Shown here: in pieces, positions 1 to 64,000 of the stretch | How positions within the stretch are numbered: the stretch's first letter is position 1 | Layout of the letters: every line of letters starts with the position of its first letter | Sequence record: OR455461.1 | Direction: 5' to 3' (one strand) | Length of the DNA: 64,000 nt | The notes under the pieces: model-generated | Told to the model about the DNA's origin: nothing | What the model saw: the letters and a program-made list of their open reading frames with translations, nothing else | Database searches by the model: none | Translations under genes and position numbers: made by a program

Positions 1-11492: not shown

Positions 11493-13241
11493 ATGGCATT
11501 TTTAGACAATAACATGACAAACCAGAACAACGGACAATCATACTTTATAGATGAAAATCAACAAATGATAAATTATGCAAATATAAGTATACCGTATAAT
11601 ACTTTAATGCAGATAATCAAGTATACAATTACAGAAAATAGACTTATTAATAATACAAATTTAAAAAGATTAAATAAATTCTTAGGAAATATAAATGAAG
11701 ATTTTGTTTATGATGAAGGTCAACAACATCAAAAAGATACAATTAAAGTATTAAAAGAATTAGTTAAAATTAGATTAGAAGAGTCTATAGAATCTCCTTC
11801 TATACTCTTAGAACACTTAGTAGATAAATTTAAGAGTCAAATGTCTGAATCACATTTATATGAAATTGTGAATAGTATTAAAATGTATTATGATGGTGAT
11901 CTAAAGAATTTATCTGATAAAGAAATTGATAATATTAATATGTATGTAAAAGAAAGATATGCTGCTTTAGAGCTATATCAAAAAGTGAATCTATTTAAAT
12001 ATGCATATGATCAATTAACTATGGATCGATTAAGTCCATCCGATTTATTAAAAGAAATATCTGAACCGATATCTCAAGTTAATAAAGTTATTAAAAGAAC
12101 TACAAATACTTCATCTAACACTAAAAATAGCTTTATTAACTTTTTAGAAACAGATATGGCAGTAGAAGTAATGGCGGACTCAATTGATAAATTAAGAAAC
12201 CCAACTAATAAACTTAAGACTGGATATAAGATGTTAAATAAAATGATTAATGGCGGTTTTGAAAATGGTCGTGTTTATTCATTCTTCGGAACACCTAAAT
12301 CATTCAAATCAGGTACTTTACTTAATATGTTAATGTCAGTTACTCTGGCTAACAAAGCAGTCGATATTAATAATTTAGATCCTAATAAAAAACCAGTAAT
12401 ATATTATTTGACTATGGAAAACTCTATGAGTGAATCTCTTGATAGACTTTATGAATATGTAACAGGTCATTCAATGAGTGAATCAAATCAATCACCACAA
12501 GAATGTGTAAATCAATTAATTGATTATACTTATAGACAAACTGGAATTAGTATTGTAGTTGAATATAAAAAGAATAATGAAGTGTCTACTGATTATCTTT
12601 ATGAAGTTTATGAAAACTTAGAAGATGAAGGATATCAATTAATGATGGTTGTACAAGACTATTTAAAACGTATTCGAGCTTCAGATCATATTGAAGACTT
12701 ACGTATACGCTTAGGTGCAATCTCTGATGAATTTACGGTGTTTGCTAAGGAAAAGGATATACCAGTAGTGACTGCAGCACAACTTAACAGAGAGGCATAC
12801 AGAAATGTAGAGAAAGCTATAAGTGAGAAAAAGACAGATATTGCTAAACAATTAGACAGAAGTCAAATTGCAGAATCAGCAATGATCATAGAGAACATAG
12901 ACTATGGTATCATCATAAATAGAGAGAATGCTAGTGATGAAAGTCAAGATGATCATTTATCATTTAAATTAATAGCTAGTCGTGGTAAGATGGGTGAAGA
13001 TAGAGTTGAATACTTCGCTCAACCATTTGATAATTCATTTAAACTTGCTGTTGATGAAGGAACACCTGAACTTAAAGGTGTAGAATCTATAGGATCAAAC
13101 TTAGAAAGTACTATAGATTCTGTGGCGGCTAAAACTAAAATGACTAATATCGCTAATCAATTTAAAAATGGTCCTATTGCTAATGAAAATACAAATAGTA
13201 ATGAAGAATTTGAACCTGGTAGTATTTTTCACGATTTTTAA
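11493..13241 (+). CDS. DnaB-like (SF4) replicative helicase, jumbo-phage type
   Basis: Walker A GTPKSFKSG, H1a YLTMEN, Walker B VVQDYL, H3/H4 TAAQLNR and IAESAMI. Confidence 0.85.
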   Translation: MAFLDNNMTNQNNGQSYFIDENQQMINYANISIPYNTLMQIIKYTITENRLINNTNLKRLNKFLGNINEDFVYDEGQQHQKDTIKVLKELVKIRLEESIESPSILLEHLVDKFKSQMSESHLYEIVNSIKMYYDGDLKNLSDKEIDNINMYVKERYAALELYQKVNLFKYAYDQLTMDRLSPSDLLKEISEPISQVNKVIKRTTNTSSNTKNSFINFLETDMAVEVMADSIDKLRNPTNKLKTGYKMLNKMINGGFENGRVYSFFGTPKSFKSGTLLNMLMSVTLANKAVDINNLDPNKKPVIYYLTMENSMSESLDRLYEYVTGHSMSESNQSPQECVNQLIDYTYRQTGISIVVEYKKNNEVSTDYLYEVYENLEDEGYQLMMVVQDYLKRIRASDHIEDLRIRLGAISDEFTVFAKEKDIPVVTAAQLNREAYRNVEKAISEKKTDIAKQLDRSQIAESAMIIENIDYGIIINRENASDESQDDHLSFKLIASRGKMGEDRVEYFAQPFDNSFKLAVDEGTPELKGVESIGSNLESTIDSVAAKTKMTNIANQFKNGPIANENTNSNEEFEPGSIFHDF

Positions 13242-13250
13242 AAATATAAT

Positions 13251-13280
13251 CCCCAATACCTATTAATTTAGGTATTGGGG
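13251..13280. repeat. Conserved palindrome copy between convergent genes
   Basis: CCCCAATACCTATTAATTTAGGTATTGGGG, identical to 36423-36452. Confidence 0.8.
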
Positions 13281-13301
13281 AAATTTTATTATTTTTTTTT
13301 T

Positions 13302-14078
13302 TTATAAAAGAGTACTTATTAAATCTGTTAAAAATCTTAATTGATTTTCATATGATAAATTACCATTTTTTAAATTATCTTCTAAATCTTCATCTATAAA
13401 AACTTTCATTGTGTTTAAGTCTATAATATATTCATTCTCTATAATATCTTTGTAATAACATGGTTCTAAATTATGATTTATCAAATTATTTTTAAATATT
13501 AGTAGTTTCTTGTAAAGATCTGTTTTATCTTTCTTTTTATCTTCCCAAAGACATTCAAATAAAAAATTAAATAAATATTTTTCATGATGTTCTTTAATTC
13601 CTTTCTGATAACCTTTAATTTCTATTCTATTATTATACAGATCAATATAATGTTCTTTATCTAATATATTGATGTAATTGTCAAATGTATCACTTTCAAC
13701 AAATCTAACATTATTCGATATTTTTAAATTATTACATTTTTTACCAATAACAAATATAGCATCTTTTTTTATACTTAAAATATCATTATCTGATAAATTA
13801 TTATTCATCATAAAAAATTTTCTAGCTATTTTAAATCCTTCTATTAGTGCATTATTCATATCTTTATTTTTTCTTAACATCTTACCAATGATTACATTTC
13901 TTTCGTACTTAGGTGTGTTTTTTAGCATATTGTAAGTTTCTTCATTTAACCAATTAGAATCATAAAGAATATTCATTCCTGCTGACTTTATATCATACTC
14001 AGTAATGATAGTATCTTTAATATATTTAACTTTAGATGTATAGTTCGTTTTTTGCCATAAATTAGACACTACCATCAC
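13302..14078 (-). CDS. Family-B DNA polymerase palm subunit (split polymerase)
   Basis: Motif A-like EYDIKSAG and motif C-like SIKKDAIF in only 258 aa, with no exonuclease domain. Confidence 0.65.
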   Translation of the reverse strand: MMVVSNLWQKTNYTSKVKYIKDTIITEYDIKSAGMNILYDSNWLNEETYNMLKNTPKYERNVIIGKMLRKNKDMNNALIEGFKIARKFFMMNNNLSDNDILSIKKDAIFVIGKKCNNLKISNNVRFVESDTFDNYINILDKEHYIDLYNNRIEIKGYQKGIKEHHEKYLFNFLFECLWEDKKKDKTDLYKKLLIFKNNLINHNLEPCYYKDIIENEYIIDLNTMKVFIDEDLEDNLKNGNLSYENQLRFLTDLISTLL

Positions 14079-14094
14079 TCCTTTTCATATAATA

Positions 14095-14661
14095 TTATTG
14101 ATTAACAAATTTATGTTTAATCAAAGTTTTAATAAAGTCTTTTTCAGATAACCAATCTCCTGTATTATTATATACATTAATGTCAGTAACTTCATCTAGA
14201 TCTTCTTTTTCTTTAATCAAATCTTTTTCATTTCTTCCTTCACGTTTAATTTGATTATTTTCGTTAATAACTTGAATTGTTAATATATCTGATTCATTTC
14301 CGTATTTTTCTTTAATATCTCTTACAGAAGCGTCTCTACCTTCTCTATTTACAATGATTATATTTATATTGTATAAACCATTTTCTGGATATTTATAGCT
14401 TTGATCAATAGTACCATAATAATTTTCATAGAAATTGGTTTTAGCGATTAATTTATCTTTCATAGAATCATATTCTTCTTTATTTAAGAATACATAATCT
14501 TTTCCATCAATTTCATTATCTCTAATTGGTCTAGTTGTTACTTGATCTAATTTTTTGAAAGATAAATGTGGAAAATCTTTTTGGGTTACTAAATTCTCAG
14601 CCAAATAAGATTTTCCACTTCCTGAAACTCCACATAATAAAATAAATTTTTTCATATCCAA
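14095..14661 (-). CDS. Guanylate kinase-like nucleoside monophosphate kinase
   Basis: P-loop GVSGSGKS, TTRPIRDNEIDGKDYVF and YYGT. Confidence 0.85.
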   Translation of the reverse strand: MDMKKFILLCGVSGSGKSYLAENLVTQKDFPHLSFKKLDQVTTRPIRDNEIDGKDYVFLNKEEYDSMKDKLIAKTNFYENYYGTIDQSYKYPENGLYNINIIIVNREGRDASVRDIKEKYGNESDILTIQVINENNQIKREGRNEKDLIKEKEDLDEVTDINVYNNTGDWLSEKDFIKTLIKHKFVNQ

Positions 14662-14725
14662 ATCTCTCCTCAGAATTCAATTATTATAATATTTTATTCT
14701 TTGGAAAATATAAAAAATTAATATC

Positions 14726-15487
14726 TTATTTTGCTTTAATACCATCATTTTCACGCAATTTTCCTATGAGATTAATAAATTCATTATAATTTTTATCTAC
14801 TACTTTTATATAATTGTATCCTGAATTTTTAGCAACTTCATCTTTTTTCTTTTCTTTAATTTCATCACGTTTTTGATAATGATTATTTTTACCTTTAATT
14901 TCTACTAATAAATTAAAATCAGGCATGTAAAAATCAGGCATGTAAAAATGTTCTTTATTAGCAAATTTATAAGGTAATGCTATATTTGATGGTGATAGTA
15001 CGTTATTTGATCTAAGATCCATTTGCGTATCTAAGAAGTTAAGGAAATCTTTTTCATAAGATCCTACATATTGAGTAGGCAATCCTTTGCCAGAACTCCA
15101 ATGATATTTACCTGAAATTCTTCTATTTTCTAACATTTTATTTTGCATATCTGGATCATTCAGTAAAGTTGTTTTACCGTATTTTTTATTCATTCTATCT
15201 TTAAATTGTTGTCTATATTTATCTTTACATATTTTATCGTGTACACGCTCATACTTTTCAGTCTGTTCATTAAATTTAGTTGGTTTTCCACATATAATAC
15301 ATGCACCATGAGTTTTTTTATTTCTATAATTAAAATATACATTTGCTGGAGATAAATCACCCAATTCTAAAGGATGTGTTTTTTCCATATGGTTATATAA
15401 ACCACTTTTGTTAATATACTTTTTATTACAGAAAGGACATTTATGATATTTTGTTGCCATTATTAAATTCACCGTTCTTTCTCTCAT
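14726..15487 (-). CDS. Zn-finger plus PD-(D/E)XK (TnsA-N-like) endonuclease
   Basis: C2H2 finger CPFC...HMEKTH, CIIC, and C-terminal YMPDF...VEIKG. Confidence 0.7.
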   Translation of the reverse strand: MRERTVNLIMATKYHKCPFCNKKYINKSGLYNHMEKTHPLELGDLSPANVYFNYRNKKTHGACIICGKPTKFNEQTEKYERVHDKICKDKYRQQFKDRMNKKYGKTTLLNDPDMQNKMLENRRISGKYHWSSGKGLPTQYVGSYEKDFLNFLDTQMDLRSNNVLSPSNIALPYKFANKEHFYMPDFYMPDFNLLVEIKGKNNHYQKRDEIKEKKKDEVAKNSGYNYIKVVDKNYNEFINLIGKLRENDGIKAK

Positions 15488-15581
15488 TATTTATAAGATG
15501 TTGTTTCTATCGTTTATACATAAAAAATTAAGGATATATTATTTTATATAATATAATATTATATAGTATAAATATTGAAAG

Positions 15582-16034
15582 TTGGTGAATTATATCGCTA
15601 AAGATACAAAACATTTTAGAAAAGAAATATTTATGGCCCAAAATGTATATAACCGTCAAATGATGTTAGATGACATGGAAGCCATGGGACAGACGATACA
15701 GAATTTAATCATTATGAAACCTGGTACATATCCAAACACTCCTGGTTTAGGAGTTGGTATTGAAGATTATTTATTTGAAATTTTAGATAATGATACAATT
15801 ATGGATATAAGTGCCAATATAAATAATCAAATAACAAGATATATAGTTTCTCAGTCAGTAAATGTTGAAGTAAGAATAAGTAAATTGGAAAATAGTAATG
15901 CAAATATAAATAGTTTAAAAATAGATGTTAATTTATCTGATGTGTTAGATATAAATAACCAACAACTATTTTCATTTGTATTCGCTTCAAATAATTTAAC
16001 TAAGAAAATGATAACTAAATTAGTACTTGCTTAA
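15582..16034 (+). CDS. Baseplate wedge protein, T4 gp25/GPW-like
   Basis: Motif PGTYPNTPGLGVGIEDYLFE and a size of about 135-150 aa. Confidence 0.7.
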   Translation: MVNYIAKDTKHFRKEIFMAQNVYNRQMMLDDMEAMGQTIQNLIIMKPGTYPNTPGLGVGIEDYLFEILDNDTIMDISANINNQITRYIVSQSVNVEVRISKLENSNANINSLKIDVNLSDVLDINNQQLFSFVFASNNLTKKMITKLVLA

Positions 16035-16071
16035 ATATAAAATTAAAAGAAAAGAATGGAGAATATTATAA

Positions 16072-17523
16072 ATGGTAAGAAAAGCAGACAATAATGAACT
16101 TGATAACTTCATGTCAGAAGAGGAATTAAAAGAATTAGGCGTAGAAGCTGATAAAAAACAAGAAGAAACAAATAATAATCAAAATAAATCACAAAATAAT
16201 CGAAATAAAAATAATAATAGAAATAGTAATAAAAATAAACGTAAGAAAAATAATAATCAAAATAAATCGGCTATTCCGACTCAAAGAAATAAGAATAATC
16301 AAAAACAAGATGAAGAAGCTAAAACTGATCATATTGATTTTTCTCAACCAGAACCAGCTCAAAATTATAAAGACTATGATCATTTAACTCAAAAAGACGA
16401 AGAACCTAAATTATCTTCTCCAGCAGAAGATACTGAGTCTATGACTTTAGATCAATTTGAAAGTCATCAACAAGATCTTAATAAACATCAACAAAAAGTT
16501 CAAAAAGAAATTGAAGAACTTTCTAAAATTGATTCTAATGAAAGAAATAATATTTTAAGTAATATTAATGTAGATTTAAATAATATTGAAATTATTTCAG
16601 ATATTGACTATGATGTTAATAAAGAAAATACTAATTTTGTATTAAATAGTAAAGCTACTCATCAAGTAGTATTATCTCAATCAGCTTATATTGCTCATAT
16701 GGAAAGTTTACGTAACCAAGAAATTCTTTCTATTGCAGAATCTATTGATGATGATTATAATTCAGTTTTAAAAAGATATCAATTATACTTCCATAAAGTT
16801 AATACAAATTCATTAGGAATTAAAAACTTCTCAGATTTTGCTAAGTTAACTTCTGTATATGATGTTAGTACTTTAGAATACGGATTATATAATATCTCTT
16901 TCCCTGGTGAGACTAAGTTTGATATTAAATGTGGTAGTTGTAAAGAAGAACTTAAAGACGTTAAAATCTCTAACGATCAATTAATGTCATTTAAAGATGA
17001 AGAAGCTTATGAACATGTAACTAAAAATGTTCATAACATTACAACTAAAGAACAAAATGAAAAGCATTCACTAATTTCTAAAACTGAAAGAATCATGTTA
17101 AACGACTCTAAGATTATATTTGATATTATTACACCTACTATTGATAAACATTTAACTGTATTAGCAAGTATTCATACAGATGGATTGAGTCCAGAAGAAG
17201 CAGATAGATTTAAAAATAACTCAACTGCTTTAATGCATGTTAAAAATGTATACGTACCAGATCTAAAATCTCTTAAAGAAGATGGAAAACCTAAATTCCA
17301 AAAAATTCCTGAAGAATCACTTCAAGAAATTATGACAATTATTGAGAACTTATCTGTACGTGATGGGCATCAATTAACTGATAAGATATATGATTCTGTA
17401 GGTAAAAATGCTATAGAATATGCAATTAATGGAGCTAAATGTCCTAATTGTGGAAATGATCTTGGAAAAATTGATATCGATATGACAGAAGTACTTTTCA
17501 AGGAAGCTCTTCATTTGGTTTAA
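16072..17523 (+). CDS. Putative baseplate hub/tail assembly protein (T4 gp26-like) with two CxxC motifs
   Basis: KCGSC and KCPNC motifs, N/K/E-rich low-complexity N-terminus, position after the gp25-like gene. Confidence 0.5.
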   Translation: MVRKADNNELDNFMSEEELKELGVEADKKQEETNNNQNKSQNNRNKNNNRNSNKNKRKKNNNQNKSAIPTQRNKNNQKQDEEAKTDHIDFSQPEPAQNYKDYDHLTQKDEEPKLSSPAEDTESMTLDQFESHQQDLNKHQQKVQKEIEELSKIDSNERNNILSNINVDLNNIEIISDIDYDVNKENTNFVLNSKATHQVVLSQSAYIAHMESLRNQEILSIAESIDDDYNSVLKRYQLYFHKVNTNSLGIKNFSDFAKLTSVYDVSTLEYGLYNISFPGETKFDIKCGSCKEELKDVKISNDQLMSFKDEEAYEHVTKNVHNITTKEQNEKHSLISKTERIMLNDSKIIFDIITPTIDKHLTVLASIHTDGLSPEEADRFKNNSTALMHVKNVYVPDLKSLKEDGKPKFQKIPEESLQEIMTIIENLSVRDGHQLTDKIYDSVGKNAIEYAINGAKCPNCGNDLGKIDIDMTEVLFKEALHLV

Positions 17524-17789
17524 TCAATACTGTCGATAGTAAGCAATATAAGAAAAAAGTATATGAAGATGCCGCTTATCTTGCTTATCTATTGGACCTC
17601 TTTGAAGGGCGTTTAAGTTTTAATGAAATACTTACTATGGATTTGAATATACTTAATTCAATGACAAAAGCTAAAGAAAAAGAAATGAAAAATAAACGAT
17701 TACAGCAGAAAAAGGTTGAATCTGCTACTAGAAAAGATTTTGATAATGGTATGCCTAAGTTGGATTTACCTAGACATCTTAATAGTTAA
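17475..17789 (+). CDS. Small gp51/gpT-like assembly-chaperone segment, possibly expressed by -1 frameshift from the upstream gene
   Basis: The frame is open from 17475, overlapping the upstream gene's end. The annotated TTG at 17592 has no RBS. Reads ...YEDAAYLAYLLDLFEGRLSFNEILTMDL. Confidence 0.5.
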   Translation, partial: YRYDRSTFQGSSSFGLINTVDSKQYKKKVYEDAAYLAYLLDLFEGRLSFNEILTMDLNILNSMTKAKEKEMKNKRLQQKKVESATRKDFDNGMPKLDLPRHLNS

Positions 17790-17812
17790 TAAAGAAAGGA
17801 TGGATTTTCCAG

Positions 17813-18106
17813 ATGGTTCTTAGTACAAAAGAAAGTCAGAAAATCCTTCATATTTATGATTCACTAGTTGATAATGATGAAAATCTTTTATCATCTTTAT
17901 GTCATTCAAATAAAGGTTTACTTTTTGTAGACCTTTTATATGACATAGATTATAAAATTAAAGAAGGGTTTTCTAAAGATAATAATGAATTTAATTACAT
18001 TATATTAGAAACTGAAGAAAAAGAAAAATTAAAAGAAAAAGCTCTTTATAAAAAAAATTTAAAAATTGAAGACAACAAGGATTCTATAAGAATTTCAGTA
18101 GTATAA
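17813..18106 (+). CDS. Hypothetical protein (97 aa)
   Basis: AAAGGA RBS, in operon before the chaperonin; no GroES-like motif visible. Confidence 0.65.
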   Translation: MVLSTKESQKILHIYDSLVDNDENLLSSLCHSNKGLLFVDLLYDIDYKIKEGFSKDNNEFNYIILETEEKEKLKEKALYKKNLKIEDNKDSIRISVV

Positions 18107-18123
18107 AGGAGAGAATTGCTTAA

Positions 18124-19881
18124 ATGAGTGAACATAAGAAAAATAAAAAGTTGGTATCAAATATAGTAGATGAAGATTCATACAAAGAAATAGCTGAATT
18201 AACAATTGATACTATTTCTGGAACATTAATGAAATCATTAGGTTATTATGGTTCTACTACAATATTTGATGACGGTATTAGTAGATTTGTAACTAAAGAC
18301 GGATATAATATTTTAAAGAATATTAGATTTCAAGACACTATTGCTGCAGCAATATTAAACTTCATTAAAGAAGTTTCATTATCACTAGTTAAAACTGTAG
18401 GTGATGGATCTACTTCTTCAGTAATTAATTCTCAAGCTATGTTTAAAGAAATTAATGCTAGATTAAAAGAAAAAGATGATTTAGGTGGATTTTCTCGTAA
18501 AGAAATTTCAGATTCATTAAATAACATGAAAGATTTAATTACAGAAGGTTTAAAAGATAAATCTATAGAAATTAATGAAGATAATTTCTATAAATTAAAA
18601 AATATTGCTACAGTATCAAATAATAATGATGAAAAATTAGGTGAAATGGTTTACGAAATTTTTTCTCAAATAGGTAAAAATGGTTTTATCACACCTGAAA
18701 TTTCAGACAATGAAGAAGATTACTACTCATTAACTAAAGGTATTGAGAAAAATAATGCTCTATTAGATAATAAATTAATTAATGATAAAGAAAATCATTC
18801 AGTTGATTTTAATAAACCTCATGTAGTAGTAGTTAATGATAAACTAAAAGAAGAAGACATTAAATGGTGTAGTGAGATTGTTACTTCATTACAACCTTTC
18901 TCTAGTAAAGGTTTAGTATTTGTTGCACCTAGCTTTTCTAAAGAGTTTATTAGTTGGGTAAAAGTATTATTAAATGCTAACCGTAATAATGGAGGTTTAA
19001 AAGCAGCTGAAGCTGAATTTGAATTATCTGTAGCATCTTACAGTAAAGACCCTGAAGAATTAGAAGATCTTGCAATATATGTAGGTTCAAATGTTATTGA
19101 TATGACAATAGATCCAGAAGATTTTAAAAAGAATATTGTTGATAAATTAGAGGATTCTAGAAGTAATCCATTAAATTGGATGGAATTCCAACAACAATAT
19201 GTAGGGCGTACTGAAAGATTTGTAATTGATTCTTTTAAAACTCAAATCATTGAAGGTCATGGTAATAAAACTGAAACTGGTTCTAGAAGATTGAAAGATC
19301 GTATTGCAGAAATAAATAACGAAATTAGTTATTTTGCAGATATGAATTCAGAACAAGCTATTGGAGAGATTACTACATTACAACGTAGAGCTAATTCTTT
19401 AAATAGTGCAATTGCTAAATTATATGTGGGTGGTTCTTCTCAAGCAGAAAAAATCTCTCGTAAATACTTAGTGGAAGATTCAGTGCATGCTTCTAAATCA
19501 GCATTGAAATTTGGTTATGTATCTGGAGGAAATCTATCAGTAAATAAAGTTATCAAAGATATTGATACAGAAAAATTATCTGATTTAGATAGATTAGTCC
19601 TAGACTTAATTGATATTTCTTCTCGTGAAGTATATCACAAAGTATTAGAAAACTTTAATAGATTTAAAAAACCTGAAATAGAATCTATGACTCAGACTTG
19701 TATTAGTAAAGATGCAATTTATAATATTAAAACTGCCGAATATGAAGATGATGTAGAAACTGATATTATAAACTCTGTAGAAACAGATATTAAAATATTA
19801 GAAACTACAATTAGTATCATTGGTTTAATTTCATTAAGTAACCAATTCTTAACTAATTCTTTAATTATTCCACAAGATTAA
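18124..19881 (+). CDS. groEL: Phage-encoded GroEL-like chaperonin
   Basis: SLGYYG, TKDGYNIL, VGDGSTSS (GDGTT motif), KLYVGG, EDSVHA, VSGG, INSVETD; 585 aa. Confidence 0.9.
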   Translation: MSEHKKNKKLVSNIVDEDSYKEIAELTIDTISGTLMKSLGYYGSTTIFDDGISRFVTKDGYNILKNIRFQDTIAAAILNFIKEVSLSLVKTVGDGSTSSVINSQAMFKEINARLKEKDDLGGFSRKEISDSLNNMKDLITEGLKDKSIEINEDNFYKLKNIATVSNNNDEKLGEMVYEIFSQIGKNGFITPEISDNEEDYYSLTKGIEKNNALLDNKLINDKENHSVDFNKPHVVVVNDKLKEEDIKWCSEIVTSLQPFSSKGLVFVAPSFSKEFISWVKVLLNANRNNGGLKAAEAEFELSVASYSKDPEELEDLAIYVGSNVIDMTIDPEDFKKNIVDKLEDSRSNPLNWMEFQQQYVGRTERFVIDSFKTQIIEGHGNKTETGSRRLKDRIAEINNEISYFADMNSEQAIGEITTLQRRANSLNSAIAKLYVGGSSQAEKISRKYLVEDSVHASKSALKFGYVSGGNLSVNKVIKDIDTEKLSDLDRLVLDLIDISSREVYHKVLENFNRFKKPEIESMTQTCISKDAIYNIKTAEYEDDVETDIINSVETDIKILETTISIIGLISLSNQFLTNSLIIPQD

Positions 19882-19893
19882 AATTTAAACTCT

Positions 19894-19929
19894 ACCGAAA
19901 CCATTATGAATTTAATTAATGGTTTCGGT
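19894..19929 (+). terminator. Terminator after the chaperonin gene
   Basis: ACCGAAACCATTA/TAATGGTTTCGGT followed by a T-rich tract. Confidence 0.75.
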
Positions 19930-19994
19930 TTATTTTTGCAAATCAATTAAAATTATATACATTTTTAAAATTTTGATTTTTATTAAACTTTTAT

Positions 19995-20023
19995 TTGCTT
20001 TTTTATAAAATTTTTGTTATAAT
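19995..20023 (+). promoter_or_regulatory. Host sigma-A-like promoter
   Basis: TTGCTT-17 nt-TATAAT with an extended TGn -10, 33 nt before the 20057 gene. Confidence 0.45.
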
Positions 20024-20056
20024 TAAAAATGTAGTAGAAAACAAGGAGGAATTTTA

Positions 20057-20824
20057 TTGGTTAATATGACAGCTTCACAATTCCTTAAAAACCCTACAGG
20101 AAAAGGTTCAGCTACAGTAGCTAGACGTGATCGTATTATTTTAGATATGAGAACACGATTTTCTTATCTATATAAGAAAAATAAAAGAAATTTTAAATTA
20201 AAGATATTTCTTCATCAAGAAAACTATTATTTCTATTTTCAAATACCTTCAGAAGATTACTTCAAAGATGAATTACATTATGACGTAATCATAGAATTCA
20301 GACCACCTAATGAAAAAGCAGCTAAAACTAAAGATCTTAATAATTATTTAATAAGATTTATAAGTAACTCTCCAAACTTTATGTTTACATATGGTTACTT
20401 ATATAATAAAGATGATTTACTTATTAGTTGGCTGAGTTATAAATTAGGTAAAAAAGCTTTAACTCAAGCTCCAGTTGTTAGAAACCCTAGACATGAATAC
20501 GGATTTGAGAAATCAGTTTATTTTGCACTATTGTATTTAGAAACAAATCCTAAAGCATTAAAAAATCCTTTACATTTAACATTACCAAATAGACAAAGAA
20601 TTAAGAAAACTTTTATGCCTTCAGATTTAAAGTTAAAAGAATACAATAGAATTAAAAAACAAAATACTCAAAAAGAAAAGAATAAAAATATTGTAACTAA
20701 GCAAATAAGTAATCAATTAGATAAAAGACGACAAGAACAGCAGAGGAAAACAAAACCAATCAATCGTAAATCCAAACCTATTGGAAAAGTTAAAAAGGTA
20801 AAGACTACCAAAAAGAGAAAATAA
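20057..20824 (+). CDS. Hypothetical protein with a strongly basic C-terminal tail
   Basis: TTG start after AGGAGG; K/R-rich C-terminus. Confidence 0.7.
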   Translation: MVNMTASQFLKNPTGKGSATVARRDRIILDMRTRFSYLYKKNKRNFKLKIFLHQENYYFYFQIPSEDYFKDELHYDVIIEFRPPNEKAAKTKDLNNYLIRFISNSPNFMFTYGYLYNKDDLLISWLSYKLGKKALTQAPVVRNPRHEYGFEKSVYFALLYLETNPKALKNPLHLTLPNRQRIKKTFMPSDLKLKEYNRIKKQNTQKEKNKNIVTKQISNQLDKRRQEQQRKTKPINRKSKPIGKVKKVKTTKKRK

Positions 20825-20914
20825 AGTTAAATATATATTATAAAAATGTATTTAATATAGTAATTTTAAATACGCTTATCATTTTATTAATTATCTAAGG
20901 AGAGTGTGTCTTAA

Positions 20915-22660
20915 TTGGAAAACAATAAAGTCGTAGAGAGAGAAGCTTTAAGAGAAGAAGATTTAAATTTGAATGAAATAGAAGAAAAGGTAGAAGAAAA
21001 GAAAGAAATACCTTTGTTATCTAGTAATGTTTTTAAATTAAAACCGGTTAAAGGTAATTTTGAGTTTACAAATAAGTATATTAATTCAATAGACTTAGAA
21101 ACTTATGAGAAAGAAGTAACTCAGAAAAATGGTAATAAGAAGATTGAAACTAAAATCATTCAGCGAGATGATATTGAAGAATTAATAAAATTTGTTGATG
21201 ATACTAATGATACATTATTCATTAATGTACATAAGATATTAAACAAACCTAATTTGAATACTGATTATGTTAATGACATATTTACAATCCAAATCAAACA
21301 ACGTTCTTATAAGAGTATATTAGAGTACATTGTCAATGACATGAATTTTATATTTAATGAAATACCACATATCATATTAAAATGTGCTAATATTTGTCAA
21401 AAAATATTTAGTAAAAAAGATGAATATAGTGAAGAAGAATTCTTCCAAGATATTCAAGATTTAATTGAAGATGAAGATTTAAGAAATGTTGTTTGTACTA
21501 TCGTTAATGATAATTATTCCATTGATTTAGATAAGACAAATGCTGAAGCAATGTTACAAAGTAAAAAAATCATTAAAAAAGATTTACAAGTTACAGACCA
21601 AGTCAATAAGTCATTTTTATCAACTGCATTATTGCAAAGATTTATTATACCTTTTATTAATCAGTATTATGTACTTACTAATAAATATCATTGTAAGAAT
21701 ACAGATGAAGATAAAGAGAGAACTAAGAATGGATATTTTAAAGCATTTAATTATTGTATGTGTATTACATCTTTAGATTATAATGTAGCTAATAATAATA
21801 AACTTTATAAGATAGTAGAACCTAAAGTAATTAAAACAAAATATAATGACAGAGTTATGTGGAAGTTTTTAGATTTACGTTCTATAGATCCAGATACAGT
21901 AATCAATAAAATAATGGATAAGATTATAAGACAAATAGTATGTAAATTATTAGTTGATACTTCTGCAGTATCTTATTTCACTTCTGTTATCAAATTCTCA
22001 ATAGATTATGAATTCCAATTCAAATATCCTATTAAGTTCAGATCAATTAAATTAACTACAGATGATGACGATGATGAAGATGGTTTTGATAAATTCCAAA
22101 TGAATAATTTCTTTAAGCAAAATGAAAGATTAGATATTGCTAATAAAATAACTATTGATCGTTATATCACTGAAAAATTAAAAGAATTAAATATCAGTGA
22201 AGAATATATTAAGCATTTATATGACAAATTTGATTATATAAATGATTTACAATCTCATTTAATTAAAGTTTATTTTGCTGAGCATTTTGATGTTAATACA
22301 AATGATAGAAAGAGCATTGTATCATTATTAGCAATTATGTCTAAAGAATTAATTGAAAATAATATGGATACTTTAGGTAAGATAGTTGCTTCAAAAGTAG
22401 TTTCTGGAACTAAAGCTAAGAATGTGGGTAAATTATCATTAGATGTTATTGCAGATAAATACTATGTATCTGCTTGGGATAAATATAAATTTATTAATGA
22501 TATTACTGAAAAAGATAATTTCATATTAAGAATTGCATTAGTTAATGGTTACAAGTTTAGTTATACTCCTGAAGATTTAAATTCTGAAGAAGAAGTAATT
22601 GCTGATATTGATAAAAAATATTTCATTTCTGAAGTATCACAATTTATATCAAATTATTAA
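20915..22660 (+). CDS. Probable promoter-specificity (sigma-like) subunit of the non-virion RNAP, AR9 gp226/phiKZ gp68-like
   Basis: Lies two genes after the chaperonin, mirroring AR9 gp228 (chaperonin) and gp226. Segment FLSTALLQRFIIPFINQY resembles this family as recalled. Early-type motif upstream. Confidence 0.5.
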   Translation: MENNKVVEREALREEDLNLNEIEEKVEEKKEIPLLSSNVFKLKPVKGNFEFTNKYINSIDLETYEKEVTQKNGNKKIETKIIQRDDIEELIKFVDDTNDTLFINVHKILNKPNLNTDYVNDIFTIQIKQRSYKSILEYIVNDMNFIFNEIPHIILKCANICQKIFSKKDEYSEEEFFQDIQDLIEDEDLRNVVCTIVNDNYSIDLDKTNAEAMLQSKKIIKKDLQVTDQVNKSFLSTALLQRFIIPFINQYYVLTNKYHCKNTDEDKERTKNGYFKAFNYCMCITSLDYNVANNNKLYKIVEPKVIKTKYNDRVMWKFLDLRSIDPDTVINKIMDKIIRQIVCKLLVDTSAVSYFTSVIKFSIDYEFQFKYPIKFRSIKLTTDDDDDEDGFDKFQMNNFFKQNERLDIANKITIDRYITEKLKELNISEEYIKHLYDKFDYINDLQSHLIKVYFAEHFDVNTNDRKSIVSLLAIMSKELIENNMDTLGKIVASKVVSGTKAKNVGKLSLDVIADKYYVSAWDKYKFINDITEKDNFILRIALVNGYKFSYTPEDLNSEEEVIADIDKKYFISEVSQFISNY

Positions 22661-22677
22661 AAAAAAAATAATTTTAA

Positions 22678-22710
22678 ATCCCATACACTCAATTATAGAG
22701 TGTATGGGAT
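22678..22710. terminator. Diverged palindrome-family hairpin between convergent genes
   Basis: ATCCCATACACTC/GAGTGTATGGGAT flanked by A and T tracts. Confidence 0.7.
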
Positions 22711-22725
22711 ATTTTTGTTTTTTTT

Positions 22726-23868
22726 TTAGTTTCTGTTAATTTCTCCTTCAAATAAATAATCTATATTTATAAATGAATTTATAAATAATTCATCATTAAG
22801 TCTTTTTATTTCTAAGGGATCATTAAAATCTATTATTTGAGAAGATAAAATATTTTGTATCTTACTCCCATCAATTTCATCAACAATGTGTTTTTGATCA
22901 AATAACTTAAAGCGTTTGATTAACTCTTCTAATTTTTCTTCTTTTAAATAATCTTTAAAAGTATCTCTTAAAAGTGTCTCATTATTATATTCTTTTAAAG
23001 GAGATAATTTTGTATCTTCTATCATTCTATCTAATAGTTTAATTGTAGTTACTGGACCATATCCAGATATAGATTTGTATTCTTGATCTTTATGATCTGA
23101 AAATAAGTTAAAAATATCTATGATACCAGAATCAATATTCATAAAATCATTAATATCTTTCTTTGTACTGGAACTGAATATTTCCCCTTTTATATTTTCT
23201 TTAGATATAACCTTGCTCTTTTCAGACCCTCGTAATTCTAAAAGTAATAGTCTATCTTTATAATCTAATAATTGTCTATATATTTTATCATTACTTACAA
23301 TTAAAGAATAATCATTTTCATTATCTATAGTTGTTTTTTCCATAATATAATAAGGTAATATAGTAGGTTCTATTTTATAAGTATCAATATAATATGCATT
23401 AGGTATATACTTTACGATTGTTTTAACTAATTCTAATGTTATTGATATAGTCTTATTTATATCTCTATAAGTTATATTATCTTCATTCATTTTCTTGTAG
23501 TATTCTTTTTTATAATCAGGATCAAATGAAGTGTGATATATTGATTCTTTATCTGAATAGAATAAAAAGAATCTAGAATGCATATTTAATCTACTTGCAA
23601 AGAAATGTCTATAATGTCCTATAATATTTACTAATTCAACAACTAAATTTAATCTATTTTTAGTTTTTAAATGAGTAAAATTCTCTGAAACTTGAGGAGA
23701 ATATAATTGCTTAATAACATTATTAATGTCTATATAAATGGTTACATTGTTGTTATTAGTATTTCCTCTAAATCTTCCTCCTTCTATATAAGGTCTAACC
23801 AATTCTGTCATTTTATTGTAATTTAATTTTTTAGAATTTATTATTCTTTCAATTATTTCTACATCCAT
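22726..23868 (-). CDS. 5'-3' exonuclease/flap endonuclease (T4 RNase H/PIN-like)
   Basis: IYIDINN, IEPT, LIVSNDK and helix-hairpin-helix SISGYGPVTTIKLL. Confidence 0.65.
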   Translation of the reverse strand: MDVEIIERIINSKKLNYNKMTELVRPYIEGGRFRGNTNNNNVTIYIDINNVIKQLYSPQVSENFTHLKTKNRLNLVVELVNIIGHYRHFFASRLNMHSRFFLFYSDKESIYHTSFDPDYKKEYYKKMNEDNITYRDINKTISITLELVKTIVKYIPNAYYIDTYKIEPTILPYYIMEKTTIDNENDYSLIVSNDKIYRQLLDYKDRLLLLELRGSEKSKVISKENIKGEIFSSSTKKDINDFMNIDSGIIDIFNLFSDHKDQEYKSISGYGPVTTIKLLDRMIEDTKLSPLKEYNNETLLRDTFKDYLKEEKLEELIKRFKLFDQKHIVDEIDGSKIQNILSSQIIDFNDPLEIKRLNDELFINSFINIDYLFEGEINRN

Positions 23869-23968
23869 TGATTATCTACATCCTTTCAGTATTATAATAT
23901 ATAATTAATTATTCATTTGTAAATTTATAAAAATCCATGTATAGCAATAACATCATTTTATTAATGAT

Positions 23969-25261
23969 ATGAAGAAGAAAGTCGGTGAAAAAGAGTTGAT
24001 AGAAAGTTTAGTAAGTAAGAAATTGTTTAATATAAAACTTATAGCATTATATTCTGATGGAACAACAGAAGATATTTCTCAGTATGTTAAACGTTCTAGA
24101 ATTGAAATGAACTTCCAAGAGTACATTATGCCTTATTATAGATTTATATTAAGACCTCCTAAAGAGACTATTATAAAAATAAATACAGATAGAGAAAAAG
24201 TTGTATTTTCATTTAGTTCTAATATGACAACTAATGATACAGAAGATGTTAAATTAGATGTTCCTTTTCATGAAGAAATAATTTTAAAACCCTTAATGGA
24301 TTTAAATAATATTATTGATTATGATGATAGAATTACTAAAGATGATAATGATCGTAAAAATCTATTTGATAGATATGAAATGGTTGCAATATCAGAAGAA
24401 ATATTAAAAACAAATAAACCTATAGTATCTGGTATATACAATAATTGTACTGTAAGTGAAGTAGTTACTGATTTATTATCTCAATTTAATAATAGGGATA
24501 TATATTTTCATGAAGTTGATAATAATAGAATATATGAACAGATAATGTTATTACCTGCAAATATATATGATAATCTTAAATTCATAGATGACGTTTATGG
24601 AATATATGACAGAGAGATAAAATTATTTAATCATCATACAGGTTTAAATATATTACCTATGTCAGGATTTGATCCTAATACAATTGGTAAAGTTAAAATA
24701 CAAGTTAGGTTTCCATCAAATCAAACTGATGAAGAAATAATAGAAGGTAGTTACGAACAGATAAATCAATTAGATGATACTATAAGAAATAAAAACATAA
24801 TAACTAAAATTAATAATGTTAGTTTAGTGGATAATACAAGATTATTTAATGAACTAGTTGGATCTGAAATAAATCTGTTTGGAATAGATAATGAAAATGA
24901 AGGAACAAAATTATCTACATACAGAAGAAAAATAGAAGATCGTAATGGAGAAGTTAATAAAGTTAAAGTATATGATGATATATTTGATAACGATTACAGT
25001 TTAAAGAAAGAATTCAATAATAGTAAAGATATAATATTAAGAATGCAATTAAATGATGTAGACCTAACATTAGAAGATACATTTAAACAATTTGACATAG
25101 AATTCTTTAATGATTACTATAAACATTATAATGGAATATATGAACTTCTTGGAGTTAATCAAGAGTTTAAAAATGCTAGTAAAGCATTAGTTTTAAGTAG
25201 CTTTATAACTTTAAGAAAAGTATCAGATCATTCTTTTACAAAAAATAATCCCAATACCTAA
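23969..25261 (+). CDS. Putative baseplate hub protein (gp27/late control D-like)
   Basis: Segments YNNCTVSEVVTDLL and QIMLLPANIYDNLKFIDDVYGIY resemble hub proteins; late motif at 23949-23960. Confidence 0.4.
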   Translation: MKKKVGEKELIESLVSKKLFNIKLIALYSDGTTEDISQYVKRSRIEMNFQEYIMPYYRFILRPPKETIIKINTDREKVVFSFSSNMTTNDTEDVKLDVPFHEEIILKPLMDLNNIIDYDDRITKDDNDRKNLFDRYEMVAISEEILKTNKPIVSGIYNNCTVSEVVTDLLSQFNNRDIYFHEVDNNRIYEQIMLLPANIYDNLKFIDDVYGIYDREIKLFNHHTGLNILPMSGFDPNTIGKVKIQVRFPSNQTDEEIIEGSYEQINQLDDTIRNKNIITKINNVSLVDNTRLFNELVGSEINLFGIDNENEGTKLSTYRRKIEDRNGEVNKVKVYDDIFDNDYSLKKEFNNSKDIILRMQLNDVDLTLEDTFKQFDIEFFNDYYKHYNGIYELLGVNQEFKNASKALVLSSFITLRKVSDHSFTKNNPNT

Positions 25262-25281
25262 TTTTAATTAAAGGTATTGGG
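25250..25281. repeat. Conserved palindrome copy between convergent genes
   Basis: CCCAATACCT-N12-AGGTATTGGG. Confidence 0.8.
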
Positions 25282-25288
25282 ATTTAAA

Positions 25289-26110
25289 TTATTGAAATGC
25301 TTTATTTCTTTGGGCATTTTCAGTTTCTACTAATTTTACACTTACACCAAAGTTAACAATAATGTTACTTAGAATGTAGTCTTGTTTTAAGAATTGTGTT
25401 GAAGCTTGACGATTCATACTGAATAATTTATTTGCTCTAGTAACGTAAGTTTTTTGTTCGTTTATTTTTTCTTTTCGGTCAGTTTTTCCTTTTTCTAATT
25501 CTTTGATTTCACCAATAGCAATTTTACTATCTTTTTGGATATCATCTTTTAGTTGTTTACATGTTTTAGCAGCACCTTTAGAGAATTTTACAAGTTGTTC
25601 ACTTTGTTTCAGTAATGTTTCAACATTTTTTAAATTACCTAAAGCGATGTGATCATCTTCTTCATTCGCACTGTTATTTTTCAATTCATCGTATTCTTTA
25701 TCAAAATCATCTGAATAGATCTTATTACTTAAATCAGTTAATTTCTTATAATTTTCTGATTTAGCTAATTTACCAATCGGTATTTCCATTTGTGATTTAG
25801 ATGCAACAAAATCTGCAATTAATTTTTTGTCTTGTTTAAGTTTAGCTAGAACTGTTGCAGCTAATTCATGTAATTTAGTTACTTTACCAAAATGTGCTAC
25901 AAAGAAAGTAGAGAATTTTTTCATAGCTTCTTGGATTGCCTTAACAATCTTAACAAAGAATTCTTTTAATTTTTTAACCGTTTTTTTAATGTTAGAATCT
26001 TTTTTATCTTTAACAACTTCTTGAACTGCTTCATTCATAGAAATTGATTCTGTAACTATTTCTATTTCTTCATTTAAAAAACTTTCTTCAATACTGACAT
26101 TTTTAATCAT
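25289..26110 (-). CDS. Internal head protein family member
   Basis: N-terminal LNEE/MNEA; amphipathic helix KLKEFFVKIVKAIQEAMKKFSTFF shared with the two neighbouring genes. Confidence 0.55.
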   Translation of the reverse strand: MIKNVSIEESFLNEEIEIVTESISMNEAVQEVVKDKKDSNIKKTVKKLKEFFVKIVKAIQEAMKKFSTFFVAHFGKVTKLHELAATVLAKLKQDKKLIADFVASKSQMEIPIGKLAKSENYKKLTDLSNKIYSDDFDKEYDELKNNSANEEDDHIALGNLKNVETLLKQSEQLVKFSKGAAKTCKQLKDDIQKDSKIAIGEIKELEKGKTDRKEKINEQKTYVTRANKLFSMNRQASTQFLKQDYILSNIIVNFGVSVKLVETENAQRNKAFQ

Positions 26111-26128
26111 CTTATATTTCCACCTTTT

Positions 26129-26866
26129 TTATTTTATATATTCTTCAACTTTACTTAATAACTCATTATGACTTTTTAATGAATTATTAATGACTTTTCT
26201 ATATAATATATTTAATTTGTTCAAGTCATTAACAAGTCTTTGATTTTCTTTTATTTTTTCAGCTTCAATTTCTTTAGTAGCAAATTTAATTGAAGTTTCG
26301 GAAGCACCTTTCATAGTGTCTGAAGATATTTTAAAAGATTTAGCAAAATTCTTTGAAGCATTAAACTGTTCAAATGATTTTTCAACTACATATTTTAAAT
26401 CTAATGACATTGTTAAAGGTATTTCTAAATAATGATTATTCTCATTTAGATCCATTTCAAATTCTTTGTATTTTAAATCAAAACTACTCTTACCTGCATG
26501 TTTTAATACATCTTCATATTTCTTAAGATCTTTAGCTTTCCATATATAAAATATAGATGCTGAACCAGATAAATTACTCATTGCAACATTTATATTTTCT
26601 TTATTCTTTTCTATTTTCTTAAGTATACTTTTTGTTTTTAGTGTAGTTCTATTAAAATGCGTATTAAAGAATTTCATAAATTTAACTAATGCATTCTTAA
26701 TAAGTGATAGTATATTTAGAAAGAATTCTTTAACCATTTCAAAGAAATCACCAACAGGGGATTCGTTTAAAGAATTTATATTTTCATTAAATAATATTGA
26801 TTCATTAACTATATTAATTTCTTCTTTAAGAATATCTTCCGTATAATTTTTATTAGATAATAAAAT
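26129..26866 (-). CDS. Internal head protein family member, probably starting at ATT (26866) rather than ATG (26737)
   Basis: A 43-codon open extension carries VNES/FNEN/LNES. AAAGGGG lies 7 nt before ATT, and an in-frame TAA is just upstream. Confidence 0.55.
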   Translation of the reverse strand: MLLSNKNYTEDILKEEINIVNESILFNENINSLNESPVGDFFEMVKEFFLNILSLIKNALVKFMKFFNTHFNRTTLKTKSILKKIEKNKENINVAMSNLSGSASIFYIWKAKDLKKYEDVLKHAGKSSFDLKYKEFEMDLNENNHYLEIPLTMSLDLKYVVEKSFEQFNASKNFAKSFKISSDTMKGASETSIKFATKEIEAEKIKENQRLVNDLNKLNILYRKVINNSLKSHNELLSKVEEYIK

Positions 26867-26893
26867 TTTAATACCCCTTTCTTATAAAAATAA

Positions 26894-26930
26894 ATTGACC
26901 TAATACCCAATTTAAAGGTATTAGGTCAAT
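26894..26930. repeat. Palindrome-family variant
   Basis: ATTGACCTAATACC/GGTATTAGGTCAAT. Confidence 0.7.
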
Positions 26931-26942
26931 AAAAATTATTTA

Positions 26943-27749
26943 TTATGCAGTTGCTGGTTTAGTTTCTTTTTTATCACTTTTTTTCCCGGCAGCATTGATA
27001 GCTTTAGCAGCCGAGAATGCAGTAGCTAAAGTTTGGTTAGAAAGTTTAATTGATTTAGATACAGCTGTACGAGATAATGAGTTAGCTTTACTAGCATTAG
27101 ATGCTACACGTTTTTTCTCATTAATAGCTTCTTTATCTTCTTTGGCAGCAGCAGCTACACCATCTTTAGCAGCTTGTTGAGCTGATTTATTAGTTTGAGA
27201 AACTAAGCTAGCTGCAGCCTTAACTTGTTTAACTGAACCGGCAGCAGCTTTAGCAGCCTTATCAGCTTCAGAGATTGTTTTAATTGAACCTTTTACAACA
27301 TTTGCCTCATCATTAAGACCAGATTTAGCATTTTCAAATCCACGATCAAAATGAGGACTATCAGCTTTAGCTAATTCTTGTAAGTTTTTCAAAGCACTTG
27401 GAGCTAATAAAGAATATTCTCTAGCTTCACTTAATTTAGCACCAGATTTAACTCCACTAATATATTTTTGAACGTTAACTACACGAGATTCTAATTTTTT
27501 ATACATTTCTACAAAGAAAGTAGTGAATTTTTTAAATGCTTCTGCAACAGCTTTAGCAATTTTAATAAAGAAATCTTTAGCTTTCTTAGCAAGTTCTCCT
27601 GCTTTTGAAGCTCCTTTTTCTTCTTCATCAGCTTCGTTTAAAGCATTAACGCTTTCTAAAACAAAAAGTTCTGTTTGAGATGCAGAAAGTTCTTCTTGTA
27701 AGAAAGACATTTCAAATGATTGATTTTGCAACATTATATTTTCCTCCAT
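26943..27749 (-). CDS. Internal head protein family member (Ala/Lys-rich)
   Basis: LNEA motif and paralogous helix KAKDFFIKIAKAVAEAFKKFTTFF. Confidence 0.55.
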   Translation of the reverse strand: MEENIMLQNQSFEMSFLQEELSASQTELFVLESVNALNEADEEEKGASKAGELAKKAKDFFIKIAKAVAEAFKKFTTFFVEMYKKLESRVVNVQKYISGVKSGAKLSEAREYSLLAPSALKNLQELAKADSPHFDRGFENAKSGLNDEANVVKGSIKTISEADKAAKAAAGSVKQVKAAASLVSQTNKSAQQAAKDGVAAAAKEDKEAINEKKRVASNASKANSLSRTAVSKSIKLSNQTLATAFSAAKAINAAGKKSDKKETKPATA

Positions 27750-27783
27750 TTATTTTTAATTTATTTTTAATTTATTTTGATAT

Positions 27784-28896
27784 TTAGAATTTAATATCAA
27801 AATCATTTTCTAATTCTTTACTGATTTCAGAATCTATTTTTTCAGATTCAGATCTAGCTTGAACTTCAGCTACACCGTCCTCAATATCTATTTTATCAGC
27901 TAATTTACTTAATCTTTCAGCCATTTTTTCCTGTTTCTCACGTGTTGTTTTATCAATATTATTATCTTTTTCACCTTCAATAATACTAACAGCGTCACGT
28001 AAGTATTCAGCAAAATCTGAACGGAATTTAATAAATTTAATATATGCTTGCTTTGTTGCCCACATTACTAACATGGACACAGCTAATGCACCAATACTAC
28101 CAAAGATAACTAAAGATGCTTTTTGAGATCTATTTAGTGCTGTTCCAGCTTCTTTTGCTTTATTTATTGTATCTTTGCTAATATCTGCATCCATAACTTT
28201 ACCAAAATTTTCTTTATATTTATCTTTATTTTTCATAAATGATTTATACATACTATCGAAGCTCTCATTAGTATTAACAATAGAGCCATCAATTTTAAAG
28301 ATATCTCTAAATTTTTTATTTTTTTCTATCATTAATATATTATTTAAAGTCTTTAATTCAATTGAATCTTTATTCTTCAATTTATTATTAGTAATTTCTA
28401 ATATTCCTTTTTCATTTTTCTCAAAACCTAAAAAGAATATTTGAGTCACAACTAATAAAGCTGAAGCTGCAATTGATGCATATGTTATCTGACCAATTTC
28501 ATTTCCATTAGTAAAACTTTTTTTGAAATCACTTTTATATTTTTCAAGCAATTTTACAGAATTCTCAACTGTATCAAAAGCAGAAACAATGGTAGGATTA
28601 AAACCTTTAGATTTTTGAACTTTTATGTAATTAAAAGTTTTTTCAAAATCTTTATATGCTTTAATTTTCTTAAAATCACCTTTACTAGAAAGAATTGATT
28701 TTAAGTTTTTGTTTCCAGATTTTTTCAACATTTTTTCAGACATTTTAGATAAAGAATTAGCGAATGCTTCCGCTTGTTCTTCAGGTTCTAAACGTTTAAA
28801 AGGTCTGAAGGGTAAAGAGAATTCCTGTAAAACTTTTTGAGACATCGCATTTTCATTCAAGAGATGTTTACGTTCAAGTTCCACAGAGAATTCCAC
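27784..28896 (-). CDS. Putative head-associated virion protein with one hydrophobic helix
   Basis: LLNEN and TNES motifs, hydrophobic segment LVIFGSIGALAVSMLVMW, late motif at 28980-28991. Confidence 0.5.
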   Translation of the reverse strand: MEFSVELERKHLLNENAMSQKVLQEFSLPFRPFKRLEPEEQAEAFANSLSKMSEKMLKKSGNKNLKSILSSKGDFKKIKAYKDFEKTFNYIKVQKSKGFNPTIVSAFDTVENSVKLLEKYKSDFKKSFTNGNEIGQITYASIAASALLVVTQIFFLGFEKNEKGILEITNNKLKNKDSIELKTLNNILMIEKNKKFRDIFKIDGSIVNTNESFDSMYKSFMKNKDKYKENFGKVMDADISKDTINKAKEAGTALNRSQKASLVIFGSIGALAVSMLVMWATKQAYIKFIKFRSDFAEYLRDAVSIIEGEKDNNIDKTTREKQEKMAERLSKLADKIDIEDGVAEVQARSESEKIDSEISKELENDFDIKF

Positions 28897-29061
28897 TTCC
28901 TTTCTAGTGTTAATTTATAATAAAAATAAAAATATAGAATCACTACACGCTAATATAATTTTTCTAATTTTATATTTTATAAATAAATGTTTAAAGTAAA
29001 TAAACCTTAATTTTCTTCGTTTTAAGATTTTGTATATATTTTTTAACTAAAACTTTCTAAT

Positions 29062-30591
29062 TTATCTTTTTAGTAATTTTTCTAATGCTTTTGAATCTAA
29101 ATCACCTTTTTTACTATCACTACTAACTTTAAGTGCACCAAGTTTATTTTGCTTAATGACTTCAAATTTACGATGATCTGGAAGGTATTTATAAACTATT
29201 TCTCTAGCTTCATCAATTACAATAAATTCTAATAAGAAGAATTCTTTATAGATTTTATCTACTGCACGTCTATCTGAAATTAAATCAATACCTGTCTTAC
29301 GCTTAACTTCTTGAACTTCATCAATACTAATCATTAATGCTGTTGTAGGAATATAGTTACCTGATCTAGAACGAGTAATACCACTAGCTCTATCAACTGT
29401 ATAAATAGAATTTAATTTATTCCAAATAGCTCCAGTACGTCCACGTTTAGAATCTCTAGCAATTTTCTTAGTTCTTTCAGTATCTAATAATAGATCTTTG
29501 AATAATCTTAATTCACCTGTAGTAAATTTAACTAATTTAGTTACAAGATTAGATTTTCTAGATTTATCAGATAGATAGAAAATTACATCTTCAGTTTTAA
29601 CAGGATGAACTACTGTCTTAACACCAAATTTAACTTGTTTAGTTGGATGTTTTACACCTTGTATTGCTTCACCTTTAGAATCTGTTAATAAGAATGTAAC
29701 TTCTGTAGTGACCATTGTAGGTAATGAAGAATTTAATTTATCTTTCTGAATAGTTGTAGTAGATCCAAATTTTTCAGAATACTCTTGTTGCATGTTATTA
29801 GTAACACCTTGCAGTTGTTCTAAACGTTCTTTGAATGCTTGAGCTAAAGGAAAACTGCCGTATGCAAAAGTAGTCCCATTATCTGCTTTCACTTCACGTG
29901 ATTCTTTTAATATATCAAATAATGAACGTGTACTATTGTCTCCTGTTTCTTTTAGATTTTTAAAGACAAATATCTCTTGTTCTCCTTTCTTCGTATCTAC
30001 ATAAATCGTAGCATCATAAGTATTATCATTTCTAGGATCTAAAGATTTCAAAAGTTCTTGTGTATCAAATTCAATAGATATTAAAGTTCCTTCTTCTTGA
30101 GGGTAGTCGTAATTAACAACCTCTTCATTTAATAAATCCATCTCTTCTTTAGTAATTGACATATCATTAATAGATGATAAATTAAATTTTTCATCCGGAG
30201 TTTCTATTAAATAATCATTGACACGTTTTATATCATTTGTTGTACTTTCGTTAAAGTTTACATTATTATGCAAATTACCCATAAATGAAGTAGAATCTTT
30301 AGGATTATATTCTTGTACTGCAGTATTAGTCAGTACAAAATCGAATTCATATGCTCTTTCTAATTCTAATTGATTTCTCATTAATTCTACTGTATCATTA
30401 TCAATAGAATCAGAAGTTACAAGTGGAAATTGTAATATGAAATCACCAGCTTTTCCTCTTAGTGATCTATCAAATGGTCTTTTTCGTTTATTGTTGTTTT
30501 TATAGTTACTGCTTACGTTACCAGGAGTTGTATCCTTAAGTAAACCAATAACATCTGAAAGTATATTTACTTTTTTAGCCAAAACTTTCAC
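29062..30591 (-). CDS. Putative virion (head) structural protein
   Basis: 509 aa, GTG start with RBS, late motif at 30621-30632, FNES/LNEE motifs. Confidence 0.5.
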   Translation of the reverse strand: MKVLAKKVNILSDVIGLLKDTTPGNVSSNYKNNNKRKRPFDRSLRGKAGDFILQFPLVTSDSIDNDTVELMRNQLELERAYEFDFVLTNTAVQEYNPKDSTSFMGNLHNNVNFNESTTNDIKRVNDYLIETPDEKFNLSSINDMSITKEEMDLLNEEVVNYDYPQEEGTLISIEFDTQELLKSLDPRNDNTYDATIYVDTKKGEQEIFVFKNLKETGDNSTRSLFDILKESREVKADNGTTFAYGSFPLAQAFKERLEQLQGVTNNMQQEYSEKFGSTTTIQKDKLNSSLPTMVTTEVTFLLTDSKGEAIQGVKHPTKQVKFGVKTVVHPVKTEDVIFYLSDKSRKSNLVTKLVKFTTGELRLFKDLLLDTERTKKIARDSKRGRTGAIWNKLNSIYTVDRASGITRSRSGNYIPTTALMISIDEVQEVKRKTGIDLISDRRAVDKIYKEFFLLEFIVIDEAREIVYKYLPDHRKFEVIKQNKLGALKVSSDSKKGDLDSKALEKLLKR

Positions 30592-30667
30592 TGCCTTCCT
30601 TATTTTTATTAAGATTTTTATAAAATTATGTTTGATGATGATTTTTAGTAAAAAAAGTAAAAAAAAA

Positions 30668-30711
30668 ATTAGCTATTAATGACTCCATTTAAGGAATCAC
30701 TAATAGCTAAT
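30668..30711 (-). terminator. Intrinsic terminator
   Basis: Stem ATTAGCTATTA...TAATAGCTAAT followed by a long U tract on the minus strand. Confidence 0.7.
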
Positions 30712-30868
30712 TTAAGATGAGCTGTTTTTAAATACTGTTATATTTAAGAAGGTTATCGCTTTGGGCTTTCGCCTGCCATACACTAGAAGCGATAAAATAC
30801 GTATATGACTACTTTCCTGTTTTCCGATACAGTTCCGTTCATTAAGTTTATCTATATTAATTAATATA

Positions 30869-31012
30869 TTAAATATCTCTAAATTTCTTAGGAATATATA
30901 ATAATTCATCTAAAATAAAATTTTCTGTACTCATATTTTTATCTTTATTCTTTATCTCACTGTGAACACTTTCATTCTTCTTTCTTAATTCCTTAATTTC
31001 TTCTAATGTCAT
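30869..31012 (-). CDS. Small charged protein (47 aa), MTLEEIKELRKKNESVHSEIKNKDKNMSTENFILDELLYIPKKFRDI
   Basis: Below the ORF-track cutoff; AGGGGA RBS upstream. Confidence 0.45.
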   Translation of the reverse strand: MTLEEIKELRKKNESVHSEIKNKDKNMSTENFILDELLYIPKKFRDI

Positions 31013-31389
31013 TTATTTTTATTCCCCTATACAAGCAACATATCTCTTACGCTATCTTATAAACATGTGTAGACTATATTAATTTTTCAATTAATATACC
31101 TAAATATAACAGTATAACTTTTTGATTATCGAGTATTTCATCGATTTGGAAATCTTTTATTTAACTCATTTGTCTACAATTGGCGTTTATTTCCTATTCG
31201 ATAACTGGGAGGTCCCAGACCTTCTTCTCAATACTTTATAGGGTAAAGTAATAAGTCAGGCATATTTATAGACTAGTTATAAGAGCGAAGAAAGATGACA
31301 TTCTCTCTTCCATTATTATAATATAAATTTAAAAATTAAATTAAAATAATAAGTGTGCTTTAACATGTACTTATTAAAATTTTAAGAAA

Positions 31390-32379
31390 ATGAATGGTGG
31401 TGAAGAAAGATTGGCTGAAGATGATAAAAGCTTAGAAACTTCTTTTAAGGAAGAAATCAAAAAAGAAGGTAATGTAAAAGAAATAGAATCCTTTAACCCT
31501 TATAGAATGAAGGATAAAAATTCAGAAATATTTAATAAAGGTTTACCTTATATTTTCTTTACTGCTCCTCGTTTAAATTTAGTAGATGGTAATATAAATA
31601 GAGATAGTTTCTTTTCATATCTTAAAAGTGTTAAACCAAAATTATTAGAAACTTTAAATTTTAGTAATTTAAATGCTATAAGTTCAGGTAAACCTTTTAT
31701 TCCAATCCTTTCAAATAGATTTATGGGTATATCTATACCCGATACACAAACTACAATGAAAGAATTCCATGAAACATTCTACGGATATAAACAACACTTA
31801 CCGGTAGGAACAGTTAATTCAGTTGCTGGTGGAGAAATTGCTGTTGACTTTGAAGAAAATAAAAATATAGACATTATACATTTAATAAAAGCTTGGAGTG
31901 AATATATTGAAGGAGTTACTAGAGGTTATATGTATCCTTCAGAAGATGCGAAAAGTAAAAGGTATATAGATTATACTAGCTCTATATATTATTTCTTATT
32001 AGATTTTGATGGAGAAACTGTTTTACATTATTCTAAATACACAGGTTGTTTCCCTATTAATGTACCATATGATATATTCTCTCAAAATGTTGGTGAAGAT
32101 GTAGATGTTCCACATGTATCAGTTAACTTTGCTTATTCGTATAAAGAAGATATGAATCCAGATACCTTAGTTGATTTTAATACAGTATCAACAATGGGAA
32201 GTTCAGTTGCAAATGCTTCAGGTGCTTCTCCTATAAGAGCTAATATAAATGCAGTAACAATGGGTGTTAAACTCAAATACGATGAAATGTATCCTATTAA
32301 TACAGGTAGTCCTTATATTGCAATGGGATCAAGAAGTGAAGATGGATCACAAAATAAATATAGATTAAGATTTTTATAA
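31390..32379 (+). CDS. Tail-tube-fold baseplate protein (T4 gp54/gp48/gp19-like)
   Basis: C-terminal YSKYTGCFPINVP...VSVNFAY signature; lies next to the gp6-like gene. Confidence 0.6.
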   Translation: MNGGEERLAEDDKSLETSFKEEIKKEGNVKEIESFNPYRMKDKNSEIFNKGLPYIFFTAPRLNLVDGNINRDSFFSYLKSVKPKLLETLNFSNLNAISSGKPFIPILSNRFMGISIPDTQTTMKEFHETFYGYKQHLPVGTVNSVAGGEIAVDFEENKNIDIIHLIKAWSEYIEGVTRGYMYPSEDAKSKRYIDYTSSIYYFLLDFDGETVLHYSKYTGCFPINVPYDIFSQNVGEDVDVPHVSVNFAYSYKEDMNPDTLVDFNTVSTMGSSVANASGASPIRANINAVTMGVKLKYDEMYPINTGSPYIAMGSRSEDGSQNKYRLRFL

Positions 32380-32402
32380 GAAAGTGAGTTGAAATTAATA
32401 AA

Positions 32403-35393
32403 ATGGCTATAACACAGTATTTCTCTAACGAACAAGAGAAATTAGATTTTTTAAATAATGCTAAGATAGATACGGATAGTGTTATTAAAATAGGAAGTAC
32501 TTCATACGATGTTAAAGAAAAATGGTTTAATATGGCTAGCAAATTCTTTGAAATTGATACTGAAAATACTCCTATTGATGATAATGAAAATGAAGAACTT
32601 ATTAGTTTACTTAAAGCAGGTTTATTTGGTTATATTAATGAGATTAATTCTCATGAAGTTAAAAATGCTATATATCATAGAAACGTTTTGTATGATGAAT
32701 TATTCTTAAATACAGCATCAATACCAATGTCAATTTATAACTTTGCTAAATTATATAATGTACCTATTCAAATGGCCACACCTGCTAACTTTAAAGTAGA
32801 TTTAGTAGTTAGAAAAGAAGATATATTAAAACTTCCAACTAAAGAGATTATATCTACTAAAACTATTGATAAAGAAAAATCTCTAAAAACATACGAAGCA
32901 ACTATATCTAAAAAACAAGATTTCACTATAGGTAACTTTAAATATAGCTTACCTTATGATGTTTCTATTATATTAAAACAATATCCAGTTACTAAAGATG
33001 GTAAAGAATTAATTGATTATAAAATATCAGCTAATTATAATATAGATAACAACTTATTTAAATTCTCATCTATACTAGACAATAACGTTAAAGTAACTAA
33101 AAATATTTCTAATGGAATAGATTATTTATTCTTTAGTTTAGATCTATATCAAATTGATAGAGTTGAAAAAGAATTTAATATTACAAGTAATGATATTGCA
33201 GAAAATATTTATCTAGATAGTAGTTATGAAGGTCAATTAGCTGGATTTAATGTATTTTATGAATATATGGGTGAAAGAATTCCTATGGAAACTTATTTCA
33301 ATAATACATTTACTCCAGATACGGATAATCCTTTCTGTTATTACAATTTTAAAGAGGAAAATAAATTAGAAATATCTTTCTCTAATATTGCTAATTCATT
33401 TAGACCTAAAGCAAATAGTAGAGTTGTAATTGAAACTTTAACTACTAGAGGTGAACAGGGTAACTTTAATTATAATGATGCATTAAATGTATCATTAGAA
33501 TCTGGAATTAGTACATTTGAAAAAATACCAGTTACAGTATTACCTAAAGGAAATTCTGTTAACGGTAGAAATAAACCTACAGTAAATTCAGAAAAAAGAC
33601 GTATTATTAATAAAGCTATAACTAGAGATAATATTATTACAGATTTTGATATTAAAAATTATTTTAATGAAGTTAATGACAGTAATAATATTAATAATTC
33701 ATTTATTAATTTTGTTAAGAAACGTAATGATCTATATACACGTATGTATAATGCATTCTTATTATTAAGAGATAGTAATAATAAAGTTATGCCTACAAAC
33801 ACTGCACCTTATTTAGATTTCCCTAAGCAATACTTCATTGGAAATACTTCTTTAGGAAATGAAGAAAATGGTTATGTTATTCCAGAAAATAGTCTATTTA
33901 AATACGATCATGAAGAAAAAGAATATGTCCATATACCTGATGGTTTAGATGATAAAGATGAAAAAGAAAAATTTGAAAAAGATAAAGATTCTTTATATTA
34001 TGTAAATCCTTTCTTAATCAAGATTAATAAGTATCCTTTCTTATCTTCCAACTATTATAAACTTCATGTAAATGATTTATTCTCAACTGAGTATAAATAC
34101 ATTAATGATTTAATACCTAGTAATATAACTACAACTGATTTATATGTAGAAAAATTAAATGATTTCAAAAATACATTAGAATCAGATACATTTAAATTTA
34201 GTGTAGAAATTGGTATGGATACATCATTACAAGAAATGAAAGATTTATTAAGTGTTAGAGTAGTTCTATTATCTCAAGAAACTGGAGAGAAGTATGGTTA
34301 CTTTGAATTAAAACCAGAAGAAAATATTGAATCTGAAAATAATATTATTGATGACAGTGATAGTAGTGTTGATAAATCTTCACTATATACAGGAATGATA
34401 TCTACAAACAGATCTTTCCATGAAGGAAAACTAGCAATCACAGATTCATTATATGATTCAAAAGGTATTGTACAAGATAATGTATTTATAGATGAGAAAT
34501 TTGTAGTTAAAATTGGAATTATGTATAAAGATGAAGATATGAGATATTTTAATGAATTAGATTATTCTGATGAAATGAATTTCTTTAAAGATGCTTTTCC
34601 TAATCATGAAGATAATGTAATTAATGACTATACATTAGCTTGTTCTATGGAAACTTTTGAAGGAGTATCTATCTATAAAGATATGTCAAATGTAATGAAT
34701 AGTACAATATCTATGGATGATTCTAAATGTAGAGTAGAATTAATACCAATGTTCTCATTAGGTTACTTCATGAATAATTATGAAGAAGTATATAACGTAT
34801 TAGATAGTTATAAAGATATACTAGAAGATGCTATTCCTAGATTACAAAATAATACTAGTATAGATATGAAACTGTATAATACAAAAGGTCCTTCTAATAA
34901 TTATTATTTAGATACTAAATTAAATGATGATAATGTAGAAAATAAATATATCTCTAGAACTGATATATTACTAGATCTAAATATAACACTATACGCTCCA
35001 ATTAATGATTTCTTAGATAAAGAAATTAAAAGATATATATCAGATTTTATTGAAGCATGTAATGAAAATGGTATTATACCTATATCGAATTTAATAAGAT
35101 TATTAGAACAAAATTTTGATATCATTAAATATATTGTATTTAATGGAATTTCAGGCAAATATGCAGAGAAAGTTGATAATCACTATCAAAAACTTCTTAA
35201 CACTAATTTAGGTTATAACGATCTAAATAAACAAGAAATTATCGAATATGTTCCAGAATATATAAACATTAAAAAGAATCTTAGAGATAATAAAGTAGAA
35301 ATTGAAAATGAAGATAATTCAACAGGGACTACAGTTATAGATTTAGGATTAACTTATGATGATGTTGTAAATATTACTTATTCAGTTTCTTAA
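32403..35393 (+). CDS. Baseplate wedge subunit, T4 gp6/baseplate J-like
   Basis: DELFLNTASIPMSIYNFAKLYNVPIQMATPA and AITRDNIITDFD; 996 aa. Confidence 0.7.
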   Translation: MAITQYFSNEQEKLDFLNNAKIDTDSVIKIGSTSYDVKEKWFNMASKFFEIDTENTPIDDNENEELISLLKAGLFGYINEINSHEVKNAIYHRNVLYDELFLNTASIPMSIYNFAKLYNVPIQMATPANFKVDLVVRKEDILKLPTKEIISTKTIDKEKSLKTYEATISKKQDFTIGNFKYSLPYDVSIILKQYPVTKDGKELIDYKISANYNIDNNLFKFSSILDNNVKVTKNISNGIDYLFFSLDLYQIDRVEKEFNITSNDIAENIYLDSSYEGQLAGFNVFYEYMGERIPMETYFNNTFTPDTDNPFCYYNFKEENKLEISFSNIANSFRPKANSRVVIETLTTRGEQGNFNYNDALNVSLESGISTFEKIPVTVLPKGNSVNGRNKPTVNSEKRRIINKAITRDNIITDFDIKNYFNEVNDSNNINNSFINFVKKRNDLYTRMYNAFLLLRDSNNKVMPTNTAPYLDFPKQYFIGNTSLGNEENGYVIPENSLFKYDHEEKEYVHIPDGLDDKDEKEKFEKDKDSLYYVNPFLIKINKYPFLSSNYYKLHVNDLFSTEYKYINDLIPSNITTTDLYVEKLNDFKNTLESDTFKFSVEIGMDTSLQEMKDLLSVRVVLLSQETGEKYGYFELKPEENIESENNIIDDSDSSVDKSSLYTGMISTNRSFHEGKLAITDSLYDSKGIVQDNVFIDEKFVVKIGIMYKDEDMRYFNELDYSDEMNFFKDAFPNHEDNVINDYTLACSMETFEGVSIYKDMSNVMNSTISMDDSKCRVELIPMFSLGYFMNNYEEVYNVLDSYKDILEDAIPRLQNNTSIDMKLYNTKGPSNNYYLDTKLNDDNVENKYISRTDILLDLNITLYAPINDFLDKEIKRYISDFIEACNENGIIPISNLIRLLEQNFDIIKYIVFNGISGKYAEKVDNHYQKLLNTNLGYNDLNKQEIIEYVPEYINIKKNLRDNKVEIENEDNSTGTTVIDLGLTYDDVVNITYSVS

Positions 35394-35421
35394 TATAAAA
35401 TAAAAAGGAGAATTTAAACTT

Positions 35422-36402
35422 ATGTCTAAACCATTCATCTCAAAATATCGTCAAAGTCAAGCTGACTTAAATAAAAAAGCTAATACAGCTTTAGAACAGA
35501 AAAAATACAACGATATGGTCAATGAAGAATTACAAGTTTCAAAAGAGAAAGATTTAATTTCAGGAAGAAATAACCAAATCAAGGCTACAAATAAAAGAGC
35601 TATAGATAACGCTAAAAATAAAAATGATAGAGATTTATTATCATTAAACACTCAAACTATTATGACTACTCTTTTTTCAGCATTAGTATTTAATACTTTC
35701 CCTAACAAAATTGCTGATAAAAGTAAATTACGTGACCATATTGTAAACAAGAGTCGTGTTTTCTTTAATGAAGCAATTGATGCTGAATTAGCTGATTATC
35801 AAGGTAGTGAAGTATTTAAAAATGCAAAATTCAATGCTGCAACTTATGCTAAAGACGCTCATGGAGTTATTGATCCTAAAGACTCAATTAAAGGAGCTAA
35901 AGTAGTTTATAAAAAAGGTAGTACTGAATTTGACTACTTAGTAAATGTAGTTGCTAAGAAAATTGAATCTGCTGTAATCAGAGAATCAGAACTAGTTGAT
36001 GTACGTGAAAAATTAAACGAAGGTATTGCTGATACTCATAAAAAACAAAGTAAAACATTTTTCCGTACATTACATGAAATGGCAATTAATGATATTGTAA
36101 ATAATGAAGAATATCTTAAAGAAGAAATTTCTGCTGAAGAAGTTAATATGAATGCGTTAACTGAAGCTGTTTTAGACTATACTATTATGGAATTAGTTCA
36201 TACAGCTAAATTAAGTACATTTAATATGTCAGAAGTTCAAAAATCTATTAAAAATGGATCATTGAAAGTTAATACATCTCAATCTTCTAAAGTAAATCCT
36301 GAGAATGGTTCTACTAAACCATCTGGCGATGGTGTAAAACCTAGAGTCAGAGATAATGAAAATAAACCGAAGTCAGGAAAAGTTCAATTAAACGAAGAAT
36401 AA
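35422..36402 (+). CDS. Putative virion protein
   Basis: AAAGGAG RBS; VNEE/FNEA/LNEG/LNEE motifs. Confidence 0.5.
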   Translation: MSKPFISKYRQSQADLNKKANTALEQKKYNDMVNEELQVSKEKDLISGRNNQIKATNKRAIDNAKNKNDRDLLSLNTQTIMTTLFSALVFNTFPNKIADKSKLRDHIVNKSRVFFNEAIDAELADYQGSEVFKNAKFNAATYAKDAHGVIDPKDSIKGAKVVYKKGSTEFDYLVNVVAKKIESAVIRESELVDVREKLNEGIADTHKKQSKTFFRTLHEMAINDIVNNEEYLKEEISAEEVNMNALTEAVLDYTIMELVHTAKLSTFNMSEVQKSIKNGSLKVNTSQSSKVNPENGSTKPSGDGVKPRVRDNENKPKSGKVQLNEE

Positions 36403-36422
36403 AAAAAAAAATAATAAAATTT

Positions 36423-36452
36423 CCCCAATACCTATTAATTTAGGTATTGGGG
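36423..36452. repeat. Conserved palindrome copy between convergent genes
   Basis: Identical to 13251-13280. Confidence 0.8.
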
Positions 36453-36461
36453 ATTATATTT

Positions 36462-36932
36462 TTAAATAGATTTTTGATACTCATTTCTTTCTTTTACATA
36501 TAGTGTTAATTTGTAGTACATTATATCTAATATAATATTTGGTAATTCTTCATTATCATAAACTTTATAGAGTTTTTTCTTAAAATCTTCAGATATATAA
36601 CTCATGTATCTATTATAAACATCTTCCAATATTGTATTCTTTCTTTGTTCCGTAATACTTACATTAGAAAATTTCATAGATGGATTTTCTAAATATACAT
36701 CTAGATATATTTCTTCTATTGTTATATCAAAAGTAGGTTTTAAGAAGTTATCAATAGAATAATCTAAATCATCAATAATACTTTTACCATCAAATTTATC
36801 TTCCATATCTTTTACTTTATATTGGAGTTGATTAACATTTTTTAAGCTTTGTTTATACTTATAATAATAATGTCCTATGAATATACCTAGAAGTATACAT
36901 ATAAATATTAAAGCTGTAACTAAAAACCACAT
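36462..36932 (-). CDS. Membrane-anchored hypothetical protein
   Basis: N-terminal hydrophobic helix WFLVTALIFICILLGIFIG; AGGAGGTG RBS. Confidence 0.7.
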   Translation of the reverse strand: MWFLVTALIFICILLGIFIGHYYYKYKQSLKNVNQLQYKVKDMEDKFDGKSIIDDLDYSIDNFLKPTFDITIEEIYLDVYLENPSMKFSNVSITEQRKNTILEDVYNRYMSYISEDFKKKLYKVYDNEELPNIILDIMYYKLTLYVKERNEYQKSI

Positions 36933-36937
36933 TCATT

Positions 36938-37093
36938 TCACCTCCTTTTTATTCTTCTTAATTTATTGAATCTTTTTCTTTTATTCTTAATTTTAATTTT
37001 TTCACTACGTTCTTTTTTAAGAATATCATTTGAAATATTTGACACTATAAGTAATACTAAAGATATTATGAAAACCATTACAATATAAATCAT
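36938..37093 (-). CDS. Small membrane peptide (51 aa) with a basic tail
   Basis: ATG overlaps the dCMP deaminase stop (TAATG). Reads MIYIVMVFIISLVLLIVSNISNDILKKERSEKIKIKNKRKRFNKLRRIKRR. Confidence 0.5.
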   Translation of the reverse strand: MIYIVMVFIISLVLLIVSNISNDILKKERSEKIKIKNKRKRFNKLRRIKRR

Positions 37094-37647
37094 TACAGTT
37101 CACCATCTTTAATTCTAATGAAGTTAACATTATTTTCTATTAATAAATCCATAACAGGTTCATAATCATCATAGAGTTCATTAAAGTAAACTGTTTTTAT
37201 TCCTGAAGCTATGATATTCTTAGCACAATTGTAACATGGTGAATGTGTGCAATATAAATCAAGTCCTTCTGTAGATATTCCTTTTTTACTCATTTTAGTC
37301 AACGCATTTATTTCTGCATGAACTTCATTAAGTAATGACCATTTATGATGAAGTTCTTGATCTTCGCATTCTATTAGCTCATCTCCATTAATTTCATACC
37401 AAACATTATCTTTTTTCTTAAATATTTCATTACAATTAACTTTACCAGGAAATGATCCATTTACTCCTATAGAATATATTGAAGAATTATCTGCAATAAT
37501 TGAACTAACTTTTTTAGCTGCACACTTACTCAATTCAGAAGCTTCTTTACAATATTTCATACATAATATGTTCCATTTATTGATTTCATAAAAATCATTA
37601 AATTCATTATCATTAAAATCTATTTTTGTAGTCATAATTAAATTCAT
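37093..37647 (-). CDS. dCMP deaminase
   Basis: Zinc motifs VHAEINAL and HSPCYNC; SIGVNG. Confidence 0.88.
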   Translation of the reverse strand: MNLIMTTKIDFNDNEFNDFYEINKWNILCMKYCKEASELSKCAAKKVSSIIADNSSIYSIGVNGSFPGKVNCNEIFKKKDNVWYEINGDELIECEDQELHHKWSLLNEVHAEINALTKMSKKGISTEGLDLYCTHSPCYNCAKNIIASGIKTVYFNELYDDYEPVMDLLIENNVNFIRIKDGEL

Positions 37648-37656
37648 AAACTCCTT

Positions 37657-38268
37657 TTATTTTAAATTATTAACAAATTCAGTTATTTTCTCTATAATAT
37701 AATCATATGAATAAGCTTCATCATTATTTTCATAAGCGAGTAATTTTCCTTTATTTGCATATTCATCAGCTAATTCATTGTATTTTGAATCTTGGTCAAT
37801 TGATTTATTATGTCCTTTTGTCCATGATAAATTTATATTAAACCTCATTCCTAAATTATATTTTATATCATCTATTAATGACCATAGTTCTTTATTTTTT
37901 ATAGGAGCTCCTGTATTTGTTAACCAACCATTTTCTGACCATTTTGAAAGATATTTATTAAAACCATCAACAACATATCTAGAATCTGTTTTAATATTTA
38001 TATTTAATTTTCCCTCACCTTTATACGTTTCTATAGCAAATAGAACGGAAAATATAAATGATAATATTTCTAAATTGTTATTAGTTAATTTTTCATCCAT
38101 CACAGGTATTCCCATAGAATCAAAAGGTCTATCTTCTTCAGGCAAATATATACCTAACCCACCATATTTAGTTCCTTTAGATTTAACACCTTTTATTGCA
38201 CCATCACAATAAATTATTACTTTATCACTGTTTTTATCTAAATATTTTTTAAAGTCTATCAAATTCAT
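37657..38268 (-). CDS. rnhA: Ribonuclease HI
   Basis: IYCDGA, TNNNLEI, KTDSRYV, W..NGW....G.PIKNKELW, WTKGH, NELAD. Confidence 0.9.
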   Translation of the reverse strand: MNLIDFKKYLDKNSDKVIIYCDGAIKGVKSKGTKYGGLGIYLPEEDRPFDSMGIPVMDEKLTNNNLEILSFIFSVLFAIETYKGEGKLNINIKTDSRYVVDGFNKYLSKWSENGWLTNTGAPIKNKELWSLIDDIKYNLGMRFNINLSWTKGHNKSIDQDSKYNELADEYANKGKLLAYENNDEAYSYDYIIEKITEFVNNLK

Positions 38269-38299
38269 ACACCGTCCTAGAATTTATAAAAAAAAATAA

Positions 38300-38326
38300 A
38301 TGAAGAGAGATTAGATCTCTCTTCAT
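38300..38326 (-). terminator. Terminator after the 690-aa gene
   Basis: ATGAAGAGAGA/TCTCTCTTCAT with a U tract on the minus strand. Confidence 0.7.
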
Positions 38327-38367
38327 CCTTTATATAATTAAAAAGTTTTTACCATTTATTAATTTTA

Positions 38368-40440
38368 TTAAACCATAAATGAATCTAAGATCTCTTCATC
38401 TAAAGATTTAACATCAGTTTCTTCACCAGTAATTAATTTAACTAAATCTTCGTCACTATCTAAATCTTTATTAGTAACTTTAATTCTAATGTCTTCTAAA
38501 GTATCTGTTCCTTCAAGAACATCAATATAATCACTAACAAATTGAACTTCACCATCAATATTAGTAACTTTAATAGTATGACTATCCGAGAACTCTACGC
38601 TATCTACGAAAGCAAATTTAGTATTATCATTAATTAATTTATTAATGAATAATTTACGTTTAGCGATTTCTAATTCAATATCGCCTTTACGAATTTTATC
38701 AATTCTATGTGTAGAACCTGCATATTTAAACGATACATCCTTAGTGAATTTGTTTTCTTTAATAATTTGATATGTCATATTTAATTTCTCCTCTTTATTA
38801 TCATTTTTAGTTTCTTTTACATTTTTTATAGTAGATTCTTTTGATTTAATTTCTTCCTGTACCTCTTTTAATTCATCTTCATTATTAATTTCAATAATAC
38901 TTTCTTTTTCAGGTTTAGTAAATGCATATTTTCCTTCAATTATATTTTGATATTGATTAGTAAATGCATCAACGTAATTTTTATCCTCATCAAATATGTT
39001 ATCCAATGAAGATTTTAAACTTAGTTTTAGATTTGAATATCTATGTGAAGTTGTATCAATACGTTTACTACTATTAAATATATCTTTTCTTGAAGTAAAG
39101 ACATTTTTAATATCTTCATTAAAATCAGTGTTATTATTTTCAAAAGTAATGAATTTCATTAATTTTATAACATTGAAATCATCAAGTTTTATAGTTTGGT
39201 TACTTGATTGTATATATTCAAATAAGAAGTTATTGAATAAAGTATAACCTACTATATGAGTACTAGTGCTTAATGTTTCTGATATGTTCATTTTTAATGG
39301 ATATTCATTTTTCTTCTTCTTAGTATAACCACGTTTATTTTCTGAATTCAATAAATATGATTTGGAAGTGAATTCATTAACATTCCCTTTAGAGTATATT
39401 CCTGAATAAACACCTTGAAGAAGTTCAAATGTAAATCTTTTTAAAGTATACTCAATATTTTCTATGCCTAAGAAACTTAAGAATAAATCATATATCAATG
39501 TCTCTCTAATAGGATGGTCATAACTAACTGACAAGAAGCGTTGTCTAAATGGATTGAAATATAAATTTTCTCTAGTTAAGATATTTGTATCTCTTATTTT
39601 TTGTTCTTTTCCATTTGTACATATAAATAAATCTAATCTAGTATCATCCCTTGCATCACTTACTTTTGGAATATTGAATAATGGATTACTAGCGAAATAA
39701 TAATCTGAACGTTGACTAAATGTAAACACTTCAGAATATGTTCTATTTGAAAATATATCATTTCTTTCAATCTTTCCAGTCAATTTACCTTCTTTACTTC
39801 TAATATTTATATTAGCATCCATTAGTAAATCAAAATAATTAATTGCGTCATAAGATTTATTTAATAGCTCCTCATTGTTTAATGAAATTAAATAACTACC
39901 TAAATTATCTACACTTAATTCTTTATACGCTGCCATAATAGAATCTTTATTAATTTCAGCAATTAAATCGTATAATGTATTTCTTTCATAATTACCAAAA
40001 CTGCTTAGTTTTTTATGGAAACTAAAATCTGCAGTTTTATAAAATTTATAAACCATTAAATTGTCAACGATACTTGATTTAATAAATTTTAATAATGCAT
40101 CTACATTTACATCACTATTTTTATCTTTAACATTCATTTTTGGACCATATACTCTAGTAACAAAAGGAATACTATCAATTGAATAAATGATAAAAATATT
40201 TCTAGATTCTTCATTATTATCATTAGAAATAAATCTAAACATTGTATCTGTTATTTTATTTTCTTTCATAATATTAATAACGCCATCAAAAAGATTATTT
40301 ACATTATTTACATAATTTTCATCATTTACCATTTTAGATGGTTGATTAACATCTATTTCTTTCTTAAACCAACGTTTAACTTCCTTTAAACTGATATTAC
40401 TTTCTGACAAATTGTTTTTCTTTAGTATTATTCTACTCAT
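38368..40440 (-). CDS. Hypothetical protein (690 aa) with an internal in-frame RBS and ATG at 38778
   Basis: Intact ORF; early-type motif at 40503-40517. Confidence 0.7.
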   Translation of the reverse strand: MSRIILKKNNLSESNISLKEVKRWFKKEIDVNQPSKMVNDENYVNNVNNLFDGVINIMKENKITDTMFRFISNDNNEESRNIFIIYSIDSIPFVTRVYGPKMNVKDKNSDVNVDALLKFIKSSIVDNLMVYKFYKTADFSFHKKLSSFGNYERNTLYDLIAEINKDSIMAAYKELSVDNLGSYLISLNNEELLNKSYDAINYFDLLMDANINIRSKEGKLTGKIERNDIFSNRTYSEVFTFSQRSDYYFASNPLFNIPKVSDARDDTRLDLFICTNGKEQKIRDTNILTRENLYFNPFRQRFLSVSYDHPIRETLIYDLFLSFLGIENIEYTLKRFTFELLQGVYSGIYSKGNVNEFTSKSYLLNSENKRGYTKKKKNEYPLKMNISETLSTSTHIVGYTLFNNFLFEYIQSSNQTIKLDDFNVIKLMKFITFENNNTDFNEDIKNVFTSRKDIFNSSKRIDTTSHRYSNLKLSLKSSLDNIFDEDKNYVDAFTNQYQNIIEGKYAFTKPEKESIIEINNEDELKEVQEEIKSKESTIKNVKETKNDNKEEKLNMTYQIIKENKFTKDVSFKYAGSTHRIDKIRKGDIELEIAKRKLFINKLINDNTKFAFVDSVEFSDSHTIKVTNIDGEVQFVSDYIDVLEGTDTLEDIRIKVTNKDLDSDEDLVKLITGEETDVKSLDEEILDSFMV

Positions 40441-40618
40441 ATCCGATTCACTCTCCTAGTGTAATTTTTATGAAATACTATTAGCTAATTAGTACTTCAC
40501 TTTTATAATATATATTTAAAAATTGATATAAAACGGTAATATGTAACTCATATAGTTTAAAATATTATGATAACATATTATTATAATAATACAAACAAAA
40601 TTATTCAGAAAGAAGGTC

Positions 40619-41311
40619 ATGAAATCTATGCAAATGCCAAAAGTAGATAAAAAAGACCTGCCAAAATTAATAGAAACAATAGAGTTAAATGTAGATGAAA
40701 CTAAAAAATTTGATATGTACAATACTGAAGATGAAATCAAGTCTGAAGAGACTTTTAATAAATATGTAGAAAAAATAATTAGAAGCTCATTTGAATATAA
40801 ATCATTTATTAAAGCTTTGAAAACTGAAATGGATCTAACTAAATGTAAATTTATTCCAGAGGTAGATATAAATGATGATAAAAAGCTTACTATTGAGATG
40901 CATCACTATCCACTTTCATTGTACGACATCGTTTCTAGTTATCGTGAAAAATTAAAAACTAATTATGAATATAAACAGTCATATGAAAGTTTTACTGTAG
41001 CAGAAGATGTTATTAAAATGCATTTTGAAGGTAATATAGGTATTGTACCATTATCATATACTGCACATGAGTTAGCTCATAATGGTGATCTGTTTATACC
41101 ATTAAATGAAGAATTTGTTTTTGGTAATTTTGAAGGTCTTTTTGATCAGATTGAGTTAGAAGCTCCTTTAGAAAATAAAATAGAAGCAGTTAAGAAAATG
41201 ACTAAGAAATATGAAGAAGATCCGTCTCTATATGAGTCAGAGGTTCTTGATAAAGTTAAAACTGAAATAAAAATGAAAAATGAAGTTAAACCAAATAAGA
41301 TAATACAATAA
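40619..41311 (+). CDS. Hypothetical protein with a possible HNH-like fold
   Basis: IEMHHYP...VPLSYTAHELAHNG; late motif at 40572-40583. Confidence 0.45.
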   Translation: MKSMQMPKVDKKDLPKLIETIELNVDETKKFDMYNTEDEIKSEETFNKYVEKIIRSSFEYKSFIKALKTEMDLTKCKFIPEVDINDDKKLTIEMHHYPLSLYDIVSSYREKLKTNYEYKQSYESFTVAEDVIKMHFEGNIGIVPLSYTAHELAHNGDLFIPLNEEFVFGNFEGLFDQIELEAPLENKIEAVKKMTKKYEEDPSLYESEVLDKVKTEIKMKNEVKPNKIIQ

Positions 41312-41327
41312 AAAAAATAATAAAATT

Positions 41328-41355
41328 CCCCTAACCTATTAATTTAGGTTAGGGG
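41328..41355. repeat. Palindrome copy with compensatory stem changes
   Basis: CCCCTAACCT-ATTAATTT-AGGTTAGGGG, same loop as 13251. Confidence 0.8.
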
Positions 41356-41367
41356 ATATATTTTTAA

Positions 41368-43626
41368 TCATTCAAATATAAAATTAGTTGAACCTGTATC
41401 ATATACTTTATTTATATAAGTTTTATTTTTATCAATCTTATGTCTTATATAACTATCATTACTTGTACCTTTTAAGAAAGTCTTTTCAATAGGTAATTCA
41501 TTACCTACTTTATACATTCCAAATTTCTCAAATTTATAACATGTATATGAATCAGATTTTACATTAAAAGTTAGACTTGGAAATATCTTTTTAATTTTAA
41601 TTAAATCTGCGTCTGTATTTAAAAGTGAAATAAAATTATGTGATACATTAGTCTTATTATTAAAAGAAAATGCACAAATAATATAACCTTTATAATAAAG
41701 AGCGAAGAAGTCAGAATCTTTCCCATAAAAGTCTTCTGTTGAATGATTTTCAAAGAAATCTTTAAATGTAAAGAATCCCATAGATTTAATTTTTATATCA
41801 CCATAATCTAATACAGAATAATCATCTTTAAATAGTAACAATTGATGTAAGAATTTAGCATAATTCTTACCATCAATTCTTTTAGTTTCATTACGGATAT
41901 CATCATCAAATAAATTAAGAAGATGGTACCCTTTTTCTTTAAGTTCATTGTATTTCTTAAGTTGATGATATTTAGCATTTATATCAGATTTAGTTTCATT
42001 GGAATGATATTTAACTCCATTAACTTCAATAGCCAATTTATACTTTTCAGAGAGTATATCAATTTCTTTACCATCTAACAAATCTCTATTCTGTCTTTCT
42101 ATATCAAAACCTAAATATTTCATTTCATCAGATACTTTTGATTCAGCAATAGAAGATTTTCCATTACTACATGACGGACAATTAATACCTTTTTCTATTA
42201 AATCATTTGCATTTATTTTAAATTCACCATGGTCTTTACATATTACTATTGATCTTTCATATTTATCGTTAGGTCTAAATTTACTCATATTATATTTATC
42301 TTTACCATGTTTAATATTTGCAAGTGTTTGATATACTTCAGTCTTTTCTTCTTCAGTATAATCAAAGTTATTAAGATTTTTAATCTTAGTATTAAGTGAC
42401 TTTATACGTTTATACTCTTTTAATTCCTGAACAGAATATTTTCTCTTATTCTTTATTTTTGGTATTGATACTGATACTGAAACTATTTCTTTTTGATCTT
42501 CATTTGAATCTTTAACTTTATCTTTAACTTTATCTTTAACTTTATCTTTAACTTTATCTTTAATATTATCCTTAACTTTATCAATATCAAAATTATTAGA
42601 GATTTCTCTTTCTATATTTTCTTTCTTCATATTCTTTTTAATTTTCGGTGTTTTCTTTATACCTTTAAGTAATTTCTCAGTTTCTTCTTCACGTTTCTTT
42701 TTATTATTCTCTACGATTTTTTCCCAGTCTTTATCTATACTAAGTTTTTCTTCTTCACATTTAGGACAAGCTAATTTTTTATCAAATAACATTTCGTGTA
42801 TAGATGTTTTAAATTCACCATGTTTTTCACATATAATTGGTTGAATATCTTTTTCGTTAATAGGTCTAAATTTAGAAAAATCATAGTTTGTATTATTAGC
42901 TTTATTTAGAGCTAAATCATAAATATGGTTTTTCTCATCTTCTGTATAATCTTTAGTCAATTCTAAAAATAAATCAGGATCTATGTCTTTTAAATTATTA
43001 AAGATATTTTCAGTAGTTGCAACTTCTCCATCTTTCTTACAACCTGGACAGCCATCAAGATTATTTATAAGAAAATTTTTAACTGAACTTTTAAAGCTAC
43101 CATGTTTTTCACAGACTATATTTTGTTTAGTATTTATACTGTTCGGTTTAAAATTAGATACATCATAAGGAGAATATAGTCCATATTTAGCTATTGTAAT
43201 ATTATAGAAGAATAAATATTTTTCTTCTTTACTTTTATTCTTTAAATATCTAACTTTATCTTTCATTTTAGTAGAGCTATTTAAGAAAAATGTATAAGGT
43301 TCTAAAAATTCATTAGGATCTTCTACCATAGGAGATTCAAGTCGCTTAGTTCTTTCTTTATTTTTTAAAAATTTCTCAGCGTTAACTTTATTTTCATTTT
43401 CTCCTGATTCAATTATTCTTAAACAGCTTTCAAAATAATTATCGAACCATTCTTTACTTTTAGTATATTTAATCATTCTTATTTTAAAATCTTCAGATAT
43501 TTTTCCTTTATATGTTACTTTTACTTTATCTTCATTTATTTGATAATCTTTATCATTATCTATATTAAATGTATAGTCATTACCTAATTTTTCTTTAAAG
43601 CTTTCTCTTAATTTTTTACCTAACAT
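41368..43626 (-). CDS. Free-standing homing-endonuclease-like protein (repeated CxxHG Zn modules plus PD-(D/E)XK domain)
   Basis: Three C.KHG.F...CP.C modules; EIDILSEKYKLAIEVNGVKYHS. Confidence 0.75.
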   Translation of the reverse strand: MLGKKLRESFKEKLGNDYTFNIDNDKDYQINEDKVKVTYKGKISEDFKIRMIKYTKSKEWFDNYFESCLRIIESGENENKVNAEKFLKNKERTKRLESPMVEDPNEFLEPYTFFLNSSTKMKDKVRYLKNKSKEEKYLFFYNITIAKYGLYSPYDVSNFKPNSINTKQNIVCEKHGSFKSSVKNFLINNLDGCPGCKKDGEVATTENIFNNLKDIDPDLFLELTKDYTEDEKNHIYDLALNKANNTNYDFSKFRPINEKDIQPIICEKHGEFKTSIHEMLFDKKLACPKCEEEKLSIDKDWEKIVENNKKKREEETEKLLKGIKKTPKIKKNMKKENIEREISNNFDIDKVKDNIKDKVKDKVKDKVKDKVKDSNEDQKEIVSVSVSIPKIKNKRKYSVQELKEYKRIKSLNTKIKNLNNFDYTEEEKTEVYQTLANIKHGKDKYNMSKFRPNDKYERSIVICKDHGEFKINANDLIEKGINCPSCSNGKSSIAESKVSDEMKYLGFDIERQNRDLLDGKEIDILSEKYKLAIEVNGVKYHSNETKSDINAKYHQLKKYNELKEKGYHLLNLFDDDIRNETKRIDGKNYAKFLHQLLLFKDDYSVLDYGDIKIKSMGFFTFKDFFENHSTEDFYGKDSDFFALYYKGYIICAFSFNNKTNVSHNFISLLNTDADLIKIKKIFPSLTFNVKSDSYTCYKFEKFGMYKVGNELPIEKTFLKGTSNDSYIRHKIDKNKTYINKVYDTGSTNFIFE
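42509..42580. repeat. 12-bp tandem repeat encoding (KDKV)n
   Basis: TCTTTAACTTTA x4 plus two degenerate copies. Confidence 0.85.
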
Positions 43627-43715
43627 ATCATGTTCATCTCCATATTATAATATTAAGATTATATTTTAATAATCTCAAATTTATAATATATATTTAAAAC
43701 GTAAAATAAAATAAT

Positions 43716-43743
43716 CCCAATATCTAATTTAATAGATATTGGG
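43716..43743. repeat. Palindrome copy with a compensatory change
   Basis: CCCAATATCT-AATTTAAT-AGATATTGGG. Confidence 0.8.
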
Positions 43744-44180
43744 AAATATGTATAAATTAACCCTAACCTCTTCGACTAATTCAAAATCAATCTGTAGGTT
43801 AGGGTTAATGTTACTTTTACGAGAAAAGTATAAAGTTGCTTTAATAATTTTTTATATCCTATAAAGCATAAGAAGGATTAAAGAAACCAATATATGCATG
43901 GAACATATTAGGAATCTTATAGTGATATTTTAATAGTCTAGTTTTTCTTATATTAGGAACTAAAACTAGAAAACCTAAAGTGTATTAAAGTCAGATACTT
44001 ATCACAAATTAATGTAAAATAAGTCCTCTTTAATACTTCTTTTTTAATACTTTTTTACAACTAAAGATATGCCTTAACTTTAGTTGAATCTAATAAATTA
44101 AGTTTGGCATATCACTTAATTTATATTTTATTTATAGCAGGTCTGCAGCCAAGCTATAAGGATGATTAATCCTATAGGGT

Positions 44181-44265
44181 TGTTCCTAATGAGATTCGAA
44201 CTCATAACCTACAGATAAATTTTAATTCATAAATCTGTACGCTCTGACCATTGAGCTATAGGAAC
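44181..44265 (-). tRNA. tRNA-like RNA with an expanded (20-nt) anticodon loop; identity undetermined
   Basis: Acceptor GTTCCTA/TAGGAAC, D arm GCTC-AATGGTCA-GAGC, T arm ATGAG-TTCGAAT-CTCAT, anticodon stem TACAG/CTGTA around a 20-nt loop. Confidence 0.7.
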
Positions 44266-44625
44266 ATAGAAATTTAAAAAAAAATTAAAAGAGTACATTT
44301 ATCATCTATGCACTCTTTTAAGTAAATAAATATATAATAATATCTATTAATTTTTAATTATACGTAAGGAGGCGTATGGATTTCTATTTAAAACCATGAC
44401 ATATTAAAAATAGAAACAAGAGAAACCAAAGAAACATTTTTAAACCAACAACGAGTGACAAAGTAAGTTATAATAGAATTTAATCTATTATATTTTTTAG
44501 TTAAATCAAAAACTAAAAAAAATCTATAATAATTTGACGAGAATCATTATAGATTTATACTATATAGTTAATTAATATTTTTAAATAAAATTTTTTTAAT
44601 AAATAGGAATTTTAGACCAAAAAAA

Positions 44626-44695
44626 AGCTTATCCGAGGGATCGAACCCCGGACACATGATGAAAATCATTGCTCTACCAACTGAGCTAGATAAAC
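44626..44695 (-). tRNA. tRNA-like RNA with a shrunken (4-nt) anticodon loop; body resembles tRNA-Phe
   Basis: Acceptor GTTTATC/GATAAGC, D arm GCTC-AGTTGGTA-GAGC, ATGAT-TTTC-ATCAT, T arm CGGGG-TTCGATC-CCTCG; no encoded CCA. Confidence 0.7.
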
Positions 44696-44779
44696 TTTCT
44701 TCATTATTATAATATATGTTTATATTTCACTATATTACGCTTTTAATAAATATAATCTTCTATATCAATTTCATTTTGT

Positions 44780-46027
44780 TTAATTGTCATATATTCCTGA
44801 ATTATGATAATACAATTTTCTTTTATTATCAAAAATTTTCATGGGTTCTTTGATTTCTATTTTATCTTTCATTTTTAAATAATGACTATATTTCATATTA
44901 TCTAAAGAATTTGTTTTTACTTCTTTTTTGATAATATTTTCTAATTTTTCTTTTAAATTATAATTTTCATTCTCATATAAAAATACAGTAGAAAATTTAT
45001 TTTCTAAAAGAAATAGAGCTTTTTCTTGATGATAATATTTATCTTTAAATATTTCTGAATGCCAGTAAGCTCCATTACATTCGATAGCTATTTTTTCTTT
45101 AATATCATCAATATATAAAATTATATCAATTTCTCTTTTACCAATAAATTTATTATTTTCAATATGATAACTATAATTTTCGTTGTCTAAAATTTCTTTT
45201 AATTCATCCAATACATTAATTTCAAATAATGAACGTTGTTTAGAATTACATTTACAACCTCTAGGACGATATCTATCATAATTTATATAATCTTTAAAAA
45301 TAGTATTACATTTATTACATCTAAATGAATATATAAATTCTGAATTTATACCTTTAAATTCATCATAAGTGTTTAAAATGTCTATATCATATTTTTTTAA
45401 TAAATTCTTTAAATTATAATAAGTTTTATTTTTTCTAATTTTATTTAATTTTTCTTTTATGGTGTCATTTTTCATAGGATTGTCTACACCATATCTATTG
45501 ATAAAAGATTCTTTTATTATATTTGACATATTAGGTATTTCATAAATATTATTAGCATCAAATTTATTTTTTATTTGATCTTTAATATTTATGAAATTCC
45601 CATTATTTTTTAAAGTATTATGTGATTTAGAAGATATTACTTTATTTTTCATAGGATTGTCTACACCATATTTATCAATAAAAGCTTTCTTTCTTTTAAT
45701 ATTAAAATCTTCTATTTTATTCATATTGCTTGTTCCATACTTATCTTTTAAAGTTTTTCTTCCTTTTTCATATTTTTCAGGATCTTTCATAGAACAACTT
45801 CTAGAACAATATACTCCTAATTTATGTTTATTTTTTACAAATTTAACTTTATTTTTTCTACAATACTTACAGTAAATTACAGAATTTATATCATTTCTTA
45901 TATAGTACATTCTTTCAGATAAATTTACATCTTTAAATTCATTTAAAAAATCAGTGTATTTAATAATATCATTTTTATATTTATTTAAAGCAGGTCCTTT
46001 TATTTTCTTAATTTGTTCTAATTGCAT
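44780..46027 (-). CDS. Free-standing homing-endonuclease-like protein (Zn ribbons, YGVDNP repeats, PD-(D/E)XK domain)
   Basis: CKYC...YCSRSC, two YGVDNPMKN repeats, CNKC, REIDII...IAIECNGAYWHS; begins 35 nt after the RNAP beta' stop. Confidence 0.75.
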   Translation of the reverse strand: MQLEQIKKIKGPALNKYKNDIIKYTDFLNEFKDVNLSERMYYIRNDINSVIYCKYCRKNKVKFVKNKHKLGVYCSRSCSMKDPEKYEKGRKTLKDKYGTSNMNKIEDFNIKRKKAFIDKYGVDNPMKNKVISSKSHNTLKNNGNFINIKDQIKNKFDANNIYEIPNMSNIIKESFINRYGVDNPMKNDTIKEKLNKIRKNKTYYNLKNLLKKYDIDILNTYDEFKGINSEFIYSFRCNKCNTIFKDYINYDRYRPRGCKCNSKQRSLFEINVLDELKEILDNENYSYHIENNKFIGKREIDIILYIDDIKEKIAIECNGAYWHSEIFKDKYYHQEKALFLLENKFSTVFLYENENYNLKEKLENIIKKEVKTNSLDNMKYSHYLKMKDKIEIKEPMKIFDNKRKLYYHNSGIYDN

Positions 46028-46062
46028 ATTATCACCCTTTCTAAAATGATAATATATATTTA

Positions 46063-47617
46063 TTAATAAATATAATCTTCGATGTCTATTTCATTTTGTT
46101 TAATTGTCATATCATGGAAAGACTTCATAGAGCTTGTTACAATTGCTTGAGCTACCTGATTGACTAATAAACCAATATTTTCTATACCTAATTTGTAAGG
46201 GAGTTCTCCTGCACATTTACTACAGATATCTTCACTTGCACAATACATAGGACTTCTGAAGTTCAATACTTTCCCAATATGCTCATCTACATTTGAAGTA
46301 GTTAACAGTGTTAATTGACCTTTTCTTCCTGAATTATCTTCAAAATATCTATAAAGTAAAAGATTCGCATTATCTTTAGTTAAAGTTAATTTTAATGTAT
46401 GTTTTGTTCTACAATCAGAACCTTGTTTATCTAATACAGTTGTTTGGAAAGCAGACATAAGTTTTTTAGCTTGATCATTTTATTATCTATATTTTATTAT
46501 AGATTAGACTATATCTTATGAATTTAATCATTTCTATATTTAGTCGTTGAACAACTTAATAAAGTTGATGCTAGTTAGTTTTTAACATTCTAGCAATTAA
46601 TAGAATTTATTGTGAGCATCTAATTTACCCACCTTCTTGAGTCATTTATGTTAATCTATATTAATTTAATATAGATCAGACTATATCAAAAACTCTTTAT
46701 GAGTTTAATTATATTTAGTCGTTGAACAATCATTCTGATTGATGCTGATTAAGTTTATCTCTTCTCAGCAATTAATAATTTTTCTATTATTACATTACTA
46801 TAATAAAGGGCATTCATATACCTAAAGCACGTCCAGCTGAACCAGCAGTCATAATGTCTCCAAACATATATAGTTCTTCTGGATCAATTCCATCAGCTAA
46901 AGAACTCTTAGCAATACGTATTTTACTAGGATCAGCGAAGTTTTTATTTGCTCCACGTATTAATGCAGTTAACTTGAAGTTATTTCCAAAACTACCTCTT
47001 GATCCACTATCATAAATATCAAGGTCTGCTAAACCTTCTAATTCTTCTTTACTTAACTTAATTAATTCTTTTTCAATAGCACTAATAGCATTCAATTCTT
47101 CACCAGGAGTATTTAATGCTTTACCATATTTCTCTAGTAATTCTTCTTTCTTTTGTTTAACTTTATCAGGAGCAACCATCATTGTAGTTGTCAAACTAGA
47201 ATTAATAAATCCTGCTATAGAGAAACCAAGCCATTGAAGTTTATCAATATACATATTCATATCTTTAGTTGTAATAACATCATTAAGTAATAAACTAGAT
47301 AACTCAGATTGTAGATTTCCTACACCTGATCCTCCCATATCTTTATTCATATATCCTATAATAGGTCCTATTTTATTGTCTAATATAAATTTATTAAATA
47401 TATATCTTCCAACTGTTGTTCTTTCATCTTTACTATTATAAACTAAATCTTTTTTAAGTTTAAATCTATCGCTAGGATTAAACATTGGTTGTGTATTTTG
47501 TCTAAATGCAAATAATTCTTTAAGTTTATCAAGAGTAATATCTTCTTTTTTTATACTTAATAAAGTTGATACTTCTTTCTCAGATAAATCTTTTTTATCA
47601 TAAGTCATATTAACCAA
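46063..47617 (-). CDS. Virion RNA polymerase beta'-like C-terminal subunit (phiKZ gp80-like), spliced, 408 aa
   Basis: Exons 47617-46820, 46642-46627 and 46475-46063 total 1227 nt in frame. The join gives GRALG-TQEGGY-QAKKL (bridge-helix equivalent); also TTVGRYIFN and DSGSRG. Confidence 0.85.
46476..46626 (-). mobile_element. Group I intron (151 nt, ORF-less) in beta'
   Basis: Exon end GUGGGU pairs with IGS GCUCAC; P4 UGCUAG/CUAGCA, P7 GACUA/UAGUC, terminal G; splicing rebuilds a TAT codon. Confidence 0.9.
46643..46819 (-). mobile_element. Group I intron (177 nt, ORF-less) in beta'
   Basis: P1 GGUAU/AUGCC with U.G, P4 UGCUGA/UCAGCA, R GUUCAACGACUA, S GAUAUAGUCU, terminal G. Confidence 0.9.
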
Positions 47618-47650
47618 TTTAATTTCACTTCTTTCATATATTATTTGTAA

Positions 47651-47662
47651 TATTTGAATGTT
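47651..47662 (-). promoter_or_regulatory. AR9-type late promoter motif before the RNAP beta' gene
   Basis: AACA-TTCAAA-TA on the minus strand. Confidence 0.6.
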
Positions 47663-47886
47663 ATCGTCAATTTTATATTTTTGTAATTTATAAAAATATC
47701 TCGTAAAAAATTTGAAAACGCCCGGAATATTATATTTATATAATAATATAATTATTATAATATATTAAAATATTTAAATATTTTAATATATAAAAAATAT
47801 AATATTAGAGGGGGTATATTTAGATTTTGATTATATCAAAATCTAATAAATTATTTCTTCTTAAATTACATAAGAAAGATAAAGAA

Positions 47887-47898
47887 AACAAGTACATA
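47887..47898 (+). promoter_or_regulatory. AR9-type late promoter motif AACA-N6-TA before the RNAP beta gene
   Basis: AACA-AGTACA-TA; one of 15 matches found before gene starts. Confidence 0.6.
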
Positions 47899-47933
47899 TA
47901 TAAATTTATTAAATGAAAGGAATTGAATAATAA

Positions 47934-50900
47934 GTGAAGTATCTTAATAGATTAAAGAATTTAAAATTCTATTCAATTTCAGGATATAAGATTAAAGCTA
48001 TAGATGAAAATATTAAGGATCAAAAGAAAAACCAATTAATAATTTATAAAGGTTTTAAAGAAAATTCATTTATAGAATTCTTAAATAGTGGTATATTATA
48101 TTATCAAAATTTCAAGAATATTTATACTCCTAGAATATATAGAACAGCAAATAGAAAATCAAGATTAATTACTAATATTTCAGATTATCAACAAGAAATT
48201 AAAAGTAAATCAATTAAATCTTATAGAGTTGAAAGAAATGAGAAATTATTTAAAGGAAGAAACTATATAGTTGATTCAAGTAAATTTATCAATCTTGAAG
48301 ATAAATCTTTAATGACTAAGAATTTTAAAACTGTATCAGATTCAATTAAAAATACTTATAATAATTTAAATAATCCAGAAGAATATGAAAATTTATTATA
48401 TGTAATTAATGTAGATGGATACAATAAATCTTCTCAAGAAGCTATTAGACCAAATACAAAAGATTTTATGTCAAGTTTATTTATGATGATTAAGAATCAG
48501 GAAGAATTACCTCATAAAGAAAATCAAAATGTAGTAGCTTTATTTATTTCTATTGAGAACGGTATAATGTTTAAATTTGATTTTAAAGATTATAATAAAT
48601 TCAATAATAGATTAAGACAAAGATTAAGAAGAGCTATTGATTTAAATACACAACAAATAGATACAGATGAAATTTCTAATGTTGAAGATGATGATAATAC
48701 AGAAGCTATAGATTCAACTATTAAAAAGAAATCATTTAGCAATGTTAAAGATATTGATCCAGTTGAATTACAAGATAAGAATGAAGATGAAGTTAATCAG
48801 GATATTGAAGATTCTAAGATGGAAAAAATATCTAAGAAAATAGATGATACATTAAGATATATTAAATCTAATGATAATATTGATATGGATATTAATGATG
48901 AATATAATATTGCAATGATAATTGAAAAAGAATTAAACAATAATAATGATCTTATTGATATTGATGAAGATACATTATACAATGATGTACTTGATAAGAA
49001 TGATTCATTTAAATCAATTAAAAGAGATATTAAAAATAAATCATATATTGGAGACACTGCATTAAAGAATTCTAAAAAGATATTATCACTAGCTAAAAAT
49101 CAAGATGAATATCTTGAAAAATTAGAAGATTTTAGTTTCTCTGAAGATAGTATTATTGATAGAGAAATTAATGAAAATGTCAATAGTATTAATGATGAAG
49201 CAATAAACAATGTATCTTCAAATGATTTTGACTTATCTTATATGAAAAAGACATTTAATAAAGACTTTGTAAATATTATGAAGAGTTTTAATGATAAGGA
49301 AGAAATACCAGTATTCATTAACAAAATGAATGTAGAAGATAATTCAGATTCTCAATCATTAAAGAATACTGTAAAAGTTCAATTTAAGAGTCCTGATGGA
49401 ATTAACCATAATGTAAAATTTGATGTACCTAAAATTATTGATGGTAAATATTTAAAATTAAATGGTGGTAAAAAGGTTCTAACTAAACAATTAATGATGT
49501 ATCCTATTGTTAAATATAGACCAGATACAGTTTGGATTACAACTAATTATAATAAATTTATCATTGAAAAATTTGGTACTAAAGAGAATTCTGAAACTGA
49601 ATGGCTTAAAAAAGTTATTGAAGATAAACAAGTACTAGAATACATTAAAGATAAAAATGATATTAATATTCAAAAAGGTAACTCATCTTTAATTAATAAA
49701 GAATATTTAACTTCTGTGTTGTATAATAATTTATCTAAAAATATATTAAGATTCTCTAAAGATGATTTGATAATTGATTTTAATCAAAGAAATCTTAAAA
49801 AAGTTATTTCAGAAAGTAAAACTTTAAGTGAAATTGATTATGATAAAGATAAATACTATCCTATCGGTTATAGTTCAAACAAATCTAAATTAATATTGTC
49901 AAATACTACAGAATCTATTATTTTTAAAGCTACTAAAAGTAATATAGAATCTATGAATATTAATATTACAGATTATATTATTGAACAACTTGAAGATAAT
50001 ATTGATTTTAGTCTAATAGATAAAAAATTCAGTAAAAATATTCAAGCTAGTAAAACAATGGCATTTTCTCGTGTTAAAATTACTAATAAATTAATTCCTA
50101 CAATAGTATTATTAGGTTTCTATAAAGGTTTAACTAGTATTCTTGATCTTTATGAAGTTGATTATAAGTTTGTTGAAGAAAATGAAAGAATAACTATTAA
50201 AGATAAGAAGAATAAAATTAAATTCCAAAATGGTTATCTTATTTATTCAACAGATAAATTAAGATATGATTTATTATTATCAGGATTAAATACTATTCCT
50301 ACTTCACAATATGACTTTGAAGAATTTAATAGTGAAACACCTTACTTAGAATACTTTAATGATAAGTTCTATAGTCGTAATGTTGGTAAAGGAATTAAAA
50401 ATGCATTAGATTTAGCAATGGATCCTATTACAGAAGATGTATTAAGAGATTTAAAATTACCTGAAACTATGGTTGAGTTATTACTCTTAGCTAATACCAT
50501 GCTAGAAGATGTAACTGCTAGAGAACACAATGACATGGGAATATATCGTGTACGTGGTCCAGAACAAGTTAATGCTTTAATGTATAAAATGATTGCAAAT
50601 GCATATAAAGAATATTCTGACTCTTACAATAATAAGAATCCTAAGAATATTTCAGTTAAACAAGACCAATTAATTAAAACTATTATGGAACAACCTACTG
50701 TAGATGAAGTATCTGATCTTAATCCATCTTTAGAGATTGATAAGATGACTTCAGTAACTTTTAAAGGTCCAGCAGGACGTAATAATGAACAATCATATGA
50801 ACCTGATATTCGTTCATATAGTGAAAGTATGCAAGGCGTATTAGGAATATCTAGTCCTGATAGTAATAAAATTGGGGTAGTTAGACAGCTTTCATATAAT

Positions 50901-60349: not shown

Positions 60350-60570
60350 TGAAGTTTGTAATTGCAGATGTGGAATTTTTTGAAAGATTGGGTTATAGCA
60401 CTAAATATTGGAGAAAATCTGTAGACGGAAATAAAACTATATGTCATCTAGAATATGCAGAAATTTTAGATAACGGTATTCAAGAAGAAGAAGATGTTTT
60501 AGTCGTTGATGCAACTGAAGCTCAAGATATTATGAATACGGAAGAATGGTCTAGTAAAGAAGAAGAATAA
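60337..60570 (+). CDS. Small protein associated with the fibre/lectin module
   Basis: WRKSVDGNKTICHL motif; likely start about 60349 overlapping the upstream stop. Confidence 0.55.
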   Translation: MELVMKFVIADVEFFERLGYSTKYWRKSVDGNKTICHLEYAEILDNGIQEEEDVLVVDATEAQDIMNTEEWSSKEEE

Positions 60571-60611
60571 GAACAAGTAAATATAATAAAAATAAATGGA
60601 GGAAATTTTTT

Positions 60612-61574
60612 ATGGCTAAAAAACATATCGGTACATGGAACGGTGTTCCTGTTTATACTGATTTTTTACCAATAGGTACACGTAGAGCTGGAGATAAGCT
60701 TAACGGACCTAAATTTATTGTTGCTCATGACACAGGAAACCCTAACACTACTGCTCAAAATAATGTCGATTACTATCGTAATTCATATAATATCGACTGG
60801 AACTATACTGCTTCAGCACATATTTTTGTTGATGATAAAGAATGTATTATCTGTGTTCCTTTAGATGAAAAAGCATGGCATGTTATGTATAATACACCAA
60901 CTGACAATGCTTGGTATGGAGCAGATGCAAACGATGCAGCTATTGGTGTTGAAGGATGTTACTTCTCTAATAGAAGTCGTTCATTAAAATCATTTGATAA
61001 CTATTGTCGTATTCTTGCTTTCTTATGTAAAGAATATAAAATTAATGCAAGCACAAATATGCCTGGTCACCAAGATATTCAGGCAGATAAACAAGATCCA
61101 GGTAACTTATTAGCTGCATGCGGTATGTCTCGTAGTGTTTCTAATGTAGATAAAAAAGTTCTAGCTTATATGAAAACTGGTGCTACTTCTACAGCTAAAA
61201 CTTCAACAGCAACTAAAGTTGCTACTAAAGAAGAAGTTGCTAAGAAAGCTCCAGCTAAACCAGCTAAAACTTCAACTGCAACTTCTAAAACTTGGAAACG
61301 TAATTCTGCAGGTATTCTATGGAAAACTGAAAAAGCTACATTTAAATGTGGTGTTGCAGTAGGTATTAAAACACGTAAAGGTGGTCCATGGACTGGATGG
61401 CCGCAAGGTCCATTTATGGCTAAAGGAGATACTATTAAATATGATGAAATTCAAGATTTTGATGGATATATTTGGGTATCAGGTAACTTTAAAGGCCAAT
61501 ACGTTTATGTACCGGTTGGTAAATCAACAGGAAATGGTAAACGTGTAGGTCCAGCATGGGGTACATTTAGTTAA
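60612..61574 (+). CDS. Endolysin: N-acetylmuramoyl-L-alanine amidase (Amidase_2) plus SH3b
   Basis: IVAHDTGN, SAHIFVD, AWH, GVE, GHQD...KQDPG; C-terminal YDEIQDFDGYIWVS...YVPVG...WGTFS. Confidence 0.9.
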   Translation: MAKKHIGTWNGVPVYTDFLPIGTRRAGDKLNGPKFIVAHDTGNPNTTAQNNVDYYRNSYNIDWNYTASAHIFVDDKECIICVPLDEKAWHVMYNTPTDNAWYGADANDAAIGVEGCYFSNRSRSLKSFDNYCRILAFLCKEYKINASTNMPGHQDIQADKQDPGNLLAACGMSRSVSNVDKKVLAYMKTGATSTAKTSTATKVATKEEVAKKAPAKPAKTSTATSKTWKRNSAGILWKTEKATFKCGVAVGIKTRKGGPWTGWPQGPFMAKGDTIKYDEIQDFDGYIWVSGNFKGQYVYVPVGKSTGNGKRVGPAWGTFS

Positions 61575-61589
61575 TTCATTAATTTAATT

Positions 61590-61618
61590 GTCCTAACGTT
61601 CATATAGAGCGTTAGGAC
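61590..61618 (+). terminator. Terminator between the two endolysin genes
   Basis: GTCCTAACG/CGTTAGGAC followed by TTATTTCTTT. Confidence 0.7.
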
Positions 61619-61689
61619 TTATTTCTTTAATAGAAGAACAGGTTATTATAAATATATAAAATGGAATAAAGAAAGGATTTGAATTCTAT

Positions 61690-62487
61690 ATGAAAACAAA
61701 AACTCAAGCTCTTGATTGGGTTAATAATCGTATTGGTCGCAGACTAGACTTTGATGGTTGGTATGGAGCTCAGTGTATGGATTTAACTATAGGTTACTGT
61801 GATTATATTTCAGGAGGTTCATTCCGTCCTTGGGGTAATGCAATTAATCTTAAAGACAATACAATGCCAGCTGGATGGGAATTAATTAAAAATACTACAT
61901 CATTCCTACCTCAACCTGGTGATATTGCTATTTGGGCTTATGCACCTTACGATGTTTATGGTCATACAGGTATTATTACTTCAGCTAACTTAAATAATTT
62001 CTATTCAATTGATCAGAACTGGTTTAACGCAGGAAGTAATGGTTCACCTGCTGCTAAAGTATTTCATGATTATACAGGTTTCTGGGGAGTAATTCGTCCA
62101 GCTTTTGGTAGTACAACTACTAAGAAAGCAGTTACTAAGGAAGTCGCTACTAAGAAAGCAGTTGTTAAGAAAGCAACTCCTAAGAAAGCAACTACAACAG
62201 CTACTTGGAAACGTAACTCTGCAGGCATTCTATGGAAAACTGAAAAAGCTACATTTAAATGTAATGTATCTTCAGGAATCATTACACGTAAAAATGGTCC
62301 ATGGACTGGATGGGCTCAAGGTCCATTTATGAAGAAAGGCGATAGTATTAAATATGACGAAATTCAAGATTTTGATGGTCATGTTTGGGTATCAGGTAAA
62401 TTTAAAGGACAATATGTATACGTGCCAATTGGTAAATCAAATGGTAAAGGACAACGTATTGGTGCCGCATGGGGTACATTTAGTTAA
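61690..62487 (+). CDS. Endolysin: CHAP plus SH3b
   Basis: DFDGWYGAQCMDL, WGNA, PQPGDI, YGHTGI, DQNW; SH3b nearly identical to that of the amidase. Confidence 0.9.
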   Translation: MKTKTQALDWVNNRIGRRLDFDGWYGAQCMDLTIGYCDYISGGSFRPWGNAINLKDNTMPAGWELIKNTTSFLPQPGDIAIWAYAPYDVYGHTGIITSANLNNFYSIDQNWFNAGSNGSPAAKVFHDYTGFWGVIRPAFGSTTTKKAVTKEVATKKAVVKKATPKKATTTATWKRNSAGILWKTEKATFKCNVSSGIITRKNGPWTGWAQGPFMKKGDSIKYDEIQDFDGHVWVSGKFKGQYVYVPIGKSNGKGQRIGAAWGTFS

Positions 62488-62497
62488 TTAAGTTTTT

Positions 62498-62522
62498 AAA
62501 GGGATTTTTATAAAATCCCTTT
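62498..62522 (+). terminator. Terminator after the CHAP endolysin
   Basis: AAAGGGATTTT/AAAATCCCTTT. Confidence 0.6.
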
Positions 62523-62572
62523 CTAACTTTTTTATATAATAAAATAATAAAGATGAAAGGAAAGAAAATTAT

Positions 62573-63136
62573 ATGTTAAAATTTAATGAAGATAATAATT
62601 TCATTATTATTAATGAAAAAGCATTTGTACCTGGTAAAGGTAAAGGTCCTTTTGTTAAACCATTTATAGCTACAGGATCTCAAATTCGTTTATATAGACG
62701 TTTAGGTTTACAAGTAACAGTAGTAGATGAAGATTATGAATATCCTAGTGATAAAGATAATAAAAAAGAAGAAAAAGCTGAAAAGAATGAAAAAGTCAGT
62801 GTTGAAAAAAGTAATGATACAACAACTGAAACAAAGAAAGATGAGAAAAGTGACTCTTCAGAAAGCAAAGAAGAGAGCGAAGTTTCTGAAGAAAGTAATG
62901 AAGAACAGTCAGTTGATGACAAAGTAGATGAACCTCAAGAAGATTCTAATGAAGAAAAAGAATCTGATAAAGTTGAAGAAGATAGTTCTGAAGAAGAATC
63001 AGAAATTAGTGAAGAAGATTTAAATGAATTCACTGTAGCTGAACTTAAAGAAGAATTAGATTCAAAAGGCGTTGAATATCCAAATAATGCACGTAAAAAA
63101 GATTTAATTGAATTATTAAAAGAAAACTCAAAATAA
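62573..63136 (+). CDS. Acidic protein with a C-terminal HeH/LEM (Rho-N-like) domain
   Basis: TVAELKEELDSKGVEYPNNARKKDLIELL after an E/S/K-rich linker. Confidence 0.65.
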   Translation: MLKFNEDNNFIIINEKAFVPGKGKGPFVKPFIATGSQIRLYRRLGLQVTVVDEDYEYPSDKDNKKEEKAEKNEKVSVEKSNDTTTETKKDEKSDSSESKEESEVSEESNEEQSVDDKVDEPQEDSNEEKESDKVEEDSSEEESEISEEDLNEFTVAELKEELDSKGVEYPNNARKKDLIELLKENSK

Positions 63137-63156
63137 GAAAGGAAGTTTAACTGATA

Positions 63157-64000
63157 ATGGCAACTACTAACTTTTATAAAGTGAAAGTATTAGATGAAAA
63201 AATAATTCCATTTTTAGGTTATAAAGAATACGGTCCTAGAGAAAATGTTATTCTTTCTGGTAGTGATTTAGCTAGTTTAAAACAAGCTGGTTGGACTATT
63301 ACTGATGTTACACCTTTACCGGAAACTGGAAAAATTAAATATGATAGACGTACTATTTATTTCAAAACTGAAGGAGAACAAGGTAAATTTATTAATGTTC
63401 CTTTCTATGTAAATCCTGTTGATGCTCGTGATGTATTTGGTTTACTTAAACTTGATTTAATCAAATTATCTGATGAAACAGTTGTAAGTACACATAATGT
63501 TAAAGATATTAAAAATGAAATATTAAGTATACCTACTTCTGATCTTGAAATTGGTGAAGAATATAAATTAAGATTATACTTCCCTAAAGATGCAGATGAA
63601 GATTATGATATAGCTATTTCTGAAGGTCATAAAGATCTTTTTGAAAGAGTTCATGATGAAGTAACTATTAAAGTAAAAGAATATGGTAAAATTACAGGTC
63701 GTCTTGTTCAATTACAACAAGATATTAATGTATATAAAGAATCTGTATTACCTTTAGAGAAAATTGTAGGATATAAAGACTTTGATTCTAAAGAGGTAAC
63801 TCCTATAAGTAAAGAGAATTTATTACAATTATTATCAGTTGAAGTTAGTGATACTAGCTTTGCTAAATTTGAACGTAATAAAAATCGCTTATTCTTCTAT
63901 AGTAAAGAAGGAAAAATAGTTGTTAAAGTTATTGAAAAGAATATTCAAGACAATATCATTAACTTTAACGTACGTATTTTAAGTGAAGAAACAGCACAAA
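63157..64000 (+). CDS. Putative virion protein, truncated at the right edge
   Basis: AAAGGA RBS, MATTNFYKVKVLDEKIIPFLGYKEYGP..., open to the window end; not in the ORF track. Confidence 0.65.
   Translation, partial: MATTNFYKVKVLDEKIIPFLGYKEYGPRENVILSGSDLASLKQAGWTITDVTPLPETGKIKYDRRTIYFKTEGEQGKFINVPFYVNPVDARDVFGLLKLDLIKLSDETVVSTHNVKDIKNEILSIPTSDLEIGEEYKLRLYFPKDADEDYDIAISEGHKDLFERVHDEVTIKVKEYGKITGRLVQLQQDINVYKESVLPLEKIVGYKDFDSKEVTPISKENLLQLLSVEVSDTSFAKFERNKNRLFFYSKEGKIVVKVIEKNIQDNIINFNVRILSEETAQ

Follow-up and report, generated by a model that had tools for sequence, protein, structure and literature searches.

The window, a stretch of 64,000 nucleotides from record OR455461.1, comes from the Staphylococcus jumbo phage AH12 (AR9/PBS1-like). 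Next to a 509-aa virion gene it contains a discrete minus-strand transcription unit, in which a leader of 300 nt and a trailer of 210 nt surround a small ORF (Table 1). The unit is about 650 nt long in AH12. The comparison covered 14 phage versions, which represent 11 haplotypes and 5 clades and include 4 versions newly added from public assemblies.

Early promoters of AR9 have the consensus AAATATATATTAT-N6-G(+1) (PMC5312081), and 29 early-type promoter motifs are reported for the phage MarsHill (bioRxiv 10.1101/2020.12.14.422802). The motif lies upstream of the unit in all 14 versions and matches the consensus perfectly in clade B; judged by this promoter match, the unit is an AR9-type early transcription unit. 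At the other end, the terminator stems of AH12, Machias and clade B are three unrelated sequences, all of 18 to 21 bp. The late promoter downstream, outside the RNA, marks the end of the unit and was found at all newly added loci.

A discrete transcript of about 650 nt between promoter and terminator had been proposed from the sequence alone (hereafter, the original prediction), and it agrees with the early-promoter match, the terminator and RNA contigs that break at the borders. These contigs, from two metatranscriptome studies, cover positions 30731-31290 (X5) and 30726-31294 (X6); toward both neighbours they break off and the depth changes. They are assembled, carry neither strand nor exact ends, and derive from undated libraries in which DNA carry-over is possible. 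Unlike these RNA libraries, a DNA run gave a single contig across the unit borders.

Table 1. Position of the elements of the AH12 unit in the window, listed in the direction of transcription.
Feature	Position	Strand	Remark
Early promoter AAATTTATATTAT (virion RNA polymerase type)	31318..31330	-	AR9 early consensus with 1 mismatch
Predicted +1 (G)	31311	-	6 nt downstream of the early promoter
Whole transcript, ~655 nt	30657..31311	-	Predicted +1 to end of the terminator T-run
H1, 5'-terminal hairpin from +2	31287..31310	-	All clades, sequences differ
Helix ii, 5' strand CUCUUAU	31279..31285	-	Partner 31050-31044
H2 hairpin	31227..31255	-	C-rich apical loop CCCUAUA (31243-31237)
Helix i-a, 5' strand AGAAGGU	31219..31225	-	Partner 30753-30747
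Hairpin CUGGGACCUCCCAG	31205..31218	-	Clades A, C and D
Helix iii, 5' strand UGUAGAC	31172..31178	-	Partner 31074-31068
Helix c (outer clamp), 5' strand AUGAGUU	31163..31169	-	Partner 30723-30717
Helix d (inner clamp), 5' strand AUACUGUUAUAUUU	31102..31115	-	14 bp with 30745-30732
H4, GAAA-capped hairpin	31075..31098	-	Hairpin of the original prediction
Helix iii, 3' strand GUCUACA	31068..31074	-	Partner 31178-31172
Helix ii, 3' strand GUAAGAG	31044..31050	-	Within hairpin H5 (31061-31028)
Ribosome-binding region UAUAGGGGA	31023..31031	-	11 nt upstream of the ATG; complements the H2 loop
Small ORF, 47 codons	30869..31012	-	Charged peptide; behind the conserved RBS
W hairpin (CUGU-AUCGGAAA-ACAG)	30817..30832	-	3' domain
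Helix X	30775..30809	-	GUCAUAUAC 30809-30801 / GUGUAUGGC 30783-30775; encloses the 5' strand of Z
Helix Z	30754..30794	-	UAUCGCUU 30794-30787 / AAGCGAUA 30761-30754; covarying
Helix i-a, 3' strand ACCUUCU	30747..30753	-	Partner 31225-31219
Helix d, 3' strand AAAUAUAACAGUAU	30732..30745	-	Partner 31115-31102
Helix c, 3' strand AGCUCAU	30717..30723	-	Partner 31169-31163
Intrinsic terminator	30657..30713	-	21-bp stem (30713-30666) and T-run
Late promoter AACA-N6-TA	30621..30632	-	Downstream 509-aa virion gene; AR9 late consensus (PMC5312081)

Covarying helices and the 5'-3' clamp

Since plain MAFFT on ten versions misaligned the two groups, we used an anchored block alignment with hand curation. 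In this hand-made alignment compensatory changes occur at 47 of 68 curated pairs; the pairs were counted by script, on helices curated by hand from 11 haplotypes of about 5 lineages, with a register that is partly the analyst's choice. Pairing in register reaches 96-100% of cells, against 19-68% when the register is slid. By this comparison the local hairpins covary, as do helices ii, i-a, iii, c, d, W, X and Z. The fold without the terminator (595 nt) was better than all 100 shuffles (z = -3.35), and z is -6.6 with the terminator included. All five complementarities of the original prediction (i to v) were re-derived by script at their coordinates, and most of its pairings are kept and covary across the 14 versions.

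Helix iii is kept in all versions, with 8 haplotypes and compensatory changes at 7/7 pairs (0.96 in register against 0.29-0.48 slid). Both hairpins predicted to have GAAA caps also exist: the stem of H4 is longer, different and compensatory in Machias, an A>G variant in X5 retains a G-U pair, and the second (30773-30764) corresponds to a variable hairpin, Y. For helix ii, the segment behind the 5' hairpin does pair with one between the 3' strand of iii and the RBS, but the covarying register is shifted relative to the prediction, to CUCUUAU (31285-31279) with GUAAGAG (31050-31044). Phage L207 has CCUUUAU/AUAAAGG there, with 2 compensatory pairs, and phage L208 backs the register predicted initially (CAUAUAAC/GUUAUAUG).

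The proposed 13-bp three-way junction was kept only in its first half. AGAAGGU/ACCUUCU, our helix i-a, is present in 5 haplotypes with 4/7 pairs compensatory, while the pairing of UUAUCG (31204-31199) with CGAUAA is confined to the AH12 group and was rejected because CGAUA pairs locally with UAUCGCUU in helix Z, for which covariation extends over 5 clades. The junction is therefore reduced to a 7-bp helix beside the hairpin CUGGGACCUCCCAG, the third pair of which is G-C, G-U or A-U among clades A, C and D, and which is missing in clade B. RNAalifold independently recovered the hairpin, helix X, part of H5 and helix d, the last of these on clades A, C and D.

The original prediction had missed the pseudoknot of the 3' domain as well as helices c and d, which are the strongest of the long-range helices. 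Helix c occurs in seven different clade versions, all complementary (7-10 bp) and at a constant position relative to d. Helix d has 10 haplotypes, with 9/14 pairs compensatory and 99% of cells paired. Both are found in the minimum-energy fold of 5 of the 6 haplotypes tested (clades A and B), and helix d in that of three of the four newly added RNAs, L207 being the exception. The conserved and covarying 5'-3' pairing supports the proposal that the small ORF is looped out.

In the 3' domain, the stem of the W hairpin covaries (CUGU/ACAG, AAGU/GCUU, UUGU/GCAA, GCUG/CAGC) around a constant loop GG(A/U)AA. Compensatory changes affect 6/8 pairs of helix X and 5/7 pairs of helix Z (clades A, C and D); Z crosses X, forming an H-type pseudoknot with hairpin Y between them. 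By sequence comparison, crossings with c and d are also seen for helices i-a and iii, and further ones involve ii and v; the helices concerned may form together or as alternatives. The pseudoknots predicted from crossing helices are supported by these pairings.

The small ORF and its ribosome-binding region

An ORF of 23 to 52 codons lies behind the same RBS in all 14 versions, and most of the peptides contain a D/N-F-I/L...Y motif. Within the unit, conservation is lowest in the body of the ORF, where AH12 and Machias are about 60% identical. The pN/pS ratio is 0.10 in the closest pair (LY01/S6) and 0.10-0.38 in the closer pairs, but since other pairs reach up to ~1, it gives weak support for coding if taken alone. 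The retention of the ORF in all versions and of the motif in most indicates an mRNA rather than a pure non-coding RNA, and the suggestion of a large phage ncRNA is not supported on these grounds. Peptides of the Staphylococcus phages are rich in K, E, D and N, with neither a hydrophobic stretch nor a membrane segment. No family was found for the peptide in Pfam and PHROGs, and a search of an index of 5.8 billion proteins returned only the protein itself.

The stem of H2 differs in AH12, Machias and clades B, C and D, while its loop remains CCCU (UCCC in B and C). As had been proposed, this loop complements the Shine-Dalgarno region, and it does so in all clades: the predicted duplex has -9.3 to -10.9 kcal/mol, and the flanks of both partners change together (CCCUAUA:UAUAGGG, UCCCUUU:AAAGGGA, UCCCC:GGGGA). 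The H2 loop thus appears, from these sequences, to cover the RBS of the small ORF. The predicted occlusion has this conserved complementarity as its one basis. The nested thermodynamic fold does not close the RBS of AH12 (P unpaired 0.62); nested folding closes it only in three clade-B phages, and through a different partner. Another candidate partner, an anti-Shine-Dalgarno helix "e" in the 3' UTR (GGGGAG/CUUCUC, given by RNAalifold on clade B), was rejected as the main one, since the changes of its 3' strand in L206 and L207 track the 5' strand of i-a and not the unchanged RBS.

Possible roles of the RNA

We suggest, with somewhat more confidence than doubt, that the unit produces a self-locking, nuclease-protected early mRNA, possibly of dual function, in which a pseudoknotted scaffold is built around a fast-evolving small gene. 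The injected virion RNA polymerase would make a monocistronic early mRNA whose ends would be tied by helices i-a, d and c (~28 bp in total), so that a closed loop would hold the ORF. Protection of the ends from host exonucleases may come from the hairpin at +2 and the 21-bp terminator. The H2 loop, a UCCC-type anti-Shine-Dalgarno sequence as in S. aureus regulatory RNAs, would mask the RBS, so that the full-length folded RNA would keep the message in stable form but locked against translation. Synthesis of the small protein would require the opening of the scaffold by some factor or condition.

A dual-function or mainly RNA-level product, with the ORF second or subordinate, seems rather unlikely to us. 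In such a case the scaffold would act in trans, either through the C-rich loop on Shine-Dalgarno sequences of host or phage or as a platform for proteins. The UTR blocks are indeed more conserved than the peptide and than nearby synonymous sites: between AH12 and Machias, 4 of the 138 positions of the 3' block are changed, against a synonymous divergence of 0.44 for the next gene and 0.68 for the small ORF. This selection on the UTRs suits the self-locking mRNA as well. The UCCC/CCCU loop of H2 is a regulatory motif in S. aureus, and stable sRNAs of Firmicutes are likewise built with a 5' hairpin and a strong terminator (PMC2790875). Among syntenic relatives, in Bacillus and other phages, the peptides are quite different (AR9, L210), yet the RNA is still early and structured and has a 5'-3' helix. 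On the other hand, the ORF and RBS are kept, with the peptide motif in most versions, and the loop complementarity follows the flanks of its own RBS from clade to clade, as would be predicted for a partner in cis.

It is unlikely, in our estimate, that the unit represents a new class of large sensor/effector RNA, in which binding to a ligand, to a host factor or to the ribosome would free translation of the small early protein, and which would also act on host messages by its UCCC-type loop. If true, it would be a coding riboregulator of a phage with the complexity of ROOL or GOLLD.

The scaffold could instead serve stability only, protecting a brief early message from RNase J1, RNase Y and 3' exonucleases with no gating of translation. 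The +2 hairpin, the 21-bp terminator and the c/d clamp, which tie both ends, would suit such a role, as would the RBS of AH12 being open in nested folding. We find it clearly improbable, since both the conserved loop-RBS complementarity and the elaborate pseudoknot domain at the 3' end, with its conserved loop nucleotides, would be left unexplained.

The likeness to type I toxin mRNAs raised initially holds for the RNA architecture, which is of the hok type (hok/Sok), and does not extend to the peptide. A module in which processing would release a locked toxin mRNA and an antisense RNA would counteract it was rejected as very improbable because the Staphylococcus peptides are charged and have no hydrophobic stretch; the short hydrophobic or amphipathic peptides encoded by distant syntenic RNAs (24 aa and hydrophobic in L210, amphipathic in AR9) would favour it, but the phage is lytic and the unit belongs to its early genes. 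Besides, a scan of the opposite strand for sigma-70-like promoters gave a sole match, which at 31295-31322 overlies the divergent promoter region and is no candidate for an antisense promoter. That the RNA is purely non-coding and the ORF incidental is scarcely credible: the low conservation of the ORF body would fit, but a frame of 23-52 codons persists behind a conserved RBS in 14 versions of a very AT-rich sequence, with the motif in most of them and the low pN/pS of the closer pairs.

Comparison with known systems

No known family was found for the region, and the original prediction had likewise assigned none. Rfam 15 at gathering score, which includes ROOL, GOLLD and OLE, gave for the whole window only two tRNA-like matches, both outside the region. 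For the region itself, a search with E up to 10 returned only noise from the terminator hairpin, and four distant homologues gave no match with E up to 0.1. AH12 presumably carries about 28 mini group I introns, which the Rfam scan at gathering score missed too. A group I intron was rejected for the unit, since it has its own promoter and terminator, is intergenic and matches no Rfam model; its order of helices does not seem to fit P3-P9 either. In IMG/VR, searches with exact motifs and guided by proteins found no relatives, and the loose pattern TAAATATGCC...CCCTATA gave only chance matches there and in metagenomes. With ROOL, GOLLD and OLE the RNA shares its size (550-660 nt), many covarying helices and a phage context; it differs from them by a conserved coding frame and the lack of a match to any Rfam model.

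In bacteria, long-range pairing between UTRs and masking by anti-Shine-Dalgarno sequences are each known singly. To our knowledge, no mRNA has been described in which a gene of 23-52 codons with an apparently masked start lies amid a dozen covarying helices, several pseudoknots and a 5'-3' clamp. The unit occupies one syntenic site across the Staphylococcus AR9-like jumbo phages, with simpler counterparts in Bacillus phages, and its RNA would be among the earliest transcripts of AR9-like jumbo phages. It could offer a compact natural model of RNA folding controlling both translation and decay in Firmicutes, and it points to an early function, of peptide or RNA, in phages considered for S. aureus therapy.

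In hok-type mRNAs the 3' end folds back onto the 5' end and the RBS of a small ORF is masked. The AH12 unit resembles them in the fold-back and the predicted masking around a small ORF, and differs in being a lytic-phage early gene for a charged peptide.

The counterpart in AR9/PBS1 is syntenic, lying between homologous late virion genes, with an early promoter, a terminator and then a late promoter. In AR9, dRNA-seq mapped two separate starts, an early one 340 nt upstream of g214 and a late one that follows the terminator, at the same place as the late promoter of AH12, and g214 itself is late (0.7/21/1427 FPKM) (PMC5312081). The early transcript was listed as a 340-nt 5' UTR of g214 and never as a separate RNA (Lavysh et al. 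2017, PMC5312081). Both phages have a long-range 5'-3' helix around a tiny ORF, of 13 bp in AR9. However, the AR9 RNA has about 250 nt, an ORF of 15 codons for an amphipathic peptide and no sequence similarity, and, as far as examined, it has neither helices i-a, iii and X/Z nor the CCCU loop.

Rsa RNAs and RNAIII of S. aureus carry UCCC loops (PMC2790875). RNAIII, with its small ORF hld, and the Rsa RNAs are like the AH12 RNA in having several hundred nucleotides, a small ORF within a structured RNA, an unpaired UCCC-type loop, a 5' hairpin and a strong terminator. They differ in that the AH12 loop matches its own RBS and the fold is rich in pseudoknots, with no relation in sequence.

In the icaR mRNA of S. 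aureus, UCCCCUG pairs with the Shine-Dalgarno sequence UAGGGGG by long-range pairing between UTRs (PMC3868564). The host is the same, and in both cases a C-rich anti-Shine-Dalgarno sequence, putative in AH12, faces an (A/U)GGGG RBS of the same mRNA. In icaR this sequence is in the 3' UTR and its duplex is cut by RNase III, whereas in AH12 it is in the loop of a 5' leader hairpin; the 5'-3' pairing of AH12 (i-a, c and d) is separate from the RBS, and its fold is far more elaborate.

A discrete unit with an early-type promoter between two virion genes

The intergenic stretch flagged as a structured RNA matches Staphylococcus phage AH12 (OR455461), an AR9/PBS1-like jumbo phage of 265 kb, at 100% identity. 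Its promoter, with the following six bases and G, fits the AR9 early consensus AAATATATATTAT-N6-G(+1), used by the virion RNA polymerase that the phage injects (PMC5312081), and a motif of the same type precedes 29 genes of the related phage MarsHill. The late promoter after the terminator has the same layout in all homologous loci and in AR9, where the late start was mapped.

Near-identical phage sequence is present in two metatranscriptome runs on ticks (X5 and X6), which come from different studies. Their RNA contigs cover 30731-31290 (X5) and 30726-31294 (X6), being separate from the neighbour contigs (ending at 30586 and starting at 31405) and differing from them in depth (15.5 versus 75 and 8), while in a DNA run a single contig (29515-32010) crosses the unit borders. 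These breaks and depth differences, with an unbroken DNA contig, support a discrete transcript, in contigs that carry neither strand nor exact ends. Near-identical sequence (window 28400-34000) occurs in tick metatranscriptomes and indoor metagenomes, and jumbo phages of AH12 type are apparently active in staphylococci beyond farms and sewage.

Ten relatives came from the INPHARED phage collection, forming clade A (AH12, Machias, PB50) and clade B (MarsHill, Madawaska, SA1, LY01, S6, PALS_2, DC4). With the 329-aa neighbour protein as query, four further contigs (65-70% protein identity) were found in public assemblies, assigned to clade C (L206, L209, L207) and clade D (L208), all four with a homologous RNA unit in the intergenic region. 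Early promoter, terminator, late promoter and small ORF are present in all versions. Clades C and D have AH12's hairpin CUGGGACCUCCCAG and 3' domain; both are missing from clade B, which most likely lost them. In clade B (MarsHill, L004:3400-4470; same place in LY01, S6, DC4 and SA1) 1-3 extra small early genes, with a second early-promoter copy, separate the virion gene from the structured RNA; two of these genes have a common repeated module of RBS and N-terminus.

Features of the locus, with haplotypes compared and base pairs showing compensatory double changes for each curated helix
Feature	Position	Strand	Haplotypes	Compensatory pairs	Remark
Virion structural gene, 329 aa	31390-32379	plus			one flank of structured RNA
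Early promoter AAATTTATATTAT	31330-31318	minus			then six bases, G at 31311
Hairpin hp CUGGGACCUCCCAG	31205-31218	minus	3	1/5	
Helix c	31169-31163 with 30723-30717	minus	6	9/9	long-range; different complementary version in every clade
Helix d	31115-31102 with 30745-30732	minus	10	9/14	14 bp, long-range
Helix iii			8	7/7	
Helix i-a			5	4/7	
Helix ii			3	2/7	
Helix X			6	6/8	
Helix Z			5	5/7	
Helix W			4	4/4	
Small ORF, 47 codons	31012-30869	minus			annotated hypothetical protein in AH12, Machias, PB50
65-codon ORF	30712-30909	minus			overlaps RNA's 3' domain; no RBS; start in variable region
Terminator hairpin, 21 bp, and T-run	30713-30657	minus			3' end of RNA
Late promoter AACA-N6-TA	30632-30621	minus			directly after T-run; serves 509-aa virion gene; AR9 late consensus
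509-aa virion gene	29062-30591	minus			other flank of structured RNA
Two tRNA-like genes	44178-44266 and 44625-44696	minus			score as tRNA in Rfam; neither assigned an anticodon by ARAGORN

Conserved helices and their topology

Helices were curated by hand because MAFFT misaligned the clades, and a script confirmed for each that both strands exist, lie in a consistent position and pair. Overall, 47 of 68 curated pairs are compensatory, 6 have a one-sided change and 15 are invariant, in registers of the analyst's choice and over only about five independent lineages. Cells are paired at 96-100% in register, and shifting the 3' strand by 1-3 nt lowers this to 19-68%; exchanging partners among clades gives mean paired fractions of 38-97% for the different helices. 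The local hairpins H1 to H4 and the terminator retain their shape despite differing sequences.

The 5'-3' clamp formed by helices c and d, absent from the original prediction, is part of the minimum-energy structure in 5 of 6 haplotypes (clades A and B); RNAalifold recovers both helices in clade B, and for clades A, C and D it recovers d. An equivalent clamp is found in the individual minimum-energy folds of 3 of the 4 new RNAs, the exception being L207, where the strands are still complementary. Folding of the AH12 RNA, terminator excluded, gives z = -3.35.

Most of the proposed pairings stand. Helix iii (UGUAGAC/GUCUACA) holds; it is part of the MarsHill minimum-energy fold, and forcing it alone costs 1-5 kcal/mol in four clade-B haplotypes and 6-13 kcal/mol in clade A. 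Both GAAA-capped hairpins are upheld, as is pairing ii in principle, covarying in the register CUCUUAU/GUAAGAG, with the register first proposed supported by L208. The 13-bp junction flanking hairpin hp is kept only for its first half (i-a); the nucleotides that follow the hairpin lack complementarity to the 3' strand in clades C and D. In every clade, the strand assigned to UUAUCG forms a local pairing instead, helix Z.

Helices i-a and iii are mutually nested, as are c and d, with i-a and iii crossing c and d. Further crossings come from helix ii and from the loop-RBS pairing, and in the 3' domain the curated X and Z make up an H-type pseudoknot. Since no two helices share nucleotides, except ii overlapping hairpin H5, and most have about 7 bp, one compact pseudoknotted fold is possible. 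It is also conceivable that crossing helices alternate between states.

The ribosome-binding site and the constraint on the untranslated regions

The predicted complementarity between the H2 loop and the RBS holds in clades A-D with co-changing flanks. The apical loop keeps CCCU on a stem wholly different among AH12, Machias and clades B, C and D, and pairs as CCCUAUA:UAUAGGG (the Shine-Dalgarno region) in clade A, UCCCC:GGGGA in clade B, UCCCUUU:AAAGGGA in clade C (lengthened by CAUU:AAUG in L207 and L209) and, in clade D, as a core of 5-6 bp (CCCUA:UAGGG), with duplex energies of -9.3 to -10.9 kcal/mol. Nested folding leaves the AH12 RBS mostly open and is unable to model this contact, so we infer from complementarity that the H2 loop may mask the RBS. 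In hairpin hp, the loop and 3' strand ACCUCC(C/U), which we take to resemble the 16S rRNA anti-Shine-Dalgarno tail, are kept in clades A and C and read ACCACCC in L208.

Downstream of the RBS, 14 of 14 versions have an open frame of 23-52 codons. The peptides are charged and fast-evolving, most with a weak motif D/N-F-I/L … Y (at the N-terminus in L208); Pfam and PHROG gave no family match, and a large protein index returned only the protein itself. The closest pair (LY01/S6) has a pN/pS of 0.10, AH12/Machias has 0.38, and other pairs range from 0.73 to ~1. The X5 strain carries four ORF differences from AH12, each of which changes an amino acid (on our own codon reading), and only two in ~420 nt of UTR, neither breaking a helix. 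Between AH12 and Machias, 4 of 138 positions differ in the 3' UTR block. At synonymous sites the two phages diverge by 0.10 in the genes upstream, by 0.44 in the gene downstream and by 0.68 in the ORF. The UTRs are thus more strongly constrained than the protein. The 65-codon ORF is most likely spurious, held open by conserved RNA sequence.

Distant counterparts and readings of the unit

At the same site in AR9, dRNA-seq mapped an early start at 181724, tabulated as a "340-nt 5' UTR" of g214 (PMC5312081). A terminator comes next, then a separate late start (182012), and g214 itself is late. This locus (L011:3630-3882, minus strand) has an early promoter and an unannotated early RNA of ~253 nt, whose 13-bp 5'-3' helix encloses a 15-codon ORF (MFKALRTVLSIIGLQ). 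Early RNAs of 255 nt (L210:2040-2520, minus strand; 47% protein identity) and 330 nt (L211) occupy the same site. All three are shorter and structured, with other tiny ORFs. What is ancient is the site, not the peptide.

The unit is an mRNA whose untranslated parts are its most constrained and most elaborate feature. We suggest a self-locking, end-protected early message as the likeliest and a fairly probable reading. Its main rival, a dual-function or trans-acting RNA, is unlikely. Stability alone, a pure noncoding RNA and a type I toxin-like module trail behind; the 24-aa L210 peptide, with hydrophobic core and charged tail, closely resembles a type I toxin, in contrast to the Staphylococcus phage peptides. 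The message that we favour has the same motif pair at its H2 loop and RBS as the icaR mRNA of S. aureus, where UCCCCUG pairs with UAGGGGG, and the loop motif is also similar to the UCCC loops of S. aureus Rsa RNAs and RNAIII.

What the first reader, a model, noticed from the sequence alone, without database searches (positions are those of the whole stretch)
44181..44695. Two tRNA-like RNAs with intact acceptor, D and T arms but altered anticodon loops (20 nt and 4 nt)
Seen: both cloverleaves keep canonical D loops (GG), TTCGA T loops and 7-bp acceptor stems. One anticodon loop is expanded to 20 nt (ATTTATGAATTAAAATTTAT) and the other is reduced to TTTC; neither encodes CCA. A promoter-like motif (44702-44717) lies just upstream. 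Random pseudogene decay would be unlikely to spare everything except the anticodon loop twice. Inference: selection for the elbow and acceptor only. Possible roles are RNase P/Z processing signals that release the flanking RNAs, decoys for anticodon nucleases of anti-phage defence (PrrC, RloC, PARIS AriB), or ligands for synthetases or T-boxes.
Basis: partly seen in the sequence, partly recalled or inferred. Interest (0 to 1): 0.7.

Follow-up and report, generated by a model that had tools for sequence, protein, structure and literature searches.

The report
tRNA-like head of phage RNA
Of the two odd "tRNAs" in this Staphylococcus jumbo phage, one is the conserved tRNA-shaped front end of an abundant, previously undescribed ~550-base structured RNA found in all related phages, and the other is a small stand-alone tRNA-Lys-like gene whose role remains open.

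Summary
The window is Staphylococcus jumbo phage AH12. Both cloverleaves are real (Rfam tRNA 60 and 45.8 bits), on the minus strand, with the anticodon loops described.

Element 2 (44265-44181) is not a decaying pseudogene. It occurs in all eight relatives examined, and its acceptor, T and D arms are kept through compensatory changes. Its anticodon arm differs in every lineage. It is directly fused to a conserved multi-hairpin RNA: 97% of cells paired and 23 co-varying pairs, against 1-4 in slid controls.

In four metatranscriptomes, the stretch from element 2's 5' end to a terminator (44267-43718) is the only strongly covered part, about 25-fold above its neighbours. No Rfam family matches the body.

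My best reading is that the tRNA-like head is an RNase P handle and a protective 5' cap, like a natural "tRNA scaffold". The body's function is unknown. Its invariant complementary loops suggest self-association, as in ROOL and GOLLD.

Element 1 (44695-44626) is a lineage-specific mini-gene: early promoter, tRNA-Lys-like body with an anticodon arm 3 nt short, then a U8 run. The three genomes carrying it are near-identical, so selection on it cannot be tested.

The parts
44707..44717 (-). Early (virion-RNAP type) promoter motif ATATATTATAA, 11 nt upstream of E1
   Evidence: Exact motif, 8 copies in the window against 1.7 expected, mostly upstream of ORF starts. It matches the annotated AR9 early promoter AAATATATATTAT and the MarsHill consensus TATATTAT.
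44626..44695 (-). E1: 70-nt tRNA-Lys-like cloverleaf whose anticodon arm is 3 nt short (5-bp stem with UUUC loop, or 4-bp stem with 6-nt loop)
   Evidence: Rfam tRNA 45.8 bits and ARAGORN. The D and T arms are identical to mycobacteriophage tRNA-Lys(UUU), with the gap in the anticodon arm. Cloverleaf -18.3 against MFE -20.4 kcal/mol. Present only in AH12, Machias and PB50, where it is 100% identical.
44619..44626 (-). U8 run starting at the E1 discriminator; together with the extended T-arm hairpin it scores as an intrinsic terminator
   Evidence: Terminator scan, stem 44654-44630 followed by a U-run.
44515..44553 (-). Hairpin plus U-run terminator, positional equivalent of the terminator that follows the upstream gene in the S6-type phages
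   Evidence: Sequence and alignment A5.
44489..44503 (-). Invariant TAACTA(N4)AATATA motif, candidate late-type promoter or leader start of the E2 RNA precursor (inferred)
   Evidence: Invariant in all 7 aligned phages. It resembles the AR9 late consensus AACA(N6)TW quoted. No transcription start was mapped.
44276..44319 (-). Strong hairpin plus U9 immediately upstream of E2 (leader hairpin or terminator-like)
   Evidence: Sequence. An equivalent hairpin is present in the relatives.
44181..44265 (-). E2: tRNA-like 5' domain (acceptor, D and T arms intact; 'anticodon arm' is a 7-bp stem with a 16-nt loop)
   Evidence: Rfam 60 bits. The cloverleaf is the MFE fold in all lineages. Compensatory changes occur in 3/7 acceptor pairs, 1/5 T pairs and 4/6 anticodon-stem pairs. 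MarsHill's copy scores 36.7 bits.
44159..44173 (-). H1 hairpin AGGAU-UAAUC-AUCCU, invariant in all 8 phages
44134..44157 (-). H2 hairpin: co-varying 8-bp stem and invariant loop G-CUGCAG-A (6-nt palindrome)
   Evidence: 6 of 8 pairs carry compensatory changes. Loop 100% conserved. Chance of a palindrome of this kind is about 0.07.
44093..44124 (-). H3 hairpin: co-varying 11-bp stem, loop containing AUAUGCC
   Evidence: 5 of 11 pairs carry compensatory changes.
44058..44086 (-). H4 hairpin: co-varying 9-bp stem, loop containing GGCAUAU, complementary to the H3 loop
   Evidence: 4 of 9 pairs carry compensatory changes. The 7-nt loop-loop complementarity has P about 0.002 and a duplex energy of -12.1 kcal/mol.
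43983..44035 (-). M5 module: stem with conserved internal loop AGGAC / GUAUCUGA (absent in Madawaska, diverged in LY01)
   Evidence: 2 co-varying pairs.
43929..43975 (-). M6 module: invariant stem UCUAGUU/AACUAGA with a variable loop, present in all 8 phages
43761..43804 (-). Terminator-like hairpin T1, CCCUAACCU...AGGUUAGGG, conserved in all 8 phages
43702..43744 (-). Terminator T2 (12-bp stem plus U-run); the full-length RNA contig ends inside it at 43718

Best explanation
E2 is neither a decoding tRNA nor a decaying pseudogene. It is the tRNA-shaped 5' domain of a conserved, abundant, ~550-nt structured non-coding RNA (window 44265 to about 43705, minus strand) that every Staphylococcus jumbo phage examined carries once per genome. 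SHOWN: the cloverleaf and four downstream hairpins are maintained by compensatory substitutions; loops and junctions are nearly invariant; the anticodon arm is a free expansion segment (5-nt loop, 8-nt loop, 16-20-nt loop or a ~20-bp rod, depending on lineage); and RNA contigs from four metatranscriptomes cover exactly this unit at far higher depth than the neighbouring genes, stopping at E2's 5' end and continuing across its 3' end into the body. INFERRED mechanism: the precursor is transcribed from upstream, in four phages together with a genuine tRNA-Asn only 5-7 nt away. Host RNase P, which needs the acceptor/T-stem stack and the D/T-loop elbow, cuts at E2's 5' end. The tRNA-like fold then stays attached as a base-paired, nuclease-resistant 5' cap while terminator hairpins protect the 3' end. 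This would be a natural counterpart of the engineered 'tRNA scaffold'. The function of the body is unknown. The invariant complementary loops H3 and H4 and the palindromic loop H2 suggest loop-loop (kissing) contacts, possibly between molecules. E1 is a separate mini-gene specific to the AH12/Machias/PB50 lineage: early promoter, about 11 nt, a tRNA-Lys-like body with an anticodon arm 3 nt too short, then U8. It is probably made as a small non-decoding tRNA-like RNA early in infection. Whether it is functional or a recently disabled tRNA-Lys cannot be decided.
For: Identity and relatives. E2 is present in all 8 phages with different anticodon arms. Covariation: 97.4% of cells paired against 32-41% in slid controls; 23 pairs with changes on both sides against 1-4; 0/500 shuffles reach the observed score. 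G.U cells 16 against A.C cells 2, which fixes the RNA strand. Domain conservation: T stem 0.92, D stem 0.83, anticodon loop 0.26; H1, H2 and H4 loops and J3/4 0.93-1.00. RNA evidence: in X7 a contig at 43929-44194 has depth 328 against 2.6-12.9 for flanking contigs; in X6 a 568-nt contig spans 43718-44267 with nothing flanking; in X8 a contig covers 44023-44255 at depth 55; X5 covers 43923-44216 and beyond. No contig extends upstream of 44267. X5, X6 and X8 span the E2/body junction at 44181/44180, and they retain the expanded loop, so it is not an intron. Spacers of 5-7 nt between tRNA-Asn and E2 leave no room for a promoter. The full-length RNA folds with z=-7.2. One copy per genome, scoring 190-234 bits with model R1. 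RNase P processing of tRNA-like structures in non-tRNA transcripts, and the tRNA-scaffold precedent (acceptor, T and D arms kept; anticodon arm used as insertion site). E1 promoter, U-run and terminator score. E1's tRNA-Lys-like body.
Against: No RNase P cleavage, transcription start or 3' end has been mapped experimentally. Contig ends are only indirect evidence for RNA ends, and the libraries are unstranded metatranscriptomes of unknown infection state. The family is small: 8 genomes in about 5 lineages, plus environmental copies. A strong hairpin with a U-run sits directly upstream of E2 in AH12, so the precursor must read through it, or the true promoter is unidentified. The X7 high-depth contig stops at 44194 inside the T arm, which is unexplained. 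The 5' cap/stabiliser role is by analogy only. For E1 there is no comparative signal beyond one G.U to G-C change in a metatranscriptome variant, and its depth there equals that of the neighbouring mRNA contig.
Confidence: 0.6

Rival explanations
1. Both elements are degenerating pseudo-tRNAs under no selection, which is the published view for Machias, Madawaska and MarsHill.
For: Korn et al. call them aberrant pseudo-tRNAs and report none in MarsHill. E1 occurs only in one shallow lineage and lacks a usable anticodon loop. AH12 has lost the true tRNA-Asn that its relatives keep.
Against: For E2 this is contradicted. It is present in all lineages including MarsHill (36.7 bits). All four stems are kept by compensatory changes. 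The T and D arms are far more conserved than the anticodon arm. It is part of an abundant RNA. For E1, all stems are perfect and it has its own promoter and U-run, but the lineage is too shallow to exclude recent decay.
Confidence: 0.12
2. Release model (mascRNA or TMER type): the tRNA-like elements are RNase P and RNase Z cleavage signals, and E2 is cut off so that a small tRNA-like RNA and a separate body RNA are the functional products.
For: [quoted passage not shown] The X7 high-depth contig covers the body but only 14 nt of E2.
Against: Contigs in X5, X6 and X8 run uninterrupted across the E2 3' junction at the same depth as the body. In most lineages C residues follow the discriminator (ACC, CC, CCC), and C74/C75 are RNase Z anti-determinants (own knowledge).
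Confidence: 0.17
3. Decoy or sponge: the tRNA-like bodies titrate host tRNA-directed factors such as anticodon nucleases of defence systems, modification enzymes, synthetases or T-boxes.
For: E1 has a tRNA-Lys-type body, and tRNA-Lys is a known target of anticodon nucleases such as PrrC and PARIS AriB (own knowledge). E1 sits behind an early promoter.
Against: Anticodon nucleases, LysRS and T-box specifier loops read the anticodon loop, which E1 lacks and which is hypervariable in E2. No defence context was tested. E1 is missing from most phages in the clade.
Confidence: 0.07
4. Non-canonical decoders or intron-containing tRNAs: frameshift-suppressor tRNAs (8-nt loop in SA1, 6-nt loop in E1), or tRNAs whose loop insert is spliced out.
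For: ARAGORN reads a 4-base anticodon in SA1 and a 2-base anticodon in E1 and E2. These genomes contain many introns.
Against: No anticodon is conserved among the E2 orthologues: the S6 type has a 7-bp stem with a 5-nt loop. The inserts are 13-30 nt, far below group I or II intron size, and no intron model matches. RNA contigs retain the inserts. Most E2 molecules have no free 3' end.
Confidence: 0.03

Closest known systems
ROOL and GOLLD RNAs (large ornate phage and prophage RNAs; Rfam RF03087 and RF01998)
   Same: Phage-encoded, several hundred nt, very abundant, no known protein partner, typically next to tRNA genes (GOLLD sometimes with a tRNA inside or just upstream), and built around conserved kissing loops. 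Here the RNA is also phage-encoded and abundant, follows tRNA-Asn, and has invariant complementary loops.
   Different: No match to either Rfam model, even at E<=10 on a 1-kb scan. The secondary structure is different. The tRNA-like unit is a fixed, non-decoding 5' domain of the RNA itself rather than a neighbouring real tRNA. Oligomerisation was not tested.
Engineered 'tRNA scaffold' for stable RNA expression (Ponchon and Dardel)
   Same: The acceptor stem, T arm and D arm are kept so that cellular enzymes process and protect the RNA, while the anticodon stem-loop becomes a tolerated insertion site. E2 shows exactly this constraint pattern, including 13-30-nt inserts in the anticodon arm.
   Different: In the scaffold the cargo sits inside the anticodon arm and the 3' end is a normal tRNA end. 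Here the main cargo is fused to the 3' side of the acceptor stem.
MALAT1/mascRNA, MEN-beta, and gammaherpesvirus TMER tRNA-like elements
   Same: A non-aminoacylated tRNA-like fold inside a longer non-coding transcript is recognised by RNase P (and RNase Z) to define RNA ends (TMERs from own knowledge).
   Different: Those are systems of eukaryotes and eukaryotic viruses, and there the tRNA-like piece is released. Here the contigs indicate it stays on the 5' end of the body.
Bacterial YrlA (Y-RNA-like) RNAs
   Same: A non-coding RNA with a tRNA-like domain (acceptor, T and D arms) whose anticodon arm is replaced by another module. Some phages encode them.
   Different: YrlA works with a Ro/TROVE protein. 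No TROVE gene is present in AH12, S6 or SA1 and no Y RNA model matches.
Phage T4 stable RNAs C and D (species 1 and 2) in the tRNA cluster
   Same: Stable phage RNAs of unknown function that are co-transcribed and co-processed with tRNAs (own knowledge, not tested here).
   Different: They are shorter and have no covalently attached cloverleaf.

Membership tests
Canonical decoding tRNA (RF00005) | Cloverleaf with 7-bp acceptor, D arm with G18G19, and T arm with the U54-U55-C56 loop | tested here: met
   E1 scores 45.8 bits and E2 60 bits, above the gathering score of 29.
Canonical decoding tRNA (RF00005) | 5-bp anticodon stem with a 7-nt loop (U33, purine 37), and an anticodon conserved among orthologues | tested here: not met
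   E1 has a 4-nt (or 6-nt) loop. E2 loops are 20 nt (AH12), about 37 nt (Machias, PB50), 8 nt (SA1) and 5 nt (S6 type). Loop identity is 0.26.
Canonical decoding tRNA (RF00005) | Free 3' end with CCA (encoded or added), and aminoacylation | tested here: inconclusive
   No CCA is encoded. RNA contigs continue from E2 into the body without a break. CCA addition and charging cannot be tested with these tools.
Decaying pseudo-tRNA | No purifying selection: mismatches accumulate in stems and the gene is lost in relatives | tested here: not met
   For E2, 100% of acceptor, D and T cells are paired, with compensatory changes, and it is present in all 8 phages. For E1 the test is inconclusive, because the three copies are identical.
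Intron-containing tRNA (bacterial group I type) | Self-splicing intron of at least ~200 nt in the anticodon loop, absent from the mature RNA | tested here: not met
   The inserts are 13-30 nt. There is no Intron_gpI or Intron_gpII match. The inserts are retained in RNA contigs.
tmRNA | tRNA-Ala-like acceptor (G3:U70) formed by the 5' and 3' ends, pseudoknots, and a tag reading frame | tested here: not met
   ARAGORN finds no tmRNA. Rfam gives no match. Pair 3:70 is U-A in all copies. The cloverleaf is contiguous.
ROOL / GOLLD | Match to the family covariance models and their conserved architecture | tested here: not met
   No match at gathering score or at E<=10.
ROOL / GOLLD | Homo-oligomeric assembly through intermolecular kissing loops | not testable with these tools
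YrlA / Y RNA | Partner Ro60/Rsr (TROVE) protein encoded nearby, and a Ro-binding helix | tested here: not met
   PF05731 is absent from the AH12, S6 and SA1 genomes, and the positive controls worked.
RNase P substrate (tRNA-like processing handle) | Stacked acceptor/T-stem helix with an intact T-loop/D-loop elbow, and a 5' end generated at position +1 | tested here: inconclusive
   The structural requirements are met and conserved. All four RNA contigs stop at or before 44267, 2 nt from the predicted +1. Cleavage itself was not assayed.

The most novel reading that the evidence does not exclude
The E2 RNA founds a new class of large 'ornate' phage RNAs. A tRNA-like head is covalently fused to a body whose invariant loops (H3 AUAUGCC with H4 GGCAUAU, and the palindromic H2 CUGCAG) drive RNA-only homo-oligomerisation, as in ROOL, GOLLD or phi29 pRNA. 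The assembly would then display several tRNA elbows to the host tRNA or ribosome machinery during jumbo-phage infection.
Probability: 0.2. Interest if true: 0.85.

Novelty: new variant of a known kind. Interest (0 to 1): 0.62.

Why it matters
The genes were published as decaying pseudo-tRNAs, and MarsHill was reported to have none. The comparative and RNA data instead show the one universally conserved tRNA-like gene of this clade, fused to an unclassified structured RNA that is the dominant transcript of its region.

This would be a natural bacterial-virus example of a tRNA fold used as a processing and stability module, which is the principle behind the laboratory tRNA scaffold and behind eukaryotic mascRNA/TMER elements. 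It also adds a compact, tractable candidate (a ~200-nt core) to the small set of abundant phage RNAs of unknown function that sit beside tRNA genes.

On the practical side, tRNA finders and annotators mislabel it as tRNA-Asn pseudo, tRNA-Ser, or a spurious 36-aa CDS.

Tried and rejected
- **Wider homologues.** Two motif scans of IMG/VR gave nothing or a chance coding hit (L009). Metagenome and genome scans gave 14 loci, of which only L027 (S6-like) is real by the covariance model.
- **Model R1 on other phages.** On AR9, BpSp, Listeria LPJP1 and phage K it hits only ordinary tRNAs at 36-46 bits, and the body does not align. The RNA is therefore not found outside the Staphylococcus jumbo phages, and the phage K lncRNAs are not homologues.
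- **Syntenic gap in LPJP1.** It is an ORF-less group II intron and is unrelated.
- **Neighbouring ORFs as protein partners.** Both are Hef-type homing endonucleases, so they are mobile elements and unlikely partners.
- **Ro/TROVE partner.** Absent.
- **Whole genome for the window.** Not held; whole records were searched through handles instead.
- **Sigma-70 promoter scan.** Uninformative: 11 found against 10.5 expected.
- **Intramolecular H3-H4 kissing.** I consider this sterically unlikely, because a 7-bp loop-loop helix stacked between 11-bp and 9-bp stems cannot be bridged by a 6-nt linker. This is geometric reasoning only, not a computation.
Full report
**Where the window comes from.** The 3-kb stretch around the finding is 100% identical to Staphylococcus phage AH12 (OR455461.1, 264.7 kb). 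AH12 is a uracil-DNA-type jumbo phage of the AR9/PBS1-like group that encodes two multisubunit RNA polymerases. PB50 and Machias are about 95% identical over the shared part. The finding lies in a 1.15-kb gene-free interval on the minus strand, between the virion-RNAP beta' gene region and a 752-aa ORF.

**Checking the observation.** ARAGORN and Rfam's tRNA model each call exactly two tRNA-like genes in the 64-kb window:
- E1 at 44695-44626, 45.8 bits.
- E2 at 44265-44181, 60 bits.

Both are far above the gathering score of 29, with window-wide E-values of 1.5e-6 and 1.8e-10.
- Both have 7-bp acceptor stems, GG-containing D loops and TTCGA T loops.
- E1's anticodon arm is 14 nt (ATGAT-TTTC-ATCAT).
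- E2 has a 20-nt loop closed by TACAG/CTGTA, which two further pairs can extend.
- Neither encodes CCA.

The upstream motif ATATATTATAA (44717-44707) is the early-promoter motif of this phage group. It occurs 8 times in the window against 1.7 expected. A scan of the whole AH12 record finds no other tRNA-like gene and no ordinary tRNA.

**E2 in related phages.** A sensitive DNA search showed that the 3' half of E2 plus about 290 nt downstream is conserved at about 73% in the more distant Staphylococcus jumbo phages S6, PALS_2, MarsHill, DC4, LY01, Madawaska and SA1. I fetched the loci and read them. Every phage has an E2 orthologue at the same place. In all of them the acceptor stem, D arm and T arm are intact, and the cloverleaf is the minimum-free-energy fold. 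The "anticodon arm" differs in every lineage:

| Lineage | Anticodon arm |
|---|---|
| S6, MarsHill, Madawaska, LY01 | 7-bp stem with a 5-nt loop |
| SA1 | 8-nt loop |
| AH12 | 16-20-nt loop |
| Machias, PB50 | ~20-bp rod with a GGAU tip |

Machias, PB50, S6 and Madawaska also carry a genuine tRNA-Asn(GUU), 62-72 bits, only 5-7 nt upstream of E2. The published genome paper treats these genes as degenerating pseudo-tRNAs under no selection and reports no tRNA in MarsHill. In fact MarsHill's E2 reaches 36.7 bits with the Rfam tRNA model.

**E2 is the head of a larger structured RNA.** The eight-phage alignment shows that E2 is followed directly by four hairpins (H1-H4), two further modules (M5, M6) and terminator hairpins. 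For a structure of 62 pairs covering the cloverleaf, H1-H4 and an H3/H4 loop-loop helix, one search gives:

| Measure | Proposed structure | Partners slid by 1-3 columns |
|---|---|---|
| Cells forming standard pairs | 97.4% | 32-41% |
| Pairs with changes on both sides | 23 | 1-4 |

None of 500 shuffles reached the observed covariation score. Compensatory changes occur in the acceptor stem (3 of 7 pairs), T stem (1 of 5), anticodon stem (4 of 6), H2 (6 of 8), H3 (5 of 11) and H4 (4 of 9). G.U cells outnumber A.C cells 16 to 2, so the structure belongs to RNA read from the window's minus strand.

The conservation pattern is typical of a functional RNA:
- The stems vary (identity 0.52-0.77).
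- The H1, H2 and H4 loops, junction J3/4 and the tail are 93-100% identical.
- Within the tRNA-like head, the T stem (0.92), T loop (0.80) and D stem (0.83) are conserved, but the anticodon loop is 0.26.

The full-length AH12 sequence folds with z=-7.2 against shuffles. No Rfam family other than tRNA matches, even at E<=10 on a 1-kb scan.

**RNA evidence.** Four public metatranscriptomes hold this sequence. Laid on 42000-47000, the only strongly covered part is 43718-44267.

| Run | Contig (window coordinates) | Depth | Flanking coverage |
|---|---|---|---|
| X7 | 43929-44194 | 328 | 2.6-12.9 for neighbouring gene contigs and the E1 region |
| X6 | 43718-44267 (568 nt) | 10.8 | none |
| X8 | 44023-44255 | 55 | none |
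| X5 | 43923-44216, plus 41 nt of a Machias-type loop insert | 9.55 | none |

Three points follow:
- No contig extends upstream of 44267, which is 2 nt from E2's predicted +1.
- X5, X6 and X8 run straight across the E2/body junction (44181/44180), so a large share of the molecules keeps the tRNA-like head.
- The expanded loops are retained in the RNA, so they are not introns.

The X6 contig ends at 43718, inside the 3' strand of terminator T2. These are assembled contigs from unstranded libraries, so they show presence and relative abundance but not exact ends.

**Distribution.** A covariance model of E2 plus H1-H4 (R1) finds exactly one copy, scoring 190-234 bits, in each Staphylococcus jumbo phage searched. 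In Bacillus phage AR9, BpSp, Listeria phage LPJP1 and Staphylococcus phage K it picks up only ordinary tRNAs at 36-46 bits, and the body does not align. Motif scans of IMG/VR, JGI metagenomes and GTDB genomes added only one S6-like environmental copy. The RNA therefore looks specific to this clade.

**Mechanism for E2.** Shown: conservation of exactly the tRNA parts that form the acceptor/T-stem stack and the D/T-loop elbow; freedom of the anticodon arm; an RNA boundary at the cloverleaf's 5' end; and continuity into the body.

The remaining steps are inferred. In four phages E2 lies 5-7 nt after a real tRNA-Asn, so the two must be co-transcribed and separated by the tRNA-processing machinery. 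RNase P is the enzyme that makes tRNA 5' ends, and it processes tRNA-like structures in non-tRNA transcripts.

After cleavage, the 5' end is buried in the acceptor helix. In Firmicutes this should hinder 5'-end-dependent decay by RNase J1 (own knowledge), while the terminator hairpins protect the 3' end. This is the logic of the engineered tRNA scaffold, which keeps the acceptor, T and D arms and converts the anticodon arm into an insertion site. E2's 13-30-nt anticodon-arm inserts mirror that design.

RNase Z could in principle cut after the discriminator. However, the contigs cross that site, and in most lineages C residues follow the discriminator, which are RNase Z anti-determinants in B. 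subtilis (own knowledge).

**The body.** Its function is unknown. The invariant H3 loop (AUAUGCC) and H4 loop (GGCAUAU) can form a 7-bp helix (-12.1 kcal/mol; chance about 0.002). The invariant H2 loop G-CUGCAG-A carries a 6-nt palindrome (chance about 0.07, weak on its own). H3 and H4 are adjacent hairpins joined by 6 nt, so a full loop-loop helix within one molecule looks sterically difficult. Pairing between molecules is a plausible alternative, but this is reasoning, not a test.

ROOL and GOLLD are the nearest precedents. They are abundant phage and prophage RNAs near tRNA islands, sometimes with a tRNA inside or just upstream, and they assemble through kissing loops. By model match this RNA is not a member of either family. 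An RNA-only complex prediction was not possible.

**E1.** E1 exists only in AH12, Machias and PB50, and is identical in all three.
- Its D and T arms are identical to those of a mycobacteriophage tRNA-Lys(UUU), and the difference is a 3-nt shortfall in the anticodon arm.
- It sits 11 nt downstream of an exact early-promoter motif. A U8 run follows immediately, and with the extended T-arm hairpin this scores as an intrinsic terminator. It therefore looks like a compact transcription unit.
- Its cloverleaf lies within 2 kcal/mol of the MFE.
- One metatranscriptome variant changes a T-stem G.U to G-C, which preserves the structure but is a single event.
- In X7 its depth equals that of the neighbouring mRNA contig. 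Small RNAs are poorly captured in such libraries, so this does not settle anything.

I cannot distinguish a functional non-decoding tRNA-like RNA from a recently disabled tRNA-Lys. The decoy idea is attractive because tRNA-Lys is a known target of anticodon nucleases. However, the loop that such enzymes read is the part that is missing.

**Context.** The flanking ORFs are homing endonucleases:
- The 752-aa ORF has DUF723/treble-clef zinc fingers plus a REase_MTES_1575 domain, like AR9 g265.
- The unannotated 415-aa ORF has DUF7487 plus REase_MTES_1575.

Neither is a likely partner of the RNA. No Ro/TROVE protein is encoded, which rules out a YrlA-type RNP.

**Verdict.** The main point was missed, namely that E2 is the 5' domain of a new, abundant, clade-wide structured RNA. 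I rate the finding as a new variant of a known kind, since tRNA-like processing and stability modules and tRNA-linked large phage RNAs are both known. Interest is moderately high, because it overturns the published "decaying pseudo-tRNA" reading and gives a compact, testable new RNA.

Noticed in passing
window 44360-44377 (-), with TATAAT at 44357-44362: The leader upstream of E2 contains a conserved hairpin whose loop is CCUCCU (like the anti-Shine-Dalgarno sequence). The stem co-varies between clades (AUACG/CGUAU in AH12, AUGGG/CCCGU in S6). It is present in 7 phages but not in SA1. It could be a separate small-RNA element or part of the precursor leader.
   Followed up: partly
window 44744-46062: AH12-specific 1319-bp insertion immediately after the vRNAP beta' stop codon. 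It carries an unannotated 415-aa Hef-type homing endonuclease ORF (44780-46027, minus strand). An RNA contig from a PB50-like strain joins 44743 directly to 46063.
   Followed up: partly
window 41368-43626 (-): The 752-aa ORF downstream of the RNA is a zinc-finger (DUF723/treble clef) plus REase_MTES_1575 homing endonuclease, similar in kind to AR9 g265. It has its own early-promoter motif at 43681-43691.
   Followed up: partly
window 44194-44196: The highest-depth RNA contig (X7, depth 328) stops at 44194, 2 nt 3' of the A58-equivalent position of E2's T loop (44196). This could be an RT stop at a modified base, a strain-variation assembly break, or chance.
   Followed up: no
L012 5227-5822 (Listeria phage LPJP1): The 865-nt unannotated gap after the vRNAP beta' gene is an ORF-less group II intron (Rfam D1-D4 43 bits, D5/D6 66 bits).
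   Followed up: yes
L005 2421-2531 (MarsHill gp163); L006 2449-2524 (SA1 'tRNA-Ser'); L002 (Machias 'tRNA-Asn' pseudo at 4796-4867): The public annotations of this element are inconsistent. MarsHill has a 36-aa CDS on the opposite strand over E2. SA1 labels E2 as tRNA-Ser. Machias labels E1 as a tRNA-Asn pseudogene and leaves its E2 unannotated.
   Followed up: yes
window 46475-46819 and 46063-47617: The vRNAP beta' mid-domain gene is split in AH12 into ORFs of 131 and 267 aa. An RNA contig skips 46475 to 46819 (343 nt, with 15 other letters between), consistent with an intron or a strain difference, as annotated for Machias (a joined CDS).
   Followed up: no
elsewhere in these genomes (MarsHill gp206): The genome paper reports a retron-like reverse transcriptase with a 1.2-kb non-coding region upstream. 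I did not examine whether it has any link to the tRNA-like RNAs.
   Followed up: no
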